Assembly: GCA_965208805.1 (NCBI GenBank)
Contig: OZ242355.1
Location: 3,194,906-3,258,905 of the forward strand
DNA length: 64,000 bases
Source of the DNA: Acidimicrobiales bacterium
GTDB lineage: Bacteria > Actinomycetota > Acidimicrobiia > Acidimicrobiales > Bin134
Direction: 5' to 3'
The notes beneath the pieces were generated by a model, which worked only from the letters and a program-made list of their open reading frames with translations, searched no databases and was not told the origin of the DNA. How positions within the stretch are numbered: position 1 is the first letter of the stretch; every line of letters begins with the position of its first letter. Position numbers and translations under genes: made by a program. Of the stretch, positions 1-64,000 are shown one piece after another.

Positions 1-492
1 GAATACCTGAAGCGGGATGCCCTGCGAGACCGCCAGCATCGCAGACGGGCTGGACGACAATTGACCAATGAGAGCTCGGCCAGAAGCTACTTGGGCAACT
101 CCGTCGATGCTCGGACCACCAGGATCGATCTTCAGAACGATCCCTTCCTCTTCATACCAACCCATCCTCTTGGCTACAACCTCACCGAGTACGCCATTGT
201 CAGCGAGCCACCCCAGCTGGTAGGTGACATTGGTGAACTCAACCGGCTCCTCAGGTACCGGATCTTCGGGCGCCGGCTCCTCAGCTGCGGGCTCTTCGGG
301 CGCTGGCTCTTCCGCTGCGGGCTCTTCGGGCGCCGGCTCCTCAGTTGCTGGCTCCTGGACCGCGCCCTGAGAAGCGGTGTCGTCATCATCATCTCCGCCG
401 CAACCGGCGGCAAAGACCGCCGTTATGGCCAAGAGTGCCAACATCAATAGCCAGCGCGGCCCCTTGACTTTCTTTACCTCGACCCGTCTCAT
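1..492 (-). CDS. ABC-type substrate-binding lipoprotein (NMT1/SsuA-like), N-terminal part; runs off window start
   Basis: Own minus-strand translation from ATG 492-490: MRRVEVKKVKGPRWLLMLALLAITAVFAAGCGGDDDDD (signal peptide + lipobox), EEPAPEEPAAEEPAPEEPAAEEPAPE acidic linker, then VTYQLGWLADNGVLGEVVAKRMGWYEEEGIVLKIDPGG. Open in frame to base 1 (164 codons). Not in the ORF track (no stop in window). Track ORFs 61..450(+) and 174..413(-) are shadows of it. Confidence 0.6.
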   Translation of the reverse strand, partial: MRRVEVKKVKGPRWLLMLALLAITAVFAAGCGGDDDDDTASQGAVQEPATEEPAPEEPAAEEPAPEEPAAEEPAPEDPVPEEPVEFTNVTYQLGWLADNGVLGEVVAKRMGWYEEEGIVLKIDPGGPSIDGVAQVASGRALIGQLSSSPSAMLAVSQGIPLQVF

Positions 493-608
493 GGCCCCTC
501 CCAAGTTCGATTACTTTGCCGAGCCCACGCCCAACACAGACGACGTTACCCAGTCAACAGATGACTGTCAACTAGGCACTAACCCCCATTAGACCTGCGG
601 TCTTGAGG

Positions 609-2141
609 ATGCATCTACAGTTGGGCGGTATGGCCTCCGGCAATGCAGTCGAACCCGGTACCACCGGCTTCTTCGACGAGGCTGTCGACGAGCACGGGCG
701 AACTCGTGACCACTATCGGCCGGTGCAGGAGTGGTTCGACCGGCTGACGCTGGAGCAGGTGAAGGCGCTGGAGGAGCAGCGCAATGAGTCGTTCCGCCGC
801 CAGGGGATCACCTTCACGGTGTACGGCGGCGACGAGGGCACCGAGCGCACTTGGCCCATGGACCTGTTCCCCCGGGTTATCGACGCCGAGGAGTGGGCCA
901 TGCTGGAGCGGGGGCTGATCCAGCGGGTCACCGCCCTCAACCGGTTCCTCGACGACATCTACGCCGGCGAGCAGGCCATCGTCCACGACGGCATCGTGCC
1001 TCGACGGCTCATCACCTCGTGTACCGGATTCGAGCGGGAGGCGATGAACGTAGCGGTCCCCATGGGGGCTCGCTGTCTCGTGGCCGGCATCGACTTGGTG
1101 CGCGACGGCGACGGCGCCTACCGGGTGCTGGAAGACAACTTGCGCAATCCCAGCGGCATCTCCTATGTGATCGAGAACCGGGCCGCCATGACCAAGCTGC
1201 TGCCCGCCGCCTTCTCCGACCTGGCGGTTCGCTCGGTAGACCACTACGGGCGCTCGCTGCTGCGGGCCCTGCGGTCCATCGCCCCGCCCGCCTGCGGCGA
1301 CGACCCCACCGTGGCGGTGCTCACTCCCGGCATCTTCAACTCGGCCTATTTCGAGCACGCCTTTCTGGCCCGCAGCATGGGCGTGGAGCTGGTGGAGGGG
1401 CGCGACCTGGTGGTAGACGACCATGTGGTGGCCATGCGCACCACCCGGGGCTTCGAGCGGGTGGACGTGATCTACCGCCGCATCGACGATGACTTCCTGG
1501 ATCCAGTGGTGTTCAACCCCAGCTCCACCCTGGGAGTGCCCGGCCTGATGGCCGCCGCTCGGGCCGGCACGGTGTCGATTGCCAACTCGGTGGGCAACGG
1601 GGTGGGCGACGACAAGGCCGTGTACGCCTATGTACCCGACATGATCCGCTACTACCTGGGTGAGGAGACGATCATCCCCAACGCCGATACCTATCTGTTG
1701 TGGGAGGAAGACCAGCGGGCCGAGGTGCTGGAGCGGATCGACCAGCTCGTGGTGAAGCCGGTAGCCGAGTCGGGGGGCTACGGCATCGTGATCGGTCCCA
1801 AGGCCACTGATGCGGAACTGGCCGAGGCCCGCCAGAAAATCCTTGACGACCCTCGCAATTGGATCGCCCAAGAGGTGGTGAACCTGTCCCGCCTGCCAGC
1901 TTGGGCCGGCGATCACTTCGCCCCCCGCCACATCGACCTGCGCCCCTTTGTGTTGAGCGGCGAGCAGGTGGAGGTGATCCCCGGAGGGCTCACCCGAGTG
2001 GCCCTGCGAGAGGGATCGCTCATCGTCAACAGCTCCCAGGGCGGCGGCTCCAAAGACACGTGGGTGCTGGGCAGCCCCGACCACAACGACCCAGGAGTGC
2101 TCAGCAGCCCCGACCAAACCGGAGCAAAGGCTCCAAGCTGA
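609..2141 (+). CDS. circularly permuted type-2 ATP-grasp protein (DUF404/DUF407-like)
   Basis: Track ORF 603..2141. Length and sequence are typical of this family (ITFTVYG, WPMDLFPRVI, VKPVAESGGYGIVIGP, DLRPFVL). First gene of the conserved triad with alpha-E and transglutaminase genes. Start ATG 609 or 630 is uncertain. Confidence 0.85.
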   Translation: MHLQLGGMASGNAVEPGTTGFFDEAVDEHGRTRDHYRPVQEWFDRLTLEQVKALEEQRNESFRRQGITFTVYGGDEGTERTWPMDLFPRVIDAEEWAMLERGLIQRVTALNRFLDDIYAGEQAIVHDGIVPRRLITSCTGFEREAMNVAVPMGARCLVAGIDLVRDGDGAYRVLEDNLRNPSGISYVIENRAAMTKLLPAAFSDLAVRSVDHYGRSLLRALRSIAPPACGDDPTVAVLTPGIFNSAYFEHAFLARSMGVELVEGRDLVVDDHVVAMRTTRGFERVDVIYRRIDDDFLDPVVFNPSSTLGVPGLMAAARAGTVSIANSVGNGVGDDKAVYAYVPDMIRYYLGEETIIPNADTYLLWEEDQRAEVLERIDQLVVKPVAESGGYGIVIGPKATDAELAEARQKILDDPRNWIAQEVVNLSRLPAWAGDHFAPRHIDLRPFVLSGEQVEVIPGGLTRVALREGSLIVNSSQGGGSKDTWVLGSPDHNDPGVLSSPDQTGAKAPS

Positions 2142-3160
2142 TGCTGGCTCGACACGCCGAGGACATGTTCTGGGCCGGCCGCTACCTGGAGCGCGCCGAG
2201 GACACCGCCCGAATGGTGCGTGCCACCCTGCTCAGCACGGTGGCCGAGCCCCCGGCCCAGGCCATCGATCGAATGCAGAACCTGATCAGCACGCTACGAC
2301 TGGAAGTTCCCGCCCCCGCCGAAGACGTGGAAAGCATGGCTGAGAGCCTGACGCCGTCGCCGCCGATGCTGCGGAGCGAGGCTGGATTGGGCATCGATGT
2401 GCAGGCGGCGGCCACCCGATTGGTGGTGGCCCCCACCATGGCCGGGTCGGTGGCGTTTTGCATCGGCCGCACCAGGGAGAACTTCCGATCCCTGAGAGAC
2501 CAGATCCCGTCGGAGCTGTGGGAGCAGATCAACGAATTCCACCTGCGGCTCCGCCAAGACGACTTCCCCGCGGCCATGGAGCAAGACCCATTCCAAACCC
2601 TCGACTTCATCCGGGTGAGCTGCCAGTCGCTCACCGGCGTCATCAGCTCGTCTATGGCCCAGGGCGAGGGCTACCGGTTCTTGGTGCTGGGCCAGATGCT
2701 GGAGCGGGCGCTGATGACCTGCCGGCTGATCAGCGTCCGCTATCCCGAGCACGACGGATCGTCTTACGACGAGATGGCCCTCACCCTCCGGTCGGTGTCT
2801 GCCCTGGAGGCCTACCAGCGGGCCAGCCAGTCGTCCCCTTTGGGCTCTGACGTGGCCCGGTTCCTCATGGTGAACGACTCATTCCCCCGGTCGGTGCTCT
2901 ATTGCCTGCGATTGAGCGAGACCCACGTGGAGGCATTGGCCGCCAACGGCCGGCCCCCGCCCCTCCAACGTCTGGGGCAGCTCCGCTCCGAGCTGGAATA
3001 CACCGACTTCGACACCATGGTGGCCGACCTGCCCAGCCACCTATCCGCCCTGGAAGCAGGGGTGCGCAACGTGGCCGATCTGGTGAGCGGCCACTTCTTC
3101 CGCAACGCCGAGGCCTTCGATCTCCACAGCCAGGCCATCACCCCGGGAGTGTCGTCGTGA
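2141..3160 (+). CDS. alpha-E domain protein (DUF403-like)
   Basis: N-terminus MLARHAEDMFWAGRYLERAEDTARM is the classic alpha-E start. ATG 2141 overlaps the upstream TGA (TGATG). The track ORF 1859..3160 is over-extended 5'. Confidence 0.85.
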   Translation: MLARHAEDMFWAGRYLERAEDTARMVRATLLSTVAEPPAQAIDRMQNLISTLRLEVPAPAEDVESMAESLTPSPPMLRSEAGLGIDVQAAATRLVVAPTMAGSVAFCIGRTRENFRSLRDQIPSELWEQINEFHLRLRQDDFPAAMEQDPFQTLDFIRVSCQSLTGVISSSMAQGEGYRFLVLGQMLERALMTCRLISVRYPEHDGSSYDEMALTLRSVSALEAYQRASQSSPLGSDVARFLMVNDSFPRSVLYCLRLSETHVEALAANGRPPPLQRLGQLRSELEYTDFDTMVADLPSHLSALEAGVRNVADLVSGHFFRNAEAFDLHSQAITPGVSS

Positions 3161-4107
3161 GGCTGGACATCTCCTACCGCACCCGATTCGCGTTCGACGC
3201 TCCAGTGCGGGAGTCCCAGAACGAGATGCGGGCCTGCCCGCTGTCCGATGAGCGCCAGCAGCTTCTGAGCTACCGGGTGACCGTGGAGCCGTCGGCCAGG
3301 ATGCTGTCGTTCACCGACTACTGGGGCACTCGGGTAGACCACTTCGGCGTCACCGACGCCCACACCGCCCTCGAGGTCATCGCCGAGGCTTCGGTGGAAA
3401 CCCAAGAACCGCGGCCGCTGGCCACCGGCCCGCCGCTGGACACGTTGAAAATGCCCGGGTTCCGCGACCGACACGAAGAGTTCCTCAAGCGCAGTCCCCA
3501 CACCGATTGGAACGAAGACCTGACCCGAGCAGCCCGCCAACTTTCCGAAACCAACGGGTCGAATGTGACCAGTGCGGTGATGGAGGTCAGCCGGTTCGTC
3601 GGAGACAAGCTCTCCTACGAGCCCGGTGCCACCGAAATCGGCGAGCCCATTGCCGACATCGCGGCCAAGGGAGTGGGCGTGTGCCAAGACTACGCCCACT
3701 TGGCCGTGGCCCTGTGCCGAAGCGTCGGCATCCCGGCCCGCTACGTGTCCGGCTACCTCTTCTCCAGCGACGAACGCACCGGCAGCATCGACGGCGACCT
3801 CGTCCGAGTGCAGACCCATGCCTGGTTCGAGGCCGCCGTTCCCGGTTTGGGCTGGCTGCCGCTCGATCCCACCAACGGGCTGGCGGTGGGCCGCCAGCAT
3901 GTCAAGATCGGCCACGGCCGCGACTACGACGATGTGCCCCCGCTGCGGGGCGTCTACTCCGGCCCGGGCACCCCCACGGTGGACGCGTCAGTCGAAATCC
4001 GCCGGATGGACCCGAACCGCCCGCCGTCCACCCCCATGCAGCCCGCGCTGTTGGCCGCAGTCAAGGCCCCCCGCACCCGAGAGCAACAACAGCAGCAACA
4101 GCAGTGA
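3157..4107 (+). CDS. transglutaminase-like cysteine peptidase family protein with C-terminal poly-Gln tail
   Basis: GTG 3157 overlaps the alpha-E stop (GTGA). Starts VRLDISYRTRFAFD. Has a Cys-His-Asp core (GVCQDYAHL, THAWFE, DPTN) and ends EQQQQQQQ. Confidence 0.85.
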   Translation: MRLDISYRTRFAFDAPVRESQNEMRACPLSDERQQLLSYRVTVEPSARMLSFTDYWGTRVDHFGVTDAHTALEVIAEASVETQEPRPLATGPPLDTLKMPGFRDRHEEFLKRSPHTDWNEDLTRAARQLSETNGSNVTSAVMEVSRFVGDKLSYEPGATEIGEPIADIAAKGVGVCQDYAHLAVALCRSVGIPARYVSGYLFSSDERTGSIDGDLVRVQTHAWFEAAVPGLGWLPLDPTNGLAVGRQHVKIGHGRDYDDVPPLRGVYSGPGTPTVDASVEIRRMDPNRPPSTPMQPALLAAVKAPRTREQQQQQQQ

Positions 4108-4120
4108 GTGTCTGGCTGCG

Positions 4121-4996
4121 CTAGATGCGGGCCTCGCGCACGTCGAGGCGCCGGAGCATCTCGTCGCCCACGAAGTTCAGCGCCATGAGGGTGACGAACA
4201 TCACCCCGCCGGTTATCAGAGCGATGTGGGGGGCATCTTCCAGCCTTCCCTTTCCGGCCGACAGGATGTTGCCCCAGGTGATGCTGGGCGAGCCCACGCT
4301 CACCCCGATAAACGACAGGCTGCCCTCGGCGATGATCACGATCCCCATAGCCAGAAAGGCGATGGAGGCCAAAGCCGGCACCACGTTGGGCAGCACTTCC
4401 CGGAACAGCAGGCGGGGCCAGCGGGCCCCCATCATGTCGGCCACGGTCACGAACTCCCTCGCCGCGAACCGCAGCGCTTGGGCCCGGGCGATGCGGGCGA
4501 TGGCCGGGATGGTCAATATGGTCACGGCGATGGTGACGTTCAGGTAGCTCTGGCCCAGCATGGTCACGATGAACAGGGCGAACACCAGCGCGGGCAGGGC
4601 CAGAGCCACGTTGACCACGCTGCTGATCCCGAGGTCGATCCACTTCCCGAAGTAGCCGGCCACCACCCCCAGCAAACCCCCAACCACGATCCCGATGCCC
4701 ACCGCCGGTCCGGCGATGGAAAGCGACAGCCGACCGCCCCACACCGAGCGGGCAAACATGTCCCGGCCCAGCTGATCGGTGCCGAACCAGTTTGACCACG
4801 ATGGACCCTCTTCTGGCGGCCCGGACAGCGGCTTGTGGGGGTCGTCCAGAAAGCCCAGCCACGGGGCCAACACCGCACTGACGATTACCAGAGCCAGCCA
4901 CCCCACCGACACCCACAGGGCAACGTTGTGCCGGCGGCGGCGAGGAGCCACGTCGGGCTGGGAACCCGTGATGGCGGTGGTGTGGGCGTCGGTCAT
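4121..4996 (-). CDS. ABC transporter permease (DppC/OppC-like)
   Basis: 291 aa, multi-TM. EAA-like loop SLSFIGVSVGSPSITWG and ARIARAQALRF; overlaps the upstream permease by 4 nt. Confidence 0.85.
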   Translation of the reverse strand: MTDAHTTAITGSQPDVAPRRRRHNVALWVSVGWLALVIVSAVLAPWLGFLDDPHKPLSGPPEEGPSWSNWFGTDQLGRDMFARSVWGGRLSLSIAGPAVGIGIVVGGLLGVVAGYFGKWIDLGISSVVNVALALPALVFALFIVTMLGQSYLNVTIAVTILTIPAIARIARAQALRFAAREFVTVADMMGARWPRLLFREVLPNVVPALASIAFLAMGIVIIAEGSLSFIGVSVGSPSITWGNILSAGKGRLEDAPHIALITGGVMFVTLMALNFVGDEMLRRLDVREARI

Positions 4997-5937
4997 TTTC
5001 GCCGTATCCGAGGATCGAGCACCGAGTAGAGAAGGTCGACCATCGTGGTCACGGTCACAAAGACCGCGGCGATCAACGCCACCAGAGTCTGCACTAGCAG
5101 GAACTCCCGGGCCGCCACCCAGCTCACTAGCAGCGAACCGACCCCGTCGAGGTCGAACAGGAACTCCACCACGATGGCCCCGTTAACCGCTTGGGCGGCC
5201 TGGATACCGAAGATGGTCAACAGCGTGAAGCTCGACGGGCGCAGCACATGGCGGATGAGCACATGGCGCACGGGCAGGCCCTTGGCCCGAGCCGTCCCCA
5301 CAAAATCCTCTTGCAGCGTGCCGATGACGTCAGTACGAAGCAGTCTCAGATAGATGGGCAACAGCCCGGCGGCCAGCGTTATGGAGGGAAGGAACATCAC
5401 CCTGAAGTGGGCACCCAGCCCCTCTGAGATCGGCTGATAGCCGCTCAAGTCGAACCAGTCCAGCCTCACCGCGAACACCAGGATCAGTACCAGCCCCAAT
5501 ACGAACACCGGGGTGGACAGCAGCGCGAACGCTCCTCCACTGGCGACCTTGTCGCCCACACTGTTCTGTTTGTATCCCGTCCACAAACCGAGGGGAATGG
5601 CCAAGCCTAATGCCAGTACCTGGGAATAAGCCAGCAGCAGCAGGGTTCGGGGCAGCGCGGTATTGAGGGCCTCGCCGAACGAGCGCCCGGTGAGGTACGA
5701 CTTGCCGAAGTCGCCGGTGAGCACGTCGCCGCCCCACTTGGCCCACTGCACGATGACCGGTTCGTCCAGATTGCGATCCTGCTCGCATTCGGCGATCTGC
5801 TCTTCGGTGGCCGCGCCGCCAAAGGCAGCAATACATGGATTGCCGGGAAGCAGGTTCAGCATCCAGTAGAACAGCAGCGTTACTGCCAGCACTACCAGGG
5901 CAAGCTGGGCCAGGCGCATCCCGAAGAACCGGAGCAC
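4993..5937 (-). CDS. ABC transporter permease (DppB/OppB-like)
   Basis: 314 aa. Typical family start MLRFFGMRLAQLALVVL, DFVGTARAKGL motif, C-terminal DPRIR. Confidence 0.85.
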   Translation of the reverse strand: MLRFFGMRLAQLALVVLAVTLLFYWMLNLLPGNPCIAAFGGAATEEQIAECEQDRNLDEPVIVQWAKWGGDVLTGDFGKSYLTGRSFGEALNTALPRTLLLLAYSQVLALGLAIPLGLWTGYKQNSVGDKVASGGAFALLSTPVFVLGLVLILVFAVRLDWFDLSGYQPISEGLGAHFRVMFLPSITLAAGLLPIYLRLLRTDVIGTLQEDFVGTARAKGLPVRHVLIRHVLRPSSFTLLTIFGIQAAQAVNGAIVVEFLFDLDGVGSLLVSWVAAREFLLVQTLVALIAAVFVTVTTMVDLLYSVLDPRIRRK

Positions 5938-5990
5938 TGGCCTTCCCCAATCCTTAGCCGGTTAGCGCCCTTCTAGGCCGAGGCCGGTCG

Positions 5991-7805
5991 CTACTGCTCG
6001 ATCCAGGTCTCGGTCAAGAAGACCCTGCCGCTAAAGATTCTCTCGTGGCGAGCTCCGTCGGCAAGGGTGAGATTGTCGACCCCGTGTACGTGGTCGTAGG
6101 TGGCGAATAGCCAGTTGGAGTTGTAGAACCAGATGTAGTGGGCGCTCTCGCCGAAGGCCCGATTGATGTCCTCGGCCAGCTCTCGTTGCCGATCGAGATC
6201 TGTGGTGGTCAGAACCTCATCCAGTGCGGCGTCAATCGCCGGGTTGTTGATGCGGCCGAAGTTCAGTGCGATCCCCAGACCGAATTTGCTGTGCCACCAT
6301 GTCCGCTCCGGAGCCACGCCAAAGCCCTCGTGTTGGCGCCACAGGAATGCCGAGAAGTTGCCGATCACCGCGTTGGTGATCAGCTCGGCCTGGTCCACCT
6401 GGGTGATGTTCACGTCGAGCCCGCAGTCACCCCACATCGAGGCAATCAACTCGGTGCTGAGGAGGTTGGCCGGGTCGTTGGTGGTGCCCAAGTCCACATT
6501 GGTTATGCCCAGGCTGGCAATGGCGGCACTGCCGGCGCCGGGGTCGTAGCCCGGGAACCCGGTGTCCTCCAGATAGCCGGGCGTGCCGGGCGAGAACGGG
6601 CCGTTGTCCGGAACCTGCCCATCCCAGCGAAGGGTGCTGTAGGTCTGGCGGTCGGTGCATTGGGCAATCGCCCGACGGAACTCCACGTTGTCAAACGGGG
6701 CTCGGGAGTTGTTCAACAGCAGGTAGGTGGTCTCGGCGTATCGATCCTCCTGCCAGTAGGTCTTGAACTCCTCGTTGTAGTCGTCGACTCTGAGCCCTTC
6801 GTTCACACTGCTGGCATCGAGGTCGCCGGACCGAAGCGCGGCGTACCGGGCATCGGTATCGGGAATGGGCCGAAACTCTAGAGCATCCAGGTAGGGAAGC
6901 TGGCGGCCCTCGGCGTCGGTGCGCCAGTAGTTGGGGTTCCGCACCATGCGGGTGGCATCGTTGGGAATCCACTCGTCCAGCATGAACGGACCGGTGCCGA
7001 TGGGATTGCGGGCCGCCTCCTCTTGGCCCAAGTCATGCATCGACGGCGCTCCGAAGTAGCCGAGATGGCTGGTCAGGAAGCTGGGGAGGGCGGCATACGG
7101 CCGTCCGAACACCATCCTTATGGACACATCGTCCAAGACCTCGATGTTCTGGATCTCCCAGTCGCCGACGATTATGCCGGTGAGGGTGCCCTTGGCCTGC
7201 TCCTCAAAATGCCGTTTGAGCGCGGCTGCGTCGGCCGGCGACCCGTCGTGGAACATGAGTCCTGGACGCAGGGTCAGCGTCCACTCGGTGAAGTCGTCGT
7301 TGGAGGTGAAGCTCTCCAGCAGGTTGGGGACTATCTGGCCGTCGTCACCCTCAATCGTCAGGGTGTCATACAGCGCACGGAACAGGATGTGGCCCGACAC
7401 CGCGGCCTGGGCATTCACCGGGTTCAGGCCGTTGGTGGTTTCGGCCTCCAACCCCACAATCAGCGTGCCGCCGTACTGGGGCTCCATTGCAGCCTCGGGG
7501 GCTTCGGTGTCATCGGCTTCGGGGGCGGGTGCGGTGTCTTCCGTAGTGCCCGCGTCTTCCTCGCCGCCGTCGTCGGTGCTGGGCGCGGGGGCTTCGTCGC
7601 CATCGTCTCCGCTGGGAGCGGGAGCCTCGTCGCCGTCATCCCCTGAGGGCGCCTCGGGAGCCACGGTGGCCTCCGCGGCCACACCGCCCCCGGCGTCATC
7701 GTCGTCGTTCCCGCCTCCGCAAGCTGTGGCCACCAGCGTCAGTGCGCACAGCAGAGCCAGCCACCGCCACCGCGCTTGCTTCGAAACCCGCCAAAGTTCA
7801 GCCAT
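5991..7805 (-). CDS. ABC transporter substrate-binding lipoprotein, family 5 (peptide/nickel type)
   Basis: 604 aa. Lipobox LVATACGG, acidic repeat linker (APSGDDGDEAPAPSGDDGDEAPAPS), then a family-5 SBP core (YGGTLIVGLEAE, NPNYWRTDAEGRQLPYLD). Confidence 0.85.
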   Translation of the reverse strand: MAELWRVSKQARWRWLALLCALTLVATACGGGNDDDDAGGGVAAEATVAPEAPSGDDGDEAPAPSGDDGDEAPAPSTDDGGEEDAGTTEDTAPAPEADDTEAPEAAMEPQYGGTLIVGLEAETTNGLNPVNAQAAVSGHILFRALYDTLTIEGDDGQIVPNLLESFTSNDDFTEWTLTLRPGLMFHDGSPADAAALKRHFEEQAKGTLTGIIVGDWEIQNIEVLDDVSIRMVFGRPYAALPSFLTSHLGYFGAPSMHDLGQEEAARNPIGTGPFMLDEWIPNDATRMVRNPNYWRTDAEGRQLPYLDALEFRPIPDTDARYAALRSGDLDASSVNEGLRVDDYNEEFKTYWQEDRYAETTYLLLNNSRAPFDNVEFRRAIAQCTDRQTYSTLRWDGQVPDNGPFSPGTPGYLEDTGFPGYDPGAGSAAIASLGITNVDLGTTNDPANLLSTELIASMWGDCGLDVNITQVDQAELITNAVIGNFSAFLWRQHEGFGVAPERTWWHSKFGLGIALNFGRINNPAIDAALDEVLTTTDLDRQRELAEDINRAFGESAHYIWFYNSNWLFATYDHVHGVDNLTLADGARHERIFSGRVFLTETWIEQ

Positions 7806-7876
7806 GACACGATCCCCCCATGTCGAAAGGTCTCACCAAGCTATCGCAGCAGGCGGAGGCGCGCTCACAAACCTCC

Positions 7877-9691
7877 CTACCCTTCGTCTAGCCACGTTTC
7901 GGCCAAAAAGACCCGTCCTAGGAAGATTTTGGGGTGCTCTCCCCCGCCGGGGATCGTGAGGTTGTCGACACCGTTCACGTGGTCGTGAGCGGCAATCAGC
8001 CACCGCGAGTGGTAGAGCCAGATGTTGTAGACACCGTCGGCAAAGGCCCGGTTGACCTCCTCGGCCAGCTCCCGCTGCCGCTCCTCGTCGTCGGTGGTGA
8101 TCACCTCGTCCAGCGCTGCGTCGATGCGGGAGTCGACGACGCGCCCGAAGTTGATCGCCGGCACCGGGGGTGGCGGGCTGTAGCCGCTGTGCCACCAGAA
8201 CCGCTCCATGGCCAGGCTGTATCCGCTGTGGTTGACTGCGATGAACACGTCGAAGTTCCCGAATACCGCCGTGGTCACCGCCTCGGTTTGGAGCATCTGG
8301 TTGATGCCCACATCCAACCCGCACTCACCCCACATCTGGACGAGCAATTCGGCTTGCAGCAGGTCCAATGTGGTGACCGTGGTGATGATGTCAAAGCTGG
8401 GCGCGCCCAGCCGCTCGAACGCGGCCCGACCGGCATCAGGGTCGTATTCGGGGAATCCGGAGTCCTCCAGGTAGCCGGGCGTACCGGGCGAGAACGGGCC
8501 GGTGGCAGGAGGCTGACCGTCCCAGAGAACGGTGTTGAGAGTCTGCCGGTCGGTGCATTGGGCCAGCGCCCGGCGCATCTCCACGTTGTCGAACGGCGGT
8601 CTTGAGGTGTTCATCAATACCCCAGTGGTGGCCGAGTACCGCTCGCCCTGCCAAAAGGCCTTGAAGTCGTCGTTGTACTCCTCGACTCTCCGTCCCCCGT
8701 TGTCGAGGCTGGCATCCACATCGCCGGCCCGCAGGGCGTTGAATCGGGTCTCATCGTCTTCGAACGGGCGGAACTCTATGGCGTCGAGATAGGGAAGCTG
8801 CCGTCCCTCAGCATCGGTGCGCCAGTAGTTCGGATTGCGTACCAGTCGGGTCACTTCGTGCTCAACCCATTCATCCAGCATGAACGGACCGGTGCCGATC
8901 GGGTTGCGGGCGCTGTCGGTGCCGAGGTCGTACATTGACGGCGACCCCAAAAAGCCGCCTGCGCTGGTGAATCCAAGCGGGAAATCAACGAACGTCTTTC
9001 CCAGGGTGACCTTCACGGTCAGGTCGTCGATGGCCTCGAAGCTCTGTATCTCGGCTTCCTCAATGGCCAGCCGTGACAGGGTGGCGTTGCCTAGCTCTTC
9101 CAAGTGTCGGACCAGGGCAGCCGAGTTCACCGGCGAGCCGTCATGGAACGTGATCCCCGGGCGCAGCGTGAACGTCCACTCGGTGTAGTCGTCGTTGGAG
9201 CTGAAGCTCTCCAGCAGGAACGGAATCGCCTCGCCATCGACCCCCTCGATGACCAGGGGATCGTAGAGCTGCCGCAGCACGATGTGTCCTGACGTGGCGG
9301 CCGACGTGGTGATCGGGTTCCATCCCCCCGTGGTTTCCGACTCCAGGGCGAACACCAGTGTGCCGCCATAGATCTCATCGGGCTCTGATGGGGGTGGCTC
9401 CTCGTCCGGCAGCGTCGGGGCCGCTGTGGGCTCAGGAGACACCTCGTCGGCGTCGCGGCTCTCCTGATCTAGGGGCTGCTCGTCTTGGCTGTCGCTGCGC
9501 CCCTCGTCTCGAGCGTCTTCCCCGTCTTGGGACGGTGCCGATGTTGCGGGGGGCGAGACGCCGTCGCCGGTGTCGTCGTCACCACCGCAGGCCGATGCCA
9601 ACAGTGCGACCACGAAAAGAGCGGCTAGCCACCGCCAAGCCGCGCTCCTCATGTCCCAATAGCTTGCGAACACCAAGGAACCTCCCGCCAC
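7877..9691 (-). CDS. ABC transporter substrate-binding lipoprotein, family 5 (paralogue of 5991..7805)
   Basis: Also 604 aa. Lipobox LLASACGG, acidic linker, colinear with its neighbour (IYGGTLVFALESE, NPNYWRTDAEGRQLPYLDAIEFRP identical block). Confidence 0.85.
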   Translation of the reverse strand: MAGGSLVFASYWDMRSAAWRWLAALFVVALLASACGGDDDTGDGVSPPATSAPSQDGEDARDEGRSDSQDEQPLDQESRDADEVSPEPTAAPTLPDEEPPPSEPDEIYGGTLVFALESETTGGWNPITTSAATSGHIVLRQLYDPLVIEGVDGEAIPFLLESFSSNDDYTEWTFTLRPGITFHDGSPVNSAALVRHLEELGNATLSRLAIEEAEIQSFEAIDDLTVKVTLGKTFVDFPLGFTSAGGFLGSPSMYDLGTDSARNPIGTGPFMLDEWVEHEVTRLVRNPNYWRTDAEGRQLPYLDAIEFRPFEDDETRFNALRAGDVDASLDNGGRRVEEYNDDFKAFWQGERYSATTGVLMNTSRPPFDNVEMRRALAQCTDRQTLNTVLWDGQPPATGPFSPGTPGYLEDSGFPEYDPDAGRAAFERLGAPSFDIITTVTTLDLLQAELLVQMWGECGLDVGINQMLQTEAVTTAVFGNFDVFIAVNHSGYSLAMERFWWHSGYSPPPPVPAINFGRVVDSRIDAALDEVITTDDEERQRELAEEVNRAFADGVYNIWLYHSRWLIAAHDHVNGVDNLTIPGGGEHPKIFLGRVFLAETWLDEG

Positions 9692-9697
9692 AAACGG

Positions 9698-10693
9698 TCA
9701 GAAGCGTAGTTCAGGTGACAAATAAGTGTCCCTGACCCGATCCCCAAACTCGGGCCGAGTGAGTGCGTCGGGCCCGTCGGGCACCGCAACGCCCCGCTGA
9801 GCACAGTCCTCGGCCAGCGTGGCAATCAGGGTCGCCTCGTCGAGGTCGTCCAGGTGTTCGTCGTACACCTCGGCCTCGTGGGCGTCGTCAAACACGAAGG
9901 CCTTCCACGACAGCGACACCCGCACCTCGCCGAAGGCATGGACCACCGTCTCATGGCTGGGCTCTTCGATTAGCCACTGTCGATCGGGGGTGAGCGTGAT
10001 GGTGGCGTCGAATCCGTACTTGGCGTAGTCGGTCTCGGTGCCGATGGACTCAACCCGATGGGGCATGTAGTCGTTGTCGCCCATTACGCCGTAGTTGTAG
10101 GGGGGATCCACCGTCACCAGATCACCGTCCCAACCTTCGGGCCAGTAGGTGAACTCCCCGCCGACGCCCTCGTAGTACCAGCACACCGCGGTGGCGATCC
10201 GCACCCGCCAGCGGTCGAAGCACCCCGAGTGCATCATGCAATTGAGCAGCCAGGTGGGGTACTCATCCCGGCCGACCCCCCGAAAGGACGGGATATCGGT
10301 GTGGCGGGCGTACTGGCCGCTGGGAGCGTTGATATTCACGTAAGTGAAATAAGGCCGCACCACCTCAGCGCTGTACAACTGCCGGGCGGCTTTGATGAAC
10401 CGGGGGTTGTTGACGATGGTGTCGGCCCCCTCCACAGCCTGCTCCTCGGCTCCCCACGTCGTTCGAAACACCGGCGGGATCCGGGGCTCGCCGTCGACCA
10501 CATCGACGAACGGGGGGACGTCGCCGGTGCGGGCCCCGGCTCGCAGGGCAGCTCGACTCTCCACGAACTCGGCGCCGGCCAGAGTCAGCGGATGGGGTGA
10601 CTGTCGCTGCAAGATGCCCAGCAGCACATCAGGGCTCTCCAGTGACTGCTCCATGATGACCGGCGGCCGGGGCAGCGTCGTTGTGCGCATCAC
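9698..10693 (-). CDS. hypothetical protein, possible cupin/2-His-1-carboxylate oxygenase fold
   Basis: 331-aa ORF with coding-like composition. Contains HTD (HxD) and a later His (MPHRV), a possible facial triad. No firm family recognition. Divergent from the UGSC gene. Confidence 0.45.
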   Translation of the reverse strand: MMRTTTLPRPPVIMEQSLESPDVLLGILQRQSPHPLTLAGAEFVESRAALRAGARTGDVPPFVDVVDGEPRIPPVFRTTWGAEEQAVEGADTIVNNPRFIKAARQLYSAEVVRPYFTYVNINAPSGQYARHTDIPSFRGVGRDEYPTWLLNCMMHSGCFDRWRVRIATAVCWYYEGVGGEFTYWPEGWDGDLVTVDPPYNYGVMGDNDYMPHRVESIGTETDYAKYGFDATITLTPDRQWLIEEPSHETVVHAFGEVRVSLSWKAFVFDDAHEAEVYDEHLDDLDEATLIATLAEDCAQRGVAVPDGPDALTRPEFGDRVRDTYLSPELRF

Positions 10694-10768
10694 GACACAT
10701 TACGACACGGGATAGGGTGGATCGGAAGGGCTCGCCAGAGTTGTCCCGAGATTTCCGGGAGGAATTCA

Positions 10769-11308
10769 ATGGAAACCACCACCATCTTGTTGCCCACCGG
10801 CGAGGTGAACGAGCCATCTCAACCGCTGGCCATCCGCAAGGACTCGCTGGCCGGAGCGGTGGTGGGCATCATTGACAACGACATGTGGCGATCCATGGCC
10901 ATCATGGCCGACGAGCTGTCCCACCGGCTCGTGGACCAGGCCGGGGCGGCTGGAGTGGTGGTTCGAGCCAGCGGCCCGATGCACGGTGCCGATCCCGAGC
11001 AGTATCAGCAGGAGATGGAGGCCTTCCACGCCGAAGTCGACGCGGTGATCAGCGGCTTGGGCAATTGAGGCTCGTGTACGGCGTGGTGTATCCACGCCAG
11101 CAGCACGCTGGAGGCCATGGGAACTCCGGCAGTGGGCTTGGTAACCGAGCAGTTCCGGGGCCTGGCCGAGGCCACCGCCCGGGGCCTGCGGGTGGACAAC
11201 CAGCCGTTGATCGTGTTGCCGTCGGGCTACGACGAGTGGTCTGAGGATGACATCAGGGCCGACATCGCATCCCGTCTCGACGAAATTGTGGATGCGCTAG
11301 TGGCATGA
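10769..11308 (+). CDS. UGSC-motif (seleno)protein candidate; in-frame TGA 11066-11068 read as Sec
   Basis: Track ORFs 10769..11068 and 11117..11308 share a frame (348 nt apart), and the only intervening stop is TGA. Read-through gives GLGN-U-GSCTAWC (TGA GGC TCG TGT). GGAGGA lies 6 nt before ATG 10769, and a stem-loop starts 5-11 nt after the TGA. Confidence 0.7.
11073..11107 (+). promoter_or_regulatory. candidate bacterial SECIS stem-loop
   Basis: GGCGTGG(11080-86)-TGTAT-CCACGCC(11092-98) is a perfect 7-bp stem. It is extended by CGTG(11073-76)/CACG(11104-07) across an internal loop and starts immediately 3' of the TGA at 11066. Confidence 0.45.
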
Positions 11309-11348
11309 CCCGGCAGGTCGCCAGCGCAGACAGCCAGACAAAGGTGAG

Positions 11349-12395
11349 ATGACCCAGCAAGTTGACATCGACGGCGGAGTCGACGAGGTAGAGGCCTACC
11401 TGCGAGAGCGGGGCATGACCGACGGGCTGCCGGTTATTCCCCCAACCCCCGAGCGGGTGGCCGCTGCGGTGGCTGCCTCCGGGCTGTCGGCCGACCACGT
11501 GGTGAGCGACGTGCCCCCGTTGAACGCGCCGGCCACGGTGGAGAAGATCGCGGTCAACGCGGTGATGGCCGGCTGCTCGCCTGATGCGATGCCGGTGCTC
11601 ATCGCCGCCATTGACGCCTTCTGCGATCCGCAGATGAACGCCCACGGGGTGCAGACCACCACCAACCCGGTAGGTCCGATGCTGGTGGTGAACGGCCCGA
11701 TCCGCAATCGGCTGAGCTTCAACTACGGCGCGGGATGCTTCGGGCCAGGATCGCACACCAACGCCACCGTGGGGCGAGCGATGCGGCTGGCCCTGGTGAA
11801 CATCGGTGGGGCCATTCCTGGCGAGGTGGACAAGGCGCCCCTGGGCTGGCCCGGCAAGGCCACCTCGCTGTGCATGGCCGAGAACGAAGAAGCCTCCCCG
11901 TGGCCGCCCTACCACGTCGACATGGGGTTCGATGCCGACGACGATGTGGTCACCGTGCTGGCTGTGAACGGGATGTGGCCCATAACCGATATGCACCACG
12001 AGCCCGACCAAGTGCTGCACCACGTGACCAACGGCCTGGCGATCAGCGGGCCGTGCGGGGGTCACGATGCCCCCAACCCCTTCCCGACCGTGCTGGTGAT
12101 GAGCCCGGTTATCGCCGATATGGTGGCCAGCCTTCTGCCCACCAAGCAGGAACTGCAAGAGCATCTTTTCGCCGAAGCCCGAGTGCCGCTGGACTTCTAC
12201 CCTCCCTATAGGCGCCAGCCCACCAGAGACGTGCTGGAGCAGTTGGGGGTGGCCATTGAGAACGACCGGGTGCCGATCGTTCCCTCTCCCGACTACTTCG
12301 TGATCCTGGTAGCCGGGGGTGCAGGCGGGCTCCAATCGGCGGGGTTGTCGTGCATGTTGGGCATGCCCACCAGCCGGGCAGTGCCTGCTGGTTAG
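11349..12395 (+). CDS. conserved hypothetical protein (MTDGLPVIPPT motif)
   Basis: 348-aa ORF directly downstream of the UGSC gene, same strand, 40-nt gap, with coding-like codon usage. Family not recognised with confidence. Confidence 0.6.
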   Translation: MTQQVDIDGGVDEVEAYLRERGMTDGLPVIPPTPERVAAAVAASGLSADHVVSDVPPLNAPATVEKIAVNAVMAGCSPDAMPVLIAAIDAFCDPQMNAHGVQTTTNPVGPMLVVNGPIRNRLSFNYGAGCFGPGSHTNATVGRAMRLALVNIGGAIPGEVDKAPLGWPGKATSLCMAENEEASPWPPYHVDMGFDADDDVVTVLAVNGMWPITDMHHEPDQVLHHVTNGLAISGPCGGHDAPNPFPTVLVMSPVIADMVASLLPTKQELQEHLFAEARVPLDFYPPYRRQPTRDVLEQLGVAIENDRVPIVPSPDYFVILVAGGAGGLQSAGLSCMLGMPTSRAVPAG

Positions 12396-12425
12396 CGGCT
12401 AGTCGGCGGAGTTACCGCAATAGGT

Positions 12426-12698
12426 TCAGTGAACCTCGAGGCCGAGTTGCTCGAAGATCTCGACTCGGCGCTTCTCGTAGGTCTCCTCGTCCATTCCACC
12501 GGACTGGTACTTCTCGCTCAGCAGGCGGAAATCCTCATACAGCTCGGCTTCTGACTTTCCGTTGGTGGAAGGCGCCTCAACCTCCTCCTCAAACGGGACT
12601 TCAAGCTTGCCGTGGCGGCGGGCCTGCTTGGCCGCAGCCCGCTCGCGCTTGTTCTTCTCCCGCTGTCGCTTCTGAAAGCTCTCTGATCCTCGACCCAT
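12426..12698 (-). CDS. small basic/acidic hypothetical protein
   Basis: 90 aa: MGRGSESFQKRQREKNKRERAAAKQARRHGK, then an acidic C-terminus. A clean ORF between convergent and divergent neighbours. Confidence 0.5.
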   Translation of the reverse strand: MGRGSESFQKRQREKNKRERAAAKQARRHGKLEVPFEEEVEAPSTNGKSEAELYEDFRLLSEKYQSGGMDEETYEKRRVEIFEQLGLEVH

Positions 12699-12785
12699 GG
12701 CAATCCCTAGTCAGACGTTGTTTGCGCAGAAATGCCATTGTACGCCCTCCCCAGGGGTTTTTGACACATTTCTCACCGGCGGTGG

Positions 12786-13601
12786 TCAGGCGATGAATCG
12801 CTCCGCGAACCGCTGGAGCGAGTCAATCGCCCTGCTGGTGCTCTCCCACGGTGTAACCACCAGGCGGTGGGCGCCGGCGTCCTCCCACCGGCGCAAGTCA
12901 TCGAGCGATTCGCACCGCCCTTGGGCGGTGATCTCGGCGTCGGGCGCACCCAGCTCGGCCAGGCGGTCGGCGGCGGCCCGGACCGATTCGAAGGAGTCGC
13001 CCATACCCATCCACCCCTGGAATCGAGCCGCCCGCCGCAGGGCGGCATCCGACAGCCCGCCCACCAGAATCGGAGGATGGGGCTGCTGCACCGGCTTGGG
13101 CTCAAACGCCACCGGCTCGAAGTCGTAGAACTCGCCGTGGTGCTCCACCTCGGGCTCGGTCCAGAGCCGAACGCACACATCGAGGGCTTCGTCGAGGCGG
13201 CGGCCCCGGGTGCGGGGGTCCATCCCCGCGGCCGCCCACTCGTTGCGCAGCCACCCCGCCCCCACGCCGAACAGCGCCCGCCCGTTGCTGACGTGGTCCA
13301 GGGTGGCAAAGCCCCGGGCAGTGGTGAACGGGTGGCGCAGCCCGGCCAGGTACACGTACACCCCCAGTTTGATCCGGGTGGTTTGGCCAGCCAGGTACGA
13401 GAGGTACGCCGGGGCGTCGTAAACAGGCACGGTGGGCGGGACGTTGGGATGTTCGACGTCGCCCAGCGAGCCCTCCATCTCCACCGGGAACACCAGATGG
13501 TCGGCGATCCAGCACGACTCGAACCCAGCCTCATCGGCAGCCTGGGCCACCTCGACCCATGCCCCCGGGTGCAGCGAGATGAAGGGGAACCCGAACTTCA
13601 C
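12786..13601 (-). CDS. luciferase-like monooxygenase (LLM) family oxidoreductase, probably F420-dependent
   Basis: VKFGFPFISLHPGAWVEVAQAADEAGFESCWIADHLVFP is a typical LLM N-terminus. The GTG 13601 start is preferred over the track start 13640. Confidence 0.8.
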   Translation of the reverse strand: MKFGFPFISLHPGAWVEVAQAADEAGFESCWIADHLVFPVEMEGSLGDVEHPNVPPTVPVYDAPAYLSYLAGQTTRIKLGVYVYLAGLRHPFTTARGFATLDHVSNGRALFGVGAGWLRNEWAAAGMDPRTRGRRLDEALDVCVRLWTEPEVEHHGEFYDFEPVAFEPKPVQQPHPPILVGGLSDAALRRAARFQGWMGMGDSFESVRAAADRLAELGAPDAEITAQGRCESLDDLRRWEDAGAHRLVVTPWESTSRAIDSLQRFAERFIA

Positions 13602-13688
13602 CCTCAGCAACCTAGTAGTCGCCGTACGATGGCTAACCACGTCTGAGACAGGAGAGGGATCCTGGACCGCAAATTCGCCGCCGCCACC

Positions 13689-14405
13689 ATGAACAGCCTG
13701 GGCCTCGACGCCGACACCCGGCTGCTGGCGGTGTGCGCGGGAACCGACGACTGGGAGCTGCTGTCTTCTCTGGGATTCACCGACGTGGTGGTGTCCAACC
13801 TCGACGAGGCGTTCGCCCCGCTGGTTCCCGACAGCCGGTGGTCGTACCAGGACGCCCAGTCATTGACTTTTGAGGACCGTTCATTCGACTGGGTGTTCGT
13901 CTCCGAGGGGCTGCACCACTGCCGCTCTCCCCATCAGGCCTTGGGGGAGATGTACCGGGTGTGCCGGAAGGGGATCGTGGCCATCGAGGCCCGTGACAGC
14001 GCGCTGATGCGGCTGGCCGTGCGGATGGGCATGGCCGACGACTACGAGCTGGCTGCGGTCACCGACCAGGGGTTTCGCACCGGAGGGCTGGACAACACCA
14101 GCGTGCCCAACCACGTGTACCGCTGGACCGAGTCTGAGGTGGTGAAGACCCTGCGGTCCTACGACCCCACCGGTGAGCCTCGCGTCGAGTTCCGCTACGG
14201 CCTGCGCCTGCCCACAGCCGAGGCCACTGGCCGCCGTCGGCGCTTAGTTGGGAAGTTCGCCAAGCCGGCCCTCGCCGCGCTGTGCACCGTGTTCAAGCGC
14301 CAGCGCAACCAGTTGGCCGTCATCGCCCGCCGCCCCACCGAGCTCTACCCCTGGCTCCACCGGGTAGACGGCGAGATCCAGTTCAATCCCAACTACTCGG
14401 ACTAA
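13689..14405 (+). CDS. class I SAM-dependent methyltransferase
   Basis: 238 aa. FDWVFVSEGLHHCRSPHQALGEMYRVCRKGIVAIE matches Methyltransf_11-type post-I/II motifs. Confidence 0.7.
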   Translation: MNSLGLDADTRLLAVCAGTDDWELLSSLGFTDVVVSNLDEAFAPLVPDSRWSYQDAQSLTFEDRSFDWVFVSEGLHHCRSPHQALGEMYRVCRKGIVAIEARDSALMRLAVRMGMADDYELAAVTDQGFRTGGLDNTSVPNHVYRWTESEVVKTLRSYDPTGEPRVEFRYGLRLPTAEATGRRRRLVGKFAKPALAALCTVFKRQRNQLAVIARRPTELYPWLHRVDGEIQFNPNYSD

Positions 14406-15178
14406 CCGCTCTCCGGTAGCGGCGCAGGCGAGCCCGCTCCCAGGCCGCCGTCGGCGGCGTAGTCGCCTCCGGTGCAATAGGAGGCCTGGTCGGACGCCAG
14501 CCACACCACCAGGTCGGCCACCTCGCCCAGTTCGGCCATGCGCCGCAGCGGCACGGTGGCGCCGTAATGGCGCTCGTAGTCCTCGTCTTCCCATCCCGGC
14601 CGCCGGGTCATGGCGGTGCGCAGCGCACCGGGCACCACCGCGTTCACCCGGATGCCCAGGTCGGCCAATTCCAAGGCCGCGGTGCGAGTCAGCCCTCGGA
14701 TGCCCCACTTCGACGTGGAGTAGGCCGGCATCCCCACCGTGCCCTCGAAGGCGCTGGGCGAGCTCAGGTTCACGATGGACCCTCCCCCGCTCGACGCCAT
14801 AGTTGGCGCCGCGGCCTGGATGCCCAAAAAGGTGCCTACCAGATTGGTATCGATCACCTTGCGGAACTCGGCGGGATCGCAATCCAAGATCGGGACCACC
14901 CGGGTGATCGCTGCGTTGTTGACCAAGATGTTCAGCAGGCCGCCGTGAGCAGCCGCATCCACCGCAGCGGCCCATTGCTCGGCGTCGGTCACGTCAAGCT
15001 CCATGAACTGCGCCCCGGCCTCGGCAGCAGCCGCGGCCCCGTCGTCCACCCGCTTGTCCGCCGCCGTCACCTGGGCCCCGGCCGCCACCATGCGCCGCAC
15101 GATCTCCGCCCCCAGCCCCCGAGCCGCGCCGGTTACCAACGCCACCTTGCCCTCTAACTCCTTTGACATCTTCGCCAT
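14402..15178 (-). CDS. SDR family oxidoreductase
   Basis: KVALVTGAARGLG (TGxxxGxG), NNAA, and the YSTSK catalytic motif. Confidence 0.85.
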   Translation of the reverse strand: MAKMSKELEGKVALVTGAARGLGAEIVRRMVAAGAQVTAADKRVDDGAAAAAEAGAQFMELDVTDAEQWAAAVDAAAHGGLLNILVNNAAITRVVPILDCDPAEFRKVIDTNLVGTFLGIQAAAPTMASSGGGSIVNLSSPSAFEGTVGMPAYSTSKWGIRGLTRTAALELADLGIRVNAVVPGALRTAMTRRPGWEDEDYERHYGATVPLRRMAELGEVADLVVWLASDQASYCTGGDYAADGGLGAGSPAPLPESG

Positions 15179-15217
15179 AGGGGGAACAGGCTACGCCGTT
15201 ATGAGAAGTCGGCCGGT

Positions 15218-16474
15218 GTGAGCACTCCCGCACCCGCTGCTACCGGCCGCCGATTGGGCGAACGGGAGTTCATCCTTTTCATCGCCATGATCAGCGCCGT
15301 GTCGGCGCTGGCCATCGACACCCTGCTCCCGGCGTTCTCGGAGATGCGGGATGCGTTCAACCTGCCGGAGGACTCAACCGGCCTGTCGCTCACCATCACG
15401 CTGTTCTTCGTGGGCTCGGGCATCGGCAACCTGGTCTACGGCCCGATGGCCGATGCTCTCGGTCGAAAGCGCATCCTTGTCGGAAGCATGGTGCTGTACG
15501 GCCTGGCGTCGTTGATGGCCACCCTCTCGGTGACGCTGGGCATGCTCTATGTCAGCCGCTTCATTTGGGGTTTCGCCGCGGCCGGCCCTCGCACCGCGGC
15601 TCAGGCCATCGTGCGGGACTACTACTCCGGCGATGCCATGGCCCGGGTGATGACCCTGGTTATGGCGGTGTTCTTCTGGGCCCCGGTGGCTGGACCGCCG
15701 TTGGGGCAGGGTCTGGTGGCGCTGGGTTCGTGGCGCTACGTGATGGTCTTCAGCGTGTTCACCGCCGTGGTGATCATTGCGTGGTCGCTGCGGTTGGAGG
15801 AGACGCTGAAGCCCGAGCACCGGCGGCCGCTGACCTTTCGATCGACGTTGGCCGGGTTCCGGTCGGTCACCACTCATCCGGTGACGCTGGGCTACACCCT
15901 GGCCACCATGTTCTCCGCCGGCGCCTTCTTCTCATTCCTGGCCAGCTCCGAGCTGATCTTCGACGACGTCTTCAATCAGGAGCACTGGTTCGTCCCTTAC
16001 TTCTCGATCATGGCGGCGGGCATGGGCATGGTGACGCTTCTCAACAACCGGGCGCTGCACCGATTCCGGGCCCGCTCGGTAGCGCTCGGGGCGGGCTGTC
16101 TACAGATCTGCGCGGCGGGAACCATGCTGGGCCTGGCCTTAGCCGCCGGAGGCAGGCCGCCATTTGTTCTGTGGATCACCATCTTCAGCCTGGCCAACGC
16201 CTGCATGGTGGCATTCTTCCCGTTGGGCCAGAGCCTGGCGCTCGAGCCCATGGGCGAGATGGCCGGCACTGCCTCCGCCGTGCTCGGCTTCACCATGGCT
16301 ATGCTCGGCGCCGGCCTAGCCGCCATCATCGACCAGGCCATCAGCGGCTCAGTCACCCCCGTCGGCGTCGGCTACCTCGCCTACGGCACTGCCGGCCTAG
16401 CCTGCCAACTCTTCGCCTTCCACTGCCAGCGAAAACACGCGATGGCACCCCTAACAGGAATCGAAGCTGGTTGA
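15218..16474 (+). CDS. MFS transporter (Bcr/CflA-like drug resistance family)
   Basis: 418 aa, about 12 TM. GPMADALGRKRIL is MFS motif A. Confidence 0.85.
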   Translation: MSTPAPAATGRRLGEREFILFIAMISAVSALAIDTLLPAFSEMRDAFNLPEDSTGLSLTITLFFVGSGIGNLVYGPMADALGRKRILVGSMVLYGLASLMATLSVTLGMLYVSRFIWGFAAAGPRTAAQAIVRDYYSGDAMARVMTLVMAVFFWAPVAGPPLGQGLVALGSWRYVMVFSVFTAVVIIAWSLRLEETLKPEHRRPLTFRSTLAGFRSVTTHPVTLGYTLATMFSAGAFFSFLASSELIFDDVFNQEHWFVPYFSIMAAGMGMVTLLNNRALHRFRARSVALGAGCLQICAAGTMLGLALAAGGRPPFVLWITIFSLANACMVAFFPLGQSLALEPMGEMAGTASAVLGFTMAMLGAGLAAIIDQAISGSVTPVGVGYLAYGTAGLACQLFAFHCQRKHAMAPLTGIEAG

Positions 16475-16500
16475 TTCGCTAGGGCTTCATTCACAAGATC

Positions 16501-16526
16501 ACGGGCCCACCAGACCCGGGGCCCGT
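16501..16526. terminator. possible bidirectional hairpin between convergent genes
   Basis: ACGGGCCC(16501-08) and GGGCCCGT(16519-26) form an 8-bp GC stem with a 10-nt loop, between the MFS stop (16474) and the SDR stop (16526). No U-tract. Confidence 0.3.
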
Positions 16527-17308
16527 CAGGCCGGTGGCACTCCGGTCAGATTGCAATCGGACAGTAGGCCGCCGTCGATCACGATGGCCTGGCCGGTGAT
16601 GGCCGAGGACTCATCTGAGGCCAGAAACAGCACCAAGTCGGCAATCTCCTCGGGCTTGATGATCCGGCCCAATGCGTGCATGGCCGAGATCTCCTCGTGG
16701 GTCTTGAGGCCGATGTCGAGCACCGCGCCGTACATGGGCGTCTCCACCACGCCGGGGCAGATGGCGTTGACCCGGATATTCTTGCGCCCCCATTCAACCG
16801 CCGCGGTGCGGGTCAGGTTGATGAGCCCCGCCTTGGCCGTGCAGTAGGGGGCGTTGCCCGGCGAGGCCACCACTCCGTAAATCGACGAGGTGCTGATGAT
16901 GGAGCCACCACCTTGGGCGGCCATGTGAGGGATGGCGGCTTTCATTCCGTACATGGCGGCGGTGAGCATCACCCGCAGGCTGGCATCCCAACCCTCGGGG
17001 TCGAGCTCGGGTATGTAGCCCCCGGTGCTGGTAGCGGCGTTGTTGAACAGCACATCGATGCGGCCGAACTCCGACACTGCCCGCTCCACCGCGGCGGTCA
17101 CCTCGTCGAGCGAGCCCACATCGCAGTTCTGGTACACCGCCCGGGCACCGCCCTCGGTCAACTCGGCCACCAACTTCTCGCCCGCCTCGTCCACTAGGTC
17201 GACCCCCACTACCGCGGCCCCCTCTCCCGCCAACCGGCGCAGCGTGGCCATGCCAATCCCGCCACTCGCTCCGGTCACCAGTGCGACTTTTCCGTCCATT
17301 CGGCCCAT
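16526..17308 (-). CDS. SDR family oxidoreductase
   Basis: MGRMDGKVALVTGASGGIG start at 17308 (the track start 17383 is over-extended); NNAA and YCTAK motifs. Confidence 0.85.
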   Translation of the reverse strand: MGRMDGKVALVTGASGGIGMATLRRLAGEGAAVVGVDLVDEAGEKLVAELTEGGARAVYQNCDVGSLDEVTAAVERAVSEFGRIDVLFNNAATSTGGYIPELDPEGWDASLRVMLTAAMYGMKAAIPHMAAQGGGSIISTSSIYGVVASPGNAPYCTAKAGLINLTRTAAVEWGRKNIRVNAICPGVVETPMYGAVLDIGLKTHEEISAMHALGRIIKPEEIADLVLFLASDESSAITGQAIVIDGGLLSDCNLTGVPPA

Positions 17309-17449
17309 CGGTTGCTCCGTTTCCTGTGTCGTCTTCGGGTTGGCGTCAGTCTCGCGCCAACTGCGCCCCGGTGGCCTAAGCACCGGGCGGCTGGACGAAA
17401 AAGTCGCTCTTGCCAGGTAGGGTCAGAACAGCCAACTCTCGAGGTATCG

Positions 17450-18358
17450 ATGGCACGCCGAGACCAGGCTCATGCTGACAATGTGGATGGCCCGTGGTTT
17501 GTCGACACGCGCTGCATCGGTTGCGATGTCGCTCGCCACTGGGCGCCCAGCCTGGTCGACATGGACAGCAACGGGCGGTCCTTTATTGCCCGCCAGCCCC
17601 AGACCTCGGAGGAAACGGCCGCGCTGTGGCGGGCGACCGCGGCCTGCCCGACCCAGTCGATTGGCAACCGCGAGGCAGCCCGCCCTCCGGTGGATGTGTT
17701 TCCCTTCGAGTTGACTTCCGGGGTGTACGCCCTCGGCCACAACTCCCCCAAGTCCTTTGGCGGTCACTCCTACCTTGTTGTCCGGCCAGCAGGAAACCTG
17801 ATGGTCGACTCACCCCGCTACACCCGCGGCCTCACCGAGGCGATTGACGGGCTCGGGGGCATTGAGCACGTGCTCCTGTCGCACCGCGATGAAGTAGCCG
17901 ATGCCGACAAATGGGGCAGCCGGTATGACGCCCGAGTCTGGATCCATCAAGACGACGCCGACGCCGCCCCCTATGCCACTGATGTCACCACCGGAGACCA
18001 GTTTGTTGACGAGGGCGTGCTGTCAGTCCATATTCCCGGCCACACCAAGGGTCATGTCGCCTATTACGTGGACAACCGTTGGCTCTTCACTGGCGACGCG
18101 CTGTTTTGGAATCATCGCCGCCAAGAGCTTGACGTGACCGCCAAACAGACTTGGTATTCCTGGAAAGCCCTGGCCGACAGCATGGACTCCATTGCCGGAC
18201 TCAACGTCGAATGGGTCTTCCCCGCCCACGGGAAATGGCACCATGTCGGCGAAGGCCTTTATGCCCGCCAAATGGCCAGACTCGGCCCGGCCATGCACGA
18301 ACTCGGACAGCACGAATGGAGTCGACGAACTCATACCCCCTTCGTCTGGGACGCGTAG
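17450..18358 (+). CDS. ferredoxin-like domain fused to MBL-fold metallo-hydrolase
   Basis: ATG 17450: MARRDQAHADNVDGPWFVDTRCIGCDVARHWAP...ACPTQSIG (single-cluster ferredoxin pattern). MBL fold follows (VLLSHRDEVADADKW, HIPGHTKGH, FTGD, PAHG). Confidence 0.7.
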   Translation: MARRDQAHADNVDGPWFVDTRCIGCDVARHWAPSLVDMDSNGRSFIARQPQTSEETAALWRATAACPTQSIGNREAARPPVDVFPFELTSGVYALGHNSPKSFGGHSYLVVRPAGNLMVDSPRYTRGLTEAIDGLGGIEHVLLSHRDEVADADKWGSRYDARVWIHQDDADAAPYATDVTTGDQFVDEGVLSVHIPGHTKGHVAYYVDNRWLFTGDALFWNHRRQELDVTAKQTWYSWKALADSMDSIAGLNVEWVFPAHGKWHHVGEGLYARQMARLGPAMHELGQHEWSRRTHTPFVWDA

Positions 18359-18365
18359 AACGCAG

Positions 18366-18438
18366 CACCCCGTACGGGATTCGAACCCGTGTTACCAGAT
18401 TGAGAATCTGGCGTCCTAGGCCTCTAGACGAACGGGGC
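18366..18438 (-). tRNA. tRNA-Glu (anticodon CUC)
   Basis: Minus strand GCCCCGTTCGTCTAGAGGCCTAGGACGCCAGATTCTCAATCTGGTAACACGGGTTCGAATCCCGTACGGGGTG. Cloverleaf with anticodon stem CCAGA/TCTGG, loop TTCTCAA, T-arm GGGTTCGAATCCC. No encoded CCA. Confidence 0.85.
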
Positions 18439-18488
18439 AGGAACGCCGCAGTGTACCGGCTCGGATTGGTTTTGGGCGATCCGAATAG

Positions 18489-19556
18489 CTACGGCCGGGC
18501 TTGGTAGATGATGTTGGCGTTGGTCTCGGTGACCCGCTCGAAGCTGGAGTATCCCGCGGCGGTGAAGACCTCTCGCATGGCGGCTTCGCCAGCTTGTGCA
18601 CCCATTCCCAGGCCGACCGGCTGGGCCAGAGAACACGGGACTCAAAACACGGCCGACGCCCCATACGACGTGGCCGCCATGGGGTTCTCGGTCAGGTTGC
18701 GGACGTGGCCGTCGAGCGCGAAGGGCTCCACCATGAGCACCGAGCCGCCCTCGGCCAGCTGGCTGCGGGCGTGGGTGGCGATGCCCACCGGATCGCCCAT
18801 GTCGTGGAGGCAGTCGAAGAAGAAGATCACGTCGTAGGCGCCCTGGTAACCCTTGGAGTCGGCCACTTCGAACGAGGCGTTGGGGAGCCCAGCGTTGGCG
18901 GCCAGTTCTCTGGCCTGGTCGATGGACGGGCCGTGGAAGTCGAACCCGGTGAAGTGCGACTCGGGGTAGGCCGAGGCCAGGATCTGCACCGAGTCGCCGC
19001 AGCCGCAGCCCACATCGGCGGCGGTGGCTCCGGACCGGAGCTTCTCGTCGATGCCATCGGCGGCGGGAATCCACTCGTTGGCCAAGTACATCTCGTACTG
19101 GGGCCGGAAGAAGCGGGCGGTGGAGGTGAACAAGCTGGGGTGGTGATCACCCCACGCCAAACCGCCGTCGCCCCGGAAAGCACTGAGGATGTCGTCCATG
19201 TCGGAGAACATGGCCCGAAACATGCCGATGCCCCCGGCCAAGAATGCGGGGCTCACCTCCCAGGCCAGCACCGCAGCGGCCTCATCGGTCAACTGAAACG
19301 TGACGTCGTCGTCGCTCTGGCCACCAATCTCGACCAACTCGACCGCGGCCTGCTGGCGCAGCCACTCGGTAACCAAGCGAGGATGGCAGCCGACAGCTAC
19401 GGCCAAGGATTCCGCAGTAATCGGCCCCGCCCCCGCCATGGCCTGATATAGGCCCAGCTCGTCGCCGATGTGGACCATGGCAATGGTGGTGGCCCCGGCC
19501 ATGTGGGTGGCCACCTCACCAGCCAGCTCGGTTACCCGATCGATGTCGATGTCCAT
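18489..19556 (-). CDS. SAM-dependent methyltransferase, candidate selenoprotein (in-frame TGA 18642-18644) or nonsense pseudogene
   Basis: The track ORF stops at TGA 18642-44, but the same frame continues 50 codons to TAG 18489-91. The extension VPCSLAQPVGLGMGAQAGEAAMREVFTAAGYSSFERVTETNANIIYQARP looks like the conserved C-terminus of this family. I recall Cys at the TGA position in homologues. A GGUC-loop hairpin lies 16 nt downstream. Confidence 0.55.
18607..18625 (-). promoter_or_regulatory. candidate bacterial SECIS stem-loop
   Basis: Minus strand CCCAGCC-GGUC-GGC(C)CUGGG: a 7-bp stem with one bulged C and a GGUC apical loop, beginning 16 nt 3' of the UGA. Confidence 0.4.
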
Positions 19557-19613
19557 GTCAGTTCCTTCGCGGTGATGTACCGGCTGGAACTCTAGGCGGT
19601 TGGGTTACATGGA

Positions 19614-20474
19614 CTAGCGGTTGGTGGTGCGGCGCTTCCAACCGGCGGCGCCAATGTTGCCGCCGTCCACATGGATGGTGGAGCCGGTCACGAATCGGGA
19701 CATGTCCCCGGCCAGATACACGATCGCGGCGGCACAATCGTGAACTGAGCCGCCTTCCAACCACGGCTGGGGGGCCAACTGGGACCTCTCATCGGTGCTC
19801 TCGTCGCCCAGCATGCGCTCGCCCTCGGTGGGGATCACATCGGGGGCGATGCAGTTGACCCGGATACCGGCCGGCGCCAACTCCAACGACAGGCTCATGG
19901 TCAGGTTGGCCTGAGCCGCCTTCATCGCCGAGTAGATGGAGAAGCCGGGACCGGCCCGATGGGCCTCGATAGAGGTGATATTGATGATCGACCCGCCCTC
20001 GCTCATCAACGGAATGCACCCTCGGATGAACCCGGTGACCTGGGTGAAGTTCTCGGCGATCAGCGCGGCCTCGCCCTTGAGGTTGATGTCGGCGAACGGG
20101 GAGTTGAACGTACCGCCCGCGTTGTTCACCAGCACGTCCACCCGTCCGTAGGCCTCGCCCACCTCGGCCAGCCAGGCATCGCGGGGCTCGGGGTGGCGGA
20201 CGTCGAACAGCCCGGTCAAACAGCGGCGGCCCAGCGCTTCCACTGCGGCGGCGGTGCGGGCCATATCGTCGGCCTCCCGGTCGCAGATGGCCAGATCAGC
20301 GCCGAACCTAGCTAGGGCCACCGCGGTGGCCGCCCCGATCCCCCGAGCGGCGCCGGTGACGATGGCCACCTTGTCGGTGAGCAGCACGCTGGACGGATCC
20401 AACACGTTGTCATCGCTCCAAATGGGAGGCTTGTCGCTCTCGAGGCCGCCCAAAGTCCATTCCCAATCGGTCAT
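19614..20474 (-). CDS. SDR family oxidoreductase
   Basis: KVAIVTGAARGIG, NNAG, YSAMK motifs. Extra roughly 35-aa N-terminal extension. Confidence 0.85.
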   Translation of the reverse strand: MTDWEWTLGGLESDKPPIWSDDNVLDPSSVLLTDKVAIVTGAARGIGAATAVALARFGADLAICDREADDMARTAAAVEALGRRCLTGLFDVRHPEPRDAWLAEVGEAYGRVDVLVNNAGGTFNSPFADINLKGEAALIAENFTQVTGFIRGCIPLMSEGGSIINITSIEAHRAGPGFSIYSAMKAAQANLTMSLSLELAPAGIRVNCIAPDVIPTEGERMLGDESTDERSQLAPQPWLEGGSVHDCAAAIVYLAGDMSRFVTGSTIHVDGGNIGAAGWKRRTTNR

Positions 20475-21196
20475 ACCCCTACTCCTACCGCAGAGCCGAT
20501 TCCAAATGTGATAGCGGCCGCCGCAGCGGCAATGACCAACTGGCGAAGCGAACCCCGCACGATCGACCGGTCGGTGGCCAGAGCCAGCGCACCGCCCACC
20601 AGTACCGCGCCCACAACCCCGAGCAGGATCGACCCCACGATGGCGCCGTTACCGCCGGTGAAGAACCAGGGCAAAAGCGGCAGCACCGCCCCGATGGCGA
20701 AGGCAATGAACGAGGATGTTGCCGCGAACACCGGGTTGCCCAGTTCGTTGGGATCGATGCCCATCTCCTCCCGGGCGTGGACCTCCAGTGCCTTCTCCGG
20801 ATCTTCCATGATGTTGGTGGCCATCTCCCTTGCCGTGTCCGGGTCCACCCCACGGGATTCGTAGATCTCGGCCAGCTCCTCTACCTCGTGCTCCGGGTTG
20901 CGGGCGTGCTCTCGCCGCTCCATCTCCAGCTCCCGCTCCAACAGCTCCCGTTGGGCCTGCATGGAGATGTATTCCCCCGCGGCCATCGATACCGCTCCGG
21001 CAATGAGGCCCGCCAAACCGGCAATTCGCACCAGCTCTTGGTCCGAACTGGCCCCAGCCACGCCCAATATGAGAGCCACGTTGGACACCAGGCCATCGCT
21101 CACCCCGAATACCGCCGCCCGGTACCCGCCCCGGGTCACATTGCGGTGATGCCCTTCTCCGAGATGCCCCGAGCCGCTGGGCTTTCTTGCGAACAC
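20471..21196 (-). CDS. VIT1/CCC1 family iron/manganese transporter
   Basis: GGYRAAVFGVSDGLVSNVALILGVAGA, a central EMERRE-type cytosolic helix, and C-terminal TM helices. Confidence 0.8.
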   Translation of the reverse strand: MFARKPSGSGHLGEGHHRNVTRGGYRAAVFGVSDGLVSNVALILGVAGASSDQELVRIAGLAGLIAGAVSMAAGEYISMQAQRELLERELEMERREHARNPEHEVEELAEIYESRGVDPDTAREMATNIMEDPEKALEVHAREEMGIDPNELGNPVFAATSSFIAFAIGAVLPLLPWFFTGGNGAIVGSILLGVVGAVLVGGALALATDRSIVRGSLRQLVIAAAAAAITFGIGSAVGVGV

Positions 21197-21243
21197 AACC
21201 TCAACCTACCGCCCATTAGCCATACTTCGGCGGAAGAACGAAG

Positions 21244-22431
21244 TCACACCAGGCCGCGGGGGGCCAGCACCATCTGCTCATCTCCGTCGGCCTGCACCAC
21301 CCAATTTTCGCCCCGGCGGTAGACCTCAGCATCGGATGCGCTCAAGTCGTCACCCGCTTTGATCCAGCTCGCTGCTTGGCTCATGGCCACTTCTACTAGA
21401 ACCGCCCGACCCTCAGCTATTGCCTCGGCGGCTGCCCGACAGGCGATCAAGCCAGCCACCGGATCGGCGGCAGCGTCACCCACGAACCACGGCAGTCCGC
21501 CAGCCGGGTCCGGCAGCCATAGTCCCCCGCTCACTGCGGCATCGTCACCGAATCCGGGTCGGTCGCTGCCATAGCCGGTGATCGACACCCACACCAGCCC
21601 GCAACGCTCTGCCACCTCCAGTGGATCGATACCCCAGTTGGCCCACACTCGGGGTCGCAAGCCGTCGACCACCACGGCCGACCCTCGGCACAGATCCTGG
21701 AACCGGCGGCGTCCGTCCTCGGACCCCAGGTCGATGACTGTTTCCTCCTTGCCCTGGTTCATCCGCTCGTAGAACGCTGGCGAGCCATATCGGGCACCGT
21801 CGGGGCGGCCCGGTGCCTCTACCTTGACCACATCGAATCCGAAGCCGCCCAGCAGCGACGCGCACAGCGGCCCGGCCCACAGCGAGCTCACGTCCAGCAC
21901 CTTCTTGCGGCCTGAATCCGCCGATCCGACACCAGTGAACGAACAGGGCTCGTCCGGGGGAGGGGGCCGGGTGGCCTCTCCCACTGCCAAACCCAGCCAT
22001 TCGGCCCGCTCCAACAGTTCGGCCACCGGCTTGTCCCGCACCTCCATGGCCACGACGGCCCATACATCGCTCCCGCCCAGATCGCCGATCTCCAGCCAGG
22101 CGGGAACCGCTTCGGTGTCGCTGGTGCGGGCCAGCGACACTGCCAACACCCCGTCGGCCGCCGCCACCATGCGGCATGCGCCGCCCACTGACACCGAGCC
22201 CCTTCGACCACGGCCCACGAGCGCCGCCCGCTCTCCCAGAAAGCCGGCGGCGTCGCTTCTCAGCGGCTGGCCGCGCAACGTGGAGATGTCGCTCACCACG
22301 CCGTCGAGCCGCTCCACCCATCGCCCAGAGGCCACCGCCGGAGGCCCGTGCTCTGGCCCGCTCAGGCCCATCAAGCCCGACTCGGCCCAAACCAGCGCCG
22401 GATGGCGGCTGCTCAAGGTTGGCTCCATCAC
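21244..22431 (-). CDS. CoA transferase, family III (CaiB/BaiF-like)
   Basis: VLDVSSLWAGPLCASLLGGFGFDVVKVEAPGRPDGAR matches the family III signature. Confidence 0.75.
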   Translation of the reverse strand: MMEPTLSSRHPALVWAESGLMGLSGPEHGPPAVASGRWVERLDGVVSDISTLRGQPLRSDAAGFLGERAALVGRGRRGSVSVGGACRMVAAADGVLAVSLARTSDTEAVPAWLEIGDLGGSDVWAVVAMEVRDKPVAELLERAEWLGLAVGEATRPPPPDEPCSFTGVGSADSGRKKVLDVSSLWAGPLCASLLGGFGFDVVKVEAPGRPDGARYGSPAFYERMNQGKEETVIDLGSEDGRRRFQDLCRGSAVVVDGLRPRVWANWGIDPLEVAERCGLVWVSITGYGSDRPGFGDDAAVSGGLWLPDPAGGLPWFVGDAAADPVAGLIACRAAAEAIAEGRAVLVEVAMSQAASWIKAGDDLSASDAEVYRRGENWVVQADGDEQMVLAPRGLV

Positions 22432-22496
22432 TAACGCAGTTTGTACCTGTTGAGTCTGACGGGAAAAGATTGGAGGACATCTTTCGGGAGGTAGGG

Positions 22497-22802
22497 ATGG
22501 ACCTGAAACCGGGTAGCCGCCTCAAGAGCTCGGTATGCGATACCGAGCTCATCGTGGTCAAAGCACCGAGCGGCGACGTGGACATAACTTGTGGCGGCGC
22601 GCCGATGGCCGATCCGGCCGACGCGGAGCGCAATGGCGAGGTTGCCGCCGCTGCTGCCGATGGCACGGCGTTGGGCAAGCGCTATGTGAACGAAGACGAG
22701 TCCCTCGAGGTTTTGTGCACCAAACCGGGAGACGGCTCTTTGGCGCTGGGAGACATGGCCCTCAGTCTGAAAGAGGCCAAGCCCCTCCCCGCCTCCGACT
22801 AG
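22497..22802 (+). CDS. small conserved hypothetical protein
   Basis: ATG 22497 preceded by GGGAGG. MDLKPGSRLKSSVCDTELIVVKAPSGDVDITCGGAPM...KEAKPLPASD. Only the last 101 codons of track ORF 22176..22802 look coding. Confidence 0.55.
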   Translation: MDLKPGSRLKSSVCDTELIVVKAPSGDVDITCGGAPMADPADAERNGEVAAAAADGTALGKRYVNEDESLEVLCTKPGDGSLALGDMALSLKEAKPLPASD

Positions 22803-22847
22803 TCAGGCCATAGCGCTGCCAGCAGGATCGTCAGTCGGGATGGACCC

Positions 22848-24347
22848 ATGAATCTGATGATGCTGCTGGAGATGGCGTCCAGCGGGTTCGGCGACCGCAT
22901 CGCGGTCGGATCCCAAGGGCGGGGTCTTACCTACGAACAGCTATTCCAGCGGGCCGGGGCCACTGCCATGCGCTTCCGCGAGGCGGGAATCGACCGGGTG
23001 AGCATGGTGGACGTCAGCAGCGAGGCCCTCCCGATCGCTCTGTTCGGCTCGGCCTGGGCCGGCGTGCCGTTCGTTCCCCTCAACTACCGCCTGACCGTGC
23101 CTGAGTTACGCCATCTGGCTGCCGAGGTAGCTCCATCGGTCACGGTGTGCAACGACGATGCCGTGGCTGCCATCGGCGACCTCGACGGCGTGAGAGCCGT
23201 TGTTCGCCCCGACTTCCTGGCCCAGTGGGCCGAGGGAGCCGCGCCCGACAGCGATTGGAACGTGGACCCCGAGGAAATCGCCATCCTCCTCTACACCAGC
23301 GGCACTACCGGCGCTCCCAAGGCGGCGGTGCTGCGCCACCGGCATTTGGTGTCGTACATCATCGGCTCGGTGGAGTTCATGGGGGCGGCCGAAGACGAGG
23401 CCACCCTGGTTTCGGTGCCCCCCTACCACGTGGCCGGCATGGCCGCGATCTTGAGCTCGGTGTACGCCGGGCGCCGCATTGTGCAGCTTCCCAACTTCGA
23501 CCCCGCCGGCTGGGTGGATTTGGTCCGGGCCGAGGGGGTTACCCACGCCATGGTGGTACCCACCATGCTGGCCCGCATCGTGGACCACCTGGAAGACGTC
23601 GGAGGCGGGCTCCCCTCGCTGCGGGCTCTGTCGTACGGGGGCGGCAAGATGCCCGCCCCGGTCATCGCCCGGGCTCTCGACGTGCTTCCCGAGACCAATT
23701 TCGTGAACGCCTACGGCCTGACCGAGACCAGCTCCACAGTGGCGGTGCTCGGCCCCGAGGAACACCGCGACGCCCATCGCTCCGACGATCCCTCCGTGCG
23801 GGCCAGGCTGGGCTCGGCGGGCCGGCCGCTGCCCGCCATCGAGGTGGACATCCGCGACGAGGAGGGCAACCCGGTTGCCACCGGTACCTCAGGCGAGATC
23901 TGGGTGCGGGGCGAGCAAGTATCCGGCGAGTACCTGGGTCGGAACTCCCGAGTGACCCCCGACGGCTGGTTCCCCACCAACGACGGAGGCTCGCTCGACG
24001 GTGACGGCTATCTGTATGTAGAAGGCCGCATAGACGACATAATCGTGCGGGGCGGCGAGAACATCTCCCCCGGCGAGATCGAAGACGTGCTGCTGAGCCA
24101 CCCATCGGTGGCCGACGCCGCCGCCGTCGGAGTACCCGACGAGCAGTGGGGCGAAGCGGTGGCCGCAGTGGTGGTGCCGGCCAAGGGTCAATCGGTTGAC
24201 ATCGCCGATCTCCAAGAGTTTGTGAAGTCCCAGATGCGGTCGTCGCGCACTCCCGACTGCATTGAGCTGCGCGACGAGCTGCCCTACAACGAGACCGGCA
24301 AACTCCTGCGCCGAATCCTGCGCGAAGAGCTCGCCGAAAGCCGCTGA
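22848..24347 (+). CDS. AMP-dependent acyl-CoA synthetase/ligase
   Basis: LLYTSGTTGAPKAAVL AMP-binding motif, YGLTETS, and GWFPTNDGG...DIIVRGGENISPGEIE. Confidence 0.85.
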   Translation: MNLMMLLEMASSGFGDRIAVGSQGRGLTYEQLFQRAGATAMRFREAGIDRVSMVDVSSEALPIALFGSAWAGVPFVPLNYRLTVPELRHLAAEVAPSVTVCNDDAVAAIGDLDGVRAVVRPDFLAQWAEGAAPDSDWNVDPEEIAILLYTSGTTGAPKAAVLRHRHLVSYIIGSVEFMGAAEDEATLVSVPPYHVAGMAAILSSVYAGRRIVQLPNFDPAGWVDLVRAEGVTHAMVVPTMLARIVDHLEDVGGGLPSLRALSYGGGKMPAPVIARALDVLPETNFVNAYGLTETSSTVAVLGPEEHRDAHRSDDPSVRARLGSAGRPLPAIEVDIRDEEGNPVATGTSGEIWVRGEQVSGEYLGRNSRVTPDGWFPTNDGGSLDGDGYLYVEGRIDDIIVRGGENISPGEIEDVLLSHPSVADAAAVGVPDEQWGEAVAAVVVPAKGQSVDIADLQEFVKSQMRSSRTPDCIELRDELPYNETGKLLRRILREELAESR

Positions 24348-24380
24348 TTCCCTTCCGCGCTAGTCTGCGGTCACTCAGTA

Positions 24381-25436
24381 ATGGCTGCGCCAATCCAGAC
24401 CACGGGCCTGGCTGAGGCCCTCGAACACTTGTCCCACCCCTATGCCGGGGAGGATATGGGTCTGGCTGACTGCCCGGTGATGCTCATAGAGCTCACAACC
24501 GCCGACATCTCGCAATGGCCTGACGACGAGACGGCCGATCTGATCAAGAGCACCCCGGCAGTGATGACAGCCGTAGTGCCTGCCGACTTCGACTCTGCCG
24601 ACGCTGCGAAACTGGCCGAGCACTGCGCCGCCTTCGACATCGTGCTGGCCCCCGGCGACCTCCCCGTACCGGTGGCCGTGCCCGCCGACGAGATCGGGCT
24701 GATTGCCGCCGCAGCCACCGCATCGCCAGCTGCGGCGGTGGCTCTGGTGCAACTTCTGCGCCTGAGCGAAAGCCGAACCACCGCCGACGGGCTGGTGGCC
24801 GAGTCGCTGGCCTACTCCACCCTCCAGTCCGGCCCTCAGTTCCAGGGGTGGCTGGCCAGCCAGCCCTCTCGGCTGGTTCCTGACAATCCCGAACCCGCGG
24901 TGCGGGCTGAACGCTCCGGGTCCACCCTGCGGCTCACCCTCAACCGACCCGAGCGCCACAACGCCTTCAGCGCCGAGATGCGCGACGGCCTAGTCGAGCA
25001 GCTCCGGGCCGCATGGGCCGACCCCAGCCTCGACGGCATCGTGCTCGACGGCGTCGGGCCCACCTTCTGCTCCGGTGGCGACCTAGCCGAATTCGGCACC
25101 ACCCCCGACCCTGGCACCGCCCACCGCGTCCGCTCCGTGCGCAGCGCCGCCTTTTGGATCGACCGACTGGCGGCCAAGGTCCGAGCAAAGGTCCACGGCA
25201 CCTGCGTGGGGGCGGGCGTGGAGCTGCCCGCCTATGCCCACGACGTGTCCGCCCACCCCGACACCACTTTCCGCTTGCCCGAGGTGGCGATGGGCCTGGT
25301 GCCCGGCGCCGGCGGCACCGTGAGCATCGCCCGCCGCATCGGCCGCCAGCGCCTTGGCTACTTCGCCCTCACCAACACCGAGATCGACGCCACCACCGCC
25401 CTCGCCTGGGGCCTCATCGACCGCATCGAGGGCTAG
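24381..25436 (+). CDS. enoyl-CoA hydratase/isomerase family protein with unrecognised N-terminal domain
   Basis: The C-terminal half is crotonase-like (LTLNRPERHNAF, FCSGGDLAEFG, VHGTCVGAGVELP). The N-terminal roughly 160 aa are unassigned. Confidence 0.75.
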   Translation: MAAPIQTTGLAEALEHLSHPYAGEDMGLADCPVMLIELTTADISQWPDDETADLIKSTPAVMTAVVPADFDSADAAKLAEHCAAFDIVLAPGDLPVPVAVPADEIGLIAAAATASPAAAVALVQLLRLSESRTTADGLVAESLAYSTLQSGPQFQGWLASQPSRLVPDNPEPAVRAERSGSTLRLTLNRPERHNAFSAEMRDGLVEQLRAAWADPSLDGIVLDGVGPTFCSGGDLAEFGTTPDPGTAHRVRSVRSAAFWIDRLAAKVRAKVHGTCVGAGVELPAYAHDVSAHPDTTFRLPEVAMGLVPGAGGTVSIARRIGRQRLGYFALTNTEIDATTALAWGLIDRIEG

Positions 25437-25439
25437 CCG

Positions 25440-26177
25440 CTAGAACAGGCTGGGAACTCCGAGTTCGGTGCCTCCCGTGACGGGGAGGGTGGCTCCGGTG
25501 ATGTAGGCGGCTTTGGAGGAGGCCAAGAAGAAGATGGCGTGGGCCACGTCTTCGGGCTCGCCCATGCGGCCCAGCGGGTAGCGGCGGCCGAAATCGTCCT
25601 TTTCCTCGGGGGTCATCGAGGCGGTGAGGTGCATTGTGTCGATGGGGCCGGGGGCCACTGCGTTAACCCGCACGTCGGGGGCGTACTCGGCGGCCAAGTC
25701 CCTGGTCATGGCGATCACTCCCGCCTTGGCCGAGGCGTAGGCCACGTGGGGGGTGGTGAACCGCAGGGCGGCGATGGAGGCCACGTTCACCACGCTGCCT
25801 CGGCTCTCAGCAAGCGCCGGACAGGCCCGGCGGATTAGCAGGAAAAACGACCTCAGGTTGGTGGAGAGCTGGTCGTCCCACTCTTCGGGGGTGATCTCAG
25901 CGGTGGGCTTCAGCACCCAGACCCCGGCGTTGTTCACCAACACGTCGAGACGGCCGAACGCAGCCAGGGTGTCATCGATGATCGCATGGGCGTCGTCGGT
26001 GTCGCCCACATCGCCACCCAGCCGCAGCGAAAGCTCCTCCACCTCATCCAGGGAATCAACATCCCGATCAGCCCCGACGACCACAGCTCCCGCGTCGGCG
26101 AATAGCGCCGCGGTGCTCCGGCCGATCCCCCGAGCCGCCCCGGTGACGATCACCACCTTGTCGGCAAACTCGGTCAT
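25440..26177 (-). CDS. SDR family oxidoreductase
   Basis: MTEFADKVVIVTGAARGIG start at 26177 (CAT 26175-77). NNAG and YASAK motifs. Confidence 0.85.
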   Translation of the reverse strand: MTEFADKVVIVTGAARGIGRSTAALFADAGAVVVGADRDVDSLDEVEELSLRLGGDVGDTDDAHAIIDDTLAAFGRLDVLVNNAGVWVLKPTAEITPEEWDDQLSTNLRSFFLLIRRACPALAESRGSVVNVASIAALRFTTPHVAYASAKAGVIAMTRDLAAEYAPDVRVNAVAPGPIDTMHLTASMTPEEKDDFGRRYPLGRMGEPEDVAHAIFFLASSKAAYITGATLPVTGGTELGVPSLF

Positions 26178-26184
26178 GGCGCTG

Positions 26185-27342
26185 CTAGAGCCGCTCGATG
26201 ATGGTGACGTTGGCCTGGCCGCCGCCCTCGCACATGGTTTGCAGCCCATACCGGCCACCAGTGCGCTCAAGTTCGTTCAGCAGGGTGGTCATGAGCCGAG
26301 CTCCGGTGGCACCCAAGGGGTGACCGAGGGCGATGGCCCCGCCGTTCACGTTGACCTTCTCGTGGGGCACGCTGTGCTCGCCCATCCAGGCCAGCACCAC
26401 GGAGGCAAAGGCCTCGTTGCATTCGAACAAGTCGATGTCATCGATGGTCATGCCGGTTCGGGCCAGCGCGTACTCGGTGGCCGGGATGGGGCCGGTGAGC
26501 ATGTAGATGGGGTCGGCGCCCCGCACCGAAAGGTGGTGGAAGCGGGCCCGGGGCTTCAACCCGTGGTCGGCCACCGCCTGCTCCCCGCAGATCAACATGG
26601 CGCAGCCCGCGTCGGAGATCTGGCTGGACACCGCCGCGGTCAGCCGCCCACCCTCGATCAGGGTGGACAAGCCAGCCATCTTCTCCAGGGTTGTGCCCCG
26701 GCGGATGCCCTCGTCAAACTCCAAGCCAGCTAAAGGCAGAATCTCGTTATCGAACCGGCCCTCGTCGGTGGCGGTGGCGGCCCGCTCGTGACTGGCCAGG
26801 GCGAACTCCTCCATCTGCTCCCGGCTGATGTCCCAGTGCTCGGCGATCATCTCCGCCCCCCGGAACTGCGATACCTCCTGGGTGCCGTAGCGGTCGACCC
26901 AGCCATCGGAGCCGGTGAAGGGGTCGGGATCTGTCACCCCCACATGCTCGGCCACGGTCATGGCCGCTCCGATGGGGATCATGCTCATGTTCTGCACGCC
27001 ACCGGCCACCACCATGTCGTTCACGCCGGCCATCACCGCCTGGGCCGCAAAGTGAACAGCCTGCTGGGCCGATCCGCACTGGCGGTCGATAGTGGTGCCG
27101 GGAACGTGCTCGGGCAGTCCGGCGGCCAGCCAGGCGGTGCGGGCAATGTCGCCGGCCTGGGGTCCGAGGGCGTCCACACAGCCGTACATCACGTCGTCCA
27201 CCGCAGCCGGGTCGACACCGGTGCGATCGAGAAGCCCGAGGATGGGATGGGCCCCCAAGTCCGCGGGGTGGATCTCCGAGAGGCTGCCGCCCCGTCGTCC
27301 TACCGGGGTGCGGACTGCGTCGATGATGTATGCCTCAGCCAT
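26185..27342 (-). CDS. acetyl-CoA C-acyltransferase (thiolase)
   Basis: MAEAYIIDAVRTPVGRRGG, DRQCGSAQQA (active Cys), and NVNGGAIALGHPLGATG...CEGGGQA. Confidence 0.9.
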   Translation of the reverse strand: MAEAYIIDAVRTPVGRRGGSLSEIHPADLGAHPILGLLDRTGVDPAAVDDVMYGCVDALGPQAGDIARTAWLAAGLPEHVPGTTIDRQCGSAQQAVHFAAQAVMAGVNDMVVAGGVQNMSMIPIGAAMTVAEHVGVTDPDPFTGSDGWVDRYGTQEVSQFRGAEMIAEHWDISREQMEEFALASHERAATATDEGRFDNEILPLAGLEFDEGIRRGTTLEKMAGLSTLIEGGRLTAAVSSQISDAGCAMLICGEQAVADHGLKPRARFHHLSVRGADPIYMLTGPIPATEYALARTGMTIDDIDLFECNEAFASVVLAWMGEHSVPHEKVNVNGGAIALGHPLGATGARLMTTLLNELERTGGRYGLQTMCEGGGQANVTIIERL

Positions 27343-27412
27343 GGCTGCTCCTCGTTCTTGTACTTGTAATCATCGCGGTTCCCGGGGCAGGCCCAACAAT
27401 TCGGTTTCCCGA

Positions 27413-28603
27413 CTACCGCGGCTCCCTCGGCAGCCCCAAGACTCGCTCGCCGATGATGTTCCGCTGAATCTCATTCGATCCGGCATAGATGGTGTGGGAT
27501 CGGCTGTACAGGAACGTGCGCTGCCATGAGTCCAGCGAGTAGTCCTCACCGTCGTCAGCCGCAACCGCCATGCCGTCCGCCCCCCGCACCCCCACCATCA
27601 ACTCGCCCAGCGAGCGGTGCCAGTTGGACCACAACAGCTTGCCGATGGACATTTCCGGCCCTGGCACCCCACCGGCATCCACCACGGTGAGCATCCGCAG
27701 GTTGTTGTACCGCATGATCTCCAACGTGGCGTAGGCCTGGGCCAGCTCCTGGCGGATCACTAAATCATCAGCGGTGCCGTTGGCCCGGGCCTCGGCCAGC
27801 AGCGCGTCTAGTTCCTGGCGGAAGTAGGTCTGCTGGCCCAGCGTGGACGCCCCCCGCTCGAAGGCCAGCGTGCCCATAGCCACCTCCCAGCCCCGGCCCA
27901 CTTGCCCCACCACCAGATCGGCATTGGTCACCGCATCGTCGAAGAACACCTCGTTGAACTCGGTGCCGCCGGTGATCTGCACGATGGGGCGAATCTCGAT
28001 CCCCGGCTGGTCCATGGGCACCAACAGGTAGGAGAGCCCGGCGTGGCGGGCGGAATCCGGGTCGGTGCGGCACACCACGAAGCACCAGTCGGAATACTGG
28101 GCCAGCGAGGTCCAGATCTTCTGGCCGTTGACCACCCACCGATCACCGTCGAGCACCGCTTTGGTGCCCACGTTGGCCAAATCCGACCCGGCATTGGGCT
28201 CGGAATAGCCCTGGCACCAGAACTCCTCGCCCGACAGGATCGGCGGCACGAACCGCTCCTGCTGCTCAGGGGTGCCGTAGGCCACCAGAGTCGGCCCCAA
28301 CAAGGTGACCCCCATGTTGGGCAGCCTTCCCGGCGCCCGAGCCTCCACGTAGGTCTGGTGGAACAGCACCTGCTCCGACATGCTGCACTCCCGACCGCCC
28401 AAATGAGCGGGAAAGTCAATGCCCAGCCAGCCGCCACCGGCCAGCTCGCGCTCCCAGGCGATCTGCACCTCAGCGGGAATGTCCTCTTGGCCCATCCCGC
28501 CCCGGCCCCGCAGCCCGGCGAACTCCCCCACCAAGTGCTCCTCCAGCCACGTCCGCACCTCGTCGCGGAAGCCCCGCTCCGCGGGATTCAGGTCGAAATC
28601 CAT
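27413..28603 (-). CDS. acyl-CoA dehydrogenase
   Basis: MDFDLNPAERGFRDEV start at 28603, YSEPNAGSDLA, and C-terminal IYAGSNEIQRNIIGERVLGLPRE. Confidence 0.85.
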   Translation of the reverse strand: MDFDLNPAERGFRDEVRTWLEEHLVGEFAGLRGRGGMGQEDIPAEVQIAWERELAGGGWLGIDFPAHLGGRECSMSEQVLFHQTYVEARAPGRLPNMGVTLLGPTLVAYGTPEQQERFVPPILSGEEFWCQGYSEPNAGSDLANVGTKAVLDGDRWVVNGQKIWTSLAQYSDWCFVVCRTDPDSARHAGLSYLLVPMDQPGIEIRPIVQITGGTEFNEVFFDDAVTNADLVVGQVGRGWEVAMGTLAFERGASTLGQQTYFRQELDALLAEARANGTADDLVIRQELAQAYATLEIMRYNNLRMLTVVDAGGVPGPEMSIGKLLWSNWHRSLGELMVGVRGADGMAVAADDGEDYSLDSWQRTFLYSRSHTIYAGSNEIQRNIIGERVLGLPREPR

Positions 28604-37920: not shown

Positions 37921-38919
37921 CTACTCCTCCTCGGTCTGGGCTAAGAGAACCTTGCCCAGTAGTCCGGTGCCCGACCACACCCGCTGGGTGCGGCCATCAC
38001 AAAAGCTACGCACTCCGGTCATAGCGATGGCCGCCAGCTTGTAGTTGGCCAGCACTTGCCAGAACCGCAACGCAGCCCGAGGCACGGTCCGCCCGGTGCG
38101 GGCCTCATAGGCCGACACCAGGTCTTCCACCTCCCACCGCCCCGGGATCTGGTGCTCGCGCCGGCGAATCGGGTTGGTCACCCAGCCCACATCTTCGGCC
38201 GGATCGCCAAGGTGGACGGTCTCCCAGTCCAACAGCACCTGTACCCGGTCGCCGTCGAACAGCACATTGCCCGGTTTGATGTCGCCGTGGACCACGGCTA
38301 CCTCACCGGGCTCAGGCCGGTTGCGGCGCAGCCACTGCTCAATTTCGGCCAGCACTGGCTGGGGCTCAAGCGACTGGCGCTCAACAACCGCAGCCCACTC
38401 GTCGATGGCCGCCGTGGCCGGGTCGTCCGGCACAGCCATCACCTCGTTCAGCCCGGCACCCCGCCAATCCAAGGCATGGATCTCGATCATCAAGTCCACC
38501 ATTTGCGAAGCGATGCCAACCCGCGTGTCCTCGTCGAGTCGGCTGATGCCGCCTTCCAGAATGAAGTGGTCGTTGAGCCCGTCGTAACGGGTCATCACCA
38601 AGGCCGGACGGCCCAGTTCCGACCCGTCGGCATCCAGCCACACCACCTCGGGGGCCCGCACCGGCTGGTCGTGCAGCCGCCTCAGCACCTCATACTCCAC
38701 CCTGCGGTCAGTTTCGAGCACGCTGCCCACCGGATCCCGTCGAAGAAACAGCCGGCGATGGTGCGACTGGCCGCCATCTTGCCAATACAGATCGAACGGC
38801 CAGTTCTCGCGTGACTGCCCCCCGGTGGCCCGAGCCTCTCCCTCCACCCGAAGCCCGTCGACTTCCCCTAGGCGCCGCCGAATGAACCCCTCCAGCGCAA
38901 TGTCAAAGTCACCGGCCAT
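37921..38919 (-). CDS. phosphotransferase (APH/kinase-like) family protein
   Basis: VVHGDIKPGNVLF (catalytic HGD...N) and LLDWE (DxE-type metal site). Confidence 0.8.
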   Translation of the reverse strand: MAGDFDIALEGFIRRRLGEVDGLRVEGEARATGGQSRENWPFDLYWQDGGQSHHRRLFLRRDPVGSVLETDRRVEYEVLRRLHDQPVRAPEVVWLDADGSELGRPALVMTRYDGLNDHFILEGGISRLDEDTRVGIASQMVDLMIEIHALDWRGAGLNEVMAVPDDPATAAIDEWAAVVERQSLEPQPVLAEIEQWLRRNRPEPGEVAVVHGDIKPGNVLFDGDRVQVLLDWETVHLGDPAEDVGWVTNPIRRREHQIPGRWEVEDLVSAYEARTGRTVPRAALRFWQVLANYKLAAIAMTGVRSFCDGRTQRVWSGTGLLGKVLLAQTEEE

Positions 38920-38950
38920 CAGCGCATCACGCTAGTAGCGCAGGGTTGAG

Positions 38951-39024
38951 TGGAGCTGAGCGGACTCGAACCGCCGGCCTCCTCGTTGCGAACGAGGCGC
39001 TCTAGCCAACTGAGCTACAGCCCC
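38951..39024 (-). tRNA. tRNA-Ala (anticodon CGC)
   Basis: Minus strand GGGGCTGTAGCTCAGTTGGCTAGAGCGCCTCGTTCGCAACGAGGAGGCCGGCGGTTCGAGTCCGCTCAGCTCCA. G3:U70 identity pair, anticodon loop TTCGCAA. Confidence 0.85.
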
Positions 39025-39092
39025 AAAATTTCGAGTCAAGCTTAATGGGGACCGCGCGCCGAACCGCGATTGGAATCAGCAGGAAAGAGAGG

Positions 39093-39620
39093 TCAGCGCT
39101 GGCCGCCGGAGGCCACGTCCCAAGATCGGGGCTGCGGGGCATCCACGTCGATGGGGTTGAGACGCTCCTCGCGGGTGCGCTGGTGCTGCACCAGCATCAT
39201 GGCGTAGCCCAGCAGGAGGGCGTCAATCAGCAGATGAACCACAAGGGCAAAGCCGCCGAAATAAACGGCAAAGACGAACGTGGCCAGCGCGCTGAATATG
39301 AGAGTCACCAGAATGCGGCGCCGACGGCGGCGGGCATCGATTGAGGTGCGGGGAATACCCCGAGTCGAATTCGACCCCATCTGAGAAGCGTACACCCGAG
39401 GGGGCAAAGCGACATTGGGCCGAAGAGCGACCACCGGTGCCGACATTGCCCCCCGCTCAGCGAGGCGGGGATGCACCGAGCGAATGGGAAGGCCAAAACC
39501 GAGTTGGGACGAACGACGCCTGCCCCTGAACTGGCCGTTGCGCGCTCGGCGGATCAGGGGCGGAATCAAAAAGGCAGCCCAAGCGGCTGCCAAGATCATT
39601 AGCAACACTGACGTCACCAA
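39093..39620 (-). CDS. hypothetical membrane protein
   Basis: 175 aa with N-terminal and C-terminal TM segments (VLLMILAAAWAAFLIPPLI; ILVTLIFSALATFVFAVYFGGFALVVHLLIDALLLGYAMMLV). TTG/GTG start uncertain. Confidence 0.5.
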   Translation of the reverse strand: MVTSVLLMILAAAWAAFLIPPLIRRARNGQFRGRRRSSQLGFGLPIRSVHPRLAERGAMSAPVVALRPNVALPPRVYASQMGSNSTRGIPRTSIDARRRRRRILVTLIFSALATFVFAVYFGGFALVVHLLIDALLLGYAMMLVQHQRTREERLNPIDVDAPQPRSWDVASGGQR

Positions 39621-39828
39621 TCTCGGGGGTCCCTTGCAGAATTAATGGTAAGCCGTGACCGCGCGCTCAATGGTGGATGGTCGCGCCTCAGCTCCTCCCG
39701 AAGGATGACCGGGCGCTTCGTGGCCATCTGCCGACGGACATTACGGCTGGTTGACACTTGTTACGGTTCTACTACAAAAAGTCCACCCACGCCACCCGCT
39801 GTATCCACCGATTGTTCGCAGTGGCGAC

Positions 39829-40332
39829 TCAATCGTCGTAGGGCGCGTCAGCGCTCCCCGTGCGGCGGTAGTGGCCGGAGCGTCCACCCGACTTCTCCCA
39901 CAGGGCAACCTCGCCGATCACCATCTCCTTGTCCCGTGACTTGCACATGTCGTAGACGGTCAGTGCGGCCACCGAGCAAGCGGTGAGGGCCTCCATCTCC
40001 ACCCCTGTCCGATCGACCGTTTCCACCTCGGCCTCGATCTCGATATAGGTGTCCTCGATCCTGAAGTTCACCAGCACCGCGCCTACCAGCAGCGGGTGGC
40101 ACAGCGGGATGAGCTCGGGAGTGCGCTTGGCCGCTTGAATGCCCGCCACGCGGGCCACCGCCAGCACATCACCCTTGCCGATGGCCCCTCGGGCCACCGC
40201 CGACGCGGTGTCGGCGCTCATGAACACCTTGGCCCGAGCAATGGCCCGGCGGTGCGAGGGATCCTTGGGAGTAACGTCCACCATTCGGGCCCGCCCGAGG
40301 GGGTCCAGGTGGGTGAACCCGGCGTCGGTCAC
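39829..40332 (-). CDS. moaC: cyclic pyranopterin monophosphate synthase
   Basis: GKGDVLAVARVAGIQAAKRTPELIPLCHPL signature. GTG start 40332-40330. Confidence 0.9.
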   Translation of the reverse strand: MTDAGFTHLDPLGRARMVDVTPKDPSHRRAIARAKVFMSADTASAVARGAIGKGDVLAVARVAGIQAAKRTPELIPLCHPLLVGAVLVNFRIEDTYIEIEAEVETVDRTGVEMEALTACSVAALTVYDMCKSRDKEMVIGEVALWEKSGGRSGHYRRTGSADAPYDD

Positions 40333-40409
40333 GTCAGCCCCTTCGTCACACCAAACCCAATGTCACGTCAGCCCCTTCGTCACACCAAACCCAATGTCAC
40401 GTCAGCCCC
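40328..40409. repeat. perfect 34-bp tandem repeat (2.4 copies) at the moaA stop / moaC start junction
   Basis: Unit gtcacgtcagccccttcgtcacaccaaacccaat at 40328-61 and 40362-95, partial copy at 40396-409. Each copy carries GGGGCTGACGTGAC on the minus strand (stop TGA + GTG). Confidence 0.9.
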
Positions 40410-41472
40410 CGATCTGGGACATCGAGCGGCCAGGGCGGATGAAGTGCACTTGGTTGATGGCGTGTCCGGCCCACTTGTCCTTCACCACATCGGAGATGAC
40501 GGTGGCGATCTCGTCGTCGCTCGCTCCCGAGCGCAGCAACTCCCTGAGATCGTGCTCGTCCACGGCGAACAGGCAGTTGCGGAACATGCCCTCGGCGGTG
40601 AGACGCACCCGGTCACAGCTTCCGCAGAAGGCGTCGGTAACGCTGGCGATCACCCCGAACGAACCCTGCCCGTCGGCGTAGTGCCATACCGCGGCCGGCG
40701 AGTGGGAGCGCTCCACCGGGGCCAGCGGGAATGCCTCGCCCACTGTGGAAACGATCTCGTCGAGAGTGACCACCTTGTCGTTGCTCCACGACAGGTCGGC
40801 GTCTAGGGGCATGAACTCGATGAACCGGACCTCTACACCTTTGTCCCGACCGAATCGGGCGAAGTCCACGATCTCGTCGTCGTTGATGCCCCGCATCATC
40901 ACCGCGTTGACCTTCACCGGACTCAAACCGGCGGTCAAGGCGGCGTCGATCCCGTCGAGCACCCGGTCCAAGTCGTTGCGCCGGGTGAGCTGCTCGAACC
41001 GGTCGGCCTGGAGGGAGTCGAGCGAGATGTTGATGCGCCGCAGTCCAGCCGCAACCAGCTTGTCGGCCAAGAGGCCCAAAGTGGCGCCGTTGGTGGTGAG
41101 GGCCAAATCGACGCCCAACGCGGCCAGCTTCTCCACCAGCACCGGTAGGTTGGCCCGCACGGTGGGTTCGCCGCCGGTGAGCCGGATGCTGTCGATGCCG
41201 AACCGATCGACCATGAGGGCGGCAATGCGCTCGATCTCCTCGAAGGTGAGGAGGTCCTCCCGAGGCAGCCAGTCGAGCCCGTCGGCGGGCATGCAGTACG
41301 TGCAGCGGAAGTTGCAGCGGTCGGTCACCGAAATGCGCAGATCCCGGTGGACCCGCCCGAAACCGTCGATCAGCGCCACGCTCACTCCCCCATTCTGTCC
41401 GAATAACTCGGCAAACACATGGTGGAATCCATTCTGGCCGAATAAGCGGCCGAACACACTGTGGAAAGCCAA
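40402..41472 (-). CDS. moaA: GTP 3',8-cyclase
   Basis: Radical-SAM CNFRCTYCMP, GGEPTVR, and a C-terminal GxxxxxG tail. The true start may be a GTG near 41385 (VSVALIDGFGRVHRDLRISVTDRC). The track start adds a 2 x 13-aa repeat extension. Confidence 0.9.
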   Translation of the reverse strand: MAFHSVFGRLFGQNGFHHVFAELFGQNGGVSVALIDGFGRVHRDLRISVTDRCNFRCTYCMPADGLDWLPREDLLTFEEIERIAALMVDRFGIDSIRLTGGEPTVRANLPVLVEKLAALGVDLALTTNGATLGLLADKLVAAGLRRINISLDSLQADRFEQLTRRNDLDRVLDGIDAALTAGLSPVKVNAVMMRGINDDEIVDFARFGRDKGVEVRFIEFMPLDADLSWSNDKVVTLDEIVSTVGEAFPLAPVERSHSPAAVWHYADGQGSFGVIASVTDAFCGSCDRVRLTAEGMFRNCLFAVDEHDLRELLRSGASDDEIATVISDVVKDKWAGHAINQVHFIRPGRSMSQIGG

Positions 41473-41494
41473 ACCGGCTTCGTTGGGGCTATAG

Positions 41495-42700
41495 CTAGCG
41501 CAGGATCAAAAGCGACACCGGGTCACCCTCATCGAGCCCGTCGCCGTCGGGCAATACGGCCAAGGCATCGGCTGCGGCCATTGCTGACAGCTGATGTGAT
41601 CCCTGACCCCCGGCCGATCGGGCCAAGAACTCGCCGTCGGCGTAGTCCACTCGCACCCGGGCGAAGTGGGTCTTGCCATCGGGTCGGCGGCCCAGTCGCT
41701 CGGCGACGCACCCCCTCACCGGCTGGCGATGCCAGCTGCCAGGAGGATGGCCCATCATCTTGCGCAGACCAGGGCGGGCGAACAGCTCGAATGACACCAT
41801 GGATGACACCGGGTTGCCGGGCAGACCGAACACCGGGACGCCCTCGACCAGGCCGAAGGCCAGGGGTTTGGCCGGTTTGATGGCCACCTGCATCCAGGAC
41901 ATGTCGCCGATCTCGTCGAGGACCTTCTTCACGTAGTCGTAGTCGCCCATGCTCACCCCGCCCGAGGTCAAAAGGGCGTCGCATTTCTCCACTCCGGCCC
42001 GAAGGCCAGCGGAAATCTCTTCCTCGTTATCGGCCATGCTTCCTAAGTCCACCGGATCGCATCCGGCCTCAGCCAGCAGAGCCAACAGAGTGTGCCGGTT
42101 GGAATCGCGGATTTGGCCCCTCTCCAGCGGCTGTGGCCCCTCCACCAACTCGTCGCCGGTGGACATGACCCCGACTCGAGCCTTTGGCCGCACCTTGACC
42201 TGGTACATGCCGAGGCTGGTGAGCACCCCCAAGTGCCCCGGGGTGAGCACCTCTCCCGGACCGAATACCGTCTGGCCCACCGTCAGATCCTCGCCGGCCC
42301 GGCGGATGTGGTTGCCCACGGGCACCGATTGGGCCACGGTCACCTCGGTGCCGTCGGCGCTGGTCTCGGTCAGCTCCACCATCACCACCGCGTCTGCGCC
42401 GGGGGGAATGACGGCACCGGTCATGATGCGGGCAGCCTGTCCGGCACCCACCGTGATGTCGGGCGGCACCCCCGCGGCAATCGTGCCCGCGACGGCCAAA
42501 CTCACCGGCGCATCGGCCACATCGGCCGACCGAACCGCGAAGCCGTCCATCGCCGTGTTGTCGAACGGGGGCACCAACTCGGGCGCCACCACTGTTTCGG
42601 TGGTCACCAAGCCCTGTGCGTCGCCAACGGCCACGGTGACCTCGTCCAGGATGCCACACCCGGCCAGCACCCGCTCCTGAGCCTCAGTCAGTGGGATCAT
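41495..42700 (-). CDS. moeA: molybdopterin molybdotransferase
   Basis: MIPLTEAQERVL start at 42700, overlapping the plsY stop (TGATG). MoeA N-terminal, MoCF and C-terminal regions (SGGVSMGDYDYV, PGNPVSS). Confidence 0.85.
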   Translation of the reverse strand: MIPLTEAQERVLAGCGILDEVTVAVGDAQGLVTTETVVAPELVPPFDNTAMDGFAVRSADVADAPVSLAVAGTIAAGVPPDITVGAGQAARIMTGAVIPPGADAVVMVELTETSADGTEVTVAQSVPVGNHIRRAGEDLTVGQTVFGPGEVLTPGHLGVLTSLGMYQVKVRPKARVGVMSTGDELVEGPQPLERGQIRDSNRHTLLALLAEAGCDPVDLGSMADNEEEISAGLRAGVEKCDALLTSGGVSMGDYDYVKKVLDEIGDMSWMQVAIKPAKPLAFGLVEGVPVFGLPGNPVSSMVSFELFARPGLRKMMGHPPGSWHRQPVRGCVAERLGRRPDGKTHFARVRVDYADGEFLARSAGGQGSHQLSAMAAADALAVLPDGDGLDEGDPVSLLILR

Positions 42701-43329
42701 CACCAAAGCGCCGGTTCTTCTCGCTTCCACATACGACGAATGTTCTCATGGTGGCGGGCAAGAACCACCACTGCAACCCCGATCACCACCAAGACCTCCG
42801 GTGCTGGCCAGCCCTGAATGGCCACTGCGGCCGGCGCGGCCGCCACCGCCACCAACGAGGCCGCCCCAGCTCGCTTGGTTACGGCCAGAGCCACCGCCCA
42901 GACGCCGATGAGGATCACCCCCACCACCGGGGTAAGGGCCAGAAGCATCCCCCCGAAGGTGGCTACCCCCTTGCCTCCTTCGCGGTAACGCCCCAGCGGC
43001 ACGATGTGGCCCACTACGGCCGCCGCTCCGCACGCCGCCCCCACCAATTGATCTGCGAATATCAGGCCGATCCCAGCAGCAATGAACCCCTTTCCCACAT
43101 CGCTGAGCAGCACCCAAGCGGCTGGCCACCGCCCCGCCACCCGATACACGTTGCTGGCCCCCGGGTTCTTGGACCCCTCCCGAGTCGGATCGTGCCCCGT
43201 ATACCTCCCCACCAACAGCGCGCCAGGAAACGTCCCCCACAAATACCCAACCAGGACCAAAACCCATTCCCAGTCCACCCGCCCATCGTAGTGAAACAGA
43301 CCAGAACCCCTCAGATAGCCAAAAAACAA
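42700..43329 (-). CDS. plsY: glycerol-3-phosphate acyltransferase PlsY
   Basis: GSKNPGASNVYRVAG signature, multi-TM. The true start may be GTG 43278. Confidence 0.8.
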   Translation of the reverse strand: MFFGYLRGSGLFHYDGRVDWEWVLVLVGYLWGTFPGALLVGRYTGHDPTREGSKNPGASNVYRVAGRWPAAWVLLSDVGKGFIAAGIGLIFADQLVGAACGAAAVVGHIVPLGRYREGGKGVATFGGMLLALTPVVGVILIGVWAVALAVTKRAGAASLVAVAAAPAAVAIQGWPAPEVLVVIGVAVVVLARHHENIRRMWKREEPALW

Positions 43330-43353
43330 CCGCCACCCCTATCCTTAACTCTC

Positions 43354-43722
43354 GTGCCCGCCTACGACTACAGCTGCCAAACCTGCGGCACCCTCTTCGA
43401 AGTCATCCAATCATTCTCCGAAGATTCTCTAACGGTCTGCCCCAAAGCCGATTCCATCGCCAGCCCCGCGGCCTGCACCCAGCCCGGCAAAGGCCAAGTC
43501 ACCAAGGTGTTCAGCGTCCCCAGCATCACCTTCAAGGGCGACGGTTTCTACCGCAACGACAGCCGCTCAGGAGCCAAGTCGTCCACCATGGCGGGATCGT
43601 CGACCAACGGCGACAGCTCCAACGGAAAAGACAAGTCCGACGCGGGGAAGTCCGACAGCAGCTCATCGGATTCCTCTAGCCGCGAGCCGGCCAAGGCCGC
43701 TTCAAGCTCCTCCGACGACTAG
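43354..43722 (+). CDS. FmdB family zinc-ribbon protein with Ser/Asp-rich tail
   Basis: GTG 43354: VPAYDYSCQTCGTLFEVIQSFSEDSLTVCP...C (CxxC...C zinc ribbon), then a low-complexity S/D/K tail. Confidence 0.75.
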   Translation: MPAYDYSCQTCGTLFEVIQSFSEDSLTVCPKADSIASPAACTQPGKGQVTKVFSVPSITFKGDGFYRNDSRSGAKSSTMAGSSTNGDSSNGKDKSDAGKSDSSSSDSSSREPAKAASSSSDD

Positions 43723-43731
43723 TCGATAGCC

Positions 43732-44532
43732 ATGCCCGAGATCGGCGTCATCGGCGGCTCCGGTCTCTACTCCCTGCTGGACGATGCCGTAGAAGTTCCC
43801 GGCGACAACGCCTTCGGTCCACCGTCGGGGCCGCTCACCATCGGCCTAGTGGACGACATCGAGGTGGCCTTTCTGGCCCGCCACGGCCCCGGCCACCGAT
43901 TCCCAGCCCACAAGGTCAACTACCGGGCCAACCTGTGGGCTCTGCGAAAAGCCGGGGTTCGGGCCATATTCGGTCCCAGCGCCTGCGGCTCGCTGCGCCC
44001 CGAACTGGCCCCCGGCCACGTTGTGGTGTGCGACCAGCTGGTGGACCGAACCTCGGGCCGGGCCGACACCTACTTCGACACCGTCACCAACCACGTCTCG
44101 CTGGCCGACCCCTACTGCGAGGAGCTCCGTCAGCCGCTGCTGCAAGCCGCCGAAACCGAGGGCATGACCGCCCACGACGGGGGCACCATGACGGTGATCT
44201 CCGGCCCCCGCTTCTCCACCCGAGCCGAGTCGCGCTGGTTTCGCAACAGCGGCTGGGACGTGGTGGGGATGACCCAGTACCCCGAGGCCGCCCTCGCCGC
44301 CGAGCTAGGCATCTGCTACGCCACCGCGGCGTTGGTCACCGACTACGACGTGGGCCTAGACGACGACCCCAACATCACGCCAGTAACCCAAGACGAGGTG
44401 TTCGCCTTCTTCGCCCAGAACGTCGACCGAATGCGAGCCGTGCTCTTCGGCGCCATTCGGGCCATCGCCCACAACCTGCCCGACTGCTCTGGTCGCACCA
44501 ACGGCATCGATCCGCCCCTGCCGCAATCCTGA
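43732..44532 (+). CDS. mtnP: S-methyl-5'-thioadenosine phosphorylase
   Basis: MPEIGVIGGSGLY, FLARHG, GPRFSTRAESRWF, MTQYPEAALAAELGICYA. Confidence 0.85.
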   Translation: MPEIGVIGGSGLYSLLDDAVEVPGDNAFGPPSGPLTIGLVDDIEVAFLARHGPGHRFPAHKVNYRANLWALRKAGVRAIFGPSACGSLRPELAPGHVVVCDQLVDRTSGRADTYFDTVTNHVSLADPYCEELRQPLLQAAETEGMTAHDGGTMTVISGPRFSTRAESRWFRNSGWDVVGMTQYPEAALAAELGICYATAALVTDYDVGLDDDPNITPVTQDEVFAFFAQNVDRMRAVLFGAIRAIAHNLPDCSGRTNGIDPPLPQS

Positions 44533-44608
44533 CCCTTTCCATCGCCCCCGATCACCGCTAGCCTGAGCAGCGCTTCCCCCGCTTCATGCATGGCGGAGGA
44601 GCGCGCCG

Positions 44609-45250
44609 GTGGACGCATCTGCTGACGAGGCCGACCAGTCCTTGACGTGGCGGGGATCTCTGTTGGCCCGGCTGCCGGGCGGCCGGCGCAGCTATTGGAT
44701 AGTGGTGGCCGCGGCCGCGGCGGTCACCGGGCTGGTGGTGGCCGCCATAGCCGCCATGGCCGGAGGCGGCCCGTCATTGGGGGAGCTCACTCCGGTGATC
44801 GTGGCCACCCAGACCATCGAAGCCGGAGATCAGCTGAGCGAGCAGAACACCGAAGCCCGGCGGCACCCTGCCCTCACCCTGCCAGCCGGAGCGGTGGCCG
44901 CCCTGGTCGGCGACGAAGTGGCGTCGGCTGCTCTCCATCCCGGTGATGTGGTGACCGCGGCCCGTTTGGGGGGACTGCCCATCGGGGATCGGACCGAAGT
45001 AGCCATTCCCGCCCACACCGCTTTGCCCCCGCTGGCCCCCGGCGACCTCGTGGACGTGCTGGTGACCCTGCCCCTGCCCGGCGACGGCGGTGCCCAGTCC
45101 CAAGCCACGCTCACCGTCGCCACCGCGGCAGTGGTCACCGACACCGCCGAACACGCCGTCACCATCGCGGTCACCACCCAAGAGCTGCTCCCGGTGGCCT
45201 CGGCGGTGATCCAGGGCTCGATCACCCTGGCCCTGGTGCAGTCGGGGTGA
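44609..45250 (+). CDS. SAF-domain protein, CpaB/RcpC-like (Flp pilus assembly)
   Basis: N-terminal TM (YWIVVAAAAAVTGLVVAAIAAMA), then a SAF-like region VIVATQTIEAGDQLSEQN...LPAGAV. No other tad/cpa genes follow; mobile DNA follows instead. Confidence 0.5.
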   Translation: MDASADEADQSLTWRGSLLARLPGGRRSYWIVVAAAAAVTGLVVAAIAAMAGGGPSLGELTPVIVATQTIEAGDQLSEQNTEARRHPALTLPAGAVAALVGDEVASAALHPGDVVTAARLGGLPIGDRTEVAIPAHTALPPLAPGDLVDVLVTLPLPGDGGAQSQATLTVATAAVVTDTAEHAVTIAVTTQELLPVASAVIQGSITLALVQSG

Positions 45251-45275
45251 ACAGCGGAACCGCAGAGGCTGGTCA

Positions 45276-45289
45276 CCCCCCCCCCCCCC
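45276..45289. repeat. homopolymeric C14 tract
   Basis: 14 consecutive C, counted directly, at the left edge of the IS110 region. A C7 tract sits at 46771-46777 on the other side. Confidence 0.95.
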
Positions 45290-46770
45290 TTTACGTTGTT
45301 GGGTGGCCTCTGGCGTGGGAGTGTTGGGGGCTGGTTGCTCGCCGCGGCGGGTAGGGCTTTGTCCCCCTGTCGTTTGAGGGCTCGGGGGGTGGTGCCGCCC
45401 GCTGCGGGGGGCGTCTGGGACCTCTGACAGGGACGTGTCCGCGGGTTCGGCCCGCAGGGCTTTGCAAAGAGTGGTTGAGGCGCAGGCGCCTGGGGCTTCC
45501 GAGTTGTTTGTTCCCGGACCTGGAGGGCCCGACATGCCACAGACCGATCACGCGGCCGGCGAGGTGTTCGTCGGCATCGACGTCGCCAAGGCGGACCATT
45601 GGGCGCACGCGGTGGCCGCGGGCGGCAAGGAGTTGTTCTCGCGGGCGGTGGCCAACGATGAGGCCGCTATCGACGCTTTGATTGACGAGGCGACCGGCTG
45701 TGGTGCTGTGGTGCTGGTCATCGACCAGACGGGGTCGGCGGCGTTGTTGCTGTTGGAGGCGGCGGCGAACAGGGGCGTGCCGGTGGCCTATGTGCCGGGG
45801 CTGGTGATGCGCCGGGCCGCGGATCTGTACGCGGGGGCGGCCAAGACCGACCCCAAGGACGCGTTCGTGTTGGCCGACTACGCCAGCCGCAACTCCGACC
45901 GGCTCCAGCGGGCTGCGCCCGCCGACGAGCTGCTGGCGCGGCTGAGGGTGCTCAACGGGCGAGACGCCGATCTGGCCGCCGACGCCACCCGGGCCTCCAA
46001 CCGGCTCAGGGACGCCTTGTTGGCCGTATGCCCGCCGCTGGAGCGGGCGGTGGGAGACCACCTCGCCGCCACCGCCGGGCTGCGCCAGGCCCTCGTGCGC
46101 TGGCCGACGCCGACCGCGCTCCACCGGGCGGGAAGAGCCCGCATCCGGACCGCGATCGCCCGGCGCAACCCCCGCAAAGCCGAATCCCTCGCCGACGCGA
46201 TCTGCGCGGCGCTCAAATCCCAGACCATCACCGTGGCCGCCGAGGCCTCCTGGGGCGAGGCCATCGCAGACCTCGCCTCGGACCTGGACCGCATCGCAGC
46301 CCGCCGCCGCCAGCTCCAAGGAGACATCGAGGAAGCGTTCATGGAACACCCGCTGGGAAAAGCCCTGTCCACAATGTGCGGGTTCGGCCCCCGAACCGGC
46401 GCCCGCGCCCTCGCTGAGATCGGCGACCCCCACCGCTTCGACAACGGATCACGCCTCGCCTCCTACGCCGGGCTCGCCCCCGTCGACTCCCAATCAGGCC
46501 GCAGCCACACCACCCGGGCCAGCCGCCGCCACAACCACCGGCTCAAAAACGCCATGTTCCAAGCCGCCTTCACCGCCTACCGATACGACCCCCACGCCGC
46601 CGCCTACTACCGGAAAAAACGGGCAGAAGGCAAAAAGCACAACCAAGCCATCACCGCCCTCGCCCGCAAACGCTGCAACATCGTACTCGCCATCCTCAAA
46701 ACCCAAACCCCCTACCAACCCCCCCACACCGAAAACCTGCCCCAAGCGGCTTGACAACACCACAGGGACA
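45290..46770 (+). mobile_element. IS110-family insertion sequence (boundaries approximate)
   Basis: Transposase 45534..46754 with a 244-nt non-coding left end and only 16 nt after the stop. The element is bracketed by C-runs. No inverted repeats, as expected for IS110. Confidence 0.6.
45534..46754 (+). CDS. IS110 family transposase/recombinase
   Basis: ATG 45534 after GGAGGG. VFVGIDVAKADHWAHAV (DEDD N-terminal domain) and C-terminal GFGPRTGARALAEIGDPHRFDNGSRLASYAGLAPVDSQSG. Confidence 0.85.
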   Translation: MPQTDHAAGEVFVGIDVAKADHWAHAVAAGGKELFSRAVANDEAAIDALIDEATGCGAVVLVIDQTGSAALLLLEAAANRGVPVAYVPGLVMRRAADLYAGAAKTDPKDAFVLADYASRNSDRLQRAAPADELLARLRVLNGRDADLAADATRASNRLRDALLAVCPPLERAVGDHLAATAGLRQALVRWPTPTALHRAGRARIRTAIARRNPRKAESLADAICAALKSQTITVAAEASWGEAIADLASDLDRIAARRRQLQGDIEEAFMEHPLGKALSTMCGFGPRTGARALAEIGDPHRFDNGSRLASYAGLAPVDSQSGRSHTTRASRRHNHRLKNAMFQAAFTAYRYDPHAAAYYRKKRAEGKKHNQAITALARKRCNIVLAILKTQTPYQPPHTENLPQAA

Positions 46771-46777
46771 CCCCCCC

Positions 46778-47210
46778 GGAGCTTTAGCCGAAGAGAATGT
46801 GCCCGCTGGGCCTCCTGACACGCCTCACAGGGCACCTCGCCCCGATAACGATGCGCCCGATAGCCCCGAAACTCGCCACATCGCTCATCGGGCGACGGCG
46901 GCAGCCGTCCCCACCTATCGCCGTGCTCAGCCCGCAACCTCGCCACCCGCGCCCAATGCCGGCGAGTCACATCCTTGCTATGGGCTGCCAAGCAATCCCC
47001 ACACGCCGCCTCACCCCGGCGAATGTGCGCCTTGTACCCCGCCTCCGTGCCGCACAACGCCTCCTGCCGCGGCAACACACCCGAAGCCCGAAGCCTCGCT
47101 CGTCCCTTTGCCGCCCACGCCGCCAAACACAACTCACACGCAGGCTCTCCCCGATACCGATGCCGCTGATACCCCGCTGGCGTCCCACACGGCTGAACCT
47201 CACGAACCAT
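46778..47210 (-). CDS. hypothetical protein with 3x CGxxGYxxHxxRGExxCxxC motif; 3' end reads into IS110
   Basis: From ATG 47210: MVREVQPCGTPAGYQRHRYRGEPACELC, LCGTEAGYKAHIRRGEAACGDC, RCGEFRGYRAHRYRGEVPCEAC. The track ORF (46494..47297) continues antisense into the transposase, so the native C-terminus is unclear. Confidence 0.45.
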
Positions 47211-47491
47211 CAGCGTCCCTGTCCTTGATCCAACGGCTTGCCGGCCACAACTAACTCCAGCGCGACGCAAACTCTGTGGGAGACAACAAGTCAACAAACT
47301 GGACCGAATGCAATCTCAGTCCAGAGGACTGGCCTATACCCACTCCAATCGCATTTTCATTCGCTGAAACGATCTCCCCACAAGACCTTCACCACTTCCT
47401 TCCACGCCAACCTCTTTGCCCTTTTTCTCCAAATCTGCTCCCAACCTCCAGAACAGAGCAATAACGCACGAGATATCACCCTTGACGGCCT

Positions 47492-47866
47492 TTAGCCAGC
47501 CCTACGTACCCGTCGCCAAAACCCGGCGAATCGCCCATCGGCCGCCCGGTCCTCATCACCCAGCATATCCTTCAACTGCTCCTTCCAAGCCAAGTCCCGA
47601 TCCCGATCACGCAACACCTGCTCCCAACCACCTACCCGAAACGCCAACACCGCCCCGGCCATGAAGGCAGCCTGGCTCGCAACAAGGGCAAAGACGGCTA
47701 TACCAACACCCAATAGGAACCATGCCAAAGCGAAGTCTCCGTACGTTACGACCCCGACCGCTACAGGCACTACCACCACGACCCAGAACAGGCCAAACAG
47801 GTGTCGGATCCAGTTGCGTCTGCGGTCTGTCAGTTTTTTTGTGTAACCGGCCGTGATGGTTTTCAT
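47492..47866 (-). CDS. membrane-protein fragment; first 14 codons supplied by the IS256 end (possible C-terminal piece of the disrupted surface protein)
   Basis: ATG 47866-64 overlaps the IS256 transposase stop (ATGA). Codons 1-14 lie inside the IS (>=47824). The rest encodes TM-like LFGLFWVVVVVPVAVGVVTYGDFALAWFLLGVGIAVFALVASQAAFMAGAVLAF. Confidence 0.4.
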   Translation of the reverse strand: MKTITAGYTKKLTDRRRNWIRHLFGLFWVVVVVPVAVGVVTYGDFALAWFLLGVGIAVFALVASQAAFMAGAVLAFRVGGWEQVLRDRDRDLAWKEQLKDMLGDEDRAADGRFAGFWRRVRRAG

Positions 47867-49228
47867 TTGATGTGGTCGGCGATCCTGTCGCCGTAGTGGA
47901 CGGTCAGTGTGTTCAGTATGGTCTTCCAGCCGTTGGTCTTGCCGGTGAGGTTGCTCCGGTTCTTGTGCTTGGCGGTTGCGACAAGGTAGAGGATCTTCAT
48001 GGCGGCCTGCTCGTTGGGGAAGTGGCCTCGGTGGCGCACGGCTCGTCGGAATCTGGCGTTGAGGCTCTCGACGGCGTTGGTGGTGTAGACCACCCGGCGC
48101 AGCTCGGCGGGGAACTCCAAAAACGGTGTGAACTCGTTCCAGGACTGCCGCCAGGAGCGGATCATGGCCGGGTAGGTGTCCTCCCAGTCTTGGGCGAACG
48201 CCTCGAAGAGCGTCTCGGCGGCCTCTGTTGTGGGGGCGGTGCAGATCTCCCGCATGGACTTGGTTATGGGCCCCCAGTGCGTCTTGGAGGCGTAGCGCAG
48301 GCTGTTGCGGACCATGTGCACCACGCAGGTCTGCACCACAGCCTCGGGCCAGGTCACGCGGATCGACTCGGGCAGGCCCCGCAGCCCGTCGCAGCACACG
48401 ATCAAAGCGTCGGCCAGGCCCCGGTTCCGGAGCTCGCCCAGCATGGCCGCCCACTGCTTGGCGCCCTCGCCGCCCGTTGGTCCCAGCCACAGGCCCAAAA
48501 CATCGCGCTCTCCGGCCAGATCCACGCCTATGGCCACGTAAACGGGCCGGTTGGCGACCTGCGAGTCGCGGACCTTGACGGTGATCGCGTCGATCAAAAG
48601 CACCGCATAGACCGGCTCTAGGGGCCGGTTCTGCCACACGGCCATGTCGGCCACGATCTCGTCGGTGATCTTCGAGATCGTCTCCCGGCTCACCGACGTG
48701 TCGTAGATCTCTTCCAGGTGCGCCTGGATCTCCCCGGTGGTCAGCCCCTTCGCATACAGCGAGATCACGTTGCCCGACAGCCCGTCCAAGCGGCGCTGGT
48801 GCTTGGGAACCGTGACGGGCTCGAACGTGCCCGCCCGGTCGCGCGGCACCCGCAGATCGACCTCGCCGATCTCGGTGGTGACCCGCTTGGGCGACGAGCC
48901 GTTGCGCGAGTTCCCCGACCCGCGGCCCTCCGGAGCGTGGCGCTCATAGCCCAGGTGGTCGGCCATCTCGACCTCCAACCCGGTCTGCAGCACCTGGCGC
49001 ACCAGCCCCGTCAACAGGCCGCCGTCGCCGGTCAGCTCCACCCCCTCAGAGCGGGCGCGCTCCACCAGAAGCTCGGCCCAGTCCTGCATCGCCGCCTCAC
49101 CGGCGACCTCGTTGCTCGCCGGCGCAGCCGGCACATTCTGATCAGTCACAGACATGATCCTCCCCGGCCCGCAACACCAAACCGCGGACCCTCAGATCAC
49201 GCCCGATACACAAAATTCCTGACAGACC
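47824..49228 (-). mobile_element. IS256-family insertion sequence, 1405 bp
   Basis: Terminal inverted repeats GGTCTGTCAGTTTTTTTGTGT (47824-44) and the reverse complement of 49208-28, GGTCTGTCAGGAATTTTGTGT (18/21 identical). Single transposase gene. No target-site duplication seen (flanks gcgtctgc vs cctcggtc). Confidence 0.85.
47863..49155 (-). CDS. IS256 (mutator) family transposase
   Basis: 430 aa. CCDGLRGLPESIRVTWPEAVVQTCVVHMVRNSLRY and NAVESLNARFRRAVRHRGHFPNEQAAMKILYL are family signatures. Confidence 0.9.
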   Translation of the reverse strand: MSVTDQNVPAAPASNEVAGEAAMQDWAELLVERARSEGVELTGDGGLLTGLVRQVLQTGLEVEMADHLGYERHAPEGRGSGNSRNGSSPKRVTTEIGEVDLRVPRDRAGTFEPVTVPKHQRRLDGLSGNVISLYAKGLTTGEIQAHLEEIYDTSVSRETISKITDEIVADMAVWQNRPLEPVYAVLLIDAITVKVRDSQVANRPVYVAIGVDLAGERDVLGLWLGPTGGEGAKQWAAMLGELRNRGLADALIVCCDGLRGLPESIRVTWPEAVVQTCVVHMVRNSLRYASKTHWGPITKSMREICTAPTTEAAETLFEAFAQDWEDTYPAMIRSWRQSWNEFTPFLEFPAELRRVVYTTNAVESLNARFRRAVRHRGHFPNEQAAMKILYLVATAKHKNRSNLTGKTNGWKTILNTLTVHYGDRIADHIK

Positions 49229-50559
49229 CCTCGGTCCAGAAGTTGTCGTCGAGGTCTGGCAGTGGGGAGTGCCAGGCCAGGTCAGGGGCGTTGGGGTCAT
49301 CGGGGCCGGGGCAGGTGCCGGCGGTGGTCTTGCAGTGCCGGTGGGGCGTGGTGGTCGGATCGCCATCTGCGTCCATGTGCAAATGACTCGTGAGACTGTG
49401 GTCAATTTGGGCAGGATGGCTCAGCTTCTTGGCGGTGGCCTCGTCAAGGCGAACGGCCAGCGGCTCGGTCCAGTGGAAGGTACAGGTGCGGGTCCAGCCG
49501 TCGTCGTCATCGTTACGCCTGGTCTCCGTACAGTTGTCACGGCCCAGAGTCTGATCTTTGGTGTCGTCTGGCATGTATCGCAGCACTTGAGGGGCGATCC
49601 ACTGCCGGCCGGGATTGAGGTTCACCCAAGACCCGTTCGGGCTGGCCCAATGGGGGCTGACGTTCAATGCGCGGTTTGCGGTGAGCAAGACGGGGGCAAG
49701 CGGGTCGCATGTGACGGTTTCGGCGGCTGTCCAGCCGGACCATTTCTGGCCGGTTCGGGCGCGGGCTCTGATCCTGATTTTGTAGGTCTCGCCCTCCCAT
49801 CGTTGGGCGTAGACCTCGGTGCCGGGCCCCTCGTAGTTGATGCTCTCCTCGCCCGGCGCGGTGTTCTTCAGGTCGTAGCGGTCGGCGCCGTTGACCGGGT
49901 TCCATTTCAGGTGTACTACGCCGTGGCTGTTGCACGACGCCGTGGTGAAGCCCGTGGGCTTGAACACCGCGCACTTGCTCGCGGTCACCGGCAAGGTCCA
50001 AGCCGACTCGCGGTCCTCGCCCGATGCGACGCCCGCCGGGGAAGGCGCGACGCGCACCCGCACCCGGTGGGCCTTGTTTGAGTGGGCCCCATCCCACGAG
50101 TAGGAATAGGACTCCGCCCTGCCAGGCAGCGACCGATAATTGACTGAGCCGACGACTGCGCCATCCACCTCCACATCGAACTGGAGGCCCAGCGGCACCA
50201 GGGGCCCCTGGTGTTTCCACGACACCGACAGCACGCCGCCGGCTGAGCACGCCGCCGACATGTTGGCGGGCGCAGTCAGCGGCGAGCACACCGCCACAGC
50301 GGAGGCGACCCAGCCGGACTGCTTGTCGCCGGGATAGCGGGCCTGCACCTGCACAGAGTATTCCCCGGCCTCGCCAACCCGCTGGGTGGCGCCGGACACC
50401 GCGGACAGGGTCCCGTAGCCAATGAAGTCCATACCGTTGAGCCACCGCCAGTAGGCCCTCGCTCCAGCTGGCAGGGTCCACGACGCCGACAGCGCGAAAC
50501 CGCCAGCTGCTTGCGTACACTCCAAGCCCACCCCAGAAGGCTCCTCAATCACCGGTGTC

Positions 50560-50705
50560 GGCGTCGGCTTGGGCTTGGGCTTGGGCTTGGCGGTGGCAGT
50601 CGGTTTGGGCGCGGCAGTCGGCGTCGGCGTCGGCTTGGGCTTGGGCTTGGGCTTGGCGGTGGCAGTCGGTTTGGGCGCGGCAGTCGACGTCGGCTTGGGC
50701 ACGGG
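50560..50705. repeat. 60/66-bp tandem repeat encoding a P/K/T/A linker
   Basis: Copies at 50560-50619 and 50620-50685 (the second has an extra ggcgtc), then a partial copy. Encodes TAAPKPTATAKPKPKPKPTPTP twice. Confidence 0.9.
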
Positions 50706-50913
50706 CACGCAGTCGCTGTGGCCCTGCAACTCGGTGCCCGGCCCGCACTCCCCCTCATGAGACTTGGCGCGCTCATGGCACGCCGACCCGTTGTGCGTGT
50801 GCGTAGTTCCCTTACAACTCGCCGGATCGGGCCAGCACGCCCCCGTGGAGGGGTCGAACCGGTCCGCCGGGCACGGCGTCGGGTGTGTGTGGGTTACGGG
50901 GCGGTCCTGCCAC

Positions 50914-51046
50914 TCGTAGTTGAATACGTCCTCGGTCAGCGTCTCATAGTTGAACACCGACCGCTTGCGCGTCTCGTAGTTGAACACGTCCTCGGTCAGC
51001 GTCTCATCGTTGAACACCGACCGCTTGCGCGTCTCGTAGTTGAACG
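50914..51046. repeat. 60-bp tandem repeat (2.2 copies) encoding the EDVFNYETRKRSVFN(Y/D)ETLT unit
   Basis: Copies 50914-73 and 50974-51033 differ at 2 positions. Partial third copy. Confidence 0.9.
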
Positions 51047-51300
51047 ACGGCCTGTTCTCGTAGTTGAACACGTCTTTGTACCCATACACCGGGCGCTCCT
51101 CGTAGTTGAACACGTCCTCGGTCACGGTATAGGGCTTGGGACAGTGCCTGTACGGCCCCCACGGGGTCTGATGCACCACACACGGCGGGGTCACCGTCCG
51201 AGTCCGCGTGAACGGCGCCACCCGCACCCGCTTCACATGCGGGTACACCACCGTGCGGATGGTGAACGGGGCGACGCGAACCCGCACCGTGAACGGCGCG

Positions 51301-51443
51301 ACGCGAACCCGATACTCCTCCAGATACGGCGCCACCCGCACCTTCACCTCCCGAGTGAACGGCGCGACGCGAACCCGTTACTCCTCCAGATACGGCGCCA
51401 CCCGCACCTTCACCTCCCGAGTGAACGGCGCGACGCGAACCCG
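51301..51443. repeat. 66-bp tandem repeat (2.2 copies) encoding YRVRVAPFTREVKVRVAPYLEE; one copy carries the nonsense change
   Basis: Copies 51301-66 and 51367-432 are identical except A51312 vs T51378 (minus-strand TAT Tyr vs TAA stop). Confidence 0.9.
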
Positions 51444-51794
51444 CACCCGCTCGGTCTGCTCATGGGCCGACACCGACGGCCCCACACCCGAAGAAACAAC
51501 CAGCGCCAACCCCACAGCAAACACCGCAAGACTGACGGCCACAACAACAACTCGACGCGTCACGAACGACACGATTAGCTGGAGCAGCGACCGCCCCGAC
51601 AACCCTCAAAGCCCCACCCAATGTGCGAAACCGATGCAGCCTCGCCCATTTCATGCAAGAAACCACCCCATGTTTAGGTTAAAAAATATGTCATATACCT
51701 TGATATGCCAGAAATAATTGGGACAAGAAAGATATGTTACTTGCTCACCTATCGCCTATCTCAGCCACATGTGTGTCCCGGACTCGAATCGCCC

Positions 51795-52631
51795 CTAGCG
51801 AACTGACGAAGCCAACAAGCTGAGCACCAGCAGGGCCGCCAGCACCCGATAAACCGCGAACGGGCCCAAGCTGCGGGTGCGCACCAGAGCTAAAAGGCCC
51901 TTGACTGCTACGAACCCGGTGACGGCGGCCGCCGCCGTGCCCCCTGCGAAAGCGGCCCGGGCATCGGTGGGTATGCCTCCCCAACCGCCGATGTCGATGA
52001 ACTGATAGACGCCGGCCCCCGCGATCACCGGCACGCTCATCAGCATGGCCAACCGGGTGGCGGCCTCGCGATCCAAGCTGAGCAGACGCCCGGCAGTGAT
52101 GATCACCCCCGAGCGCGACACGCCCGGCTGGAGAGAGCAGGCCTGGGCCAAACCCAGCAGCACAGCGTCGCGCACCCCGACGTCATCGGTGGACCGCCGG
52201 CCCTGACGGCGATCGGCCCACCACAGCAGAACGCCGAACACCGCCAGCATCACCGCGGTGAGCCACACCTCGTCGTCGGCCTCGTCGATCACCGACCGGA
52301 GACCCACCCCCACCGCCGCCGCGGGCACGGTGGCCAAAACCAACAGCCAGCCCAGCCGACCCTCGGCGGTCATCGGGGCTCGGCGCCTGACCACCGCACC
52401 AATCCCGTCTCGCACCAGCGCCCACACCTCTTTGCGCAAACAGCCCACCAACCCCACCAATGTGCCCAAGTGGAGGGCCACGTCGAATGCCCTTTCGAGG
52501 TCGTCGTTGCCCTCGAAGTCGTTCCAATCGGCCAGCCAGGGAATGATCTGGAGGTGCCCGCTGGACGACACCGGTAGGAACTCGGTCAGCCCTTGGGCAA
52601 TGCCCAGCAGAATGGCGTGTAAGACCGACAT
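51795..52631 (-). CDS. uppP: undecaprenyl-diphosphate phosphatase
   Basis: MSVLHAILLGIAQGLTEFLPVSSSGHL and PGVSRSG motifs. Confidence 0.85.
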   Translation of the reverse strand: MSVLHAILLGIAQGLTEFLPVSSSGHLQIIPWLADWNDFEGNDDLERAFDVALHLGTLVGLVGCLRKEVWALVRDGIGAVVRRRAPMTAEGRLGWLLVLATVPAAAVGVGLRSVIDEADDEVWLTAVMLAVFGVLLWWADRRQGRRSTDDVGVRDAVLLGLAQACSLQPGVSRSGVIITAGRLLSLDREAATRLAMLMSVPVIAGAGVYQFIDIGGWGGIPTDARAAFAGGTAAAAVTGFVAVKGLLALVRTRSLGPFAVYRVLAALLVLSLLASSVR

Positions 52632-52655
52632 GGCCTCGTGGCCTGGGGCTAGCCC

Positions 52656-54002
52656 TTAGGCACCGGACATGGTGACTTCGGCCACCACCAGCGACACGCC
52701 CGCCGAGCTCATTGGCAGCCACGTCAGGTCGGACCCCACCGCGGCCACATCCAACAGCATCCGCTGGAGGGTGGAGGCAATGGTGATCTCCCTCACCGGC
52801 TCGGCCAGCTCGCCGTTGCGAATGCGCAGCCCTTCAGCGCCGGTGGAGAAGTCGCCGCTTACCGGGTTTACCCCGGAGTGCAGGCCCGACACCCCCTGCA
52901 CCAGCACCCCATTGTCGATGCCGGCGATGAGCTCCGCAGGTGTGCGGTCGCCGGGAACCAGCGACAACGCCTGGCAGCCCACGCCGGGCGTGCTGGCGTA
53001 TCCCCGCACCGCCGAGCCAGTGGATGCCGACCCCGAGCGCCGTCCGGTGTAGCTGTTGTGCAAGAACCGCTCGAGCTGGCCGCCGCCTATCAGCTGGTTG
53101 CGCCGGGTGGCCAGGCCCTCGCCGTCGGCATCGGAGGCGGTGAACGCCTCCGGGTTGGTGGGGTCGTCCACCAGGGTGACGATGGCTGCGGCCACCTGGT
53201 CGCCCAGTCGGTCGGCAAACAGCGACCGGCCCTTGAGCACCGCTTCGCCCGACAGGGTGCCGCCGATGATGCCCAGAAACTGGGCGGTCACGAACGGGTC
53301 CAGCACCACGGTGACCCGCTCGGAGGGCGGTTGGGCGGCGCCCAGCATCCGAGTGGCCCGCTCCACCGCGTCGCTCGCCGCCTCCGCCACGTCCAGGGTG
53401 CCGGGCTCTCGGCCCACCGAGAATCCGAATCCTGTTTGGGTTTCGTCGCCTTCAGAGGCCAGCGAGTACGCGGTGACGTAGCACGAGGTGTCCCGTCCCG
53501 TGCTGCGGATGCCGGTGGTGGTGGCAATGGCATCGGCGCTCAAGGCGTCGCCGTAGTCGGCCGACTCCACTCCCACGATGCGGGGATCGCCGGCCAGCAC
53601 GGCCCGTTCCAGCTCCAGGGCCAGGTCTATCTTGGCCTCGGTGCCGAAGCCCAGTAGGGCCTCGCTGTAGAGGTCGAGATCGGGGGGGTCCACTCCGTCG
53701 GGTTCGGCCAGGCCGAAGAACTCGTCGGGGGAGCCGAACACGGCGTTGTCGCGGGCCTCGGCCAGGGTCTCCTCCAAAACCGTCGGGTCGAGGGTGCCGG
53801 CGTGGGCGAATCCCTGGCGGTTGTCGGCGATCACCCGGATGCCCACCCCTTGCGACTCGGCCACCGACAGCGACTCGATCTCACCCTCGTAGACCCGCAC
53901 GTCGGTCTCCTGGCTGTGACCGACCACTACCTCGATCTGCTCCCCGTCGCGGCCCCAGCCCACGATGCGCTCAGCGATCTCCAACAACTCCTCAGGGTTC
54001 AC
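52656..54002 (-). CDS. pmbA: TldD/PmbA family metalloprotease (PmbA-type)
   Basis: GTG 54002 (VNPEELLEIAERIV). C-terminal GVNPVSGDFSTGAEGLRIRNGELAEPV. The track start 54146 is over-extended into the neighbouring gene. Confidence 0.8.
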   Translation of the reverse strand: MNPEELLEIAERIVGWGRDGEQIEVVVGHSQETDVRVYEGEIESLSVAESQGVGIRVIADNRQGFAHAGTLDPTVLEETLAEARDNAVFGSPDEFFGLAEPDGVDPPDLDLYSEALLGFGTEAKIDLALELERAVLAGDPRIVGVESADYGDALSADAIATTTGIRSTGRDTSCYVTAYSLASEGDETQTGFGFSVGREPGTLDVAEAASDAVERATRMLGAAQPPSERVTVVLDPFVTAQFLGIIGGTLSGEAVLKGRSLFADRLGDQVAAAIVTLVDDPTNPEAFTASDADGEGLATRRNQLIGGGQLERFLHNSYTGRRSGSASTGSAVRGYASTPGVGCQALSLVPGDRTPAELIAGIDNGVLVQGVSGLHSGVNPVSGDFSTGAEGLRIRNGELAEPVREITIASTLQRMLLDVAAVGSDLTWLPMSSAGVSLVVAEVTMSGA

Positions 54003-54027
54003 CCCCCACTCCCATCCGCAACCTGTC

Positions 54028-64000: not shown

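Follow-up and report, generated by a model that had tools for sequence, protein, structure and literature searches.

The methyltransferase gene on the minus strand of the window (the whole 64-kb stretch of DNA that was analyzed, from a sponge-associated actinobacterium) raises the question of whether an in-frame TGA terminates a 304-residue protein or is read as an amino acid within a longer one. The 304-aa open reading frame (18642–19556, minus strand) closes with ...NPMAATSYGASAVF at TGA 18642–44, and the same frame then continues for 50 further codons, VPCSLAQPVGLGMGAQAGEAAMREVFTAAGYSSFERVTETNANIIYQARP, to a TAG at 18489–91, an arrangement that the first-pass annotation had described and that is borne out by translation (Table 1). 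The peptide across the proposed selenocysteine (Sec) at residue 305 reads ...SAVF-U-VPCSLAQPVGLGMGAQAGEAAMR. Our best explanation, to which we assign a probability of about 0.88, is that the gene product is a SAM-dependent small-molecule methyltransferase of 355 residues with the Rv2258c/TnmJ fold, in which the family-invariant Cys305 is here Sec. Public gene calls for the TGA-type proteins end at the TGA (304 or 311 aa), with P0005 and P0013, two such truncated calls, carrying the NCBI name 'methyltransferase domain-containing protein', and in several relatives gene callers have annotated a 38-aa ORF from an ATG located 36 nt past the TGA. Public annotation is truncated at residue 304 or 311, and the 38-aa ORF that is sometimes added is spurious.

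Table 1 Coordinates (window positions) of the features discussed at the methyltransferase locus and at the neighboring UGSC-family locus.
Feature	Position	Strand	Basis or remark
VIT1-family transporter	20471–21196	-	Pfam; upstream of methyltransferase
Short-chain dehydrogenase (SDR)	19614–20474	-	Pfam; upstream of methyltransferase
GAAGGA, ribosome-binding-site-like hexamer	19563–19568	-	6 nt 5' of ATG 19554–19556; read from sequence
Methyltransferase, full CDS	18489–19556	-	355 codons + TAG stop; from translation
TTT (Phe) codon directly 5' of TGA	18645–18647	-	
In-frame TGA, proposed Sec305 codon	18642–18644	-	Cys column of family alignment
50 codons 3' of TGA	18492–18641	-	Rest of helix 294–310, helix 323–333, last two beta strands
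Possible extended lower stem	18598–18636	-	G-U-rich; weakly supported
Stem-loop CCCAG-CC-GGUC-GG-(C)-CUGGG	18607–18625	-	Proposed apical bSECIS; loop 23 nt past UGA
UGSC-family gene, second selenoprotein gene (proposed)	10769–11308	+	In-frame TGA 11066–68; 7.5 kb from methyltransferase
UGSC-gene hairpin GGCGUGG-UGUAU-CCACGCC	11080–11098	+	Loop 18 nt past UGA; folded

The gene product consists of an Rv2258c-like winged-HTH N-terminal domain and a class I SAM methyltransferase domain, with Pfam matches to HTH_65 (PF21320; 31.8 bits vs. a cut-off of 24.1) and Methyltransf_31 (60.9 bits vs. a cut-off of 27), and with Methyltransf_12/25/23/11 also exceeding their Pfam cut-offs (PF13649 is among the matches). 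Pairwise phmmer alignments span query residues 21–345 for Rv2258c of M. tuberculosis (PDB 5F8C, 5F8E, 5F8F; E-value 1.9e-38) and 5–355 for TnmJ (PDB 8G5S; E-value 6.8e-40). The 50-codon extension had been proposed to be the normal C-terminus of this family, and it does match TnmJ right up to its C-terminus and, for the most part, Rv2258c (as far as query residue 345). Full-length Cys-type orthologues comprise 354–380 aa with 77–89% identity, and the AlphaFold model of one of them (P0001, 89% identical; pLDDT 88.8) shows Foldseek TM scores of 0.85–0.88 to 8g5s and 5f8c/e/f, with the segment past residue 305 including helix 323–333 and the final two beta strands. Rv2258c and TnmJ share the two-domain architecture and fold with the methyltransferase, but identity is only 28–30%, placing them in a different subfamily; the HH, DC-LHD, and CxP motifs, invariant in the present subfamily, are only partly kept in both. 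Neither is a selenoprotein, and at the Sec column Rv2258c has Cys (...MHCMTVSLA...), as does the present subfamily, whereas TnmJ has Ser. Members of the present subfamily occur in Pseudomonas, Acidobacteriota, Actinomycetota, and a wide range of further groups.

A likeness to RumA/TrmA m5U RNA methyltransferases (C-x-P-x-S-L-S-Q-E resembling SCNPATLARD) was also considered and is unsupported by hhalign and by topology. When compared to RlmD, the SAM-binding region alone was aligned (probability 36%) and C-x-P does not match the catalytic Cys389, which lies directly after strand beta5 in RlmD, whereas the methyltransferase Cys is located 28 residues after beta5.

At the column of the TGA, Cys is present in all 158 sense-codon homologues, which belong to many phyla. 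Together with 14 TGA loci, all in one clade, these make up the 172 homologous loci aligned at residue 305. The family consensus around this column is YTASxxxCTPNSLSQEVGLGLG with the TGA on the Cys, showing that the motif given in the first-pass annotation was essentially right. Among orthologue DNAs of related Acidimicrobiia that are likewise associated with sponges (Ca. Poriferisocius and relatives), 10 distinct sequences have TGA at the same codon, whereas four others, the closest Cys-type orthologues, have TGC. The second Cys of U-x-x-C is not conserved, being replaced by Ser in L168/169 and, in the majority of outgroup sequences, by N, A, S, or G. In the tree of the clade, the 10 TGA sequences are spread over three branches or more, and the TGA-type includes three complete or near-complete chromosomes, with NZ_OZ241977.1, NZ_OZ244793.1, and a 3,144,089-bp contig (ERZ25068043) among the carriers. 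Genomes with the Cys form include OZ246892.1 and MPNQ bin134. The idea that these orthologues are copies of one assembly was rejected, given that they were obtained from separate samples and show numerous sequence differences. A metagenome scan for more Sec-type loci recovered solely homologues of ≤56% identity, all with Cys.

The codons past the TGA evolve under constraint. Synonymous divergence among the 10 TGA sequences reaches about 1, and over the 50-codon extension there are no stops and no indels, with a pooled pN/pS of 0.086 (vs. 0.163 in the 100 codons before the TGA), so that the dN/dS-type comparison suggested earlier for this segment points to purifying selection. Between the window's gene and its L172 orthologue, these 50 codons differ by 20 synonymous and no non-synonymous changes. 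In the 12-codon stretch that leads from the TGA to the next ATG, pN/pS is 0.085, variable sites are distributed as 4, 1, and 10 at codon positions 1, 2, and 3, and the family-conserved residues P307, S309, L310, and Q312 are encoded. Judged from this purifying selection, the downstream codons are translated. Finding TGA in place of an invariant Cys, with the reading frame beyond it conserved, in 10 distinct orthologues is, on these alignments, far beyond chance.

Because strong purifying selection extends past the TGA and includes the 12 codons ahead of the ATG, we regard a pseudogene, a split gene, and a frameshift as excluded, each retaining at most a very small probability. A nonsense pseudogene, or a natural 304-aa protein followed by a decaying remnant of the frame, would agree with the public gene calls, and in a single genome one TGC-to-TGA change would give the same picture; it is nevertheless very improbable given that the TGA recurs in 10 diverged sequences with stop-free, indel-free, and constrained downstream codons. 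The scenario that had been named as refuting a Sec codon, in which relatives carry TGC and the nonsense codon stands alone here, is contradicted by the same sequences on at least three branches. Moreover, according to the structural model, helix 323–333 and the two C-terminal beta strands would be missing from the truncated product. Equally hard to credit is termination at the UGA with re-initiation at the ATG 36 nt downstream to yield a separate 38-aa C-terminal peptide; gene callers do place an ORF at that ATG in several relatives, but the codons between TGA and ATG evolve as coding sequence in the upstream frame and specify family-conserved residues. The least probable of these alternatives is a prfB-like programmed +1 frameshift at the U-rich GUG-UUU-UGA that would bypass the stop. 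UUUU precedes GA in all Sec-type sequences and resembles a slippery P-site codon ahead of a stop, whereas family homology stays in the zero frame, the TGA accounts for exactly one residue (the invariant Cys), and a shift would destroy the alignment. The Phe codon before residue 305 is TTT in 10/10 Sec-type and TTC in 4/4 Cys-type sequences, and TTT makes up only 13% of the Phe codons in the window's predicted genes.

From 16 nt past the UGA, the mRNA can form CCCAGCC-GGUC-GGCCUGGG (18625–18607), which ViennaRNA folds into a GGUC loop closed by 2 bp that a bulged C separates from 5 further bp. In relatives, the stem is an uninterrupted 8 bp (CCCARCCC-GUS-GGGYUGGG; loop GUC or GUG). Bacterial SECIS (bSECIS) elements have been described by a loop of 3–9 nt, a stem of 4–16 bp, a UGA-loop distance of 16–37 nt, and a G in the first two loop positions (PMC13188914), and the values found here all lie within these ranges (stem 7–8 bp, spacing 23–24 nt, loop GGUC, or GUC/GUG in relatives). 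The hairpin resembles the E. coli fdhF-type SECIS and the bSECISearch model in lying inside the CDS directly after the UGA and in its small apical loop, which opens with G and then G or U at the UGA-loop distance of 23–24 nt, but there is no sequence similarity to the fdhF-type element beyond the loop. Rfam SECIS models gave no match to the hairpin region at the gathering threshold or at E-values up to 10.

One stem pair varies among the sequences (GC in 5, AU in 3, GU in 1, mismatch in 0), and the exchange of CAG/CUG to CAA/UUG was seen, whereas CAA/CUG never was. This compensatory change is limited to one base pair, and its covariation score was reached by 24 of 500 shuffles. An RNAalifold consensus pairs columns 9–14 with 42–47 as a lower stem that is broken in several sequences. 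Hairpin energy did not exceed chance when compared to dinucleotide shuffles (z = −1.16, 0.18, 0.16), and when its peptide (LAQPVGLGM) was re-encoded with synonymous codons, the window's hairpin came out at the 49th percentile, i.e., it has no extra stability. The bulged stem and GGUC loop reported from the first reading were recovered, in a bSECIS-like geometry, whereas the folding energy is no more than the peptide dictates. Because its thermodynamic significance is unsupported, the energy is not taken as independent evidence.

At the same position, mean hairpin energy is −13.5 kcal/mol in the clade vs. −6.6 kcal/mol in 154 Cys-only outgroup genes, a difference of about 7 kcal/mol that arises because a clade-specific Glu-to-Pro change in the encoded peptide (QEVGL to QPVGL) makes a codon palindrome. 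The stem is spelled by the peptide AQPVGLG, with the bulged C in the window and all 8 bp paired in relatives, and the Cys-type orthologues retain most of it. The methyltransferase gene would contain a putative SECIS within its coding region that the amino-acid sequence itself spells out.

The window encodes a second candidate 7.5 kb away, as had been noted in the first reading, and this gene proved to be real and very probably belongs to the UGSC family. Its translation (...GLGN-U-GSCTAW...) matches NCBIfam NF041046 over profile positions 2–146 of 147 (82.8 bits, below the cut-off of 125; E-value 2.4e-23), and its relatives carry precomputed PF24696 (UGSC) matches. All 12 close clusters of the protein stop at GLGN, and in three other genomes the TGA is retained and 79–83 downstream codons are conserved. 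The stem-loop is identical in 4/4 genomes, with one variable base in the first 41 nt past the UGA, and a rare U-ending codon precedes the UGA, as in the methyltransferase. In both genes, the TGA coincides with a Cys column, the frame past it is conserved, and a hairpin follows; the UGSC protein is small, unrelated to the methyltransferase, and likely of thioredoxin-like fold. The hairpins also differ in their evolution: in the UGSC gene, conservation of the hairpin extends to its nucleotides, synonymous sites among them, whereas the hairpin of the methyltransferase drifts at such sites. In at least one genome, Sec is predicted in the UGSC protein and Cys is found in the methyltransferase.

TGA is the most common ordinary stop in the window, ending 28 of 45 predicted genes, so that genome-wide reassignment of UGA was rejected and a local signal, not a reassigned code, is required. 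Based on the conserved neighboring UGSC gene, in the window and on the contigs of relatives, we infer that the lineage decodes Sec. The 64-kb window itself does not contain tRNA-Sec, selA, selB, or selD (ARAGORN, Rfam, and Pfam scans; 37 ORFs). SelA and SelB are enriched in genomes of sponge symbionts (Slaby et al. 2017, PMC5649159).

The remaining alternative is that the UGA is read through with a residue other than Sec, either Cys delivered by a selC-like tRNA-Cys together with SelB and the SECIS, or Trp or Cys inserted by near-cognate suppression. For some bacteria, selC-like tRNAs have been proposed to recode UGA to Cys, comparative data establish that the codon is translated and not which residue is inserted, and the window showed no Sec machinery. 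Against this stands the conserved TGA in the UGSC-family gene, in the same window and in relatives, which belongs to a family that is mostly Sec-containing (255 Sec forms vs. 21 Cys forms in GOS data; PMC2398784). Furthermore, Cys could be encoded without the costs of recoding by TGC, as in the sister lineages, and Trp is implausible at an invariant Cys column. We consider non-Sec read-through improbable, albeit less so than the three alternatives weighed above, and the inserted residue to be, in all likelihood, Sec.

Under the Sec interpretation, UGA 18642–44 would be recoded co-translationally. The GC-rich stem-loop beginning 16 nt past the UGA would act as a bacterial SECIS that recruits SelB with Sec-tRNA(Sec), and it is presumably the element to which SelB binds. 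Translation would then proceed through the last 50 codons, supplying what remains of one helix, a second complete one, and the two terminal beta strands.

Methyltransferases are known among selenoproteins. The Sec-containing arsenite methyltransferase ArsM (NF008823) has been entered as experimentally verified (PMC13188914, Table 1 therein), and it shares with the present protein a class I SAM methyltransferase domain, a conserved active-region Cys that is replaced by UGA-encoded Sec (proposed here), and a majority of Cys-type orthologues. Unlike the present protein, ArsM has a UxxG Sec motif, no Rv2258c-like winged-HTH domain, and a known substrate, and no relationship between the two sequence families was detected, with ArsM absent among NCBIfam matches to the methyltransferase at E-values up to 0.01. 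MduS (WP_332845911.1) and the UXPK-star protein are likewise selenoproteins with a methyltransferase domain, as is proposed here. The match to NF047649 (MTase/UXPK-star) is limited to the SAM-binding motif (20.2 bits vs. a cut-off of 460). The present protein would have a single Sec in a U-x-P-C/S context near its C-terminus, and PF01035 is an unrelated fold. The selenoprotein family proposed here is listed neither among the 119 prokaryotic families inventoried in May 2026 nor in NCBIfam. The Sec site would mark one invariant Cys as functionally critical in a widespread methyltransferase subfamily, and the closely related Sec and Cys forms of the clade provide a natural setting in which to study what an enzyme gains from Sec.

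With regard to function, residue 305 might line the methyl-acceptor pocket near the conserved His251/Glu277 and act as a nucleophile or as a ligand of a soft substrate, which is the most tentative of our proposals about this protein. A broader conjecture, for which the odds are rather low, is that Cys305 is a catalytic nucleophile or soft-ligand residue (which, jointly with the invariant C184 and C249, might for instance bind a metalloid or an acceptor that reacts with thiols) and that the SECIS made by the Glu-to-Pro change permitted repeated Sec/Cys switching within one genus. If true, Sec in place of Cys305 in sponge symbionts would mark an unrecognized small-molecule SAM methyltransferase chemistry. 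Among distant homologues, no conserved neighborhood was found that could serve as a substrate clue (the biggest neighbor cluster comprised 10 of about 150 loci). In the window, the VIT1 transporter, the SDR, and the methyltransferase may share an operon, and the same gene order also exists in L161–163, L170, L171, and L168/169, with an amidohydrolase inserted in L168/169.

The methyltransferase gene of the window is very probably a true selenoprotein gene from a so far uncatalogued family. Exactly as the first-pass annotation had read it, the frame runs for 304 codons from the ATG to an in-frame TGA, past which the zero frame stays open for 50 more codons (VPCSLAQPVGLGMGAQAGEAAMREVFTAAGYSSFERVTETNANIIYQARP) and is closed by a TAG. 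The same annotation had placed this TGA at a Cys position, and a survey of 172 aligned homologous loci (from species-representative genomes, metagenomes, and assemblies) agrees: the column opposite the TGA holds Cys in 158 loci and TGA in 14, with no other codon type. C305, the residue of this column, is invariant in a 37-sequence alignment, in which other invariant residues include H138, H139, C184, D248, C249, H251, D252, E277, P307, and Q312. The equivalent residue is Cys in Rv2258c and Ser in TnmJ. All TGA cases fall into a single clade (bootstrap 100%) of sponge-associated Acidimicrobiia, comprising Candidatus Poriferisocius, 'Sva0996', and related MAGs. The TGA is present at the same codon, followed by an unbroken 50-codon extension, in 10 distinct DNAs (the window and homologous loci L001, L002, L003, L005, L161, L162, L166, L168, and L172), whereas TGC takes its place in four orthologues (L004, L006, L170, and L171). 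On these grounds (TGA at a Cys column, kept in orthologues, conserved extension), the earlier proposal of a selenoprotein candidate is supported.

Coordinates of the features discussed (positions within the window)
Feature	Position	Strand	Remarks
Gene flanking UGSC	9698-10693	-	~330 aa
UGSC gene	10769-11308	+	7.5 kb from methyltransferase gene
Codon before UGSC TGA	11063-11065	+	AAT
UGSC in-frame TGA	11066-11068	+	in motif GLGN-U-GSC
UGSC hairpin	11080-11098	+	GGCGUGG-UGUAU-CCACGCC; unchanged in four genomes
Gene flanking UGSC	11349-12395	+	348 aa
tRNA-Glu(CUC)	18365-18438	-	50 nt beyond true stop of methyltransferase
Methyltransferase TAG	18491-18489	-	true stop
Methyltransferase hairpin	18625-18607	-	mRNA CCCAGCCGGUCGGCCUGGG; begins 16 nt past UGA
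Methyltransferase in-frame TGA	18644-18642	-	proposed Sec305
Codon before methyltransferase TGA	18645-18647	-	TTT
Methyltransferase ATG	19556-19554	-	GAAGGA 6 nt upstream
Molybdopterin-oxidoreductase domain protein	30323-32110	-	595 aa
Molybdenum-cofactor biosynthesis genes	40402-42730	-	MoaA-like radical SAM protein, MoeA
IS110-family transposase	45435-46754	+	near the Mutator-family transposase
Mutator-family transposase	47863-49155	-	near the IS110-family transposase
Region of atypical, low third-position GC	54028-59767
RCC1-repeat protein	54028-56769	-	913 aa; in low third-position GC region
Protein with at least five fibronectin type III repeats	56609-59767	+	1052 aa; in low third-position GC region

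Selection on the extension separates the selenoprotein reading from other explanations of the in-frame TGA. Among TGA forms, the extension has a synonymous divergence of up to about 1 and a pooled pN/pS of 0.086 (0.163 for the 100 codons upstream of the TGA), with 20 synonymous and no non-synonymous changes between the window and L172. This purifying selection, the retention of the TGA in 10 sequences, and the intact extension rule out a nonsense pseudogene. Re-initiation at the first downstream ATG, the site of a called 38-aa ORF, is ruled out by constraint on the preceding 12 codons, which have a pN/pS of 0.085 and 4, 1, and 10 variable sites at codon positions 1, 2, and 3, respectively. A frameshift past the TGA is excluded because homology continues in the zero frame with exactly one residue opposite the TGA, and a reassigned UGA code because TGA serves as an ordinary stop more often than any other codon in the window, closing 28 of 45 predicted genes.

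Pfam models assign two domains to the read-through product: PF21320, an Rv2258c-like winged HTH, and behind it a class I SAM methyltransferase domain, for which several models score above cut-off. Its sequence matches the solved structures of TnmJ (8g5s, E 6.8e-40) and Rv2258c (5f8c, E 1.9e-38), and the alignment with TnmJ reaches the final residue of the extension, which bears out the initial view of this segment as the normal C-terminus of the family. The AlphaFold model of P0001, a full-length Cys-type orthologue (89% identical), has a pLDDT of 88.8 and TM scores of 0.85-0.88 against the TnmJ and Rv2258c structures; fold neighbours ranking below these two are natural-product O-, N-, C-, and S-methyltransferases. 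After position 305, this model contains the rest of helix 294-310, helix 323-333, and terminal beta strands 338-344 and 348-354, so that a 304-residue product would be predicted to lack part of the core sheet.

The invariant H251 (FDCLHD) and E277 (VEP) lie at this fold family's positions for the catalytic His and a bracketing Glu, and one face of helix 294-310 carries C305, S309, and Q312. Residue 305 would therefore be expected in the acceptor pocket, as a nucleophile or a soft-substrate ligand. The window motif U-x-P-C resembles a redox motif; its fourth position is variable (Ser in L168 and L169; N, A, S, G, or C in the outgroup), which rules out a CxxC-type redox function as the core role of the family. 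The second Cys may be a local partner of the selenol in this clade. Profile alignment did not bear out a likeness to SCNPATLARD, the catalytic motif of m5U RNA methyltransferases.

The hairpin downstream of the methyltransferase UGA is predicted to fold into a 5-bp helix and, past a bulged C, a 2-bp helix capped by a GGUC loop, in agreement with the short bulged stem first noticed 16 nt after the UGA. Published constraints for bacterial SECIS elements (bSECIS) are a loop of 3-9 nt, a stem of 4-16 bp, a G within the first two bases of the loop (G or U usually comes next), and a UGA-loop distance of 16-37 nt (PMC13188914); the hairpin, with its GGUC loop starting 23 nt after the UGA, lies within them. 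Five of nine distinct SECIS-region sequences from Sec-type orthologues have a perfect 8-bp stem (CCCARCCC-GUS-GGGYUGGG), and one stem pair varies among G-C (5), A-U (3), and G-U (1) without a mismatch in the nine. The observed covariation score was equalled or passed by 24 of 500 column shuffles, most of the stem is retained in all four Cys-type orthologues, and Rfam models gave no match. Folding energy was no better than that of dinucleotide shuffles, and the window hairpin stands at the 49th percentile of synonymous LAQPVGLGM re-encodings (window codon usage), because the codons for A-Q-P-V-G-L-G form a palindrome of their own (GCC CAR CCN GUN GGN YUG GGN); the coding-region hairpin is thus encoded by its own peptide sequence. 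It is therefore the comparison of proteins that is informative: the 154 outgroup genes have mostly QEVGL (or QDVGL) and average -6.6 kcal/mol in local MFE, compared to QPVGL and -13.5 kcal/mol in the Sec/Cys clade, and only 11 of the 154 reach the window's value. The stem arose through a change of the conserved Glu to Pro in the same lineage where Sec appears. The hairpin is probably the SECIS, on positional and comparative rather than thermodynamic grounds.

A second selenoprotein candidate had been noted about 7 kb away, and it proved to be the UGSC gene with an in-frame TGA. UGSC is an established family dominated by Sec forms (255 Sec vs 21 Cys in GOS data; PMC2398784). The gene matches NF041046, the UGSC (seleno)protein model, over its whole length with 82.8 bits, below the curated cut-off of 125. 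All 12 close UGSC protein clusters stop exactly at GLGN, and more distant homologues read GLGNCGSC; gene callers cut the gene to 99 aa. Three further genomes retain the TGA with 79-83 conserved codons downstream, and across the four genomes the 41 nt following the UGA contain a single variable base. Nucleotide-level constraint after the UGA is far stronger in UGSC than in the methyltransferase. Neither UGSC-flanking gene has a Pfam match, and an NCBIfam scan confined to the (+)-strand one gave no match; ORFs with their size and orientation also lie on either side of UGSC in L174, L175, and L176, and the three genes could form a conserved unit.

Within the window, we found only tRNA-Glu and tRNA-Ala, and no selA, selB, or selD among 37 ORFs (Pfam scans). 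The UGSC genes of relatives are recorded on contigs (3,573,138, 3,447,695, and 3,144,089 bp) that equal in length those with a TGA-type methyltransferase. Indirect evidence that the lineage decodes Sec, from UGSC, is good. Sponge-symbiont bins are enriched in SelA and SelB (Slaby et al. 2017, PMC5649159), and bin134 is scored SelA 0, SelB 0, and SelD 1 in Table S4 (COG table) of that study. This bin is the genome of L006 (MPNQ01000017.1), which has a Cys-type methyltransferase, and its scores, from a bin only ~90% complete, fit Cys use where the Sec trait is missing. A contig of 3,037,168 bp is recorded with both P0005, a methyltransferase of Cys type, and P0131, a UGSC of TGA type; methyltransferase reversion therefore needs no loss of the Sec trait. 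Together with the bin134 scores, Sec use seems to vary by gene and by genome in the clade.

Sec and Cys forms are intermixed in the neighbour-joining tree: Sec-type L005 is the first branch, Sec-type L168 is weakly grouped with Cys-type P0005 and L170, and the main Sec group (bootstrap 75%) has a Cys group as its sister. The tree calls for two or three Sec/Cys switches at the least, in either direction, with just 37-42% support at deep nodes. Retention of the Pro and most of the stem in Cys forms fits a Sec ancestor followed by reversions. In both genes, the codon before the recoded UGA is rare and ends in U (in the window, TTT makes up 13% of Phe codons and AAT 14.5% of Asn codons). Such a codon precedes the UGA in all 10 methyltransferase and all four UGSC sequences, and all four Cys-type methyltransferases have TTC TGC. 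U before UGA may be a context preference for Sec insertion.

The proposed recoding mechanism is the ordinary bacterial one; it is the family that is new. None of the 119 prokaryotic selenoprotein families inventoried in May 2026 is an Rv2258c-like winged-HTH methyltransferase; the methyltransferase-type entries there are arsenite methyltransferase with two of its fusions, methylated-DNA-protein-cysteine methyltransferase, a methyltransferase/UXPK-star double selenoprotein, and MduS (PF13649, CxxU, two Sec) (PMC13188914). MduS differs from the window methyltransferase in motif and number of Sec, though some relationship between the two is conceivable. NCBIfam release 20 has no specific model for the methyltransferase (NF047649: 20 bits, cut-off 460).

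Public gene calls break the selenoprotein gene (L161, L162, L166, L167, and L172; proteins P0006-P0013) into a 304/311-aa 'methyltransferase domain-containing protein', and the separate 38-aa ORF is additionally called in several assemblies. This split-gene error recurs across ENA, Logan, JGI, and NCBI records, and the NCBI name is shared by P0013, a TGA form truncated to 311 aa, and P0005, a Cys form of full length. In the clade, a VIT1-family transporter and a short-chain dehydrogenase precede the gene; among distant homologues, no conserved neighbourhood hints at a substrate. The downstream DNA varies among the relatives L161-L163, L170, and L171 (L170 has a phage-type integrase, and L162, L163, and L171 have modules of PIN, MazE, or DUF433 type), which suggests an integration hotspot.

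The molybdopterin and molybdenum-cofactor genes have no link to the selenoprotein finding. Sponge symbionts commonly have eukaryote-like repeat proteins, and the low third-position GC region encoding two of them was possibly horizontally acquired.

Follow-up and report, generated by a model that had tools for sequence, protein, structure and literature searches.

The window, by which we mean the whole stretch of 64,000 nucleotides analysed here, is high in GC and carries at 45534-46754 a gene whose product matches PF01548 (E 5.1e-41) and PF02371 (E 1.3e-24), the DEDD RuvC-like domain and the Tnp domain, respectively. The protein scored 225.8 bits against the NCBIfam model NF033542, "IS110 family RNA-guided transposase", for which the cut-off is 140, and its matches among PDB chains were ISCro4 (9t56, E 2.1e-12) and IS621 (8wt6, E 1.9e-11). 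This recombinase gene is preceded by a left end of 245 nt (45289-45533; 244 nt when counted from 45290), with a Shine-Dalgarno-like GGAGG at 45522-45526 upstream of the start codon, and is followed by a right end of only 16 nt (46755-46770). The initial annotation had described this layout, with 244 nt before the gene and 16 nt after it up to a C7 run, and had named C14 at 45276-45289 and C7 at 46771-46777 as the flanks of the element, and both descriptions are confirmed in the sequence. Its statement that the 244 nt are without an ORF is loose: a 43-aa ORF at 45296-45427, a GTG-extended frame from 45435 and long antisense frames are listed, none of them supported. The features of the locus are collected in Table 1.

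The genome that contains the window (G000, one contig) has one full copy of the element and one PF01548 gene. When 41 related genomes were examined, full-length copies were found at other sites, namely a 99% identical copy in G015 (L007), four 86% identical copies in G018 and an 84% identical copy in G006, and a protein-based scan of species genomes added further elements with 43-75% protein identity whose hosts are Acidimicrobiia, Dehalococcoidia, Chloroflexota and two actinobacterial genera. The span common to the full-length copies (99%, 86%, 84% and 70-75% identity) runs from about 45284 to 46777; in all copies the left junction is a C run followed by TTTAC(G/C), and the right junction is ..CTTGACAAC...ACAGGGACA followed by a C run. 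An inverted-repeat scan of 45150-46900 returned 94 pairs, and a terminal repeat pair was absent from the 25 longest of these. The ends of the element were placed by the guide matches described below and by a relative, L087, which is without the homopolymer. On these comparisons 45289-46770 is a single-copy IS110-group element with a recombinase related to those of ISCro4 and IS621.

Table 1. Coordinates of the element, its predicted RNA and its target in the window
Feature	Position	Strand	Basis or remark
IS110-group insertion sequence	45289-46770	+	1482 nt, counting the single C common to both junctions (45289 = 46771) once
IS110-family DEDD recombinase, 406 aa	45534-46754	+	Pfam, NCBIfam and PDB matches
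Left half of split poly-C target (left target and target core bases)	45276-45288	+	Empty sites of two other copies; left C runs
Right half of target, C7 + GGAG (right target)	46771-46781	+	Guide reverse complement CA-C6-GA; right-junction counts
Left-donor segment of right end, CACAGGGACA, matched by left donor guide	46761-46770	+	Identity with guide; covariation
-35-like TTGACA, overlapping the stop codon	46751-46756	+	20/25 elements examined: TTGACA in 19, TTGACG in L033
-10-like TACGTT in left end	45292-45297	+	N17 from TTGACA upon end-joining
Predicted bridge RNA (extent of covariance-model match)	45303-45503	+	Model R1, 151.9 bits, E 1.4e-38
5' hairpin	45305-45332	+	Helix 1: both-sided changes in 9/11 pairs (34-sequence alignment)
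Closing stem, 5' strand, paired with 45493-45500 and enclosing both arms	45333-45340	+	Helices 2 and 3: both-sided changes in 6/6 pairs
Closing stem, 3' strand	45493-45500	+	34-sequence alignment, helices 2 and 3
Target-binding arm	45342-45407	+	Helix 4: 9/14 pairs compensatory; guides tested against flanks by permutation
Stem of target-binding arm	45342-45357 / 45394-45407	+
Inner hairpin of target-binding arm	45369-45381	+
Left target guide loop, TTTGTCCCCCT	45358-45368	+
Right target guide and handshake bases, TCGGGGGGTGGT	45382-45393	+
Donor-binding arm	45410-45490	+	Helices 6-8: 13/15 pairs compensatory
Stem of donor-binding arm	45410-45424 / 45477-45490	+
Inner hairpin of donor-binding arm	45437-45460	+
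Left donor guide loop, TGACAGGGACGT	45425-45436	+	Against right end: 0/5000 permutations as high
Right donor guide loop, TTTGCAAAGAGTGGTT	45461-45476	+

It had been proposed in the initial annotation that the non-coding left end is a bridge RNA, and folding the left end, searching it with a covariance model and comparing its loops with the flanks and the element ends had been suggested as checks. The minimum free energy of the left end is -123.6 kcal/mol (z = -1.47), and 14 of 200 shuffled sequences were at least as stable; the single-sequence fold is thus no better than chance, and the evidence for structure beyond chance is comparative. A search of 44800-47300 against Rfam 15 at E <= 10 gave zero matches, and this release may not hold a bridge-RNA family, but a covariance model of our own (R1; 188 positions and 50 pairs, built from an alignment of 11 relatives) recovers a conserved RNA in the relatives. 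The consensus of the 11 left ends has a 5' hairpin, a closing stem, two arms and the return strand of the closing stem, where the first arm consists of an internal loop with a small inner hairpin and the second is of like design. In these close relatives 96.5% of the cells pair compared to 40-55% when the partners are slid, and both-sided changes were found in just 5 pairs because the sequences are too alike for much covariation. When R1 was run over 151 genomes of the order it found matches in 11, G000 among them, and over 38 sequence sources it gave 34 matches, distant loci included; wherever the start of the recombinase match was located, the RNA match is directly upstream of the recombinase. 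In the resulting 34-sequence alignment (A4) 94.8% of the cells pair compared to 39.7-47.5% when slid, both-sided changes occur in 38 of the 50 pairs and on each of the five measures all 500 shuffles fall short of the observed value. These pair counts are biased towards the structure, since the alignment was fitted to R1; despite this the margin is large and every helix contributes to it. The comparisons thus support a conserved RNA structure with bridge-RNA architecture in the left end, and the proposal is upheld by this architecture together with the compensatory changes and the loop matches to ends and flanks that are given below. Two of the local structures pointed out earlier are present, with corrected positions: the hairpin GCGGG-TTCGG-CCCGC is at 45441-45455 and not at 45445-45461, and the palindrome AGGCGCCT is at 45484-45491, one base away from where it had been placed.

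In the available text on IS621 (Durrant 2024, PMC11208160), loop 1 is the target loop and loop 2 the donor loop, and each loop reproduces on its 5' side the top strand of the left half-site and is complementary on its 3' side to the right half-site. Complementarity to the flanks and the element ends was found in both internal loops of the predicted RNA. In the donor-binding loop, in the second arm, the 5' side UGACAGGGACGU is right-end sequence and the 3' side is complementary to the first bases of the left end. The stretch ACAGGGAC is identical in the left donor guide (45427-45434) and the right end (46762-46769), and across the family guide and right end change together, as GACAGGGACA, GATGGGGACA, ACAGGAACA, ATTGAGA and ATAGGGAC. 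In a permutation test on 24 elements the left donor guides scored 213 against their right ends compared to 152.8 +/- 8.1 for the permutations, of which 0 of 5000 were as high; 10 of the 34 rows had been left out beforehand because the right end was not found or fewer than 8 of 10 bases matched, and 2 of the rows included probably have a misplaced right end. As for the right donor guide, in most elements its reverse complement ..CACTTTACG equals the first bases of the left end, and in the window it matches its own left end with one mismatch and a 2-nt bulge.

In the target-binding loop, in the first arm, the 5' side UUUGUCCCCCU would be the top-strand sequence of the left target, and the 3' side holds the right target guide. 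The left end has G runs at 45326-45330, 45384-45389 and 45406-45411 for which pairing with the flanking C tracts had been suggested, and this is borne out for the G6 at 45384-45389, which is in the right target guide, but not for the other two, which are in stems. The reverse complement of the right target guide in the window reads CA, six C, then GA, and its CA-C6-G corresponds to the last two bases of the right end (the handshake), the C run and the first flank base. In the available text of Hiraizumi 2024 (PMC11208158), the two bases adjoining the right guides switch to pairing with the opposite partner once strands have been exchanged. When the reverse complements of the right target guides were compared with the right junctions, the score was 196 compared to 178.4 +/- 3.9 in permutations (1/5000). 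Variants of this guide track their own junctions, as seen with CACACCCC (L027, L029), ATTCCCAGTG (L087) and interrupted runs (L036, L088); in L087, which has no homopolymer, the guide matches the junction at 10/10 bases, and in the per-element listing the base just past the C run tends to agree with the guide.

Variation is greatest in the 5' side of loop 1, whose last bases are C3-5 and then U. Where the C run of the left flank is short, the left target guide equals the flank, as with GGAGCCCC (L027), TGGGTCC (L029) and AGCCCCC (L032). In the test of left target guides against left flanks (29 elements, with 4 rows whose left end was unrecognised and 1 duplicate left out) the score was 144 compared to 132.0 +/- 4.3 (33/5000), and a stricter anchored measure was weak (16 compared to 10.6 +/- 3.4; 416/5000). 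In the window the C5 part of this guide matches the flank and the non-C part, UUUGU, does not match the flank GGTCA. The match of the left target guide to the left flank is thus weak, and for the window copy it comes from the C run alone. These loop matches also bear on a different explanation of the left end, namely that it is simply a leader or promoter of the recombinase mRNA with a structure that controls translation and guides nothing. Its position directly upstream of the start codon, with the Shine-Dalgarno-like GGAGG, would agree with this, but a leader fails to explain why unpaired loop bases are equal to the ends and flanks and change with them, and it also fails to explain why the structure stops 30 nt before the start codon with the ribosome site outside it. 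We consider this explanation very improbable.

The target itself was examined at sites where the element is absent. Orthologous empty sites exist for two of the G018 copies, L052 and L008, and both are uninterrupted poly-C. The filled site of L052 reads AATGA C5, element, C7 GCGCC, and the corresponding empty sites read AATGA C15 G in G045 (L069) and C9 in G053 (L072). The L008 site is empty in G052 (L096) as TAAG C14 GACCTTCG, and the right junction of L008 is exactly C6 GACCTTCG. Among 27 unique right junctions the run is C6 or C7 in 18, the rest being C5, C8, C10 (twice) and five interrupted runs, but at 28 unique left junctions the number of C ranges from 2 to 18. Therefore, the tracts differ in length but the element keeps a fixed distance of 6-7 bases to their 3' edge, and this is the behaviour expected of a CA-C6-N guide. 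The C14 and C7 that flank the window copy are, by comparison with these sites, the two halves of one poly-C tract. Run lengths in G000 are bimodal, with 1976 runs of 6, 186 of 7, 5 of 8, 1 of 9 and 3 of 10, followed by one run each of 14, 17, 18, 20, 22, 23 and 25, where the 14 is the left half in the window; adding the right C7 to it would give a tract of about 20 nt, like the other long tracts of G000.

At two further loci, L051 and L053, the C counts do not sum to the tracts of the relatives. The target of L051 is the end of another repeat that reads GAGCAT C6 TTTGG in 8 of 10 uninterrupted copies and has a one-base variant or C5 in the other two, and the filled site has C7 on both sides with TT on the right; the site of L053 reads CCTGCCCC in relatives. 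We can only attribute this mismatch to tract instability or homopolymer error. An empty site for the window insertion was not found in 14 relatives that have the left-hand gene, where different DNA follows this gene because the window carries a 6.5-kb insertion there, nor was one found for L007, the two flanks of which map to separate places in G000. Among the public runs listed none is recorded as RNA, and the contigs of four runs gave no joints, circle junction or empty-site contig. A literature search on IS110 and homopolymers gave, among the matches listed, no poly-C-targeting IS110 by title or abstract, and the main text of Durrant 2024 (PMC11208160) is without the words "homopolymer", "CCCCC" and "GGGGG", while its supplementary target tables may already contain this family.

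The position of the crossover is read from L087, in which the left target guide and the right donor guide meet on the left junction and the left donor and right target guides meet on the right junction, both meetings falling at one 4-nt identity, TTCC. By position, the donor in the window is ..GGGACA, one C, TTTACG, and the target is all C, so that donor (..ACAC|T..) and target have one C in common (45289 = 46771) and differ in its neighbours. The right end finishes in ..ACA followed by C, and of 29 left junctions 25 have CC immediately ahead of the left end, 2 have CA, 1 has TT and 1 has CT. A core dinucleotide shared by donor and target and read by four guides was not found, and one position differs in any 2-nt register, be it CA, AC or CT in the donor. 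Other cores were checked at L051 and L053, namely TT or CT at the C/T boundary and CC with the whole right C run in the donor; these fail at most right junctions or give the promoter described below a 23-nt spacer.

It could be argued that the C run after ...GGGACA belongs to the element, so that the 3' side of loop 1 reads the element's own right end and the crossover is at the C/T boundary. The recurrence of C6-C7 at 18 of the 27 right junctions does look like a conserved terminus, and at L051 the repeat has just C6 and TTT, compared to C7 to the left and C7-TT to the right of the inserted element. However, the spacer of the split promoter described below would then be about 23 nt and not 17, the left donor guide would pair at least 8 nt away from the crossover, and the guides of L087 meet at TTCC, the very position at which the C run of the window family begins. 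In addition, the empty sites are tracts of C9, C14 and C15 whose last six C and flank are the right junction, and the guide tends to agree with the base just past the run. Ownership of the C run by the element is therefore improbable, and we retain the reading in which the right C run is the right half of the target.

When the ends of the element are joined, TTGACA of the right end and TAnnnT of the left end are separated by N17 in 17 of 25 elements examined and by N18 in 2, across a junction that is itself presumed; in the remainder the -10 is lost in one and the ends are unrecognised in five. The N17 spacer of the window consists of 14 nt of the right end and 3 nt of the left end. Neither a promoter-like nor a terminator-like site was seen in the linear context of the element. 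If transcription started about 7 nt past the -10, the first base would be at 45303-45305, where the R1 match begins.

The window copy differs from its family in the right donor guide. Compared to its 99% twin L007 and 26 other fully aligned guides it has a T>C change and a 2-nt insertion, so that it reads GCAAAGAG where L007, L008 and L009 read GTAAAG, and among the 30 right donor guides that are fully aligned in A4 a further 24 have GTAA(A/G/C)G or GTAAGG. Contigs of runs X5 and X7 have the canonical guide (C>T at 45465 and 2 nt fewer at 45468), and the window form is carried by one run, possibly the source of the assembly. The window copy may thus be impaired in donor recognition. Taken further, this would mean that the RNA family is real and the window copy is a crippled or inactive relic, a fixed single copy whose right donor guide has drifted and recognises its own left end poorly, and the departure from the family form, the canonical guide in the X5 and X7 contigs and the presence of one copy and one PF01548 gene in G000 are in line with it. 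The recombinase frame, however, is intact over 406 aa, all stems are intact and the R1 score is like that of the twin (151.9 compared to 150.9 bits), and 7 of 8 canonical guide-donor pairs are still possible with a 2-nt bulge, while the right donor guide of IS621 itself pairs discontiguously according to the available text of Durrant 2024 (PMC11208160). The lineage has also moved recently, because a 99% identical copy is at another site in another species-level genome. We regard a relic as unlikely, though it is the alternative that deserves the most weight.

Taken together, we hold with considerable confidence, on comparative sequence evidence, that 45289-46770 is an IS110-group element whose left end specifies, over 45303-45503, a bridge RNA of about 200 nt and whose target is poly-C. 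By analogy with IS621, a probable course of events is that the element excises as a circle and that the joined ends create a TTGACA-N17-TACGTT promoter which would drive the RNA; the recombinase loaded with this RNA would then pair donor and target and exchange strands at the common C. The insertion point is set 6-7 bases inside the tract, counted from its 3' edge. We infer the expression of the RNA, its ends and the circle from this analogy. A more tentative suggestion, which we think less likely than not, is that the family is specialised on hypervariable poly-C tracts, measures from their 3' edge by the G6 guide and recombines with a single common base, and that each round of insertion and excision could leave behind, within the tract, an A derived from the donor. 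Left flanks interrupted by A are found as C6-A-C7 in L008, where the empty orthologue is pure C14, and as C5-A-C5 in L035. If this suggestion is true, the core rule of bridge recombination would be less strict than IS621 has it, and the element would act as an editor of contingency-like homopolymer loci.

One more bridge-RNA element is not surprising, because bridge RNAs are recent and heavily used and NCBI already labels the family "RNA-guided transposase". The RNA is of a known kind, and the points of interest are the homopolymer target, the reduced shared core and the derived right donor guide of the window copy. The contribution of the case is a natural example, worked through for an uncultured actinobacterial lineage of high GC, in which each of the four guides can be compared with real junctions and with two real empty sites. 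The homopolymer target and the one-base shared core bear on the strictness of the core and register rules that bridge recombinases obey, and the case also bears on why G000 keeps a handful of C/G tracts of 14-25 nt.

The closest likeness in design is to IS621, as far as the available texts (Durrant 2024, PMC11208160; Hiraizumi 2024, PMC11208158) describe it. In both, the RNA is in a long left end upstream of an IS110-family recombinase and consists of a 5' hairpin and two stem-loops with internal loops, the logic of the loop sides is the same with the first loop for the target and the second for the donor, two extra bases next to the right target guide agree with the end of the left donor in keeping with the handshake logic, and a -35, here a putative one, is placed in the right end with its -10 in the left end; the recombinases are related (8wt6, E 1.9e-11). 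Unlike IS621, the target here is a homopolymer of C, so that the target guides (C5 and G6) are mutually complementary over five bases and not two, and donor and target have one C in common instead of the CT dinucleotide. The RNA is about 200 nt compared to 177 nt, and the recombinase is 406 aa compared to 328 in the solved IS621 chain. The closing stem around both arms is a feature of the window RNA, and the comparison with IS621 was made on the other points.

Among solved structures the closest in sequence is the ISCro4 transposase (9t56, E 2.1e-12), for which the protein alone was compared. It aligns over both domains, but the identity is low and the first domain aligned weakly (7.3 bits). 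The seekRNA of the IS1111 group, in the available text of Siddiquee 2024 (PMC11187229), is likewise a target-selecting RNA encoded in a non-coding region of an element with a DEDD transposase. In IS1111 elements, however, the left end is short and the right end long, and the subterminal inverted repeats are long, according to the available text of Durrant 2024 (PMC11208160), whereas here the left end has 245 nt and the right end, where an IS1111 guide RNA would be encoded, only 16 nt, and a terminal repeat pair was not among the 25 longest pairs of the inverted-repeat scan. Finally, ISPpu9 and ISPpu10 of Pseudomonas putida, as described in the available texts (PMC12288879; bioRxiv 10.64898/2026.03.19.712850), are IS110-family elements that also insert into one repeated and recognisable genomic sequence, but their targets are REP or conserved intergenic repeats, while in the family described here they are homopolymer tracts.

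When compared with related genomes, the window carries about 6.5 kb of extra DNA between the SAF/RcpC-like gene and the BacA gene, and the IS110-group element lies at the left edge of this insertion. In the relatives the convergent BacA gene follows within about 16 nt after the SAF/RcpC-like gene. Also within the insertion are a Mutator/IS256-type transposase and a 716-aa ORF, the latter without a Pfam family.

Features in and around the insertion, fragments of the element and long homopolymer tracts
Feature	Position	Strand	Remarks
SAF/RcpC-like gene	window 44609-45250		
Extra DNA (~6.5 kb)	window 45251-51788		
IS110-group element	window 45289-46770		
Mutator/IS256-type transposase	window 47863-49155	minus	2.9e-118; inside the ~6.5-kb insertion
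716-aa ORF	window 49197-51347	minus	inside the ~6.5-kb insertion
BacA gene	window 51795-52631		convergent to SAF/RcpC-like gene
Terminal stretches of raised depth	window 45268-45385 and 46684-46801		first ~100 nt of left end, last ~100 nt of right end
Solo left-end fragment	L002 1501-1562 = G000:C1:2767873-2767934		62 nt, 91% identity
Solo left-end fragment	L003 = G000:C1:2708685-2708716		33 nt, 94% identity
Six C or G tracts, 17-25 nt	G000 contig 528444, 1004853, 1744547, 2758595, 2922186, 2962575		

Ends of the element are also found on their own. In the genome that holds the window there are two solo left-end fragments, the longer of which stands after a C7 at the end of a frame that reads ..DRYPPF, a putatively DUF4389-like ending. 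Related genomes contain many such pieces of the left end, 45-230 nt long, as well as pieces of the right end. In contigs of public runs the summed depth over the termini was 5-10 times that over the recombinase body, which suggests that there are many truncated or related elements with common termini. In the donor-binding arm of two other elements, L028 and L029, a 22-nt unit that includes the left donor guide (CAGGAACATGCACCGT.TGGG) occurs in tandem, three times in L028 and twice in L029.

The poly-C tract to the left of the element is broken by a single A in two loci, as C6-A-C7 in L008 and as C5-A-C5 in L035, and the orthologous site that lacks the L008 element (L096) is a pure C14 without the A. 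The A could be the scar of an earlier cycle of insertion and excision that brought in the A of the donor. At the two empty sites orthologous to the L052 insertion (C15 in L069 and C9 in L072) the tract is flanked by a TGA and, a few bases on, by an ATG, which look like a stop codon and the start of the next gene, and therefore tract length could affect the expression of this putative downstream gene. One copy in the related genome G018 (L051) has used as its target the C run of a multi-copy repeat of related genomes (L058-L067; L051 1992-2137) that starts ..GAGCAT C6 TTTGGCCGGTCACC... and probably represents the terminus of a different mobile element.

In the whole genome that holds the window, C or G runs of 8, 9 and 10 nt are already rare (5, 1 and 3, respectively), yet besides the window's own tract there are six further C or G tracts of 17-25 nt. 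These six are candidate empty targets of the element, and may in addition be contingency-like loci themselves.
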